Below are positions 1 to 64,000 of a stretch of 64,000 nucleotides of DNA, one piece after another. Origin of the DNA: Octopus vulgaris (lineage: Eukaryota); the NCBI GenBank assembly GCA_951406725.2, contig OX597819.1, positions 68,076,001 to 68,140,000 of the forward strand. The letters run 5' to 3'. Made by a program: the position numbers and the translations under genes. Below the pieces are notes generated by a model, which was not told the origin of the DNA, did no database searches, and saw only the letters and a program-made list of their open reading frames with translations. Numbering within the stretch: position 1 is the first letter of the stretch; each line of letters opens with the position of its first letter.

Positions 1-1690
1 TTCAAAATCGCTGGATATATTCAAAATTTCTGCTGTAATTTCAAACTTCCCGAAGTATAACATGACAGTGTAGAATAAGAATATCCAACTATACCGATCT
101 AGTGAAGTACTGACTTTAAATAATAGTAATATCAATTGTGGCAATTTTCCAAGGTGACTCACATTCACCTACAATTTTTGCATAGCTCTAATCCCTCTCA
201 CATGTGCGCTTAACAGAAAAGCCTTCTATTTTATATGGACGACTTAAATTCTATAGAAAAGACAATAATGGACTTCAAGGTTTATTACGTGTGAAAGCAT
301 TCAGTGATGATATCGATATGGAACTTGGGTTTGATAAATATGCCGAGGCCATTTTCCAGAAATGGAAATTGAAGACCTCTTATTCGGTGGTATTAGATGT
401 TGACACAATTATAGAATATCTTGAGCAGCAATAAATTTACAAATATCTCGGTATAAATTAAAACTCTCTCATTCAGCAAGCAAGCATGAAAGAGAAAATC
501 AGAAAGGAATGCTACAAGAGATTTCGAGTAGTGCTGAAATCTGAGCCATTAATTTCTTAGCAGTTCCAGTTGTTATTCATAGTTTCACTATATTTAACTG
601 GAATATCAGCGAAATAAAGAAAATTGATACGAAAATCCATAATCGGCTGACTTCCCAAAGTGAGACGCAGTTTGTCTTTACCTACGCAGAGCCCAACGGA
701 GGTCGAGGCTTGATCCAATTTGAAATCTCTTACGAAACCACCACAACTGGAGTGGCCAAATCTCTTGAAGCATCAAACGATTAAATGCTAAAACACGTTG
801 AAAACCTCAGGAGACGTAAGACGCTTCATTCTATCATGATGGCGAGCAAAAAATTGGCTAGTGAGTTCATGCATAATACCCAGGCTCAATAGCATGATGG
901 AAGTGCAGTAGGTGTTCTTGCAGAGAAGGTGAAATCAATGACAAAGAAAAACGCGTTTGAGTAATTGGCTGGTAGGTGGGGATCAAAAACTTTTGCATGG
1001 CAAATATGTGGCGCGTTGAAAACAGACGGAAGCACACCAATCAGCGGTTACGGAGCTCATGGCGAAAGACAAAGAGCAAAGATTTTATCTTAGCTGTTCA
1101 AGGTCAGAACTTATTAACCCGGAGCTACCAAGTGATGAGAAATGGAGCAGACCCAAATTGCCGTTACTGCAACGATGAGATTCAAACAAAGGACCTCTTA
1201 ATCTCTGGATGTAAGGTTTTAGCACCAGTAGAGTATAAAGCACGACATGACGGAGTTGGCCAATATCTACACAATATTTTGGTATTATGGAATCAAAACT
1301 ATTGACAAATGGTACAAGCACCCCTTTGAGGCTGTAACTGAGGGAGAAAATTTAACCAATCTTTGGAACTTTCCAGTATGTACAGACAGGACTATCAACA
1401 CTAATAAACAGGTATTGTAAAAGGCCAATACAATAAAGTCAGTTAATTGACTGGCATGAACATATCTTGTGATCATAATATCTCGACAAAAGAATTCGAT
1501 AAGCTCAGAAAATATGAAAATTTTCTGATTGAAATCGAAGAAATGTGATATCTCAAGACGATTACGATACCAGTGACTGTCGGAGCACTTGAAATGATAA
1601 AAAGGGAACTGAAGATTATTTGAGGACAATCCATGCAAGAAATGGAAAAAGTTATTTTAACTGATACGTCACACATTGAAAACATTGTCA
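1..1690 (+). mobile_element. Degenerate R4/Dong-like non-LTR retrotransposon (RT C-terminus, Zn knuckle, restriction-like endonuclease remnants)
   Basis: ORF 976-1305 reads 'FILAVQGQNLLTR...CRYC...ISGCKVLAPVEYKARHDGVGQYLH', a CCHC-knuckle plus RHD context typical of RLE-type LINEs. ORF 204-434 reads 'VKAFSDDIDMELGFDKYA'. Many stops and frameshifts; the element is cut by the window edge. Confidence 0.85.
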
Positions 1691-2427
1691 CTGTGAATTT
1701 TCTTTCCTTTTTCCCTTTTATTTTTTCATTTTTCCCTAATTTATTATATTTTTTCTTAACTTTTTCCTTTTTCTTCCTATCTTCTTACCCTTTTTTCTTC
1801 TATCACATGACTTAACGAGTCATTCGGCAAGATAGACTGTCAGAAAAGGCACCAAACTTTAAAATATGTAGTCGAGTCGATTGGTTAAGTTAAAACCCTT
1901 CGAGGCGCTGCCCTGGCATAACCATTAGACCAATGACTGAAACAAGACAAAGATTAAAGATTAAAAGACATATCACACTTTGTTACAGTTAAAGACAAAT
2001 TCATCCCGGACAAATCCAAGCGAAGGTACTTCAACACATTTCCTTCATCAACGATAACTTCAAAAAATCAAATCGTGATCTTTCTAAGTCTAGTTGTTTA
2101 ACTATAACATCTTCAGTTTTTCTAAACTAGCGCGATGCACCTTATCAATCACCATCTTGTGAACCTGTCACGCTACCTTATACACTGAATTCTATGATAG
2201 CCATCGACCAATACCGATAAAAAATTAGCAACAACGGCATCGATCTAATCATATTGGAAGGATTTCGATGGTGAAGAACATTGCTCCTTCACCTCTGTTC
2301 AATAATTAACATAACAAAAACTACAAAATACCAGCATCCCTCCATCCATCAATCAATCCATCTATCCATCTAAACATGCATACGTACACACGCACATACA
2401 TACATCCATACATATATACATACATAC

Positions 2428-2466
<39 letters not shown>

Positions 2467-2506
2467 CATACATACACACATATATATTTATATGTATGTA
2501 TGTATA

Positions 2507-2935
2507 ATCAACAATAAAGGAACGGCCATAATAGGCCATTCACCCACTAGAAATAACAGCCAAAGCTTCAACCGCAAATAAAATATCTGTTCCGTCTTGG
2601 ACTATTTCTTACTGAAGAATCTGAGGGCCTGTGGAAGATTGGCTTGATTTAATTTAATCAGGTTAGTTTACCATTAATCAGCAGATGAAACGGTATATCG
2701 TATAAGAAATTACAGGGTAAATGTTTTTTAAATTTTCTCCTGGTTTACTGAATTAACTTTTATTTGCGGTTGAAGCTTTGGCTGTTATTTCTAGTGGGTG
2801 AATGGCCTATTATGGCCGTTCCTTTATTGTTGATGTTGAACTTAAAAATGGTCTATGACTATTTTAATTTTTTCCTACTAGGCCGCTGGTGGCAAAAGAA
2901 TTCTACAAAATTTTTTTTGCCACCCTATATTGATT
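2507..2935 (+). mobile_element. Short PLE-like terminal fragment: 77-bp inverted repeat flanking a hammerhead ribozyme
   Basis: 2507-2583 is the reverse complement of 2758-2834, and a hammerhead lies between the arms. It sits in a (TACA)n/(TATG)n microsatellite. An inverted partial terminus is typical of truncated Penelope-like insertions. Confidence 0.65.
2604..2710 (+). ncRNA. Type I hammerhead ribozyme with long stem II extension
   Basis: Stem I is ATTTCTTA(2604-11)/TAAGAAAT(2703-10). Core CTGAAGA is at 2612-18. Stem II is ATCTG/CAGAT and encloses a further hairpin. GAAA is at 2687-90, stem III is CGG-tata-TCG, and the cleavage triplet is GUA (2700-2702). Confidence 0.85.
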
Positions 2936-2979
2936 AATGTATGTATGTATATATATATATGAATGTGTGTATATACATG

Positions 2980-3031
<52 letters not shown>

Positions 3032-3142
3032 ATACATCCATCGATGCATACATACATACAAACATATATACATACATGCATGCATAAATACATATGTTCG
3101 TATATACATACGAGTGTGTGCAAGTATACATATACATATACC

Positions 3143-3174
<32 letters not shown>

Positions 3175-3200
3175 TGTATGTATGTATGTATGTATGTATG

Positions 3201-3234
<34 letters not shown>

Positions 3235-3837
3235 TGTATGAATGTATGTATGTACGTACGTATGCCGTTTTGCGTCTTTGCGCAGGCGTGCGCATTTCAA
3301 AGATAGATTCAAAAAAAATATCTGATTTTAAAGATATCGATTTCGTTAGATCGGCTTGTTACAGATTTCCGTTTGCTTGTCAAAGATATCAGACGATAAT
3401 ATTACTACAGCCAATAATCGCTGCAGCAAAAATTCTGTGTTTCCTTAACTTTCATATTTTCAAGAAAATACATTACGTCTTCCCCATCTCCATCGGTCTC
3501 TTCCCCCCCCCCACCTGTCTCTCTCTCTCTTTCTCTTTCTCTCTCTCCCTCTCTCTAGACACAAGAGGGTTCTATCGTTATTTCAAAGTCATTGTATTAT
3601 CGAAGCTATGTCAAAGGGCTGGTTGTGGTTATTACATAACGTGACATTATTATTGTTATTGTTATTATTATTATTGTTGTTGTTGTTGTTTCAAAGAACT
3701 TCGAATTTGTCTCATAGTTATCGCATTATAGTTCGGGTATTTTCATTGCTCTTCTCTTTCCTTTTTAAGTAGTTTTTGGCTTGCAATAACAATAAAGTAA
3801 CTACATCAGGAAAAATATCTATTTATCTATCTATCTT

Positions 3838-3935
<98 letters not shown>

Positions 3936-3936
<1 letters not shown>

Positions 3937-4006
3937 TAGCTGAAGGTGACCCGCTCTACGCGCGGGTAAGAGTGTGGTATATATATATATGTATACAAAT
4001 TATATA

Positions 4007-4054
<48 letters not shown>

Positions 4055-5313
4055 CAGATATATACACTTTGTATATATACATTATATATACATATTTATA
4101 TATATATATATATACACACACGCACACACACACACATATAAATTAATTTCATTTTGAGGCCTCTGCTAATGTTCTGTGTAAGTGGTCGTCATTGAGAAGT
4201 AGTCCGCGCCTCAAACATGCTTCTTTGTAAGTCGCGCAGATGATACCATCAACCGTGCGAAGATCAGCAAAAGACTTCGGTCCAGTAACTACATGAAGCA
4301 GCATTCTCAAAAAGAAGATTTCTTGTTTGGTAGGATGAATATTATACACACGCCCAATGACGTTCTTCCTAGAAACACCGGGTCAATTGTTAAGTTCTGT
4401 TCCATGTGACCTGCACTTCCAATTATTGTTGTTGTATGTGTAATATTCCGGTACTTCAGGGTAAATGAGAGTAACAGCAACCTCATCAACTTAACACAAT
4501 TTAAAAAACGCTGTAAGCGTAGTCCCTTTTGGATTTTCAATGAATTGACGTGCATTTTTCTCTGTGAAGTAAACCAGCTGTCTCTTCTGTAAATGAACAT
4601 TCAGGTGGAAAACTGATGGCGAGCTTAGATGAATCTCGTATCGAAAAATGCGTCACGCTGCATAATTGGAGGATACATACCTACCCAAAACTAATTGTTT
4701 AATTTCGTCATGTCTAAGGTCTTCATCACTGAACACAAACACGGCCATATGATCGCCGTTATTAATGTACTTGCAGAGGTATTGTATGCATCTCACCGAA
4801 CTGCAGTACTCAACATTAATGTGTGCATTGAATGTTTTGGAAAGCAAAGGGTTGAATGGAACAATCCAGGCATTATCAACATCGAATGTTATTAACCGTT
4901 GTCTAACTCTAGCTGTGCGGCCACCCAAACCTTTGTGGTGGTGGTGGTGGTGGTGGCGATGATAATTGACTGTATGAATGCAGACAGACGTGTAGAGAGA
5001 GAATGTGTGAAAGCGCTGTAGAACGCCGTTTGACGAATCGACGTTATATATAAAACGTGATGGGAAGGGAGGAAATAGAGTGAGTGAGTGAGGAAGACAG
5101 ATATATAAAAGACTGAGAGTGGACTTGCCAAAGTGGGTTTTTGGCCCTAGCAATGACGCCTTTTAAGATAGGGATTTCTAACGTAGCCCACCGGCATCGT
5201 CACCTCATTTTACATGTCCCTGTAAGTTTTGGAGTCAATCCGACGGGATGTAGTGGCCTTGAAAGCGATCCAAGCGGTCGAGTCAAACAAACAAACATTT
5301 CGCATTTCAGTTT

Positions 5314-5320
<7 letters not shown>
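3936..5320 (-). mobile_element. Internally deleted Helitron with Rep/helicase gene remnants
   Basis: The 3' end on the minus strand is a hairpin ACCCGC/GCGGGT (3949-3967) followed by CTAG|T (3936-39). Coding remnants include 'DVDNAWIVPFNPLLSKTFNAHINVEYCSSVRCIQYLCKYINNG' (Rep YxxKY motif) and 'FFLRMLLHVVTGPKSFADLRTVDG...YKEACLRRGLL'. The 5' end reads 'tttataaaactgaaatg...gtttgtttgtttg' and runs into (TA)n. Confidence 0.9.
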
Positions 5321-5375
<55 letters not shown>

Positions 5376-5782
5376 ATTTTTATATTTGCTTTGCAATATT
5401 CGTAATCTCGAATTGTATGCTGAAAGAAATCTAGCTGTTTTTGGGGAAGGTCATTACATTGAATAATTATAAACACACAAACAGTTTCCCTATTACATCA
5501 TTATTGTTAGTCAATGGGTTAAATATCTGACCAATAAACCAACTAATTAAGCGATCTTTTATTAGTTAAACAATCAATCGCTTTATTTTTCTTAAAATCC
5601 CTTATACATATATTGTACACCTCGATTGACCTCATAATATATATATACATACCGGAGTAAACACATAAATGTGAAACAAGGTAGAAAAAAGAGTACTCAA
5701 ATACCAGTGGTAGAGTTCTATAGCATCATTTGTTGTACTTTTCTGCTGGTGGGGTTTTATGTTGATCCCCCTCAGTTTAGTA

Positions 5783-7340
5783 TTAAGGAAGGCAAATGCA
5801 GGCTATCAGTTCAGAAATAGTAAGGGAAAAGTTAACCATCTGCTCTACGTGGATGATCTGAAGCTTTTTTAGTAAGAATGAAGAGGAGATAGATTCCTTA
5901 ATACCGACTATATGACTCTTCGGCAAAGATATATGCATAGCATTGGGCATAGATAAGTGTGCAATATTAGTTGTGAGAAAGATACAGGTAGTCAATAGCG
6001 AAGGCATCCAATTACCAGATGGCCAGACGTTAAAATCATTGAAAAGAGGTGAGAGTAATAAGTCTCTAGGAGTATTGGAATCTGACAGAATGCTAACTAC
6101 AGAAATGAAAACGAAAACGGAGAAGGAGTATATCAGAAGGTTGGGGAAGCTAATGAAGTCAAAGCTAAATGGTTCGAATCTAGTGTAGGCGGTAAATGCT
6201 TGGGCAGTATCATAACTTAGATACTCAACAGCTTTTGTAGATTGGACTAAAACTGAGTTAGCAAAGCTAGACAGAAAGACTAGGAAGGAATTCGATATGA
6301 ATAGAGGACTCCAAACAAGGGTAGGTGTAGTAAGATTATACTTACCTAGAAAGGAAGGCGGAAGATGATTAATATCAGTAGAAGACTGTGTGGGTTAGCT
6401 AAAGTAGATATAGACTCTTCTGTAGGTAATAGTAATGAAAGTTTCAAAGTTTCAAAAGTCACAGTAAGATATATGAAACCAAGAATCCTGAAGAGGTTAC
6501 AAATAAAAAAAAGAGAACAGAAATTTTCTGACTGGCAGGAAAAGGCGTTGCCTGATAGATTCCCAAAGATAGCTGCAGCAAATAGTAGTAGTTGTGAGAC
6601 ATGGGTGTGGTTGCTGAAAGGAATGCTGAAAAGGGAGACAGAAAATGTGTTAGCTGCTGCACAAGATCAAGCATTAAGGATTAATTGGATAAAAGCCAAG
6701 ATAGACAAAAACCAAGTAGATTCCCAATGTAGGTTATGTAAATAAAAAAAGGAAAGCGATACTCATTGTGTACGTGAATACTGGTACAGAAAGAATAAAA
6801 GGAATGACATGACAATCTAGGGAGATCAATCCACTTGGAGCTTTGTAGAAAGCTAGGATTTGAACATACTAATAGATAGTATGAACATGAACCGTGAAAA
6901 AGTTCTAAAAAGTAAGAAATATCAGATAGTGTGGGAATTTAACATTCAGACTGAGTAATAGAAGCTAGAAGGCCTGATTTAGTAATAGTAGATAAAGAGA
7001 ATCGAAATTGCCAGATAATTGACTTTACAGTCCTAAATCATGAAAAAGTCAATATGTGAAGTATAGAAAAAATAGCAAAGTATCAGGAGCATAAAATTAC
7101 GGAGATTAATGGAAAGTGCGGGTAAAATATTTCCCAGTAGTAATATGAGCCTTGGAAACTATGCCTACAGATCTGAACAGACGGATAGAGGAAATAGGTA
7201 TAAAAGCCAATTTAGTACAGCTCCAGAAAACAATATATTAGCAACAGCTAGGACACTTTGGAGGAATTTTAGCATCTAAGGTTACTTGTAGCCCGATGTT
7301 AGGGAGTTTTCTTTTCCAACAGTCTAATCAGTTATGTGTA
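5783..7340 (+). mobile_element. 5'-truncated degenerate R4/Dong-like LINE with (TAA)n tail
   Basis: Contains 'NHLLYVDDLK' (RT catalytic motif, ~5834-5863), 'LAAAQDQALRINWIKAKIDKNQVDSQCRLCK' and 'EARRPDLVIVDK' (RLE PD motif, ~6961-6996). It ends in (CAA)n(TAA)n. Confidence 0.9.
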
Positions 7341-7406
7341 TATGAATAACAACAACAACAATAATAATAATAATAAAAACATTAATAATAATTATTATTA
7401 TAATAC

Positions 7407-7960
7407 TGATGCAGTACCAGGCACTGGCTCTCGTGGCTTCTGATCTTACTTGATTGGAAGTGTTATCATGTACATTGTTTTGTCTTGGTATAAAAGATGG
7501 GCTACAGCAAATATTCTGCTCAATACCACAGATTTGTGTGTCAGTTGTTTGACCTTAACCAGTTGAGCATGTCCCTTAGTGGCTGGCGATATGTGCATCT
7601 CTGATCACGAGCAGAAGTAGTGGGCAAGCATCATAGCCATGTGTTGAGAGGGATTCTTTGGAATTTGAATAATTTACCTCTGAAAATATAGCTGTTTCAT
7701 TCAACATGCTCAAACAATCCTTATTCAGGGACCTTTTGAGTGGGATGGGTTACTCGACCAGAAGAAAATTCTAACTGAGCCAATCCTGCAAGGTCATGTG
7801 CTGTTTATCTTCATATGAGGTCACCATGTTGCGCACATATGGTTGTGATGCATGTGCCTAGTGTACCCTTATCAGAGAGGTAGTCATGATGGGTATACTG
7901 GGCTTCGTATATTTTACCCCAGTGTCACTTTGATGGCATGCACTGCTCTCTCAGTCAATA
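7407..7960 (+). repeat. ~550-bp interspersed repeat with (TAA)n tail, copy 1 (partial third copy at ~7980-8040)
   Basis: The reverse-complement copy at ~29998-30540 is colinear over its whole length. No long ORF. Flanked by TAA repeats. Confidence 0.8.
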
Positions 7961-8074
7961 ATAATAATTATGTACTACAAGGTACTGGCTCTCATGGCTT
8001 CTGATCTTAACTGATTGGAGGTATTATCACGTACATTGTTCGGGGTCAGCCAAGGACAACAGTAAACAGACTGC

Positions 8075-8160
8075 CTATTAATGTGCCACCCGGTGGGACT
8101 GAACCTAGAACAGTGTTGATGGGAAGCAAACATCTTACCGCACAGCTCCGCCTGCGCCTA
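8075..8160 (-). mobile_element. tRNA-derived SINE family A, 5' fragment
   Basis: Reverse complement of the head 'aggcgcagg...tggtaag...gttcagtccca' seen in the fuller copies, e.g. 52993. Confidence 0.6.
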
Positions 8161-8236
8161 CATACACATACGTATATTTACACGTGTGTGCGTGCGTGCG
8201 TGTGTGTATGAATGTGTGCGTTTGCATACGAATGTG

Positions 8237-8315
<79 letters not shown>

Positions 8316-8673
8316 CTGTGTGTGTGTATGTGTGTGCGTGTGTGTGTGTGTGTGTGCTATTTCAGACTTAGAATCTCTTCATATTTCCCAAGTTCGGAAA
8401 CGTGTAAGATCAGAAGACGTGTAAATAGCAACAACAACAACAACAACAACAACAAAAATTACTAATACGAAGAGCCAGCACTTTAAGACAAGTTATAATT
8501 ATAATGTGAAGAAGAAGAAGAAAAACGAAGTGTTATTAATTCTTTTGTTAAGATGCTTTGAATGTAATCCATTATTGCGTATCAAGATGAAAGTTAATAC
8601 TAGGAAGATGAGAAACGAAAAATAAGCAAATTGTATCGTTTCGTGTAGTTACATTGAAGTATCTATCTATCTG

Positions 8674-8746
<73 letters not shown>

Positions 8747-9974
8747 ATTTATATATATATGTATAGATATATATATACATATACGTGTGTGTGTATGTAT
8801 AGATATATACATATTCATATATATATATATATATATATAAATATACATATATATATTATACTCGAGCGCACAAGCACACATATTCATTACTAAGATATTT
8901 CCATATATATTTATATATATATATTATATTATATTATATTTATATATAAATTATGTATATGCACACACACACACCCATATATACATATATACACACATAC
9001 ATACATATATACATACATATGTGTTAGTGTGTGTGTGTTTGTGATTGTGTTTATATGTGTGTATGTGTGTGTGTACACATTAGTTTTACCGCTTTTAGAT
9101 TTCCTCTCTTAGGCCTTACAAACACTTCCATCATCAAACAGCTACGTGTAACGTATAGCGTACAAATCAAAGAAGAGAGAGTTTAGTAGTTTTGTTTTCG
9201 TTACTCAACTTTTCTCTTTTATTCTCTTTTGTTTCTGAAAGGATACTGCGTTTGGCAACCTTTAAATCATTGTGTTTGATGTTGCTTAGATTCGATGTTT
9301 CATATTTAACAATATGATGTATGAGAAAAATTGAGCGCAGATATTTTTTTGGCCGAGTTCGATGTGTACCTGTTATCTGTGTAAGCCTTTGTTTATTTTT
9401 CATGAGGTTATTCGAAGCCAATGAATGAAGTCTTTATTTGATCGTTTGACCTGGTAGAATTAGCAGCTAAATCCCCTCCAAATCGTTGCTGCACTTCTTA
9501 TATGATAAAAGGACTTGGAAAATATGGAAATGGATGCTCTGAACGTTTGCAAAAAAATATCATGATGAAAATAAAAAAAATAGATAGTCACATGTGTGAT
9601 ATCTTTGATCATAGAACCGCTCGCAAAATATTGAGAAGGAGCTAAATAATAACAACAACTCCATAAACAAATATATTAACAATAACATTAAGAAAAACAC
9701 GTTGAACGATAACTTAAAATAATATTCGTAATACATTGCTAATAAAATATTTTATTTTAGCAATATACAATCATGATATGCCTTAATAACAAACATATTT
9801 TATGGTTTTGTTACTGTTTTTACATTCTTTGTTGTTTGTATTCTGTATAGATTTGTTGTTGTTGTTGCTTTCAGTGTACCTTGCCAGGCAACAATGTCGG
9901 TGTGTCGGTTTACACCTGATATCTTTCTCTAGATTTGTTCGAATGCTGGTTTTTTTCTTTCCTTCTTTTTGCAG

Positions 9975-10028
9975 CAGGGATGAGGATAAGAGAAATGACA
10001 TGCATTTGAGCAAAATGGACAAATACAG
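9975..10028 (+). CDS. Candidate 54-nt (or 51-nt) internal exon of an unidentified host gene
   Basis: Long polypyrimidine tract, NAGNAG acceptor (gcagcag) and donor CAG|GTATGT. The length is divisible by 3 and only one frame is open (RDEDKRNDMHLSKMDKY). No homology evidence. Confidence 0.35.
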
Positions 10029-10254
10029 GTATGTGAAATACCATAAAAACATCAATTCTTGATTTATCAAAATTACTATTTATTGTAAAGAATATGTCAC
10101 AATTACCGAATCGCAATTCAAGTGGACTCCCTTTAGAAGGGAACGGTAACCTTAACACTCAAAATTTATCCAAGGCTGACATGCCTTTAAGCAAATAGAT
10201 GAGTCTGAAGGAGAGTGAAGATAGTCGTGGACACATGTTTCAGACTCAATAACC

Positions 10255-10382
10255 TATTTCTTTATTACCCACAAGGGGCTAAACACAGAGGGGACAAACA
10301 AGGACAGACATAGGTATTAAGTCGATTACATCGACCCCAGTGCGTAACTGGTACTTAATTTATCGACCCCGAAAGGATGAAA
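10255..10382 (-). mobile_element. SINE family B (Nin/Deu-domain-like), 3' part
   Basis: Reverse complement of 'tttcatcctttcggggtcgataaattaagtaccag...ccccttgtgggtaataaagaaata'. Confidence 0.8.
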
Positions 10383-10835
10383 AACACGTCATCATTCTCA
10401 TCTATATATGCCGTTGCTTGGGAGTCAATAAATAACGTAAGACTCTGTGCATTGATTTCCTCATGTGTCTTGCAATGCTGCTAAGTTTGTCCTGTCAACG
10501 AGTGAATTCGAGAATGCTGAAGTTTTCGTGAGGAACGATTGGACAGAGTGATTTGTGTGGGGACTGGAGAGTTCGATACCAGTAGAATGAGGAGAAGAGG
10601 ATGGATAAATGGAGCGCAAAAGCTTAAGTAAGAAGTAGTTTATGCGCAACGAGTCAGCTCCGAAGTGCAGAAACTATTATTGCAGATTGAAAAAAGGATG
10701 CATTCCGACCTGGTTGTTCTCTCCAACACCGGATACGAAAATACTTTCAGCCGATTTGCATAATTCGAAGTTTTGATTCCAAATTTATAGAACAAACAAG
10801 TATGCGTCCCCGCGTGAATATCAAAGGCGACCTTT

Positions 10836-12905
<2,070 letters not shown>

Positions 12906-15109
12906 ATATTGAATTGATACCCATCTTGTCCATTCCACAGAATAAGAGTATCCTGGTGAGGCAAGCATATTTTTGTATGAGTTAGCATTGTCTTAAATTC
13001 CAGGGCACATAGGGTCCATTGAGCCGTTACTACGGCGAATAAGGGACCGCGGTCACAACCTTAACCTCTGAACAAGATACCAGTACATCGAATACTTACT
13101 CATTTCCAGAAATGACGCTTCCAAAATTTAAATTACCCCTTATCCCCATTAGAATTTCTTTATTTGTAACTTTTTCGAATTTTTTTTCTTTTTTGTTTTT
13201 TATTATTTTTATTATTTACATTTCATGTCCTCTCCAGTTTCCTTTCCAGTTTTGCGCAGGCCTGGGCTAGATGTAAGAAAATCCTGGGTAGCCCAATCGT
13301 CAGGATTCCTCTCTCGACCTTGTTGATGTAGTTCAATGGAGTGTATAGCATTACGGTTGGCACCAGCTTGGTTGCAGGAGCTGCCGGAAGAGTGTCGAAT
13401 CGAACACTAAACCGCCTACGTGACTCCACTCCGGATTTCTTTGAAGGTTGTCTCTTTTCCGTAACCCTGGATAGTGGCCCATACCGGGTACTGTCAGCCG
13501 GGGCCAGCTGAGCCCGGGACTCTTGTCAGACAGGGTCGTCACCTCCTGAAGTAGTGAAGAAAATCGCTACCCAATACCTTGTCTACTGAAATAGCAGACT
13601 TTAAAAATATCAGACCACCAGAAGAAAAGCTGACATGCTAGAAACAACAGGTAAAGGACATTATTTCTGAAGAAACTTCCCCGCTTTCCAAAAAGCTAAA
13701 AGTGAAACAATGCGAGTGTGTAACTTTTTGAAAATGATAGGTAATAGATAAATAATAGATAAAAGATAGATAAAATGATAAAATGATAAAATGATAAATA
13801 TTCGCACTCTCTGTTTATTTTTCTCCATGGATTACCAAGAAAAATATTTGAAAAAAGTAACAAATGAAATTGGTGTGGGGAAGGAGAAAAGGAAAATATT
13901 GAGAACGTATTTTATGGGTGAAATCCTAGCATAGGAATCGGAAGAAATTTAGAAAAAAATGTTGAGGGAATGAAATGTGATTTCGGACATGCTAGAAAGC
14001 AGAGGTAAAGGGCAAGATTTCTGGGAAAACTTCATTTCAAGTTAATATCGAAAATCACGTATTTAAATAGGCTCATCCCAAGCACAAATTACACAGTAGA
14101 AAAATATCATTTCAATTGGATTTGAGCTTTATATTTGCGTGTACACACTGCAAAAAGTAACAAAATTCGCACAGAAGTTTTACCTAGAATGTGTGTACGT
14201 GTGTCCATGTGTATGTGTGTATCAAAGGAAGCTGTCTGGTGGTATTCTTTCGTTTGAAGAAGCAAAGTCGTCAACTCGGCATATATGGGATCATATGATT
14301 GTTCGTTACTTTCCCTAATTCTGAAGTGAGCAGAATTGAAAGAGTGGATAAAGTGAAAATGCAACATTTGCTTTAAAGTGATAGGAGAAAGTGAAAGATG
14401 TACGTGTATATGAAATGGACGTTTGGTTGTGAGGAAGAGAGAAAGAATGAGTGAGTGAATGAGTGAGTGAGTGAGTGAAGGTGTGTGTTGTGGTGTATGA
14501 ATTTATTTTGCATGTACGTGTAAGTAACACTCACTCGCACTTTCCCTCTCTTACACACACACATTAACTTTCATATACACGTATATAATTTTAATACAAT
14601 ATTTATGCGTGCATTTTCATAATTGTGTGTCTGAGTACAATTCTACGCATGCATGAGACAGCAGACGAAAGTGAAACATGAGAAGCAAATCGAAATAACG
14701 TTCGAAACTGCCCTTAAGATTGTGCGACCCAACCTAGTTGCTGAGGTTATTTCAGTTGTAAAAAATAGTTGCTGAGTGAAAGACATAGTTTATTTGGTAG
14801 ATAGATAAAAATCAGCTTATTTTATTATAATACAGATATGACTAATTCGGAGAAAGATTACATTCATTATTCGCACATCGTCACTCTCGTAATCCAACAC
14901 TTTGTAATGAAAGATAATGTGTGTGTGTGTGTGTGAGGGAGAGAGAGAGAGAGTGTGTGTGTGTGTGTGAGAGAGACTGAATGGCACTTACACATACATG
15001 CAAACTAATTCATAAAGGGTTTTTAATATCATGCTTGCACGAGTTTCACAGTAAAAAGACCATAGATTTCTATCTATGTAGTCCTTAGTGAGTAAAATAA
15101 AATAAGATA

Positions 15110-15490
15110 CAGTGATACCTCGCAGTACGAATTTAATTTGTTCCATAACCGAGCATTACTTATGATTTTTTCGTTTTTTAGAAATCAATTTTCCCCATTC
15201 CAATTGACTAAAATATAATTAATCCGTTCCAGCCCCACAAAACCACTCATAAGTAAATTTTTTATGGGTTTTAACACAGAAACGGTGTAGTTACCAGTAA
15301 AATGACAATTATAAAAAAGTGAATGCAAAAGAAATATGTAAACTCGTTTTATTAACTGAATTGCCTTAAAGACGGGATGCTTTGCTCAACTGCGGATTTC
15401 CGCTCGTACTTCGACAAAAGTTCGCACCAGTCTCGGCTTGTACAACAAATTATTCGTATAATGGTGCACTCGTATTGCGAGTTTCTACTG
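15110..15490. mobile_element. pogo/Tigger-like MITE
   Basis: Imperfect TIRs TA|CAGTGATACCTCGCAGTACGA ... TCGTATTGCGAGTTTCTACTG|TA, with a TA target duplication. Confidence 0.65.
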
Positions 15491-15726
15491 TAATTTGAAC
15501 GTTGTATGTAGAGACGTATACTAATTGCATTTGTTCCCCATCTGTTCTTCAAAGATCATCTAAAATTACGTTTTACTAATCTCCTTGGCATTGCCAAATA
15601 GGTTACTCAATTCATTAAAACGAGTTCGACTGTAAGTGGGATACAGGATAACGAAGTATATGCTTGAGCAAGGAAGATAATACTACTGGAGCTGGATAAT
15701 TTCTTTTTCAATAAATATTTTTAAAA

Positions 15727-16626
15727 GGCGGCGAGCTAGCGGAAACGTTAGCATGCCGGGTGAAATGCTTCGCGGTATTTCGTCTGCCGTTATGTTCTGA
15801 GTTCAAATTCCGCCGAGGTCGACTGTGTCTTTCATCCTTTCGGGGTCGATTAAATAAGTACCTGTTACGCATGGGGTCGATATAATCGACTTAATCCGTT
15901 TGTCTATCCTTGTTTGTCCTCTGTGTTTAGCCCCTTGTGGGTAGTAAAGAAATAGGTATTTCGTCTGCCGTTACGTTGTGAGTTCAAATTCCGCCAAGGT
16001 CGACTTTACCTTTCATCTTTCGGGGTCGATTAAATAAGTACCAGTTACGCACTGGGGTCGATATAATCGACTTAATCCGTCTGTCTGTTTGTCCTCTCTG
16101 TGTTTAGCCCCTTGTGGGTATTAAAGAAATAGGTATTTCGTCTGTCTTTACGTTCCGAGTTCAAATTCAGCCGAGGACGAATTTGCCTTTCATCCTTTCG
16201 GGGTCGAATTAATCCACTGGCCCCCTCCCCCGAAATTTCGGGCCTTGTGTCTAGAGTAGAAAACAATAAATATTTTTAAAGGGCGGCGAGCTGGCAGAAA
16301 CGTTAGCACGCGGGGCGAAATGCGTAGCCGTATTTCGTCTGCTGTTAGGTTCTGAGTTCAAATTACGCCGAGGTCGACTTTGCCTTTCATCCTTTCGGGG
16401 TCGATAAATTAAGTACCAGTTACGCACTGGGGTCGATGTAATCGACTTAATCCCTTTGTCTGTCCTTGTTTGTCCTCTCTGTGTTTAGCCCCTTGTGGGT
16501 AGTAAAGAAATAGGTAGCACGCTGCGCGAAATTCTTAGTGGTATTTCCTCTGTCTTTGTGTTCTGAGTTCAAATTCCGCCGACGTCGACTTTGCCATTCA
16601 TCTTATCGCAGTCGATATATTAAGTA
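15727..16626 (+). mobile_element. Cluster of SINE family B with internal ~180-bp tandem units
   Basis: Heads 'ggcggcgagct.gc.gaaacgttagca' at 15727 and ~16282. The box-B-like 'gagttcaaatt' and the core 'tttcatcctttcggggtcgat' recur about five times. Confidence 0.9.
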
Positions 16627-17722
16627 TTTTGCTGTTGTTCACACAGTCTTTTAATTAGCAAAAGTACAGTTAACTCCTTTGCAAGGCCAGCCAAAACATG
16701 ATTCCGTAGTTTTGAACTAATTTGTTACAGAATTCTATAGAAGCATTCTACAAAACCACATTTTATTTCACCTTTTTCCCGTCAATTCAGAATATGACAA
16801 AAACATTAATTAATATATCCTAGAGTTACTGACGAATCTTTTGTTTGAATTTTTGTTTTTTGAGTGGGAAGTGTGCAATGCACCGGTAGCTCTGATTTTC
16901 TTAGCTCCTGCTTCTGCTTAGCTTGTCTGACCTCATCTTTCTCAGACGACATAACAAATTATCTGAGTAGACGCACCGAGAAAATTTCAGTGACAAAGAC
17001 TTTCCCGACTCTGGATGGATAATGAAATGTTTTAGAAAGGCTTTAAATCTATTCTTTTAGCGTTTGCACTCTACGCCGACTGAAGGTTTCCCTCTCTACC
17101 AACATGTGGAGTTTGTTGGAAAAGCACCAACCGTCCATTTTGGCGCTTCTGGGCTCCATATTGGGAGGTGCAGATACTGTCAAATATTACTACTTTGAAG
17201 ATTTCAAAACCTGGTTCATGCCCTGACAAAGGATATGAAGTATTTTGCGAAGATACTTATGGTGAAATCGCATTAAGTTTCTTGGCATACCTGTTGTAAA
17301 CAGCCCGAGTGTCACTTCCAAAAAATAGATTTGTTGACGAATAATATGTCTTAGAAGTCAACTCTCCACCTACGCGTTATTTTTGCAAGGATTTTCTCCA
17401 GAAAAAAAGAATATGTCATTGCTATATGAGGTGTCTATACTCTCTCTCTCATGGATGATATAAGTGAAAACGCTGACAGGTCAGAGGCCTGCATTCGTCC
17501 ATGATTTCTGTCGGTTTTGAGTATTTGTCAAGATATCTTCTACTGCGCCGAGACTCTTAACAGATGTTTACCTGTAACAACGACAGACGCTTTTCTAAGG
17601 TAAAAAGAAAAGTTTGTGCAAAGATCACAACGCGACTCCACTAAAATTACCTAAGGATCGGCTGTTGGTTTTAAAATATATGATACTTACAACCAGTAAG
17701 CATGAATCAAGCGGAAGAAGAC

Positions 17723-18155
17723 TAGAAGAAGAAGAAGAAGAAGAAGAAGAAGAAGAAGAAGAAGAAGAAGAAGAAGAAGAAGAAGAAGAAGAAGAAGAAG
17801 AAGAAGAAAAAAGAAGAAGAAGAAGAAGAAAAAAGAAGAAGAAGAAGAAGAAGAAGTAGAAGAAGAAGATGAAGAAGAGAAGAAGAAGAAGAAGGGGAAA
17901 AAGAAGAAGAGAAAAAAAAAGAAGAAGAAGAAGAAGAAGAAGAAGAAGAAGAAGATGAAAAAAGAAGAAGAGAAAAAAGAAGAAGAAAAAGAAGAAGAAG
18001 AAGAAGAAGAAGAAGAAGAAGATGAAAAAGAAGAAGAGAAAAAAGAAGAAGAAAAAGAAGAAGAAGAAGATGAAGAAGAAGAAGAAGAAGAAGAAGAAGA
18101 AGAAGAAGAAGAAGAAGAAGAAGAAGAAGAAGAAGAAGAAGAAGAAGAAGAAGAG
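17723..18155 (+). repeat. (GAA)n microsatellite
   Basis: Long, slightly interrupted GAA run. Confidence 0.97.
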
Positions 18156-18345
18156 ATGGTGTATAAAGATGAGAGATGATGTAGGTGAGTAAATGGCGAA
18201 AACAACATGATTCATTACAAACAATTAAAATGGTTAATGACAATGATTTCTTAGAAGTTCGTGTGATTCATATAGAAGAGATGGAAAAACATAAGAACAA
18301 TGAAGGCAAGAACAACAAACACGGTAACTAAATCAAACACGAACG

Positions 18346-18383
<38 letters not shown>

Positions 18384-18885
18384 GTAGTAATAGTAGGAGG
18401 AGGAGGAGGAGGAGGAGGAGGAGGAGGAGGAGGAGGAGTTGTAGTAGTAGTTTCAAACGATGTCTAATATGAGCAAGTACACCAATGTTTATATGTGTGA
18501 GTGTGTGCGTATGTGTGTTTGTATGTGTGCGTGTGGGTTTCCATGTAATTATGTTCGTGTGTATGTGTGTGTATTTCTGTAGGTGTATTTATATATTATG
18601 TGTCTGTGTCTGTGTGTCGGGATGTGTGTGTGCGTGTTAGCAGTATTTACGCAATTGTATTTGAGCGGCATGCGTGCTGTGTATATATATATATGACGGA
18701 GAAAGGGTGAGTGAGTGAGTGAGTGAGTGTGTCAGGTTATGTTCGTGAGAGCGTATTTGTGCATGTGTGTGTATGTGTGTGTATGTGTGTGTGTCTGAAT
18801 TACTACTGCTAAAAGATAAAAGCAGAGACCAAATATATGATGCTGACAAAATTGATGAATAAATGTATATATATATACATACATA

Positions 18886-18951
<66 letters not shown>

Positions 18952-19501
18952 GTATGTATATATGTATATATGTATGTATATATATATGTATGTATATATG
19001 TATATATGTATATATGTATGTATATATATATGTATGTATGTATATATGTATATATGTATATATGTATGTATATATATATAAATCTATGGGTGTGTGTGCT
19101 TCTGTGTGCATGTGTGTGTATATATAGGAGTGTATATATGCGAGAATATCAATCATACGAGAGTCATGAATATCGCACAATTTCGTGACCATTTTCAGAT
19201 TAAAAGCAACCATTAACGCACGTACAAGCGCAGACGCACGAGCGTATCTACACACATATATGCACATCACATATGTAATTGCACATGCTTCTATACACCC
19301 ACACGCATACACACACATACATACACATACGCACAGACACACACACATATATATATGTATATATCCATACATACATATGTATAATACATTTATGTTATAT
19401 ATGTATATACATATATATATATATATATATACGTACATATATATATACGTACATATATATATATATATAATATAATATATATATATATATATGCGTACAT
19501 A

Positions 19502-19546
<45 letters not shown>

Positions 19547-19732
19547 CATACAATATGTATAAGTGTATAGTTATATGTATATACAATATATACAATATAC
19601 ATATGCATATGTATGTATCCAATATGCATATATATGTATATATATACAGTATATATATGTATGTATATATATATATATACATACAATATATATGTATACA
19701 GTATATATATGTATGTACATATATATATATAT

Positions 19733-19805
<73 letters not shown>

Positions 19806-20127
19806 GTAATACACACATATGTACGAACATATATTTAACATACGAGAATCATGAATATCATAATAATTCGTGATGATTTCCAGATTAAAAGCCACCATTA
19901 AAAACAGATGCCACGAAGAAAATACTCAAAGAAGTCAACAACAACAAGTGTCTAACGTTATATAACATTAAAAACATGCGCAAAAATTACGAAGTCGCTG
20001 AACTGTTGTACTACAGAGAAACATGGTATTTGGTAATTAATTTTCTTCTCGTATTTATCCTCTACTACCTGTTCGACAAATGCATGTATTCCTCATTAAC
20101 CATTATACAACTATATATATGTATGTA

Positions 20128-20222
<95 letters not shown>

Positions 20223-20604
20223 CGTGTGTATGTATCTATTTATATGTGTGTTTGTATGTGTACGTTTATGATGTTTCTGGCGCGTGTGTATTTGTTTCGG
20301 ATTAATATAACCTTTTATCGGTTCTGTTGCTGATGTCGATATGGTTTTTGTCTAATTTTGTTTTGCTTTAGGTTTTGTTGTTAGTGTTGTGGTTCGAAGC
20401 TGGCGGTGACGCGTGTGTCGGCAATGCTAATGCTGGGCGTTTGCATTATTGTTTGTTTGTCTTAGTGCTGCTGCTGCTGCTGCTGCTGTTGTTGTTGTTG
20501 TTGTTGTTGTCGTTGTTGTAGTCTTTTAATGAATTTGTTCGTAGGCTGTGATAATGCCACAGTAACTTGCAATGAAACGCGTAAATCGTGGAAATATAAG
20601 CACA

Positions 20605-20649
<45 letters not shown>

Positions 20650-20651
<2 letters not shown>

Positions 20652-20830
20652 CGGGAAGCTTTATGAAAATAAACAAAAGACGAAGGCAGGTGGAAAACAA
20701 ACGAACAATTGTATTAGTATGGCGCTCAGGAAATATAAATAAAACAAGTCTTTAACGTTTCGAGCCTACGCTCTTCAACAGAAAGATACACAGAGAGAGA
20801 AAAACACAGAAAGAAGGAGAGAAAAAAATG
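20650..20830 (-). mobile_element. Solo PLE terminal fragment, same family as the terminus at 53478-53660
   Basis: Nearly identical to 53478-53650 ('aacgggaagctttatgaaaataaacaaaagacgaaggcaggtgg...'). It starts in (TA)n. Confidence 0.8.
20749..20786 (-). ncRNA. Minimal hammerhead-like motif (CUGUUGA variant)
   Basis: Minus strand reads TCTTT-CTGTTGA-A-GAGC-gtag-GCTC-GAAA-CG-TT-AAAGA. Stem III is the palindrome AACGTT. Core A6 is replaced by U. Confidence 0.55.
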
Positions 20831-21145
20831 CATAGGCACGCACATATGTATGCATGCATCTATGTACGTACTATGTATGTATGTATGTATGTATGTATGT
20901 ATGTATGTATGTATGTATGTATGTATGTATGTATGTGTGTATGTATGTATGTATGTATGCATGTATCTGTGTATGTGTGTATGAATGTGCATATATGTAT
21001 ATGTGTGTATGTGCGTATGTGTATGCGTGTGTGTGTCTGTGCATGCTGATATGTGTGCATATATACAGGTTTTTATGTATACATGTATGTATATATATAT
21101 ATGTATACATACACACAAGCACACACACGCAACCCTCGCATCACA

Positions 21146-21207
<62 letters not shown>

Positions 21208-21240
21208 AGGAGATAGATAGATAGATAGAGAGAGATAGAC

Positions 21241-21286
<46 letters not shown>

Positions 21287-21324
21287 ATAAATAAATAGAT
21301 AGACAGACAGACAGACGGACCGAC

Positions 21325-21469
<145 letters not shown>

Positions 21470-21781
21470 GACAATCAAGAGTAAATATATATTTTCTATC
21501 TCTCCTTTTACATACACATGCAGATGTGTATACATAAATGCCCGCATGCATACATACACACATACAGACATAAATACATACATACATACATAATGAATAC
21601 ATCTATCCATACATGCATACATACATGCAAGCATACATTCATACATACATATATACACACACATATATAGATAATGCATACATCTATCCGTACATACATG
21701 CATAGAGCATACATATATACATACAGATACATACATGCATACATAGATAATGCATACATCTCTCCTTACATACAAACATAC

Positions 21782-21826
<45 letters not shown>

Positions 21827-22324
21827 TATATATATATAAATACATGCATACATATATACATACACACATACATACACACATACGTACATATATACATTCA
21901 TATATACATATATACATTCATACATACATACATGCATACATACATACATACATACAAACATACATACATACATACATACATACATACATACATACATACA
22001 TACATACATAACTTCATACGTGCATACAACAGAATGAAAAAAACAAGCCTTTTACATCTGTAACAAGATAATTGTATGTGTAAATTTTAACAACTTGTTC
22101 AACGAAGTAGAATAACTTGAATTCGCCAAAGATGATATCGCATTGTATCGAATGATTAAAACAAAAGAAGTGAACGGTATAAAGAAAAGAGAAAACTTAC
22201 ATTGAGTCGATAAAATAATAGGAATCAAGAGGTCATCAAACCCCCGTGCTTCTCTGATGGCCTTCGCCTCCTAAAACCGTCGCCATGGTCTGCGGAACAA
22301 TCCTTTGCCGTTTTACCTTTCAAC

Positions 22325-22775
22325 TGGTCATGCAGTGGTGCCGCCTTAAAGAATTTCAGTCGAACGAACCGAACCCAGGATATAATTTTTTTAAAGCCTG
22401 GTCCTTATTCTATCCAATCCTTTTGTCGAACCGGTAAGTTGCGGAGACGTGAAGACATCACCATCGGTTGTGAAGCTTTAGTGGTGTGTGGGGGCGGGGG
22501 GAGAAACTGAAACAAATACACAAACGTACACAGACAGAAACACACGCGCACGGACGCACACACACGCACACACACGCACACGCACGCACATATATATGTA
22601 TATACACGACATGTTTCTTTCAGTTTCCGTTTACCAGATCCACTCACATGGTTTAGAATACAGTAGAAGATCCATTCACAAGGTCCGAGACTACAGTAGA
22701 AGACACATGCAGAAGGTGCCATTGCACATGGGACTGAACCCGGGACCATGTGGTTGGGAAGCAACTTCTTACACA
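22325..22775 (-). mobile_element. SINE family A, near full length
   Basis: tRNA-like head, central CA/TG microsatellite and 3' 'ggcggcaccactgcatgacc'. Confidence 0.8.
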
Positions 22776-22828
22776 CTTACTTTTAACAATTCTTGTTAGC
22801 AAAGCTTGTAAATCTTGAAGCCAAAGAC

Positions 22829-23263
22829 GGATCTTTTCAGTTTCAACGGCAGTTTTTTAAAATAATTTCTAGTTAACTAAAAAAATTTAAACTTCGTATA
22901 CTGGTAGAATGTGTTTATAAAACATCTTTTTCTCTTGGCTTTATTGAGAAAATTCTATAGTTCGTAAGATATTTGGTCTTTAATTTCCTCATTTTCTGCA
23001 ATTTCAACGAATCACTGGTGTCTATTGAGTTAAAAAACATTCTGTGCCGTATGAATATGGGACATATTCATACGGCACAGAATGGTTAAAATTGCCGAAA
23101 TGCAAGACATTAAAGACCAAATATCTTACAAACTATAGAATTTTCTCAATAAAGCCAAAAGAAAAAGATGTTTTATAAACACATTCTACCAGTATACGAA
23201 GTTTAAAATTTTTTAGTTACCTAGAAATTATGCTAAAAACTGCCGTTCAAACCGAAAAGATCC
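22829..23263. mobile_element. Fold-back MITE, Merlin-like
   Basis: Almost fully palindromic, with termini GGATCTTTTC...GAAAAGATCC. An exact 8-bp TSD CCAAAGAC lies at 22821-28 and 23264-71. GG-starting TIRs with an 8-bp TSD fit the Merlin superfamily. Confidence 0.85.
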
Positions 23264-23439
23264 CCAAAGACGATATGTTCCTCAGTTCAAAGATGACTCA
23301 GAAGATGACCAGCTTAATCTTGGTCTCGCTCCCTCCTATGTTCTTAAGCACATTTGGCAGCAATTCGACGTTCCCTCTCCATCGGGCATGTGATATTAGC
23401 ATGTTTCATATCGCTTATGCATGCTCTGCGTCATTAATT

Positions 23440-23635
23440 TTCGGGCTTCCTTGACAGTCAATGGTGGCGTGTTTATATCCTCGTAACTTAGTGGTTCGGC
23501 AAGAGATATCAACGGAATAAGTACTAGGCTTACAAAGAATAAGTCCTGGGATCGATTTCTTCGACAAAAAAACCTATAAGCCGATACTACAGCATGGCTG
23601 CAGTCAAATGACTGAAACGTGTAAAAGAATAAAAG
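23440..23635 (+). mobile_element. SINE family A, 3' half
   Basis: 'cgtaacttagtggttcggcaa...gaataagtactaggcttacaaagaataagtcctggg...cagcatggctgcagtcaaatgactgaaac'. Confidence 0.8.
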
Positions 23636-23753
23636 TGTATATATATATATATACATATGCATATACATTTACACACACGCACATATACACACGCACGTAT
23701 AAACATACATACATACATACATACGTACATACATGATACATACATACGTACAA

Positions 23754-23838
<85 letters not shown>

Positions 23839-24372
23839 CTAGCCTTGAAGCCACATTTAGGGTAGTATTCAGGTTAGCTCCTGCAGAAGGTTCATTTGAG
23901 GCCCTCGGACCCACTATCAGGTCGCTATACAGCCCCCTAACCTTGTGTAACGAAAGTTATTTCTGAAAATGTGCTAAGCACTGCTGCTGATCATAGTGTA
24001 ATCAATAAGCGTAGGAGCGAAGGAAAGGCAGTAAAAATAAGTGTGTCAGTGGGGCCCCATTTAAGCGGCCCTTCAGAGACTGAACCTGCTTACGATATTC
24101 TCTGGGAGTTAATGATATGGAGTTCATTGCAATCACTCCGATTTAGTCGCCAATGCTATGTATTTATTTTTCAAATGCAGTAAAAATAGGGTAGCTCAGT
24201 GTGGCCCCAATTAGGCGGCCCTTCAAAAAGTAGAACCGATTTGGACATTCCCTGGGATTAGGGGAGTTGCTGGTTTGAGTTTCGTTGTCCTTGTACCAAC
24301 GCTCTAGGAGGAGTTAAGGAACATAAAAATGTAACGGACAGAGAAACATCACTCAAATTTATATTGAGCTAT
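23839..24372 (-). mobile_element. Possible non-autonomous Helitron-like element
   Basis: Begins (TA)n-CTAG like the 3936 Helitron and ends in (TA)n. There is an internal duplication (~24045-24087 vs ~24195-24237). No clear subterminal hairpin. Confidence 0.4.
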
Positions 24373-24949
24373 ATATATATGCGAAGAAAACGCCCCCCCC
24401 CCCCTATCCAATGGACAGTGCTGAATCATATCCGCTGAATAAAAAGCAATCAGTGTTTTCTTTTCATTAAAAAGTAATTAAGTATGCCTTTATTTCAATA
24501 ATTTGGGGGGTTTTGTAAACGAAGTTAAGGCAAAAAAAAAAAAGAAACTTCTTGGGAAACCAAATAGTCTTTTCTTCTTTCATGCCAAGGTGGAAAAATA
24601 CCTCCCTCGCATCTTACTTTTTGGATCACTTAAATATACTGCGTTTTGTGGCATTATTTCACACCAGCCGCTCGTGCATTTTTCTCGCCGACGCGTAGTA
24701 TCGTTTGCATTACCACCTGGAATCTATTTTTGTAATTTTTTCAAGACTTACACACGCCCTGATACCGTCCGTATTTACATATCAAACTTGAGCGCAATCG
24801 GATAGAGGATGCCCGAGATCCTAGAAGACACACACACACAGAACTGATTTTCTATCATATATATATATATCAAAGCCACACGATCGTATCCTCAACGCTC
24901 TAACCACTAAGCCACGCGCCTTCATATACACACACATAAACACACGCAT

Positions 24950-25050
<101 letters not shown>

Positions 25051-25320
25051 GTGTGTGTGTATATATACACGCAAACACACACATACGCGTTTATATGTAG
25101 GAGAAAATAATATAAGAGAAATGTCAAATTGGCCAGTAGCATAGGTATGAACTATAAAAACGAATGAAGTTATATTAAATGACATACGAGATATATTCTT
25201 GCTTTATTGAAAGTATATTTTCCCTTCGAGAGAAGAATAAACAACTGCCTAGTGGCAATCGTGATAAACTTCGCGTGTATAAATAATCTTCAGAATCAAG
25301 AATAATCTTCAGTGTGTGTA

Positions 25321-25353
<33 letters not shown>

Positions 25354-25421
25354 GTACATACGTACATATATATATACACACACACACACACAATATATAT
25401 ATATATATATATATACATACA

Positions 25422-25559
<138 letters not shown>

Positions 25560-25561
25560 TA

Positions 25562-27403
25562 TTAAATCCTTAAATCCTTAAAAATGTTTTAGCCCGAAGG
25601 CCGCGGCCATGCTGGGGCACCACCACTGAATGAGCTACACTAGTTTGTGAATCCACCTCTGATACGTGGCACTTGATCAACAAGGGAGTTCGATGCTGCT
25701 GCCCGCATCCGTGTCTCCTGTCGTAAGGTAGGTTCGTCTGGGACTCCCAACAAGAAGAGATCCAGTTTAGTTTTAAAGAAACCCACATCCACACCATGTA
25801 AGTCTCTCAGGAATTTAGGGAGGATGTTAAAGAGCTGTGGTCCTCTGAAACCCAAGCTGTTGCAGTATCTGGACCTGTATTTTGATGGTGACGTTTGAAT
25901 CCTTGGCACCACGCAGCGGCGCCCCGTTCTGCGGTTGGAGTAACTTTGAATGCCAAAGTTTGGGACAAGACCTTCCAGGATTTTCCAGATGTATATCACT
26001 GCATATCTCTCCCGCCTCCGCTCCAGGGAGAAGAGGTTTAATACCTTCAGTCTTTCCCAGTAGCTGACATTTTGCATTGAGACGATTTTCTTTGTGTAGC
26101 TTCTCTGAGTTGCTTCGAGTTCTGCTGTTTGTTTTATATTGTGTGGTGACCAAAGTTGGGAGCAGTAGTCCAAGCGGCTGAGGACAAATGTTTTCCATAG
26201 GACCATCAGTGTCTCCTTCTCTCTTGTTCTGAAAGTTCGGAGAATCCATCCAGCTAGCCGTCTGCATTTTATCACCAGATTAGCGATATGCATTTGGAAA
26301 GATGCATCATTGCTCATGTCAATGCCCAGGTCACGCACTGATTTTGACTCAGGGATTGCAATTCTTCCTGGGCCAGTGTATCCAGTCTTCACGTCATTTA
26401 CCTTTGTGTGCCAGTAGCGCAGGGCCTGGAACTTACCTGCATTAAACTGCATGTTGTTGTCCTCAGCCCACCTGTATATTGTGTCCAGCTCATGTTGCAG
26501 ATGCGCAATATTTTCAGGGTTTTGTATTGCGTGGGAGACTTTTGTGTCATCTGCATAGCTAGCAAGGGTGGTCATCGTAGCAACTGAAGGCATGTCTGAA
26601 AGGGCCACTATGAACATCAGTGGCCCCAAGACAGTGCCCTGTGGGACACCGCTTCTTATTTGCGTTTCCCTGGAGGTGGCTCCATTGCTCACAACTGCCT
26701 GTTTTCTGTCTTTTAGGAAGTTGTGCAGCCACTCTCCAAGTTTCCCGCCTATGCCGAGACCACGCAGTTTGTGACAGATCATACCATGGTCGGCTTTTGC
26801 AAAGTCAAGATATATTACATCCACATTTGAGCCATTTAGTAGCTGTTTCAACACCCAGTCATAGTGTTGCAGGAGCTGTGTTAGGCAGCCTCTACCTGGT
26901 CGAAATCCATGCTGGGTGTCAGACAGTAAGTCATTTTCTTCAAGGAACATGATTAGTTTCTTACGGACTATTCTTTCCATGACTTTGCTGATGTGTGAGG
27001 TCAGAGAGATAGGCCTATAATTTTTAGCATCTGCTCTGCTACCTCCCTTATGGATAGGGCATATTACCTCCTCTTTCAGTTTGACTGGGAGCTTACCACT
27101 TGCAAGAAAGCTCTGAAAAAGAAGCTGTAGCGGTTTTGCAAGGGCTCGTTTGCACGATTTGAGAAGGATCGCTGGGAATCCATCAGGTCCAGCAGCTGAG
27201 TTTGTGTCAATCTCATCAATGGCTAGTGTGATATTATCTTCTTCGATGTTGATGTACTCAATTTTTGTCTCTTTGGCCGCTGGTAAATTGGAAAAGAATT
27301 CTTCTGGGTTGTTTACTTGCCTGTGTCCTAGAGGTGTAGTGAACACACTTTGGAACTGTTCGTTCAGTATTTCACTTATCCTCGTGGGATTTCCTGTGAG
27401 AGA

Positions 27404-27408
<5 letters not shown>
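25562..27408 (-). mobile_element. 5'-truncated CR1/L2-group LINE
   Basis: RT ORF, short 3' UTR with a stem-loop, and a (TTTAAGGA)n tail at 25562-25582. Both ends abut (TA)n. Confidence 0.93.
25640..27405 (-). CDS. LINE ORF2 fragment: reverse transcriptase and C-terminal domain (no endonuclease retained)
   Basis: Motifs 'GPDG', 'NYRPISLTS', 'QHGFRPGR', 'GVPQGTVLGPLMF', 'YADDTK' and 'SLERRRER'. The ORF-track N-terminus (27406-27496) is microsatellite and flank. Confidence 0.92.
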
Positions 27409-27449
<41 letters not shown>

Positions 27450-27959
27450 AGTGGATAACATATTTTTACACACAAAGGGGAGACCATTAACGGCACTCCT
27501 AAAAAGGCCAGTTAAAACCCAAACCAAGAAAAAGAGAATTCATGAGGCATGCCGTTATAACCCTAGACTGAGCAAAGTATGAATTGGCTAATCACAAACT
27601 CGAGTTTCGATATTAATTGCCAAATAATCTAATTTGGAACCTGTCGCTCAACAGCGGAATCGCTAATTAATGAATGATTATGTAGTTGCAAATGCGTACG
27701 AAAAACACGTGCGCAAGACAACTGCATCTTTATCCATTAAGAATTCGAACTTTGTTTTCGAGTGTAATATATATATAGTCGAGCTATAAATAAAGAAATT
27801 TGAGACTGTGTCCTGTATAGCCTCAATCCTAAATATAGAGGTAATAAATTAAAATAATCTATTGCCAGTGGCTAGCATGCATAAATAAATGTCACAAAAA
27901 CATAACATATATATGTATGTATATGTATATCCATATGTATGTATGCATGTATGTATATT

Positions 27960-28565
27960 TGTTTCAGTCATTTGACGACGGCCATGCTGGAGCACTGCTT
28001 TTAGTCGAACTGATCGACCTCAGTCTTTGTAAGCCTAGTACTTATTCTATCGGTGTCTCTTGCTGAACCGCTAATTTACGGGGACGTGAACACACCAGCA
28101 TCGGTTGTCAAGTGATGGTGAGGGGACAAACACACACACACAAACACACATACACGTACTATATATATATATTTAATAAAAACAAATAAATAAATAAAAA
28201 TTAAAAAATAAATAAAATTAAAAAAATAAAAATTTATAAATATAAATTAATAATTGTAATTTTAGATTTAAATAATTTAAATTTTTTAAATTTACATTTT
28301 ATATATTTTGTATATTATATTAATTATTTTTATTTTTATGTTTTTAATTCTTTGATTTGCCTAAAAGCGGTTTTATATCTAATTTAATTTATATATATAT
28401 ATATATTCGTCGGGTTTCTTTCAGTTTCCGTCTGCCAAATCCACTCACAAGGTCTTGGTTGGCCCGAGGCTATAGTAGAAGACACTTACCTAAGCTGTCA
28501 TACAGTGGGACTGAACCCGGTGTCATGTGGTTGGTAAGCAAGCTACATACCCCACAGCCTTGCAT
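27960..28565 (-). mobile_element. SINE family A interrupted by an AT-rich insert (~28170-28400)
   Basis: The 3' half is at 27960-28140 and the 5' half at 28408-28565. The insert shares 'tttgatttgcctaa...ggtttta...tctaattta' with 39615-39655. Confidence 0.75.
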
Positions 28566-28613
28566 GCACGAATGTAGATGTACATATTAATTCATACACA
28601 TACATACTTTCAT

Positions 28614-28654
<41 letters not shown>

Positions 28655-29404
28655 ATGTGCAAAGCAACTACTACCACCATTTTTAATCTTTCCATTCTAT
28701 CAATATGTCATTGGAACACCAACACAAGTTAGATTAAACAAGGGAACATTCTTCAAAATATAAGCCAAAACTTAACCATTTCTAACAATTTTAAACAAGG
28801 AAACTCATCTCATTGAAAAACATATAAAGCGATTATCTCCCTTATACCGAAAGAAATCCCTGATTACCTTCCCCAGCCTGGAACCCCATACTTCACTCCG
28901 TAGCGAAGACATGCCATGACGTAGGTAAAGAAATTTGAAAAATTTGAAAAGAAAATACGAAACCGGTTATTTCTCCAAAAACTATGTTACTATACAAAAA
29001 ACTTTATAACATTTTTCTAACATAACGACTTAAATATATTCTTTAACCTTATAACACAAGCCTTCTGTAGTTTTATATATAGATACATACATATACATGC
29101 ATATATATTTGTATACATATACATATACATATCATACTTCGTATATACACACAATTGAGAAGTTAGTCTATTATACACCTACTATGGTAAAAACTGGATA
29201 TCGGTGTATCCGAAAATTCGTCCCGGTAGAGGCCAACAAGAACAACAGATTTATTTCATCCAATTTATGCCTTGTTTCCCAAAGTCAAACATTTGACAAT
29301 CTGCGTGTATGCTCCAGTTTCAAATCTGCAAAATTCATTTATAATCGGCCCTCTACCACACGCTAAAATTGTTCGCTTTGCGCCAAAATCGAAAGAAATT
29401 CCTT

Positions 29405-29990
29405 ATTATTTCTTTATGCTCAACAGATTAGGCTGTTAGAAAAGAATAATTCCTAACATCGGGCTGCAACAAGTAACATTAGATGCCAAGAACCCTACTA
29501 GGTGTCCTAGCTGTACCTAGTAACACTGTTTTCTGGAGCTGTACAAAATTGGGTTTTCCTCTGTCTATTTGTCCACATCTTTAGGGATTGTACCTAATGA
29601 AGGCATACATTTTACCAGCACTTCCCATAGTCTCTGTAATTCAAAGGCTATACCCTAGTACTTTACTAGTTTGTCTATATCTCTCATACTATTCCTCTCA
29701 TTATGTACGACTGTAAAGTCAATTATCTGGCACATTGTATCTCTGTGTCCTACTTCTAAATCAGGCCTTCTAGCTGCAATTACTTTCTCAGTCTGGGCGT
29801 TAAAGTTACATAATATCTTATATTTGTTTATTTATTTCTAGTATTTTACCAGGTTTATGTTCATACCATTTATCAGTATGGTCAAATCCTAGCTTTCTAC
29901 ATAGCTGCAATATTACTCTTCCCAAGTTGTCATGTCTTTCTTGTATACTTTCTGCACCAGCATGCTACAATCAATTACTATATGAGTATT
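29405..29990 (-). mobile_element. R4/Dong-like LINE 3' remnant, same family as 5783-7340
   Basis: Minus strand reads 'VQLQKTVLLGTART' followed by the 3' UTR 'gcagcccgatgttaggaa', which matches 7287-7305. Confidence 0.85.
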
Positions 29991-29997
29991 ATTATAG

Positions 29998-30540
29998 TTG
30001 AGTGAGAGAGCAGTTCGTACCATCAAAGTGACACTGGGGTAGAACTATAAGGAGCCCAGTGTGCCCATCATCACTACCCGTCTGATAGGAGTACACTAGA
30101 AACATGCATCACAAACATATGTGCGTGACATGATGATCTCATGTCAAATAAACAGCACTAGACCTTGGGGCTCAGTTAGGATTTTCTTCAGGTCGAGTAG
30201 CCCATCCCGCTTAAACGGTCCGAGAATAAGGTTTGTTTAAAGATAGTGAACACCCATGTTTCCAGAGGTGAATTATTCTAATCCCAAAGAATTCCTTTCA
30301 GCATACGGCTATGATGCTACTCCCACTACTCTGCTCGTGATCAGAGAAACACATATCGTCAGCCACTAAGCGCCATGCTCAACTGGTTAAGGTCAAACAA
30401 CTGACAAGCAAATCTGTAGTATTGAGTAGAATATTTGCTGTAGCCCATTCTTTATACCAAGACACAACAATGTACATGATAACACTTCCAATCAGTTAAG
30501 ATCAGAAGCCATGAAAACCACTGCATAATACTGTGTTCAG
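29998..30540 (-). repeat. ~550-bp interspersed repeat, copy 2
   Basis: Reverse complement of 7407-7960. Confidence 0.8.
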
Positions 30541-30563
30541 GCATCATAATCATCATCATCATC

Positions 30564-30606
<43 letters not shown>

Positions 30607-31051
30607 TATAATTGTTCGATATTTGGTCATTTGAGGCAAATTTCTGCTGCATCCCCTGCTACACCTCTGTGTTGCTGGGGTGTATGTAGCATTGTGCGTT
30701 CTTTTCTTTTGTTACAAGTGCTCAAAATCTTCCCAGTATTGTATGTTTGTTTTTCCTCGATTTGTGGTGCAGTCTTTTGTTGTATTACGGCTTGTATTGT
30801 GTGTTGAGTGTTTAATGCTTCGGTTATCTAGCTCGCTAGCGGAAGTTTATTATTTGCTGTACAGAGTGTCTTGTGTTTGTCCATTGTTTTGTTTAGGTTG
30901 TATTATTATTATTGTCATTATCATTATTATCATTCAGTAGTTTTATTTTTATAGCGTGCTTTCACTTCACTACCGAGCGCAGCTCTGTGTGCCTTGGGTA
31001 TGTGCTGTGATTTGTTGTGATGCTCTGATGGTTATTGTATGGAAAGTGTTA

Positions 31052-31212
<161 letters not shown>

Positions 31213-31214
31213 GC

Positions 31215-31480
31215 CTTTGCACAGCTTCTAACGCAGGAAATGTACTATAGTGTCAGCTGTTCACTTACCAGTGAACTAAGGTAACACCTCTTATTTTTCG
31301 AGAACCTTCCGGAGTATTCGAGCGGTTCCAAGCAGTGCTGTTTTCTGCAAGCGCTCCACCTTTATTGCAACCCGTAATAGTTCCACATACTTCTCGAGAT
31401 TTTTGTTCCGACAATTATTGGTACTACTGCTACCTTTTCCATCGACCAAATCTGCTTAATTTCCCAAGCCCACCTGTCCA
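31215..31480 (-). mobile_element. R4/Dong-like LINE extreme 3' fragment within (TAA)n
   Basis: Minus strand reads 'WEIKQIWSMEKVAVVPIIVG' then, after a frameshift, 'VERLQKTALLGTARILRKVLE'. Flanked on both sides by long TTA repeats. Confidence 0.8.
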
Positions 31481-31543
31481 TTATCATTATTATTGTCATC
31501 ATTATTATTATTATTATCATTGTTATCATTATTATTATTATTA

Positions 31544-31626
<83 letters not shown>

Positions 31627-32194
31627 GTTATTATTATTATTATTATTATTATTAGTTATGCAGGAACGAAGACAGTTTTGGCTGCTATTTGTCACAGCTA
31701 TTATGACCACGGCAATGCTCTTCGTTTCCTAGTTAAGACCACATCATTTGCTCAGTTTCTGACAAGAAAAGATATTTTCTATAAATTGCTTGCAGTTATT
31801 GTCTTCTTTTAACATTAGTTTCTCTAGTCACTTAAAGTCTACTTTCGATGTCTTTGTTTTCCTAGAGTAAGTAGTAATGGCTTACATCTCTAGCATTTTG
31901 TCGTTGAACGGATGAAAAGATTATAAGATGTCTGTTTAATGGTAAGAAGATGTCTCAAGGTTAACCAGTGAAATGTAGGTTAGGAAGTTTATCATTTGGT
32001 ACACATCAAATATGAGCCTTGTTACATTGAGATAAGATGTATGTCAGATCAGTATGCTGTCGTAGATTTCTGCACATTGTGGCTATAACACACGAACATA
32101 TACGTTTATAGACACACATACACACATTCTCTCACATACTCGCATATACACTTACATACATTGATCGACCTAGAGGTGTGCATGCGTAAATGTA

Positions 32195-32252
<58 letters not shown>

Positions 32253-33179
32253 GTGCGTGTCTGTGTGTCTGTGTGTGTATATAAATGTGTATATATAGTT
32301 CATTTCTATGTTTTAGTTTTTATATTTTCATTTCTCATTCTGTTCAATGTTTTTTTTTTGATATCCTGTACCCATATAAGCATGTATATATACATATATA
32401 TGTAAGTATGTCCATATATGTATGTATATATGCATATATTTATATATTATTTATATTATTATACAATCAAACGCCACACATCCTTTTCCAAGTAAGTTTT
32501 ATCTTAATAATTTTGATGTGCACTCTTCTATCTTTACTATCTGTTCTCTGTCTATATCTCTCTCCCTCTCTTGTTCTTCATCCTTTCTGGTTTTCTCTCC
32601 CACCCTTTCCTATCATTCTGCTCTCCTCTTTACCGTTCCCTCTCTCTCACTCCTCCTCCCCCTCGACTCTCTCGTCACTGACACGTGACGAAAGATAATC
32701 TATCTTTCTGACCACTACCTTGATAGAGACAACAACTTGCTTATGCTGTCTCCTTCATAAGCTCGTCTTCCTAGCGTTCATAATAATTTTTCTATCGTCT
32801 TCACTTAACAGCCCTCACCGTTTGTTTTTACTGTTTTGTTCTCACTGTCCTGTTCTTGTTACCACTTTCACCCTCCGCAAAAAATCCCGAATTCCTCCAA
32901 CTATACAACATGACCTTCTGTTCTGACCGACCATGTTTGACAAGAGGTCCTAAAACCTGAAGAAAACGAAGCCGATGATATCTTATATTAGCATTATGAA
33001 GATAGATCTATTTTCCTTCCCCAGTTTATATTCGACGTCAAAAAAGAGCATCTCGAGAATTCGTTAGCAGTTGTTTGCAAATATTCACTTGTCGTTGAGG
33101 ATAGCCATTGGTCTGTTGCCGACAGCGTCTGTTCACAAGGCCCAGCATATAGAGATATCGACTGATGTTGCTCTGTGAA

Positions 33180-34140
33180 GGATCTAGTTCTGCTGACAAT
33201 GTATGAATGCTTCTGCTTGGATGCTATTCAACCATTTCAAACAAAGCTTCATTTTCCACACCAGAAGACTTCTCTGAACATGGGCTATCTTCAAGGATGT
33301 TATCACCTTCCATAAAACGTCTGAACCAGTTTTGTGTCATACGTTCGTAGACAGATCGTGGGCCTTCCACATCATTAATTTATTTTGCATGCACACCAAT
33401 TTTTAACGCTCGAGCTCACTTCTGCTGTTAATATTAGCGCTTGGACGGAAGGTGTGTAGCGTGTGATCGTCGCATTGATTACTACAGAGAAAGTATAGTA
33501 GAGAATTTGCATCAAATTTTACCAAAAGCCTGGCGATATCAGCTCAGAGGCCTACACAAAGTTTTCAAAAAGTTTTCATCATTCTTGACACAATCAAGGG
33601 GAGATTTTGTGAAACTGAAAGCCGAGTATCTTTCTGGTCAGCTGAAAGCAGTTTTGGCCCAAAATTGGCAGTCTCACGTCTCATACCCAAATCTTCAGAT
33701 ATAATGACTGAACTGAACCGTAACTAATCTGCACATCCTCTGAAAACTCTCGGATGATGAATCAATGATTTTCTCCACACCTGCACGCACATCTGTGATA
33801 TTTTCATCACTTCTGCTGTTAACGGGTCTCCCAGAATGTTTATCAATATCGACATTTTTCGGCCATCTTGGAAAAGTCTCAACCACACCTACTCTTGTGT
33901 GCGGATCCTATACCCCTCTCCATACACTTCCTGCAACTTTGACAAGGCCTCTGAGCAGATGTCGCCATGACAACTTTTTTTTGTTATGGCTAATGCGACG
34001 ATCACTCGCTACACATTTTCCTTCCAAGCAATGCTACAAACAGCGGTACTGAATTAGAGCGTTAAAAATGTGTGCACATGCACAGCAGAGTTTAGGATCA
34101 GTGTGTGCCAAGCAGCTTTACTCTGCATGTTTTAGCTTTG
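33180..34140 (-). mobile_element. Rearranged mariner-derived element
   Basis: The minus strand at ~33700-33970 encodes a mariner N-terminal HTH-like segment ('FQDGR...DIDKHSGRPVNSRSDENITDVRA'). An internal inverted duplication of 'gctcagaggcct' is present, and the element is colinear with 63390-64000. Confidence 0.7.
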
Positions 34141-34718
34141 ATATTATAGCAACAGAACTTCATTATTAGGAACACGCATTATTAGATCAAAATAGCACAT
34201 AATTAGAAGACTAGACCAAATTCTTCTAAGCCATGGCCATATTCCCCTTTGTCATTGGCAAGATGTAGTGTATGTTGAGTTTGCCATCTCACGCCCCCCG
34301 CTCCCTATATAGGCTTATAGAGCAAAACGAGAAGAGCTTCTCAATAAAAGCGTTACCCGGAGTGAATCTCATGCCCCACACCCCAACTAGTTACGCTGCA
34401 AGTATTTAACTCCAAATGTACACAGAGATATATTAGCACGTATAATTATGTCATTTTTAGGACACTCGGGTATGATTTGATGGACGTCTACCCAATATTT
34501 TTAGAAATGACGGGTTATCACGCACGACTTCCGTAGATATCGACTTCCAGGTCAGATTTATTTCAAATGTCTTGGATGGTCTGAGAAGACCATCATCATC
34601 AAAACACCACCTCTGTGATTGCAATAAATACTAATTACAAAACTAAAAGATACCGTATGTTCATAAGTGCCACCCAATGCAAGTTGCATCAGGTTTCATA
34701 TACTATGCGATATTTACC

Positions 34719-34766
<48 letters not shown>

Positions 34767-35108
34767 CATGTATACATACGTATATGTTGGTATGTAAGTA
34801 TATATATATATAAATGTATATACATGTATATACAAGCATATAGAGATATACTTATGCGTATGTGTATAAATATATATTGTATAAAGGATGGTGGATAGGA
34901 CGAGAACAATGCCAAGTAAAAGGAAGGTAAACCACAAGAAAACAAATATGTGAATTAATGAAGACCCACCTTGCATTCAATATTTCGGGGTTATGACCCC
35001 ATCCTCAAGAAATTAACGAATGTTGTAGATGCACGTGTGTGTGAGTGTGTGTGGAGTGGACATGCGGTGTAAGTTGTTGCTATAACAACCAGCTAGCTTC
35101 CTGTAACT

Positions 35109-35162
<54 letters not shown>

Positions 35163-37055
35163 TTTGCATATGTACGTGTGTAGTGTATATCTATGTATAT
35201 AAACTTACACATATACATACATACATATATATATATACATGTATATATACATACATATATATATGTAAATATTTACACACATATATATGTAAATATTTAC
35301 ACACACATATATATATGTATATATATATATGTGTGTGTGTGTGTGTATGTGTATACATCTATATCTATATATATATATATAAACATACCTAGATATGTGT
35401 GTGTATTTTCATTCATGTAGGTGATTAAGTATAAGATATATATAGTATATATCTGTAAATGTGAGTGTGTTTGTGTGTGCGCGCGCGTGTGTATGTTTGT
35501 GTGTGCGTGTGTGTGTGTCTTCATTACACATATATTGGAGTTTTTGTTCAATAATGCACTGCAGAAAATAATTAGTGTGAACTTAAAATCTATTACTAAT
35601 TAGATTCATATAATTGAAATGGCTCTAAATTCGGACAAATTAGATTTCATTTTATTAAGCTTTAGGCAGAACAAAATTGCAATACTCTTGAAATTAAGAA
35701 TTTTCATGGAAGAGTGTTCTTTGACAGCAATCACTTGCGTTATCTTGGTGATGTTGTTGATAAATGCCTACGCAGGTATACACTCGTCAAATATTTTTCT
35801 TTCAGAAAAGATGGCTGTCAGCCGAGTTAATATATTATTTTGTCCAGGCAGAAATACCAGGAGATGCGATATCGATGATCACAATCTATGACATCGAGAC
35901 CTAAATGGTTTGAACTTCAGACATATAAACTTTTAACCTAGTTCGATAATATAATTCACTCGGCTACTTTCTATCAGGATAACATGGACAAGCAAAACGT
36001 CTGATGAAGAAGGGATGACTCAAACAGCGGTAAGTAGGAAACTGCTTCTCTCTGGATTATCTATGCAGAATGATTTGTGGGTTTATATGAAAAACATCTT
36101 GAAACTACGTAAAATACTAAGATCTATATATTGAACTGCTGTGTCTACCATTTTGTATTGTATGGAGGTAAGGCATGGTCTTTTACATCAGAAATGAGAC
36201 GCTGCTTCGAGAACTGTGAAAAGTGCTTCTGAAGGAGAATACTGAGGATAGCATGGATAAAGTATTTAATGAAGACGTGATCATCCGCTGCAGTAAATAG
36301 GAATATTCTAATTATATAACTGCATGTTATATATAAACAAATCATTCACTTCTTTCGTTCGATTTGCGTTGAAAGGCTGACAATAATAAGAATGAGACAG
36401 GATTAAGTTTTCAGTGTACACAAACGTGGATACAATAACGGTATATACGATGATATTGTGTTTAGTAACGAATGCTAATCGCAAAAAAAAAATTGCATGG
36501 AATTGTATATATATATATAATTATTATTATTATAATTAAAGTGGCTAGACGCAATTTCAAACCAAAAGGCACAAGTACATTCGTCACTAAAAACTACTAA
36601 GAGTTCGAGTCAGCACCACAGCATTGACAGAAATAAGAGTTAAAACAACACTTAGCCACGAACGAAGCATTTTCTGTTCAACAGACAACTATCTATTGAC
36701 TGAGAAGGGAGACAACCTCCCCACGGCAAGTGAGGAAACCAAATCAACCGGCCGATTTGGGATAGAATTAATCCTCACCGGTGATGCTACTACATTGTCT
36801 AGAGTTAAGATAACTCTACTTCACAATTTAAAGAAAATGTCATAGGAATCTGCGGTTGATTCCGTAAAATGGTAAAGTGAAAATTATAGATTATTAAAAT
36901 GGCCAGAGGCAATTTAAAAACCGAAAGATACTAATACCATCGTCACACAAAGATTTCGCTCACACTTAGCGGAGCACATTTTTATGCAGTTAAGTAAACA
37001 CCGCCAGGCACATATATCTCTGGATTTCTCGTTCAGTCTCATTACACACACACAC

Positions 37056-37165
<110 letters not shown>

Positions 37166-37343
37166 ATGCATACATGTGAGTATGCATGCGCGTGCGTGTT
37201 ATACATTCGACAATTTTCGTAAATCGAAGCGTGCTAAAACACACGTGACTAATGTGAGATTATAACAAAGAATCTATTTCACTGGTACAATTTACAATTC
37301 AATAAAATATGCATGCATATAAACACATGCACATACATCCAAG

Positions 37344-37401
<58 letters not shown>

Positions 37402-37635
37402 TGTGTGTGTGTGTACGTATAATATATATGTGTACATTTATATAAATGTATATGAATAGATATCTTCATATATACATATATACATATGTGTATATATGTA
37501 TTTATATAAGTTACAGGGACGTAAACACACCGGCATCGGTTGTCAAAACAAAGACACATAAATAGGCAGACAGAGACACACACACGCACATACACACACA
37601 TATGCACATATATACATATCTGTATGTATGTATTT

Positions 37636-37865
37636 ATTTCTTTATTGCCCTCAGGGGGCTAAACATAGAGGGGACAAACAAGGACAGACAAACGGATTAA
37701 GTCCATTACATCGACTTCAGTGATTAACGTGTACTTATTTAATCTACCCCGAAAGGATGAAAGGCAAAGTCGACGTCGGCGGAATTTGAACTCAACGTAA
37801 GGGTAGACGAAATACCGCTAGGCATTTCGCCCGGCGTGCTAACGTTTCTGCTAGCTTGCCGCCTT
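37636..37865 (-). mobile_element. SINE family B, full length
   Basis: Reverse complement of the 16282-16512 unit. Confidence 0.9.
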
Positions 37866-38241
37866 ATGTGTATATATGTATTTACATGCGCATATGCATA
37901 TAGGTGTGTGTGTGAGTGTGTACATATGTGTATGTATGCATACCTACTCAGTAGCTGTAATAATCACGTTTAATGCATGATATTGAATACTTAATGTAGA
38001 TCCTGTTTGTAAATCTCCCTCTCTGCGAATCACGATTCTCGCACCAGGCGCATTGTATAATATACTTTGAAGTACGGTGTGCAGTGGTGGTATGTAATTT
38101 TATTATGTTGGCATTTACTTTTTTTTTTCAATACTTATTTTCATTTAACATTTTGAATAAATATGTCTATTCCATGTTTTTGTATACGAATGTGTATATA
38201 CATATATGTATATGTATATGTGTATATATATGTATATATAA

Positions 38242-38293
<52 letters not shown>

Positions 38294-38506
38294 CTATATA
38301 TACATAAATATATATATATGTATGTATATAAGTATGTAGGTATATATGATGGCTATGCGATAAGTAGCTTGCTTACCACTCACTTGATTCAGTGTTCAGT
38401 CCCACAGCAAGGCACCACCTTGGGGCATGTGTCTTGTACTATAGCCTCGGGCCGACCAAAGACATGTGAGTAGATTTGGTAGACAGAAATTGAAAGAAGC
38501 CCGTCG

Positions 38507-38535
<29 letters not shown>

Positions 38536-38544
<9 letters not shown>

Positions 38545-38717
38545 TAAATTAGAGATAAAACCACTATTAGGCAAATCAAACAATGAAAATCATAAGCCAA
38601 TACATAGAAATAAAATTAATTAAAAAAATATAAAATATAAAATATGAAAAATATAAAATTCCAAATTAAAATATTTATATTAAAGTAAAAATTTTAAAAT
38701 GATTTAAATAATTTAAG

Positions 38718-38764
<47 letters not shown>

Positions 38765-39735
38765 TTCTCTTCATCTCTCTCACAGCCGGGCGACCACTTC
38801 CTTTCGCTTGCGGCCTCCTAACAGTGAACACGCTTTCTTCCTGCGCTCTCAAAAATCTTTCCTCGTCTAAGCCCAAAAAGGCCCTCATTGTTTGTTTTCT
38901 TGTTTGTTTTTATTTCTGTATTTTTTTGTAATTGTATTTTTATTTTGTATTTTATTTTATAATTTTATTTATATCGTTTTTACGTCCTGTTTTTGTCACA
39001 TTTTTTCCTTTCCTTGTTTTTACCCCTCTGCAAAGGAATTTTATTTAATTCTTTCGCAGGAAGGGCTAGTTCGACGAGTCGTGTTCTGTCCTTCTCTTCG
39101 AAACACGCATGGAGTCGTACTAGGGACAGCTGATGAAGGGAAATTTTCTTTGTGTTGTTTGTCTTGTACTCTGTTTTTCGTTGTTAAAAAATAGGTCCGT
39201 TTCCATGTTTGTTTTTACGTTTTCCTTTCTCGTTGTGTTCTACGTCTATTTGTGGTGTCCTGTACTCACGTATATATATATTTATATATGCATGTATATA
39301 TAAATGTAGATGTAGGTACGTACATATATGTATGTATGCATATATTTTATTTATTACACTATATATATATATTTATTATTGTTATTTTATTTTATTTATT
39401 TATTTAAATAAATAGATAAATAAATAAAATAAAATGATAATGATAGTAAATATATATATATATTTAAAATTTATAAGTTTAAATTATTTAAATAATTTTT
39501 TAATTTTTACTTTAATATAAATATTTTAATTTGGAATTTTATATTTTTTTATATTTTATATTTTATATTTTTTTAATTAATTTTATTTCTATGTATTGGC
39601 CTATGATTTTCACTGTTTGATTTGGCTAATAGTGGTTTTATCTCTAATTTAATATAATATATATTTATACTATAACATTAGATTTAATCCTAAATCTAAT
39701 TTTTCCCTGTAAGTTTGGATTTACTCCCTATTATT
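38536..39735 (+). mobile_element. Non-coding PLE-like terminal element with ~180-bp inverted repeats
   Basis: 38536-38717 is the near reverse complement of 39479-39660, and sequence continues beyond the second arm, the same layout as 2507-2935. It is inserted in the (TA)n of a SINE and carries the structured RNA at 39047-39145. Confidence 0.65.
39047..39145 (+). ncRNA. Pseudoknotted structured RNA with hammerhead core elements in non-canonical order
   Basis: Helices CGTGT/ACACG, CTGTCC/GGACAG, GAAGGG/CTCTTC, CTAGT/ACTAG and CGAC/GTCG. GAAA is at 39100-03 and CTGATGA at 39130-36. Confidence 0.55.
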
Positions 39736-39773
39736 ATTATTATTATTATATATTTATATAAATATATATATAA

Positions 39774-39809
<36 letters not shown>

Positions 39810-40056
39810 ATGTGTGTGTGTGTCTGTCTGTTTCTGAGTTATTGTGTGTGTAGTGTGTGTTTGTGTGTCTGTGTTGGACAACCGATGTCGATATCTTTAC
39901 GTCGACGTAAATGGGGAAGATAGAATAAGTACTAGGTTTACAAAGAATAAGGCCTGTGATAGATTTTTTCTACTAAAGGTGGTGCTCCAGCATGGCTGTA
40001 GTCAAACAACTGCAACAAATAAAAGAATATATATATACATATATACATATACAAAT

Positions 40057-40132
<76 letters not shown>

Positions 40133-40194
40133 ATATATATATATATATGTGTACACATACATATATATATATGGACACGGACACACACACACAC

Positions 40195-40255
<61 letters not shown>

Positions 40256-40409
40256 AGAGAAATAATTATTATCAGGCAAAATGCTAAATTGAAAGTATAT
40301 TTCCATAAAATTGGATGTAGGAAAAATTAATAAAGAAAAAAATGATAAATCAAACCGTTAGCATGTCGAGCGAAATACAATGCGTTATTTCGCTCTCCTT
40401 TACATTCAA

Positions 40410-41560
40410 AAAAATAATAATTCAATTATACAAAAATTAATAAATAAGTATACCAATACATTGTAGAGTATTTATGCTTTTAGAGTTCAATAACAGTCCT
40501 TGGAAAAAACTTCTTTTTAGGATTAGGATGCATGTGTTTAAATGTAGTGTTTAATTTAAAAGAGTGTCAAAACAAGACATGGGTAGGAGTTATCCAGTTC
40601 CTATGAGAAAGGGGACACAATTCAGTGGATTTTATGATCTTTAATTGGAATGATAGATTTTTTGTCAAACAGGATTCTTATATCAATTTTTTGTTAGATA
40701 GCATGCTAGAAAAAGGATTATGGTCACCGTGGTGTTTGCATATTAAGACACGTTTGGAATTTTTGATGATTATTTCTTGAGTAGAGATTCTGTCTTTACA
40801 TAGGTAGAATGGGAATATGTGAAATTTGGGATTTTTATCTCTAGCTCAATAGTCTATGTGGCTACTTAGTGGACTTTGACGGTATTGTGGAAGATTTATC
40901 TGTTCTTTATGGACTGCTACTCTTCTGCGCAAAGAAGATTCGTTTGTCCAACATAATTGTGTTGGCAACCGGCGCATGTGTGAACGTAGATGATGTTCTC
41001 GGAGGAACAGGAGAAGTTGGTCTTGATCTTAAATTTGTTCCTTATTTGAAAGTAAATTCAGAGCCTTCAAGTAGGAAGGGGTAGGTACCACAGTTAGGGC
41101 GTGCACATTTTTTAACTGATTGGGGTGGATGTGGTGTGTGAAGTTTGGCATTTGTTACGAGTTTTTTCAAAGATTTATGTTGCCTTTTGCATTTAAGGAT
41201 TTTATGTATATTGATAATTTTGGGTCTGCGGACAGTAAGGGGGGGTTTGTATGATTGTGGTGTATGCTTCAATGTTTTTGGGGTTGTGGGTGGAAATGTA
41301 TGGAAGTATTTTGAGGTTGGGTGTGTTACTGCGTTGGGTGGTTTTCAATGTCTTATTGTCTAGTTCTTTGGCACGTTTTATTCCGTAGTCTATGAGTGTG
41401 GAGAGATATTGGCGTTGCAATAGTGTTTTTTTTTTTGAGGTTTTGAAGTATTTGTCGAGTTTTTTGATCTGAGACAATGGTGCATAACCTTTTAGCTAAG
41501 TTGAAAGGGATATTTATCTTGGTGTGTTTTGGGTGGCATGAACTGAAGAGGAGGTAATGC
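40410..41560 (-). mobile_element. Degenerate PLE 3' part (thumb + GIY-YIG)
   Basis: Minus strand, frameshifted: 'LLFSSCHPKHTKINIPFNLAKRLCTIVS', 'LPYISTHNP', 'KKCARPNCGT' and 'YVGQT...LRRRVAVHKEQI...LSSH'. Clearly homologous to the 56950 ORF. Confidence 0.88.
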
Positions 41561-41574
41561 TGTATATATATATA

Positions 41575-41980
41575 TAGGTGCAGGCGGGTCTGGGTGGCAG
41601 CAAGCGGCTTGCTTCACAACTACATGGTTTGAGGTTTAGTCCTAATGCGTGGCACCTTGGGTTGGTGTTTTCCACTATAGCCTCGGACAGATGAAAACCT
41701 TGTGAGCGGATTTGGTATAAGGAAACTGGAAAAAGCCCGTCGTATATACCTATGTATATGTCTATGTATGTGTGTCTTTGTGTCTGTGTTTGCCGCCCAT
41801 CACCGCTTGACAACCGATGTTGGCATGTTTACATTACCGTAAATTAGCAATTCGGCAAAAGATAATAAGTACTAGGCTTAAAAATAAGTCGTGGGGTCAA
41901 TTCATTCGACTAAAATCCCTTTAAGATGATGTTTCAGTATGGCCGCAGTCAAATCATTGAAACAAGTAGAAGAATAAAAT
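41575..41980 (+). mobile_element. SINE family A, full length
   Basis: Head 'aggtgcagg...gcaccttggg', centre 'ggatttggta...aagcccgtcgtata', tail 'atggccgcagtcaaatcattgaaacaag'. Confidence 0.85.
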
Positions 41981-42024
41981 AATGCATACATACATGTGTG
42001 TGTTAGTATATATATATATGTATA

Positions 42025-42094
<70 letters not shown>

Positions 42095-44067
42095 TATATA
42101 TTCGCGTACCCTAAAGACAGACGTCAAAACCAATCATCGGAACGGTGAACTACTGCGTGCTGTTCCATTAAACCTAGAACGAGTCATTTAAGATGGTGAC
42201 GAGCTTACTGGCTTGCTCGATAATGTGAATATATCGGCAAGAATCGAAATACTTTAGTAAAATGATGCCTATGATTTTGCAGTAAAATTCCCACCTTTTC
42301 GAAACGTGTGATTTCACAGTTACTTTTGTTATGCATTTCTTCCAAACTATAATTTATGGGATTGCTATTAAATGTTTCCTAATCTAGCTACGTTCATGGT
42401 GGGCTTGTCATGTCGACATTTAGGGTCAAATAAGTAATTGGTTGGTGGTCTTGTAACGCAATATCAGTCAGTCGGTCTACCATATGTCCTAACTCTATTA
42501 TTATATTTTGCTTCGATGTTAATTAAACCGTACGTGTAACTGTTTCTTATCTTACAGTTTTCTTTTTCTTATGAAGCTTGAGTAAATTAACAAGAACATA
42601 AATTTCTGAAGTGTGTCACATAGTTTAATGGAATTACTGATATGTTTCCAAATCCTTAATTAAAGGTGTTTTTTTTTGTAGGTCCTTGAATAGTTAGAAT
42701 GTATGTATATGTACATTGTCACTTTTATATTACCCTATAATTTTGTAAACAACATTTTCCAAACTTTATGTTTTGTAGCTATTTTGTTATTCAGAGACCA
42801 AATTTGATGTTTACAGATTATCGAATCTCTTAAATGTGACCCCACATCACCCCAGCGCATGTATTTAATTAAGTGATCCACCTTCTCGGTAGGTTTCTAA
42901 TCATTCTTTCATATAGATCTTTCCCAGGGGCATAGGTATATTTTCCTCTTAAATCTAAGACTAGATAACGCTTCAGCTCAATTAAGGTCATCTGATTTGT
43001 AAACAACGCTCTACAGCCAAAATGCGCTAAATTGGTCTGGTTTTAGAAATAGGAAAACATTTTAACTTAATGCAAAACAAAACCATGTTTTTCGCTATTT
43101 TTTTGTCGTCACAACGGCCTTGGGTGCGAGGCAGAGCATTTGCCGAAGTAAATAGAATTTATAAGAAATCGCCTTGAAAGGCGTCGACAGAAAGAACCGA
43201 CCCCAGGTTAGTATATATAATATCGATCGCTTTTTGGAAACGCTAACTTGCAGGGACATAAACAAACCAATACTGGGTGTAAGGCAGTGAAGGAACATAA
43301 AAAGGGCGCACAAACACAAACACACATACATTACGAGCATCCTCGAAGTTTTCCTTTAGTATCTTCAGGAAGATGTCACTAGTCGACCCTGAGGGCGTAG
43401 TAAAATTTACTTTCCTGAAGTGCATATAATGGATCTGAACCCCAAACCACGGACTTCTGCCATCGCCAGCTCAAATGTTTTGATTTCAGCATGCGTGTGA
43501 ATGTATATTATGTATATATATATTCGCGTATCTTTCTTAAGAATATATAAGATAAAAATAACTTTAGAACCGATGAGATTTTCAGTTCATTTCATTCGAA
43601 TAAATGCAGGTTAGGTACAAGAACATGTTATGAAATCTGACTTAAGAATGCTCTGCGCAAACTAACGATAACATTGGAAACTGTGGCAGCCATTGTTTTT
43701 GTGCGTTTTACTAATATAACAGGACATCTTGCTGTTAAATATCTATTGACTTAAAGCGTCTGTTTCAGAATAATTTCCTTCTTATTTCCTTTATAATTTC
43801 AGAGACGCTGCACGATTGGATAAACACATTTCCTCTCTATTACGTATATAATTCATAAACTTTTACTTATGTAGTTTCAAAGCTTTCATACAGGCACAAA
43901 CGCACAAACTGATTGTATAATTTGACTCAAGGTTCTGATGATGTTTCTGGCAAACGTTTGCTGCAAAATAAGACTACTAATGAAAGTATTGTGAAATAAT
44001 ATAAAACAAGATAGGATATATAAAATCAAGTAATAATAAAAACAACAACAACAACAACAACAACAAC

Positions 44068-44130
<63 letters not shown>

Positions 44131-44176
44131 AATATTAATATTAATAATAATAATAATAATAATAATAATGTTAATA

Positions 44177-44225
<49 letters not shown>

Positions 44226-44244
44226 TGATGATGATGATGATGGA

Positions 44245-44306
<62 letters not shown>

Positions 44307-44311
44307 AGAAA

Positions 44312-44342
<31 letters not shown>

Positions 44343-44924
44343 AAAAGAAGTTGATGGTGATAATGATGATGATGATGATGATGATAAAGAAGGAGGGGAC
44401 GATATAGTGGAGAAAGAAAAAGTATAATACAAATAATCACAACAATATCAACAACAACAATAACAAACGAATATACATGACACCTTTTGCTCCACAGTTA
44501 CCTAAGAACAGATGGTAATCGCAATGAATTCACAGCAGAGATTGCCATTTCTTTCGTTAAGCAAGAGTCCCTCAAAGCAAATTTGTGTATTTTTAGTTGA
44601 AATGTTCAGCAAAAATTCATGCGTCAGTTACTTCCTTCACCATTCAACCGAACTTAAAATTTATCAAAATTTCTTTTCCTCCCCTCCTCCACACCCGCCA
44701 CTTCTCTCTATCTCTCTCTCTGTCACTCTCACTCTCACGCTCTCTCTCTCTCTCTCCCATTCCCTTACATACACGCGCCTGCGCATTTATTTTCGTTTAC
44801 GAACAGAAACACAGAAGTAAGTACAAATAAAATGATTCCTTATCTTTCTTAGAATATGTGTATATGTGTATATGCACGTATACATATATCTCTTTTACTT
44901 GTTTCAGTCATTTGACTGTGGCCA

Positions 44925-44975
<51 letters not shown>

Positions 44976-45075
44976 TAGATAGATAGATAGATATATTCGC
45001 ATGTATATATACACACACATATACATAAACTTACAAATACATATGTATATACATATATATATTTATACATATAAC

Positions 45076-45142
<67 letters not shown>

Positions 45143-45246
45143 TAAATACATATATGTATATATATATATATACGGGCATATACACATATACTGAGAAAAA
45201 TCATTAATCATTTTATTTCTCTCTCTATATATATATATACATACAT

Positions 45247-45325
<79 letters not shown>

Positions 45326-46282
45326 TGTATTTAGGCATATATATATAAAAAATTATGTTTTTATGTATTTGTAGATATATGTAAAGAAGTAAATGATAAA
45401 TATTATGCAGTTATAGAAAGATACATACATGCATGCATACATACATATACACACACATACGTACATACATACATAAATACATACATACATGAAACATCTT
45501 TCGTTGATGAGATGTGTTGGAGAATTACATCAAACTGCAGATGATCTCCAGATTGTGTATTGCATAAGCCGGAAATACGAAAGGAATAACACCAATATAA
45601 TTTCATATAAAGTCACAAGATCAGCCTCAGCCTTAACCATGTTGTTAAGTAGGAAGTTCGCTACGAACCGGCTGGTTCGGTGTTCAATCTCATTGCTTGT
45701 AGATTTCTGTAAGTGTTTTCTCTTTTAGCTACAAGTTTACCAATCTAGTGACTGGAAACTAAGCAGCTATATGTCTTGTGTACATTCGTTTACCATTTCA
45801 TCTTTTTCAATCATTGGATTTCTTCCATGGTGGTGCATTGCCTTAAAGGTTGTTGTCAACTAGTCGATCCAAACGATCCTAGTAATTATGAGTATAAGTT
45901 TAGATTTAGCGGGGACCTTGACTGTAGAACGAACTGATCAGTTGAGCTAGGGAGTAATCGATAACAATAAATATAATAACATATATTGGGCAGCGACCTG
46001 TTTAATCCTGTATGCTTACTCATTGTACAAAGGAAAAAATAAAAATGCGGTTGCAGATTGTATAAATAAAAGCAAGGGAAAAGCAATCATGGTAGTGGTG
46101 GTGGTGGTGGTGGTGGTGGTTGTGGTAGTGGTGGTGGCGGCGGCGGCGGTGGCAGTGATGGTGGTGTTCATGATGATGATGGTGTTGGTGAAACAACAAC
46201 AACAACAATAATAATAATAATAACCATAATCATGATGATGGTTTCAAACTTTGGCCCAAGGCAGCAAGTTTAATGTAAGGAG

Positions 46283-46418
46283 TATGTCGATTACATCGAC
46301 CCTAGTGTTCAACTGGTACTTAATTTATCGACCTCGGCGGAATTCGAACTCAGAATGTAAAGGAGGGCAAAATGCCGCATAGCATTACGCTCGGCGTGCA
46401 ACGATTCCGTCAGCTGGA
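46283..46418 (-). mobile_element. SINE family B, internally deleted
   Basis: 'gtcgattacatcgacccta...gtacttaatttatcgacc|tcggcggaattcgaactc'. Confidence 0.75.
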
Positions 46419-46429
46419 GCATACGGCTG

Positions 46430-46815
46430 AGATAAGAAACGCAGATATGGTTACAGAGGACAAAATAAAGAAAGAGCGTAAGATCGGAGATTTTGCAATT
46501 TCCTCTGATAGGATACGATACGAAACCAACTGGAAAACGTGAGAGATACCAGGAACAAGACAGAGAGCTAAAGAGACGGTCGAAGATTAAGATAAGAATT
46601 GTTTCTGAAGTAACTGGTGCACTTGGCACCGCATCAAAGATGCTGTCTAAAAGAGTGAAAGAGTCAAGGATTAAATCTTGAATTGCTGAGACGCAGAAAA
46701 GTAAATATCGTTTATTCTGCAAGAATCCTAAGGACTATTCTTGAGATTTCAGGTGACTTGTTTTTATCAAACTTCAATTCCTGCTAATTGGATCAGCGTG
46801 GGCTAGCTTAATAGC
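46430..46815 (+). mobile_element. R4/Dong-like LINE 3' remnant
   Basis: 'ERYQEQDRELKR...IVSEVTGALG' resembles the RLE C-terminal 'KY..L..E.....V.P...GALG'. Followed by (TAC)n(TAA)n. Confidence 0.6.
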
Positions 46816-46817
46816 AA

Positions 46818-46920
<103 letters not shown>

Positions 46921-46957
46921 TATAATTATAATAATAATAATAATAATAATGATGATG

Positions 46958-46997
<40 letters not shown>

Positions 46998-47397
46998 GTG
47001 GAGGAGGAGGTGGTGGTGGTGGTGATCGTGATGTTGGTGATGATGATGATGATTATGATTATGATGGTGGTGGTGGTGGCGGTGATGATGATAGTGATGG
47101 CAATTTCATTCACAATTTCATTGAATGAAGGGACTAAACAATGGCGACAACAAGTCAAATAGAAATTGCCGCAGTTGCATAACTTGCGCATCATCACCGC
47201 TATAAGGATGCTGCGATATGGGTTTCACCTGGACAGTATATTCACAAGAAAAGATAACTATGTCACACCTATTCGTTCGGTCGATATCTTGCCTAATACA
47301 GTTAAATTCTATAGCTCCAGATCATATCTCATACAGCAGACATGGAGACTACATAATACAGATATGTATGGCATATAATAATAGCAATATACATGGC

Positions 47398-47481
<84 letters not shown>

Positions 47482-47498
47482 GTATATGTGTGTGTGTA

Positions 47499-47544
<46 letters not shown>

Positions 47545-47594
47545 CATAAATATATATTTACATTTATATGTATATATATATGTATATATACATG

Positions 47595-47625
<31 letters not shown>

Positions 47626-47709
47626 GTATATATATATAAATATATACATATACATATGTATACATATGTATATGTATATATACACATATATATATGCATA
47701 TATATACTC

Positions 47710-48112
47710 TTTTATTCTTCGATTTGTTGCCATGCTGGAGCACCGCCTTTAGTCGAACAGATCGACCCTAGGAGTATTTTGCCGAACAGCTAACTTACGG
47801 AGACGTAAACACGCCAACATCGGTTGTCAAGCGATCGTGGGGTGTCGGGACAAACACAGACACAGAAACAGACACACACACACACGCACGCACGCACGTG
47901 CGCGCGCGCACACACACACACGCACATATATATATATATATACATATATACGACAGGCTTCTTTCAGTTTCCGTCTACCAAATCCACTCACAAGTCTTTC
48001 GTTGGCCCGAGGCTATAGTAGAAGACACTTGCCGAAGTTGCCACGTAGTGGGACTGAATCCGGAACCATGTGGCTGGTAAGCACTCTACTTATCACACAG
48101 CCACTCCTGCGT
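47710..48112 (-). mobile_element. SINE family A, full length
   Basis: Reverse complement of the 52993-53468 type. Confidence 0.88.
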
Positions 48113-48429
48113 CTATATATATACACACATATACCTACACACACACACACATATATATATATACATGTATACATATATATATACACACACACATATATAT
48201 ATATATATACATAGATTCATTATATATGTAGTTGCATACATACGCGTTTAAATATGCGTTCTTCCACCTAATTGCTTCTCTCTTTCACTTTCCCTCTTCT
48301 CCCGACTCTCTCTCTCTCTCTCGGCCTCTGTATCTATGTGTGTAAATATATATATTTGGGTGTGTAATATGTGTGTACAAGTTGTGGTGAATACATTGAC
48401 GTCTATATTACGCCAAAATGAAACTAACT

Positions 48430-49525
48430 CTGACATGTCATTTTAACAGATATATTTGCCAAAATTACATAAAACTATCTCTAAATACTAAAGAGTAAAT
48501 TTATTCAATAAAATCGCCATTGGATTCAACTACTGTCTGTAGACGACATTGGAATTTCCTGCAACTTTACAGTCTGGGTAGTTAGGTGGCCAGATGTTAA
48601 AGGGGATGTGATCGAGAAGTTGTTTGACAGCCATGACTGAATTCTCCCGCTTGTGTGGCATTGTGTAGAGTCCTATTACCAGACATAGGGTCTTCTAATA
48701 GCCATCCTCTTGATCCAAGGCAGTACTACCTCCTCCAGGCACCTAGTACAAGCCTCTGTGTTGTGTCAGAGAGTATGTGAGAAGATGAATGGAGGCATAA
48801 CGTCGCCATCATTAGTGATTACTTCAAACACCATGATGTTGACTAGATGTTTTGATTTTCATCACTCTTGGTACATGTTTTGGGGACAAAGCAAGCCAAC
48901 GTTTGTTTTGTGTGTTCATCATCTGATCCTGACAGAAAATTTTCTCGTCTGCGAAAAACAACACCATGTTCGATAGTAGAGTATGCTTAAGTTTGTTCAA
49001 AAGCTCCGTAACGCACTATTTTCTCTTGTTCTCGGTGGCTTGGGATAAAAATTGGCACTTTCTCATCTCTATGAGGAATACCGAATCTCTTCATGCACTA
49101 TCTGCCTGATATGAAACTGAGATATTCTCATGTCCCTGGTGATGGGCCTGATTGACTTGGAGGGATCGTTGTCAATCACGGTCTGGAATTCATCAACAAA
49201 TTCAGAAGTTCTTTTCTCATCAGAACGGTCAGAGGGAGTTTTCCGAGCTGCCGTACCTTCGTAATCACCATTAGACTCATCGAACTCATTCCGAATGCTC
49301 TGTATTGTCATCAGATTGACACCAAAATACATTAATACTGGAGGGTCCGGCGCGAATTCCAAGCTTTAAAGAACGTCGTTTCCAAATTTCTGGCTGAGTG
49401 AATTGCTTCATGGTGCTGCTTTTAAACAGACGGTGCACAACTGACCTTACTATATTTTGTAGTCGACCGAATCAAATGTAAACAATGCGCATGCACGAAA
49501 TTAAAAAATATAAAATAGCAACAAT
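48430..49525 (-). mobile_element. Degenerate Tc1/mariner (maT/DD37D-like) transposase remnant
   Basis: Minus strand reads 'HLVNIMVFEVITNDGDVMPPFIF', 'IWPPNYPD' and 'VIDNDPSKSIR'. Terminus TA|CAGGGTGCG at ~49515-49524. Confidence 0.7.
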
Positions 49526-49580
49526 TTACCCTTCGCACCCTGTACATACATAGATACATGTATATATATTTATATATATA

Positions 49581-49643
<63 letters not shown>

Positions 49644-50746
49644 CTAACCATGGGATTGCACCTAGAAAGTTACCCTCCCAGGCACAAGTCCGAGCAAGGT
49701 TGTTTAACGAAGAGCAGCAGTCGCCCATGCATACCGGCCTCCCCTCTCCACGCCACCAGTGCTATCCATATATGTATGTGTGTGTGTGTGTGTGTGTGTG
49801 CGTGTGTATGTGTATAAGCATATGTGTGTGTTTGTCTTTGTGTCTGTTTGTCATTCACCACCGCTTGTCTCGACAACTTGTACTGCTTTGTTTACGTCCC
49901 AGGAACTTAGAGGTTGGGCAAAAGGGACAATCATATATGTACCACACCTAAAGAATAACTTCTGGTGTCAATCTGTTCCCACAAGAACACTTCAAAATCT
50001 TGCCCCAGCATGGCCGCAGTGAAACGACTGAAATAGGGAAACAACTCGGCTGGTCAACTCTTCTAACGAGACACCTATATAAAAAGCACAGCTCTAAATT
50101 ATCAAGACCGGATACTTTCACTTAGCCGGGTTGCGTTGTCTGTACACACGGCAGGAATATCAGGTACAAACGCCACTGCAAGGAGTCTTGATATTCAATA
50201 TTCAGTTAATATTGTTTGGGTGTGCGGATTATACAGACGAAGCAAGGTGCTTCAATTAAAGTAACTAATTCAACATAATCTTAATTATATTCTAAATATA
50301 TACAGAATATATGTGTGTGTGTGCGGGGGTATGTCTTCGTGTCTATGTTTATCTCCACGTCAACGCTTCACAAGCAGTGATTTTGTGTTTACGTCCCCGT
50401 AACTTAGCGGTCCAGCAAAATAGATCGACAGTTGAAGTACCAGGATTTTAAAAAAATTAGTAAGTATTAGTGTCCGATTCATTCAACTAGAAATTCGCCA
50501 AGACGGTGCCCCAGCATGGTCGCAGTTTCATGTATGTGTTGGCGCACCGTTTTAAGGATAGCCAGCAGTTAATGCTTCTTTCTGTTATGTTGAAGAGAGT
50601 TGAGCTCATACAATGAACGATATTTGAAATTTTAAACGGAAAATGTTTCAAAGAAATTTATATGAACAGTAACCAATTTTAAATAAAGCAAGAAAAATTA
50701 TTGATATAAATAATATATATATATATGGGAGTGTGTCTGTATATTC

Positions 50747-50825
<79 letters not shown>

Positions 50826-50927
50826 TACATATATATACATATATATACATATATATACATATACATATATACATATATACACATATATATATATACATAT
50901 ATATATATATACATATATATGTATATG

Positions 50928-50978
<51 letters not shown>

Positions 50979-51084
50979 GTATATGTATATATATATATAT
51001 ATATACACATAAATATACATATATATATATATATATGTACATGTATATATAGAGAGGTAAGCTTGTAGTCTATGGATGTATGTT

Positions 51085-51144
<60 letters not shown>

Positions 51145-51220
51145 AATATACATATATACATATATATATATGTACATGTTTATATATAAAGGTATGCATG
51201 TGTGTCTATGGATGTATGTT

Positions 51221-51258
<38 letters not shown>

Positions 51259-51629
51259 CATGAATATTTCAGTAAGTATTTTATATGGATTTTCATAGCA
51301 ATCACGTCAGTTCTCTCTTTTTTTTTTATAACATATACAACAAGGCCTAGCGTAGTTGAATAAGAATTAGACATAGAGATATGGTTTAGGAAGGAAGTGA
51401 TAGACATTGAAAGAGATTCTTCAATTCCAGATAAGCTACTACAGGCAAAATTATGAGAAAATATGAATGAAGGATAAAGAGAAAAAATATGATTGATGAA
51501 AGAAAAAAGAAAAACAAAAAACGAAAGATCATTATTAGGAAATAAAATCAACTTGAAATATATATTACGAAAAAAGCAACTTCTACCATATTGATTAGGA
51601 TAGAATGTTGATGATGCTAATGTTCAACA

Positions 51630-51707
<78 letters not shown>

Positions 51708-51899
51708 CAACAACAACAACAACAACAATAATAATAATAATAATAATAACATTAATAATAAGTAGAAGAACGATGATGATGATGATGATGATGATGATTA
51801 TGGTGGCGGTGGTGGTGGTGGTTTTGATGGTGGTGGTGGTGGTGGTGATGGTGGTGATGGTGGCCGTGGTGGTGGTTTTGATGGTGGTGGTGTTGGTGT

Positions 51900-51934
<35 letters not shown>

Positions 51935-52064
51935 GTAATGACTATGACGATGATGGTAGTGATGATGATGGTGATGATCATGATCATGATCATGATGATG
52001 ACGACGGAATTCTAAAAATAACAACACTAACGCATTGAAAAGAATAAGAGAGATATTGAAGGAA

Positions 52065-52131
<67 letters not shown>

Positions 52132-52310
52132 CGAGTAACTTTCAAATAAGACATGAAAAGAGCGAAATACAAAAGGCTGAAATCTTAGGAAAATAACAAT
52201 AACCAACACAATAACGGAGACATTTACAATAGCAACAGCAACAACAACAATGATAATGATAAAGATATCGTCATCATCATCATCATCATCCTCTTTAGTA
52301 GTAGTAGTAA

Positions 52311-52397
<87 letters not shown>

Positions 52398-52445
52398 CGG
52401 TGGTGGTGGTTGTAGTTGTAGATGTAGTAGCAGCAGCAGCAGTAA

Positions 52446-52477
<32 letters not shown>

Positions 52478-52605
52478 TTGGTGGTGGCGGTGGCGGTGGC
52501 GGTGGTGGTGGTGGTGGTGGTGGTAGTAGTAGTAATATCAGCCGGAACGTTGTGTTAATAAGAAGAAAGATGAGGACAAATATCCGTTAAATGTAAATAA
52601 TGTAA

Positions 52606-52639
<34 letters not shown>

Positions 52640-52670
52640 GTGTAAGTGTGTGTATGTGTGCTTTTTTTTG

Positions 52671-52704
<34 letters not shown>

Positions 52705-52724
52705 CTGTATATACATGTGTGTGT

Positions 52725-52755
<31 letters not shown>

Positions 52756-52992
52756 TTCTCTTGGGGAATGATACCCTTTTCTTGTAATGATTATATGTAT
52801 CCAACAACAGTTTGCATGTCCATCACTCTTAGCCCCCTCCATCTGTAGGTTATGTGCATTACAACAATTACGTAATTCAGACCTCCCAGAAACAGCTGTC
52901 GAGTTGAAAATCTATGCATTCTCCCCTTAGTCTTCTATATTTCTTACATTATATTTAAAAAATAATTTGTCAATATATATATATATATATAC

Positions 52993-53154
52993 AGGCGCAG
53001 GTGTGCCCTGTGGTAAGTAGCTTTCTTACCAACAAGATGGCTGCGGGTTGAACCCCGATGCGTGACACCTTGGGCAAGTGTCTTCTACTATAGACAAGGC
53101 GCGACGAAAACCATGTCAGTGTATTTGGTAGATGGTAACTGACAGAAGCCCGTC

Positions 53155-53189
<35 letters not shown>

Positions 53190-53200
53190 CGTGTGTGTGT

Positions 53201-53269
<69 letters not shown>

Positions 53270-53468
53270 TGTGTGTGTGTCTGAGTTTGTCCCCGGATGA
53301 TCACTTAACAGCAGATGCAGATGTGTTTACGTTGCCGTAACGTAGCGGTTCAGCAAAAGAAACCGATAGAATAAGTACTAGGTCTCCTGGGTCGATTTGT
53401 TCGAGTAAGGGCGGTGCTCCAGCATGGCCGCAATCGAATGACTAAAACAAAAGAATAAAAGAATAAGA
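52993..53468 (+). mobile_element. SINE family A, full length
   Basis: tRNA-like head ('tggtaagtag', 'gggttgaaccc'), 'accttgggcaagtgtctt', central (TA)(TG)n, and tail 'ggtgctccagcatggccgca...gactaaaac(aagaata)n'. Confidence 0.9.
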
Positions 53469-53477
53469 ATATATATA

Positions 53478-55985
53478 ACGGGAAGCTTTATGAAAATAAA
53501 CAAAAGACGAAGGCAGGTGGAATACAAACAAACAATTTTATTAGTATGGCGCTCAGGAATATAAATAAAACAAGTATTTTACGTTTCGAGCCTACGCTCT
53601 TCAACAGAAAGATACACAGAAAACAAACACGGAGAGAAACAAGGAGAGAAGAAAAAATGCGTACAGAAGCTAGCGAATCAACATGGCGATCTGATTCCGG
53701 CCAGAAGTCAAAGATCAAACGTGAGACGCAAGAGCGAAAATAGGGGAGATAGCAGGGTCAAATGACCACGCCCCAACATAAGGGTGTGTGTGTGTATGAG
53801 AGTGTACGTAGTGCGTATGAGAGGTCTGGACGTGTGTATGTATGTATGATGTGATGTGTAATGTCGTATGGTGTAGTGTAGAGAGAGGAGATGAGGGGAG
53901 AGGGGAGGAGTGGGGGGATAAGGGGGAGAGAGGGGAGAGCGGGAAGGGGAGAGGAAGGAAGGAAGGAAGGAGGAAGAGAGGAAGAGGGGGAAGTGAAGGA
54001 GGAGGGGAAGAGGAGGGGAAAAGGAAAGAGGAGAAGAGGAGGGAGGAGGGAGAAGGGGGAAAGGTGAGAGTGAGGAGGGGGAGAGGGGGAGATGAGATGA
54101 GGGGAGGGGGGAAGAATGAAAGAGGAGAAGAGGAGGGAGGAGGAGGGGAAGGGGAGAAGGAAGGAGAGGAGAAGAGGAGGGGAGAGGAGGAAGGAGGATA
54201 GAGAGGAGGAGGGAGGATAGAGAAGAGGAGGGAGGATAGAGAGGGGGAGAGAGAAGTGGAGTGAGGGAGCAGAGAGAAAGAGGGAAGGGGATGAGGAGGG
54301 AAAGAGAGTAGGGGTGAAAGGATGAAGGACTGAAGAGAAGTAATGGTCGGGGGGAGGTTAGATGAGGTGGGGAGAGGAGAGAGGGGAGAGGGGGGTTAGA
54401 TGAGGAGGGGGGGAGAGTTGAGACCAAATGGCGTAAAAGAGCGAAGAGAGAAGATTAATTCCTGTTCACGGCGCAAACGGGAATCCGGATGGCCTCTGTG
54501 GAAGGACAAACCGAACACAGACAGATGTTGCAAGGAGTGATCGGTGGAGCGGAAATGGCGTGAGACCGGTGTGTCGTTGGCAAGGCGAATGTCACGGAGG
54601 TGTTCCGCGAACCGGTCAGCCAAGCGGCGTCCCGTTTGTCCGATGTACAGGGAATGGCAGAGAGAGCAAGAGATGCAATAGATGATATTGCTGGAGGTGC
54701 AGGTGAAGGAGTTGATGATGCGATAGGGTCGATGATGGGTGCCAGTGAGGAGGGTGGTGTTGGAGAGGTAAGGGCAAGTGCGGCACGTGGGCGGGAGCAG
54801 GGGAACGAGCCAGGTTGGGAAGTAGGGTCAGGGAAGGGGCTGTGGACCAAAAGGTCTCGTAGGTTATGGGCTCGTTTGAAGGAGGGGAGGGGTCGGTTAG
54901 GGAAGAGGTGTGAAGTGGACGGGTCGGACTGGAGATGCCAGAAAGCTCGAAGAATGGTGCGTTGGAGAGGTAGGGTCGTGGGGTGGTAAGTGAGGGGAAA
55001 AGGGAGGCGGGAGACTACAGGGCGTGTTCGGGAGGAGAGAGCAGATGCACGGTCTACGGAACGTGCTCTTGCAAGGGCGGTGTGGTTAGTGGTGAGGGGT
55101 ATCCACGTAGGATGAAGTGGTGAGCCATGTGTTGAGACTGAGTCTCAAAGTCATGGTTGTCACTACAGAGCCTACGTAGACGGTGGAATTGGGAATAGGG
55201 GATGGAAAGCTTTGTGTGTTTTGGGTGGGAGGAAGAGAAGTTTAGGTATGAGTGTAAATCTGTGTGTTTGTAGTGAATGGAGGTGGTGAGAGTGGAGTGA
55301 TGAATGCTGACCGAAATGTCGAGGAAGGAGACAGAGGTGTTGGAGATAGTGGAGGTGAAGTGGAGGGCTGGATGGAAGGATTGAACGAAAGAGAGGAAGG
55401 AGTCTAGATGTTCACGGGAGAGTGAGGTGGCACCGATAATGTCGTCAATGTAACGACCGTATAGTTCAGGAGTGGGACCAGTGAAATTAGAGAATATTTG
55501 GGCCTCAACATAGCCAACGAACAGGTTCGCATAGTAGGGCCCATTCGCGTTCCCATGGCCACTCCCGAGATCTGAAGGTAGAACTCACCCGCGAACGAGA
55601 AGCAGTTGAGAGTAAGGACAAGTTCGGCCAGACGAATGAGTGTGGAGGTGTCAGGTTCAGGGTTGGGGCGGAGGTCGAGAATGTGTTCAAGTGCCCGCAG
55701 TACTTCGTGGTGAGGTATGACGGTATAGAGGCTCTGGATGTCCATAGTAAAAAGGATTTTGGAGGAGCCGGGAGGAAAGGAGAAAGAGTTGAAAAGCCGG
55801 AGAGCATGGTTGGTATCGTGGATATGGGAGGGAAGAGACGCCACTAGGGGGCAAGAACACGGTCGAGGTATTTAGAGATGAGCTCCGTGGGGCAGTTACA
55901 GGCGGAGACGATGGGGCGGCCAGGGTTGTTGGGTTTGTGGATTTTGGGGAGGAAGTAAATGGTGGGGGTGCGTGGGATTCGCACA
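53478..55985 (-). mobile_element. 5'-truncated, frameshifted, C-rich PLE (RT + GIY-YIG) with polypyrimidine tract and terminal repeat
   Basis: Motifs '[18 protein letters not shown]', 'LFTMDIQSLYT', 'GVAMGTRMGP', 'RYIDD' (~55441-55455) and 'DRFAEHLRDI...VSRHF'. The terminus is shared with 20650-20830. Confidence 0.92.
53575..53612 (-). ncRNA. Minimal hammerhead-like motif (CUGUUGA variant), second copy
   Basis: Minus strand reads TCTTT-CTGTTGA-A-GAGC-gtag-GCTC-GAAA-CG-TA-AAATA. Confidence 0.5.
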
Positions 55986-56410
55986 ATTAGGTTATATATA
56001 CATATACATATATACCTACACACACACATATATACACACACACGTGCATACATGTATGTGTAGTCATATATATATATAAGCCTAATCGTGTTTATGTACA
56101 TCAGTAGCTCTCTTTCTCTCTCTTTCTATATATGTATGTATGTATGTATTTATGTATGTATGTATATATATACTTATATATAATATATGTCTATATCTAT
56201 CTATCTATGCATATATATATATATATATATAGATATATATATATATGGGTGTGTGTGATTGTGTATAGAAGAATATATTAATAAAAAGAATTCCAACCTT
56301 GTCTGATTTTCACGTTTTATTTACAATCTTATAATGATATATTATAAGATAATATATTATAATTGAATAAAATAAAATGAAATAGTAGAATGTTAAATAT
56401 TCATTCTGAT

Positions 56411-56455
56411 TGAACTAGTACTTTCATGCATTGAATTCTGCAATCTTCGGGTTCA
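56411..56455 (-). ncRNA. Minimal type I hammerhead variant in the 3' pLTR
   Basis: Minus strand reads TGAAC-CCGAAGA-T-TGCA-gaattcaa-TGCA-T-GAAA-GTAC-TA-GTTCA. Stem III is the palindrome AGTACT. Confidence 0.7.
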
Positions 56456-56949
56456 TGTAGTAGTGTTGACAGTCATGCTTCACAATTTTTGACTGTAGCA
56501 AGATGAGTGATTCTGTGCTATAAATACAGCTGGGTAGGCTCCAGAGTGCTAGGTTTTGCAAACTGTATTCTGACCAATCAGTGTGTAGTATCACTCAATT
56601 ACTTAAGCTGATTGGTTGGTTGAGCTGATTGGTTTAGGCATCACGCTTTGTTGGACAGGTCAAGAGTCCTGTATCTTGACCCTGGCCGAAGCAGCAATTG
56701 TTGGGTTATTTTTAGAAATGTTGTAAATATCCTTTGTCAGAGATTTTTATATTTTTATATTTCAATTGTCATCATCATCATTGTCAGCACCTTAATTATT
56801 GTTGCTAGTGGTGATGGTGGTGGCAATAGAACTTTTAACCCTAAATAAGATAATTTTCCTGCTATCTTCGTCTTGATCACCTTTAGTATTGTTGTTGTTG
56901 TTAGTGGTCATGGTCGTAGCAGTGGAAGTAATACCTCTAAGTATTATTA

Positions 56950-59277
56950 TTATTGCTTATTTAGCTTGGGTTCGAATTTATCAATAAAATTCTTTTCTCT
57001 GATTTTCCTCTCGATTTCACTTGGGCTGTGTAATTTGTAGAATGGAAATATTATATATATTTTCCGACCACATGTTGCTAGGTGGTTACTCAAAGGTATC
57101 TGACGGACCTCTGGGTCTCTAATCTGTTGCCGGAGTACACGTGAGCGTTCTAATAGTGCGTTTCCCGTCTGACCTACATATATTTCTTCACAATTTGGGC
57201 ATTTGATGCAGTAAATTAAATTTCTGCTTTTGCAGTTCATATTCGCGTTTGTGAATATTTTCCCGGTTTTTGTGTTTATATATTGACCGGTATGTATGAA
57301 TTGGCATGTGCCACATCGGCTATCATTGCATTTAGATACCGTGAATGTTTGGTCTTTGTTGCTGAGGTCAAATTTTGCCTTTGTTAGTAATGTTTTCAAG
57401 TTTTTAGGCTGTCTTTTACTAAGCACCATAGCTCGATCCTTGATTATGTCTTTTAATTCATTACTTTGGGCAATGATTGGTAGGTTTGCTTTGGCAATGT
57501 TGAAGATATTCTGGTGACATGGGTTGTGTGTCACTATGAATGGTATGACTTGTTCTTGTTTTCCTCTTCCTTGGGTTGTCCTAAGTTGTTGTATAGGTAT
57601 TTTTATAGCCCGCTGTATGCCATTTTCTATAAGTAGAGATGGGTATTTTTGTTTGAGCAAAAATTCTCTTAGTTCTATTAGGCGTTTGTTCCTGATATTT
57701 GCATCTTCTACAATAGTACAAATTCTTCTGGCTAGGCAGTATGGGATGTTACGTTTTGTATGTGGTGGATGGCACGACTTAAAATTTAGGTATTGATGTG
57801 TGTCTGTGTGTTTATAGTATATATCTGTGGTGATGGTGGTGTCTTTTTTAATTACCATTATATCCAGGAATGGTAATTTGGTACTACTCATCTCCTTTGT
57901 AAATTTGAGAGATGGGTGTAGGTTGTTCAGGAGGATATTGAACTCTTCCAGAGTATTTAGAGATTCTGTCCAGATTATGAAACAGTCGTCTAGGTATCTC
58001 TTCCATGCCTTTTCAATATACTTTCTAAATCCAGTGCCATAGTTTACCTCCACCTCTTGGTAGAGTTGTTCTTCTAAGTATCCCATTACAGAGTTGGCGT
58101 AAACGGGAGCAAACCTCGTTCCCATCGCCGTGCCTCTAATTTGGATGTAATTCTTTCCATTGAAGAAGAATGTGTTATTTTCTAGAATAAGTTTGACTGT
58201 GTCTAATATAAATGGCACTGTGAATCTGCTGGGAATCACTTCTCTATGTTTTTCTAACCAGTATTTAATCGCCTTTATTCCTAAATCGTGTGGAATATTG
58301 GTGTAGAGGCTTACCACATCAAAACTTAGCAAAACTGAATTTGTTTCTGTTGTTTTGGGAAGATGGGACAGGAAGTCGATGTCATCCCTGATGAAACTTG
58401 GTATGTAAGTACATAGTGGTTTCAAAACAATGTCAATAAAATTGCTTAGACGGTGTGTAGGGCATGCTGGACCAGCTATAATAGGTCTAAGTTTTAGGTC
58501 TTTTGGATGTAATAATTTTATGTACTCACTTTCTTGTTCTTTTACTGCCTGTTGAATGTTTTTTGATTTGTGTATTTTTGGTAAGCCGTAGAAGTTGCTG
58601 GGTTTTGGTTCAAAATTGGTGATGTAGTCTTTTTCATTATCCGTAAGTGAGTTGTGGTGTGTTGAAATCAGGTTGTTGATCTTTTTCATGATGTGGTGGT
58701 CTATATTTGCGGGTATTTCACAATAGAAGGTTGTATCCTTCAGTTGGTCTTCAACCAAATCCTTATAGTATTCGGTATCCATAATAACAATTGCACCACC
58801 TTTATCTGCTTGTTTAATTATTATTGTTTGATCGTTTTGTATACGTTTACATGCAGACATCTCTGATTTGCTAATGTTTGGCCTAACATTGGTATTGCGT
58901 CTAAGGGGAAATTTAGACAGGATATCAATGTATTGGTCAAGGTAGTTATTTCTTCCTTTTGGTGGGGTGAAATTTGATTTATTCCTTACTAGGGATTCAT
59001 CAATCTCATTACTTTTGTTAGCGAAGAATTCTACAAGTCGTAATTTTCGACAGAATTTTTGGATATCCTCCTTTAATTCTTGGTGGTTGGCTGTTGGTGT
59101 AGGTGTGAATTTCAGTCCTTTTGACAGAAGTTGGATTTCATCATTGTCAAGATCTCTTTTTGATAAATTAATTATTTTAGGATCTATACGTTCAGTTGTT
59201 TGGGGTATGTTTCCTCTTGGATTTTTTCTTTCTCCGGTGTTTGTTGTCCTGACGTAAAAAAATGGATTTTTTTCTGG
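56950..59277 (-). CDS. PLE reverse transcriptase + GIY-YIG endonuclease (frame open for 775 codons; first ATG at 58860)
   Basis: Upstream of the track ATG the frame reads 'IINLS...EIQLLSKGLKFTPTP'. Downstream motifs are 'KQADKGG', 'FYGLPKIHK', 'FDVVSLYT', 'GTAMG', 'RYLDD', 'CNDSRCGTC' and 'LIYCIKCPNCEEIYVGQT'. Confidence 0.95.
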   Translation of the reverse strand, partial: PEKNPFFYVRTTNTGERKNPRGNIPQTTERIDPKIINLSKRDLDNDEIQLLSKGLKFTPTPTANHQELKEDIQKFCRKLRLVEFFANKSNEIDESLVRNKSNFTPPKGRNNYLDQYIDILSKFPLRRNTNVRPNISKSEMSACKRIQNDQTIIIKQADKGGAIVIMDTEYYKDLVEDQLKDTTFYCEIPANIDHHIMKKINNLISTHHNSLTDNEKDYITNFEPKPSNFYGLPKIHKSKNIQQAVKEQESEYIKLLHPKDLKLRPIIAGPACPTHRLSNFIDIVLKPLCTYIPSFIRDDIDFLSHLPKTTETNSVLLSFDVVSLYTNIPHDLGIKAIKYWLEKHREVIPSRFTVPFILDTVKLILENNTFFFNGKNYIQIRGTAMGTRFAPVYANSVMGYLEEQLYQEVEVNYGTGFRKYIEKAWKRYLDDCFIIWTESLNTLEEFNILLNNLHPSLKFTKEMSSTKLPFLDIMVIKKDTTITTDIYYKHTDTHQYLNFKSCHPPHTKRNIPYCLARRICTIVEDANIRNKRLIELREFLLKQKYPSLLIENGIQRAIKIPIQQLRTTQGRGKQEQVIPFIVTHNPCHQNIFNIAKANLPIIAQSNELKDIIKDRAMVLSKRQPKNLKTLLTKAKFDLSNKDQTFTVSKCNDSRCGTCQFIHTGQYINTKTGKIFTNANMNCKSRNLIYCIKCPNCEEIYVGQTGNALLERSRVLRQQIRDPEVRQIPLSNHLATCGRKIYIIFPFYKLHSPSEIERKIREKNFIDKFEPKLNKQ

Positions 59278-60476
59278 TTATGATTTATATTTCTGTTGAT
59301 GTTTGCTTGATGAATTTTGCGTTTTGGTTGTGGTACTTTACTTGGTTTCGTTATGTTTTCTGTCTTGTTTTTGGTATTATGTATGCTACTTTTCAATTTC
59401 TTGTTAGCATTGTTTTTAACCACCTGGAGAAATGATCTGGGTTTACTTCTAGATCTAGATCGGTTTTTTGTCCAGTTTCTTGTGGGTAATCTCTGTTGAG
59501 GTCTTGAAAATGATCTCCTGTTATTTCTACTGCTAATGGTCTGTTCAAAACAATATCTATTTTGTTTGTGCTTTTTGTTCATGTTGTGTGCATTAGGGTG
59601 TTTGCATACAAAATGGGAAGAGTTCTTACCGTAGTTCGTCTTCGATTCGTGGTGAAACGGGTGTTCATGTTGCCACGTGTTCTGGTGTATGTTGCGTTGG
59701 TGAGGTTGTCCACTTTTAATGCTATTTCTCGGAGTTCTGGTGTCTTTACCGTAATTTGTAGCATATTTGTCGAGAAATAATTGTTTCCGCTGCCAAAACT
59801 TTCTTGATCTGCTTTCTTCTTTTGAGATATCTCTGATCCATAGTTCTCGCATTTTTTCTGCTATATTGCCGGTCGTTAGTTTGGATATTTCATCTCTGAT
59901 TTGATCATCGATAGCTTCGTATTTGGCTTTGTAGCGGGATTGTTTAGACAGGGTAATGGAGATGTCGGTCCTGAATTTTATCAAACTAAGGTCCCATCGA
60001 AGTTTAGTTTCTTCCTCTGGTTCTCCTGCAATTTCTTTAATTAGGTACTTCCGAGGAAGTATGGGTGCCGCTAAAGATATCCATTTCGAATGTATTTCAG
60101 CATATTTTTCGCATTTATATGCCTTCCAGAAGTTTTGTTTTCTTATGTTAAGGAGTTTTTTCCATGTCTTCTGTATCTCTTCTCTTTTTCGGTGTGCCTC
60201 TTTTTCCAGATTTCTTTCGTTTATTTCTGACATCCAAGGAGGTTGTGGTAGGCTTTCTCTTGTAGATTTTATAATTGTTGGTATCATTTCAGCTAAATTC
60301 TTAATTTCAGAGTTTATGTGTTCATTTCCAAGTTTTCCGTCTGTAGACTGTTTTTCTATTTCCTTTAAAATAGAGGATTGTGTGTCAATCATCGTGATGA
60401 GTGTTGATAATTTCGATGAAATTTCCATTAGAATTCTTTCGGATTCTGTTAATTTTGTTTGTTGCTTTCCAGACAT
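59184..60476 (-). CDS. PLE ORF1, 430 aa: helical charged N-terminal part and basic, low-complexity C-terminal part; function unknown
   Basis: Uninterrupted 1.3-kb ORF starting at gccaacATG about 20 nt downstream of the 5' pLTR. It has an RSRSRS/K-rich tail. Confidence 0.8.
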   Translation of the reverse strand: MSGKQQTKLTESERILMEISSKLSTLITMIDTQSSILKEIEKQSTDGKLGNEHINSEIKNLAEMIPTIIKSTRESLPQPPWMSEINERNLEKEAHRKREEIQKTWKKLLNIRKQNFWKAYKCEKYAEIHSKWISLAAPILPRKYLIKEIAGEPEEETKLRWDLSLIKFRTDISITLSKQSRYKAKYEAIDDQIRDEISKLTTGNIAEKMRELWIRDISKEESRSRKFWQRKQLFLDKYATNYGKDTRTPRNSIKSGQPHQRNIHQNTWQHEHPFHHESKTNYGKNSSHFVCKHPNAHNMNKKHKQNRYCFEQTISSRNNRRSFSRPQQRLPTRNWTKNRSRSRSKPRSFLQVVKNNANKKLKSSIHNTKNKTENITKPSKVPQPKRKIHQANINRNINHNQKKIHFFTSGQQTPEKEKIQEETYPKQLNV

Positions 60477-60681
60477 GTTGGCATATACACAATAGGAATA
60501 TAGATATATATATATATGGGTGTGTGTGATTGTGTATAGAAGAATATATTAATAAAAAGAATTCCAACCTTGTCTGATTTTCACGTTTTATTTACAATCT
60601 TATAATGATATATTATAAGATAATATATTATAATTGAATAAAATAAAATGAAATAGTAGAATGTTAAATATTCATTCTGAT

Positions 60682-60726
60682 TGAACTAGTACTTTCATGC
60701 ATTGAATTCTGCAATCTTCGGGTTCA
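60682..60726 (-). ncRNA. Minimal type I hammerhead variant in the 5' pLTR
   Basis: Identical to 56411-56455. Confidence 0.7.
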
Positions 60727-60759
60727 TGTAGTAGTGTTGACAGTCATGCTTCACAATTT

Positions 60760-60905
60760 TTGACTGTAGCAAGATGAGTGATTCTGTGCTATAAATACAG
60801 CTGGGTAGGCTCCAGAGTGCTAGGTTTTGCAAACTGTATTCTGACCAATCAGTGTGTAGTATCACTCAATTACTTAAGCTGATTGGTTGGTTGAGCTGAT
60901 TGGTT
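60760..60905 (-). promoter_or_regulatory. Candidate Pol II promoter in the pLTR (duplicated at 56489-56634)
   Basis: Three CCAAT boxes (60845-49, 60882-86, 60899-903), TATTTATA at 60797-60790, and an Inr-like ACAGTC about 32 nt downstream (60767-62). The orientation points toward ORF1. Confidence 0.6.
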
Positions 60906-60976
60906 TAGGCATCACGCTTTGTTGGACAGGTCAAGAGTCCTGTATCTTGACCCTGGCCGAAGCAGCAATTGTTGGG

Positions 60977-61047
<71 letters not shown>

Positions 61048-61484
61048 TTTAAAATGCATGATTTCTAAGATTTATCATTTTCGTAGGGAAGACAAAAACA
61101 GAAGTTATTTAAAACAATGCAACATTCATGCGCCGCAGTGCAATATCGCAAATCTTAATTCAAACCATCATTGATGCTATTCATAAATGGGACAAATAAT
61201 GAGAGTGAATTAACATTCGATGTTTATTCATTCATATAAATCACTTCGTATACCGCGCATAAATTTGTATAAATACATAATTATAATGATATAATATTTC
61301 ATTAAATGCTATAATTTATTTTCGTGCAGTCGCGTATGCATAAATTAAAGCGTGCGGGCACGAATGTATATGTGTGTGTTGTGTGTATGTATAATAGGTA
61401 TACGTTATACATACATATATACATGTATTGTGTATATATATGTATATATACATATTTGTATATAATATATACCTCCATATATAT

Positions 61485-61595
<111 letters not shown>

Positions 61596-62034
61596 GATAA
61601 TATATATATATATATATATATATATAATTGAATCATATTATAAAGTGTCGAATTTAATTAATTCAATTAATATAATTTAATATTTCTTTATAATTTAAAA
61701 TCTTAAACGTTTATTTTATCATCTATACCAAATATTAATATACTAGAAATCATTTTGGTTTTAATAACCTGTATGAATTCAGTAGGAAATCAAATAATAC
61801 ATGAATGATGTTTAAAATTCATTATAAATCATGATATTGACTTTGTTTACCACATTGTTTCGTAACTATGGGATATAGAGATATCTGATGTGCCAGACAA
61901 GAGTTGACTTCTTACTTCAGAGAGCAGGGGATTTCAAGCCATTTTTTTGCATCTAAGGACAGCTTTGATTACTATCTTATTTTGTTGGATCCCCATAGTC
62001 ATTCGATGTTTAAAAAAGTTTTTAAGGTGCTTTT

Positions 62035-62385
62035 TGGGGGGGTCGATTAAGTACCAATTAGCTTTTTAGGTGTTGTTTTCAAAATTCCTGTTTTGCCTTT
62101 TATCCTTTCAGGGTCGATCAAATAAGTACCAATTATGCATTGGGGTCGACTTAATCCGTTTGTCTGTCCTTGTTTGCCCCCTCTGTGTGTAGCCCCTAGT
62201 GGACAGTAAAGAAATAAGAATCGTTAGCTCAGCGGGCAAAAGGCTTAGCGGCATTTCATCTGTATTTACGTTCTTAGTTCAAATTCCGTTGAGGTCGACT
62301 TTGTCATTCATGCTTTCAGGTTGGATAAAATAAGTGTCAGTCGAGCACCAGGGTGGATGAAATCGACCTATCACACATGAAATTG
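62035..62385 (+). mobile_element. SINE family B, tandem degenerate units
   Basis: 'ccttttatcctttcagggtcgatcaaataagtacc...gtaaagaaataagaatcgttagc'. Confidence 0.8.
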
Positions 62386-63389
62386 TGTAGTTTGAATTAT
62401 ATAGAATGTTAGAGAGAGAAATATCATTGTTTCGTGCAATACATAGCAATGCATACAACTAAAACAAAATTTGTGTAGAAGCCCTTAAAATACTTTTGCG
62501 TATTCCCAATTCACTATTTTGTTACGTAAACCCCTAAAATCTTATATGGAGCCCTAAAAAGATGATATCCTTTAGAGGCCTTTTGGACTACTGCTTTAGA
62601 TGTACAAAACTGAATATGGAGAATCAGTCGAACGCATTACGTGTAATAGTTATCCCGGTCGTCTACGTCATAACTCTTACGTAGTAAGATGGCTGCGGGT
62701 GATTCGTTTTATGTCCCTTAGCTTATCTTGGCTTCATATTTATAAATATGTGCGTCTGTGTATATACATGAAGAGGAAAGCATATTTGCGAAAGTAAAGT
62801 AGCAATCCTGATTAGGACGATGTTATTAACTTTTTTAGCCCCAGGGAAAACTATTTTCCAATTGGCTACCGACGCACAACAGCGTCCTTATACCTTGATC
62901 AAGAGAGTTAATAACCCTACTCATCCTTGCGTACCATGGTTTCTGGGTTATTTATCTTCAGCGGCACAGGATAACTGCCATTTGGTTTAAGTGGTAGGGA
63001 GAAGTAGGATTTGCTATGAAATAAGGATGGGGGATTTCGCTCAAGGGAAGAGAATCACTGACAGAGATTGTTTTTATATATATGTATATACTTTTATTTT
63101 ATTATGCTTCTATATAATTCTTTCTTATTTCTTTTTTCTTTTTTTCTTTGCAAGTAGATGCGGGTAAGTTTAAATTTATTTCGTTCTAAAATTTGAGCTC
63201 AAATAATATATATTGCTAAATACACCTCCACATATATATTTATACATGCACGTGTGCGCGTGTGTGTGTGTATGCGCATTGTATATGTTTGTGTGTGTGC
63301 ATGCACGCGCTTCTATACGTGCACATGGGTTTGTAATATATGTTTGTTCAATAAATATCCATAGTAACGAAGATAAAGCACGCAGAGTA

Positions 63390-64000
63390 AAGCCGCTTGG
63401 CACACATTTACCTTGAACGTTGCTCGTCTTCCGCTGTTTACAGCAGTGCTTGAAAGGAAGGCGTGAAAGTTGAATAGGGAATCTGGGTTAAATTTTGTCA
63501 AAAGCTTGGCGATTCCAGCTCAGAGGCCTACGCAGAGTTTTCGAAAAGTTCTCATCAACCTCGACATAATCAAGGAGATCTTGTGCAAATGAAACCCGAG
63601 TGTACTTTTGGTCAGCTGAAAGCAGTTTTGGCAGAAACTCGGCAGACACACGTCCCATACCTAAATCTTACGGGGATTTGATAATTTCTCAACACAGCTG
63701 CACGCCCATCTGCGATGTTTTTCTCAGTTCTGCTAGTTTCGGGCCTCCCAGAACGTTCGTCAATACCAATATATTTTCTGCCATCTTGTAAACGTCCGAA
63801 CTACTCTTACACTTGTGTGAGGCTCATACGCTCTTCTCCATACACTTTCTGCAGCTTTGGGTAAGCCTCTGAGCGAGTATCGCCATGACAACTTTCCCTA
63901 TCATGGTAAATGCGATAATCACACGCTACACACGTTCCTTCTAAACACTTCTAAATAGTGGAAGTGAGCTAGAACGTTGAAGCATAGTGAACATGCACAA
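63390..64000 (-). mobile_element. mariner-derived element, second copy of the 33180-34140 family
   Basis: Colinear similarity, e.g. 'aaattttgtcaaaagcttggcga...cagctcagaggcctac' and 'ggtcagctgaaagcagttttggc'. Confidence 0.75.

Follow-up and report, generated by a model that had tools for sequence, protein, structure and literature searches.

We consider it probable that a motif near the 3' end of a non-coding Penelope-like unit in the Octopus vulgaris genome is a hammerhead ribozyme in a four-strand, non-circular permutation, predicted to cut its own RNA in cis between positions 39085 and 39086 of the window (the whole 64,000-nucleotide stretch of DNA analysed). The strand order as such has already been published; the recruitment of stem II from a fourth, upstream strand, which recurs in five unrelated families, appears to be new. 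The window copy belongs to one of these groups, family A, and comprises the following features.

38740..39372, + strand: 5'-truncated repeat copy, corresponding to positions 179-804 of a non-coding Penelope-like unit of ~794 nt (93% identity)
39023..39027, + strand: 5' strand of helix X (CCCCT), partner of 39137-41, assigned from the pairing in the alignment and from its recurrence with a different sequence in families B, C, D and F
39028..39059, + strand: hairpin H, with arms 39028-40 and 39047-59 and no linker to helix X or stem II
39060..39064, + strand: upstream-supplied 5' strand of stem II, partner of 39095-99
39066..39075, + strand: 5' strand of helix P4, which prolongs stem III across an internal loop
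39080..39091, + strand: block S (CGTG-T-T-CTGTCC), with a stem III strand (39080-84), H17 (39085) and a stem I strand (39086-91); GUU triplet, predicted cut 39085/39086
39092..39107, + strand: block G stretch, with a 3-nt linker, the stem II 3' strand (39095-99), GAAA (39100-03) and the stem III 3' strand up to 39107; 39094-107 reads CTCTTC-GAAA-CACG
39114..39123, + strand: 3' strand of helix P4, abutting stem I
39124..39136, + strand: stem I 3' strand GGACAG and core CUGAUGA (C3-A9 = 39130-36); 39124-40 reads GGACAG-CTGATGA-AGGG
39137..39141, + strand: 3' strand of helix X, AGGGG in family A and AGGGA in the window copy

The three hammerhead strands described in the earlier note are all present, with stem I (39086-91/39124-29) and stem III (39080-84/39103-07) in register, and so are two further pairings it had listed, GAAGGG (39060-65) with CTCTTC and CTAGTTCGAC (39066-75) with GTCGTACTAG (39114-23), the latter forming P4. 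It had also rightly judged canonical stem II to be weak; the likely partner is GAAGG(G) at 39060-65, which places G10.1 at G39060 opposite C11.1 at 39099. Helix X (39023-27/39137-41) and the full hairpin H (39028-59) are additions to that description. The CUGANGA and GAAA elements and an NUH site with the A15.1-U16.1 pair are all found, and the core is intact in 15/25 copies picked by their 5' end. The strands of the different families follow a common order: X - H - II 5' - P4 - III - H17 - I - short linker - II 3' - GAAA - III' - P4' - I' - CUGANGA - X', with a linker of 1-5 nt between stems I and II. The window copy carries private changes at 39094, 39095, 39141 and 39149 relative to its family, among which that at 39141 (AGGGA) weakens helix X; because of these changes, this particular copy is likely to be slower or dead as a ribozyme.

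Hammerheads of types I, II and III have the orders CGS, GSC or SCG and lack a core pseudoknot, whereas the order here is S-G-C, so that the earlier classification of the motif as a pseudoknotted hammerhead outside these types holds, in line with the lack of an Rfam hammerhead match. More generally, no Rfam family matched the motif at its gathering score, and the 18 weak E-value matches within 38600-39600 do not include any ribozyme family. A GAAA-then-CUGANGA pattern occurs once in the window, compared with 0.03 expected occurrences and a hit in 3/100 shuffles. Across the 2.8-Gb genome, the site-GAAA-CUGAUGA pattern yielded 7182 matches versus 672 for a reversed control, and the pattern with other N7 letters 7409 versus 1555. 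The core letters and, in part, C11.1 of the copies described below were imposed by the search patterns used to collect them.

The earlier note had called for a comparison of genomic copies and a covariation check. In an alignment of 31 family A copies, chosen as complete and from across subfamilies, 92.1% of the cells of a 35-pair model are paired, and double changes occur in 25 of the 35 pairs. None of 500 shuffles scored as high, although the copies are related and shuffle counts are thus not probabilities, and slid controls reached only 39-44% pairing. Among the helices contributed by upstream strands, helix X is paired in 92% of cells (changes on both sides in 2/5 pairs), the four-pair base of hairpin H in 97.6% (3/4 pairs with double changes) and upstream stem II in 98.7% (3/5), its first pair being G-C in 31/31 copies. 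P4 (helices 4-5) reaches 77-86%, with double changes in 9/10 pairs, stem III 96.8% (3/5) and stem I 93% (5/6). Canonical stem II can also be drawn with one extra A (GGGG/CUUC), in which case 95.2% of its cells are paired in the 31 copies; half of these pairs are G-U, only one of the four has changed on both sides, and a score this good is reached in 32-72 of 500 shuffles. Its register without an extra nucleotide, with A10.1 opposite C11.1, was rejected, given that this position is unpaired in 31/31 copies. Family A by itself is therefore suggestive, leaving the choice between upstream and canonical stem II undecided.

The pseudoknot-free minimum free energy structure of a typical family A copy (L015) consists of exactly X, H, P4 and III, with the strands of stems I and II left free. 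A family F copy behaves similarly and a family C copy forms X and III but an alternative H, whereas the structures of family B, family D and window copies differ from the model in this pseudoknot-free calculation. The earlier note had envisaged a conformational switch operated by CTTTCGCAG (39051-59). This segment instead forms the 3' arm of hairpin H, a constant element of the junction with a pair probability of 0.97-0.99, and families B, C, D and F have unrelated letters in the corresponding arm; a switch of this kind was therefore rejected as unsupported.

Pattern searches returned families A, B, C, D and F together with smaller ones, all with unrelated helix sequences; in 110 loci, the core occurs together with stems I and III 86 times, and 83 of these instances are distinct. 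Canonical stem II comprises at most 1 bp in 10/11 B, 4/4 C and 5/5 F copies (19/20). A four-way junction could be parsed in 66/83 rows, with a shuffle p of 0.05 or less in 57, although family A copies, related to one another, make up the bulk of the rows. In the other 17/83, among them every C row (4) and every F row (5), the strict parser found no such junction, and the C and F junctions rest on majority rows, which were derived from the closest copies (25 F, 20 C and 20 D), and on single intact copies. The majority rows of F, C and D each show an upstream stem II of six Watson-Crick pairs (GGCTGG/CCAGCC, GGGGCC/GGCCCC and GACACC/GGTGTC, respectively) as well as a helix X directly after A9 (TTTCTT/AAGAAA, GGGG/CCCC and CCA/TGG). 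In all three, X, H and II are joined without a linker, the first stem II pair is always G-C and the first X pair varies, such that the G10.1-C11.1 pair of a hammerhead stem II is provided through the upstream strand. Single B copies have private changes, and their upstream stem II comprises only 2-4 bp, no better than in shuffles (p 0.15-0.99). As far as the sequences go, this cross-family comparison decides for upstream stem II. Our reading is that the cyclic order S-G-C is kept and all three inter-block links are covalent, the chain being opened inside the core at A9/G10.1. The predicted four-way junction at this site, which joins X, hairpin H and stem II to the core without linkers, appears to be new.

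The order of the strands itself, which the earlier note had given as A-C-B and regarded as a new topology, is that of type SGC described by Eckert et al. (2023; PMC10085705), a form that cleaves in vitro. According to the sections of that article available to us, hammerheads are built from blocks S, G and C in six orders, with block C assumed to be uninterruptible. Type SGC is reported there to cleave at 0.007-0.19 per min and to be known from metatranscriptomes, with no example in the genome of a known organism; type CSG, represented by two metagenomic sequences, likewise cleaves in vitro. The octopus form shares with type SGC (HRIMA-1 and its variant) the succession of site, GAAA and CUGANGA, the two core pseudoknots, all core nucleotides and the short linker between stems I and II, which is typically 3 nt in the published type and 1-5 nt in the octopus families. 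However, stem II of type SGC, as depicted in these sections, uses the strand right after CUGAnGA(U), and a helix representing an interaction of stems I and II closes round block C, whereas octopus stem II takes its strand from upstream, A9 runs into helix X and P4 prolongs stem III up to stem I. Block C appears to be interrupted, as reflected in the 19/20 B, C and F copies lacking a canonical stem II of more than 1 bp, and its flanks pair with upstream segments (P4 and X) rather than with each other. The hosts differ as well, comprising animal retroelements for the octopus form and metatranscriptomes for type SGC. Type CSG, in the same source, shares the cyclic order S-G-C and the placement of the stem II 5' strand before block S, but it is opened between blocks G and C, whereas the octopus form is opened inside block C at A9/G10.1. 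The search pattern given there (CUGAUGAG or CUGAUGAUG) cannot match a split core.

Other relatives share fewer features. From what is accessible of the reports on type I hammerheads of Penelope-like elements (PLEs) and on non-LTR retrozymes (PMC4209133; bioRxiv 10.64898/2026.07.22.740005), these systems and the octopus form have in common a site near the 3' end, non-coding tandem units within 51-972 bp and a proposed role in cutting precursor RNA. PLE hammerheads, however, belong to type I and form three-way junctions, in many cases with a stem III that is short and palindromic and needs a dimer, whereas the octopus form is pseudoknotted, four-stranded and complete as a monomer. They commonly have an extra nucleotide at A9/G10.1 (PMC4209133, in the sections consulted), as does HRIMA-1, and this position is therefore known to tolerate a bulge. 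The PK (pistol-like) hammerhead (PMC11300833, as excerpted) resembles the octopus form in that its core is backed by a pseudoknot and a fourth helix, but its A9 and G10.1 are contiguous, with a short stem whose loop forms the pseudoknot, and its block order and junction differ. Hammerhead variants with additional helices or other permutations are mentioned in the available part of PMC13725137, and the excerpted bioRxiv report deals with type I hammerheads only. The literature searched, mostly open-access, did not reveal any split-core architecture or any permuted hammerhead in Naiads or octopus.

The location of the motif in a PLE-like terminus, proposed in the earlier note, was supported: the host is a 5'-truncated copy of a Penelope-like unit with (TA)n at its end. 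Of 2078 candidate copies, the 40 that were scored share 95-96% identity with the window motif, giving at least 40 close copies, and family A was also detected in assembled contigs of four sequencing runs (organisms coded A-D). Its copies are 5'-truncated or form partial head-to-tail tandems and inversions, with a 67-nt tail and (TA)n ends. They thus show the (TA)n targeting, 5' truncation, partial tandem and inverted copies and short 3' tail that the consulted parts of Craig et al. (2021; PMC8557442) describe for Naiad PLEs, and because of this match to PLE hallmarks we regard the unit as Penelope-like. The 794-nt unit lacks any open reading frame, and hence the GIY-YIG and reverse transcriptase (RT) frame of an autonomous PLE. 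None of 25 loci selected by the unit's 5' end revealed a longer element in common, and no autonomous partner emerged from a search for reading frames upstream of the copies. Being without a reading frame, family A is at most a non-autonomous Naiad dependant. It has the tandem units of a non-LTR retrozyme but not the type I hammerhead.

Several other elements are found in its neighbourhood. A near-complete PLE on the minus strand (56274-60982) has RT and C-terminal GIY-YIG-type motifs (RVT_1, E 2e-6), encoded in the frameshifted reading frames 59184-60548 and 56950-59277, and two pLTRs of ~450 nt, each with a minimal type I hammerhead in degenerate form, its core reading CCGAAGA and its palindromic stem III GTAC. 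We considered this element as the partner of family A and rejected it, because its pLTRs carry this degenerate type I motif of their own. A 3' piece of it with 99% identity lies tail-to-tail with a family A copy in another locus (L010), which looks like shared (TA)n targeting. The ribozyme-bearing copy is flanked by a 199-bp AT-rich inverted repeat (38523-38719 and 39476-39674; 94% identity), which may be an inverted target duplication or a separate small element. A LINE-type RT reading frame on the minus strand (25640-27511; RVT_1, E 6e-23) has many relatives in the loci examined, and the repeats at 37630-37865 and 38345-38505, which we take to be SINE-like, are common there as well.

The other families point to autonomous hosts. 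Family D is nearly identical to the consensi of Naiad_Obim and Naiad_Ovul at their 3' ends, as given in the part of the supplement of Craig et al. (2021; PMC8557442) that we consulted, and a Naiad-type RT lies upstream of one of its copies (L429; RVT_1, E 2e-4, below the curated cut-off). The corresponding part of the article describes Naiads as devoid of canonical hammerheads, with eight flagged as HHR_half_core. Reading by eye a subset of the 54 elements in that supplement, we recognised the split-core fold in the octopus Naiad consensus, in three Acropora Naiads (X GTAACTGT/ACAGTTGC, II GGCTCC/GGAGCC), in Naiad_EuTe from the clam shrimp Eulimnadia (X GGGG/CCCC, II GACGCC/GGCGTC) and in one Morbakka Naiad (X AGAGG/CCTCT, II GGCCCC/GGGGCC), although which of the two Morbakka elements bears it follows only from the file order. 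Several nematode Naiads (Nippostrongylus, Haemonchus, Heligmosomoides, Pristionchus) appeared by eye to have a type-CSG hammerhead at their ends, in which a helix encloses block C, and no such motif was seen in the passages of Naiad_Ppla and bivalve Naiads inspected in this way. The split-core fold is likely to be the ribozyme that Naiad-type retroelements were considered to lack.

The hosts of families B and C are different. Here, the motif occurs once per 3' UTR, ~20 and ~270 nt, respectively, past the stop codon of LINE-type reading frames that close with a zinc knuckle and motifs of a restriction-like endonuclease, and ~115 nt of element follow the predicted cut; to judge by these motifs, the elements presumably belong to the HERO/RLE group. 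The family C protein piece did not match any Pfam family or, below E 1, any solved structure; zf-RVT-containing clusters in Atlas provide a weak lead. Copies of this family (L136-L155) are 99% identical, which points to recent activity, and several lie in ~8-kb segmental repeats (C29, 18.63-18.65 and 20.69-20.70 Mb). Family B (L033-L057) is strikingly similar to the Morbakka Naiad ribozyme, as given in the consulted part of the supplement, over blocks S, G and C, which suggests a putative exchange of modules between retroelement classes. Scans of metagenome and viral contigs were less productive: 2/239 loci among the matches listed passed for stems I and III, neither with a clear four-way junction. 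One metagenome contig (L191; Ga0164297_10044655) contains an S-G-C motif with a 6-bp stem I, a 4-bp stem III and no clear stem II of either kind. A chance match of the pattern (L099) lies in a locus with an intron-less 531-aa reading frame for an ABCE1/RLI-like ABC ATPase (1446-3038, +), a possible retrocopy.

The ends of truncated copies may provide a view of the motif's activity, since reverse transcription of cut RNA should leave copies whose start lies at the cut or slightly past it. Copies with a (TA)n junction at most 30 nt ahead of the 3' strand of stem II were collected, and distinct loci were counted manually among the first 100 matches listed, all on one chromosome; the samples are small, and the view is limited in the 3' direction. 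Upstream pieces of partial tandems were left aside, their starts being confounded with length decay. In the family A group, 20 of the 25 loci among these matches start at +1 to +10 relative to the predicted cut and 5 at -1 to -20 (binomial p 2.3e-6 versus a uniform distribution). For family F, 20/24 of the loci listed start at +1 to +12, including 5 exactly at +1, and 4 lie upstream (p 9.7e-6 and 8.9e-4), with none at -1 to -8. Many family A junctions fall on TA-like spots at +7 to +10, and TA microhomology could favour some of them. Taken together, 5' ends just past the predicted cut suggest cleavage in vivo.

Several alternative explanations need to be weighed against cleavage by a split-core hammerhead. 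The best of them, though still improbable, holds that family A contains an ordinary type-SGC ribozyme, with GGGG (after CUGAUGA-A) pairing with CUUC as stem II and the upstream helices forming an inactive storage fold. The extra-A register with its 95.2% pairing and a G-C pair kept beside the core is compatible with this idea, as is the occurrence of a single extra nucleotide at A9/G10.1 in HRIMA-1 and PLE hammerheads, where it is usual according to the accessible parts of PMC10085705 and PMC4209133; moreover, UU is found at the extra-nucleotide spot after the CUGAUGA block in two copies. The abundance of G-U pairs, the single doubly changed position and the shuffles that match this helix speak against it, and so does the lack of a helix enclosing the CUGAUGA block, the feature by which published SGC ribozymes are defined. 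A plain SGC stem II is impossible in families B, C and F, and equally so in the Naiads of corals, jellyfish and clam shrimp in the supplement subset, all of which share the remaining architecture.

Slightly less probable in our view is a conserved, non-cleaving 3' structure of hammerhead origin, for instance a signal for RT binding or pausing, with the 5' ends arising from pausing and TA microhomology. Such a structure would accommodate the full-length copies that read through the site, and hence the many templates left uncut, the TA-like junctions of family A and the fact that a cut in families B and C would part the reading frame from the last ~115 nt. Yet CUGANGA, CGAAA, NUH and G10.1-C11.1 persist over unrelated families and four phyla-level lineages while the helix letters change, and the family F junctions listed include 5/24 at exactly +1 and none at -1 to -8. 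Assembly in trans, or through dimers formed by tandem units, which the earlier note had entertained, has the lowest standing of the three and is very unlikely. Copies do exist as partial tandems and inversions, and minimal PLE hammerheads have been proposed to act as dimers (PMC4209133, in the sections consulted), but all helices, including the long, non-palindromic stem III and P4, close within one copy, making such assembly unnecessary, and families B and C carry their motif singly in LINE-type 3' UTRs.

For a split-core ribozyme acting in cis, H, P4/stem III and X would form a nested scaffold, to which stems I and II would be added as two pseudoknots. Judging from the known core structure, X may stack on H and stem II on the A9-G12 pair, and the four-way junction would substitute for the A9-to-G10.1 link of the normal core. 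The split core would be complete only after its last strands have been transcribed. Cleavage may free the element RNA from upstream or tandem co-transcripts or release unit-length monomers, which may circularise, a role also put forward for PLE hammerheads (PMC4209133). A Naiad-type reverse transcriptase/endonuclease acting in trans could then copy these RNAs into (TA)n sites, such that cut RNAs would give rise to copies starting just past the site and uncut, re-ligated or circular RNAs to longer and partial-tandem copies. Since the genomic 3' ends of family A lie 260-330 nt beyond the predicted cut and many copies read through it, cleavage would have to be incomplete, reversible or bypassed on circles. 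In the LINE families B and C, the cut would detach the 3' end, although the two pieces would stay paired via X, II, P4 and III.

On balance, we lean towards a broader conclusion, held with less confidence than the fold and cut site themselves: that this motif represents a seventh natural hammerhead architecture, whose core is opened at A9/G10.1 and rebuilt via a perfect four-way junction and two pseudoknots; that it is active as a monomer in vivo; that it serves as the ribozyme of many Naiads, from corals to crustaceans and cephalopods, with thousands to ten thousand or more copies in the genome; and that unrelated RLE-type LINEs have taken it up as a module of their 3' UTR. A break at A9/G10.1 is excluded by the published six-permutation scheme, which, in the sections available to us, treats the CUGAnGA block as unbreakable (Eckert et al., 2023; PMC10085705). 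A natural form broken at this point would widen the rules for the best-studied small ribozyme and offer a new two-helix port for engineering, and it would bring non-circular permutations, known almost only from metatranscriptomes, into animal chromosomes at high copy number. It would also provide a testable answer to the apparent absence of hammerheads from Naiads, namely that the descriptors used are blind to the split-core form, a question that bears on self-cleavage as part of Penelope-type transposition. Finally, the clustering of 5' ends may serve as a genomic read-out of ribozyme activity in vivo.
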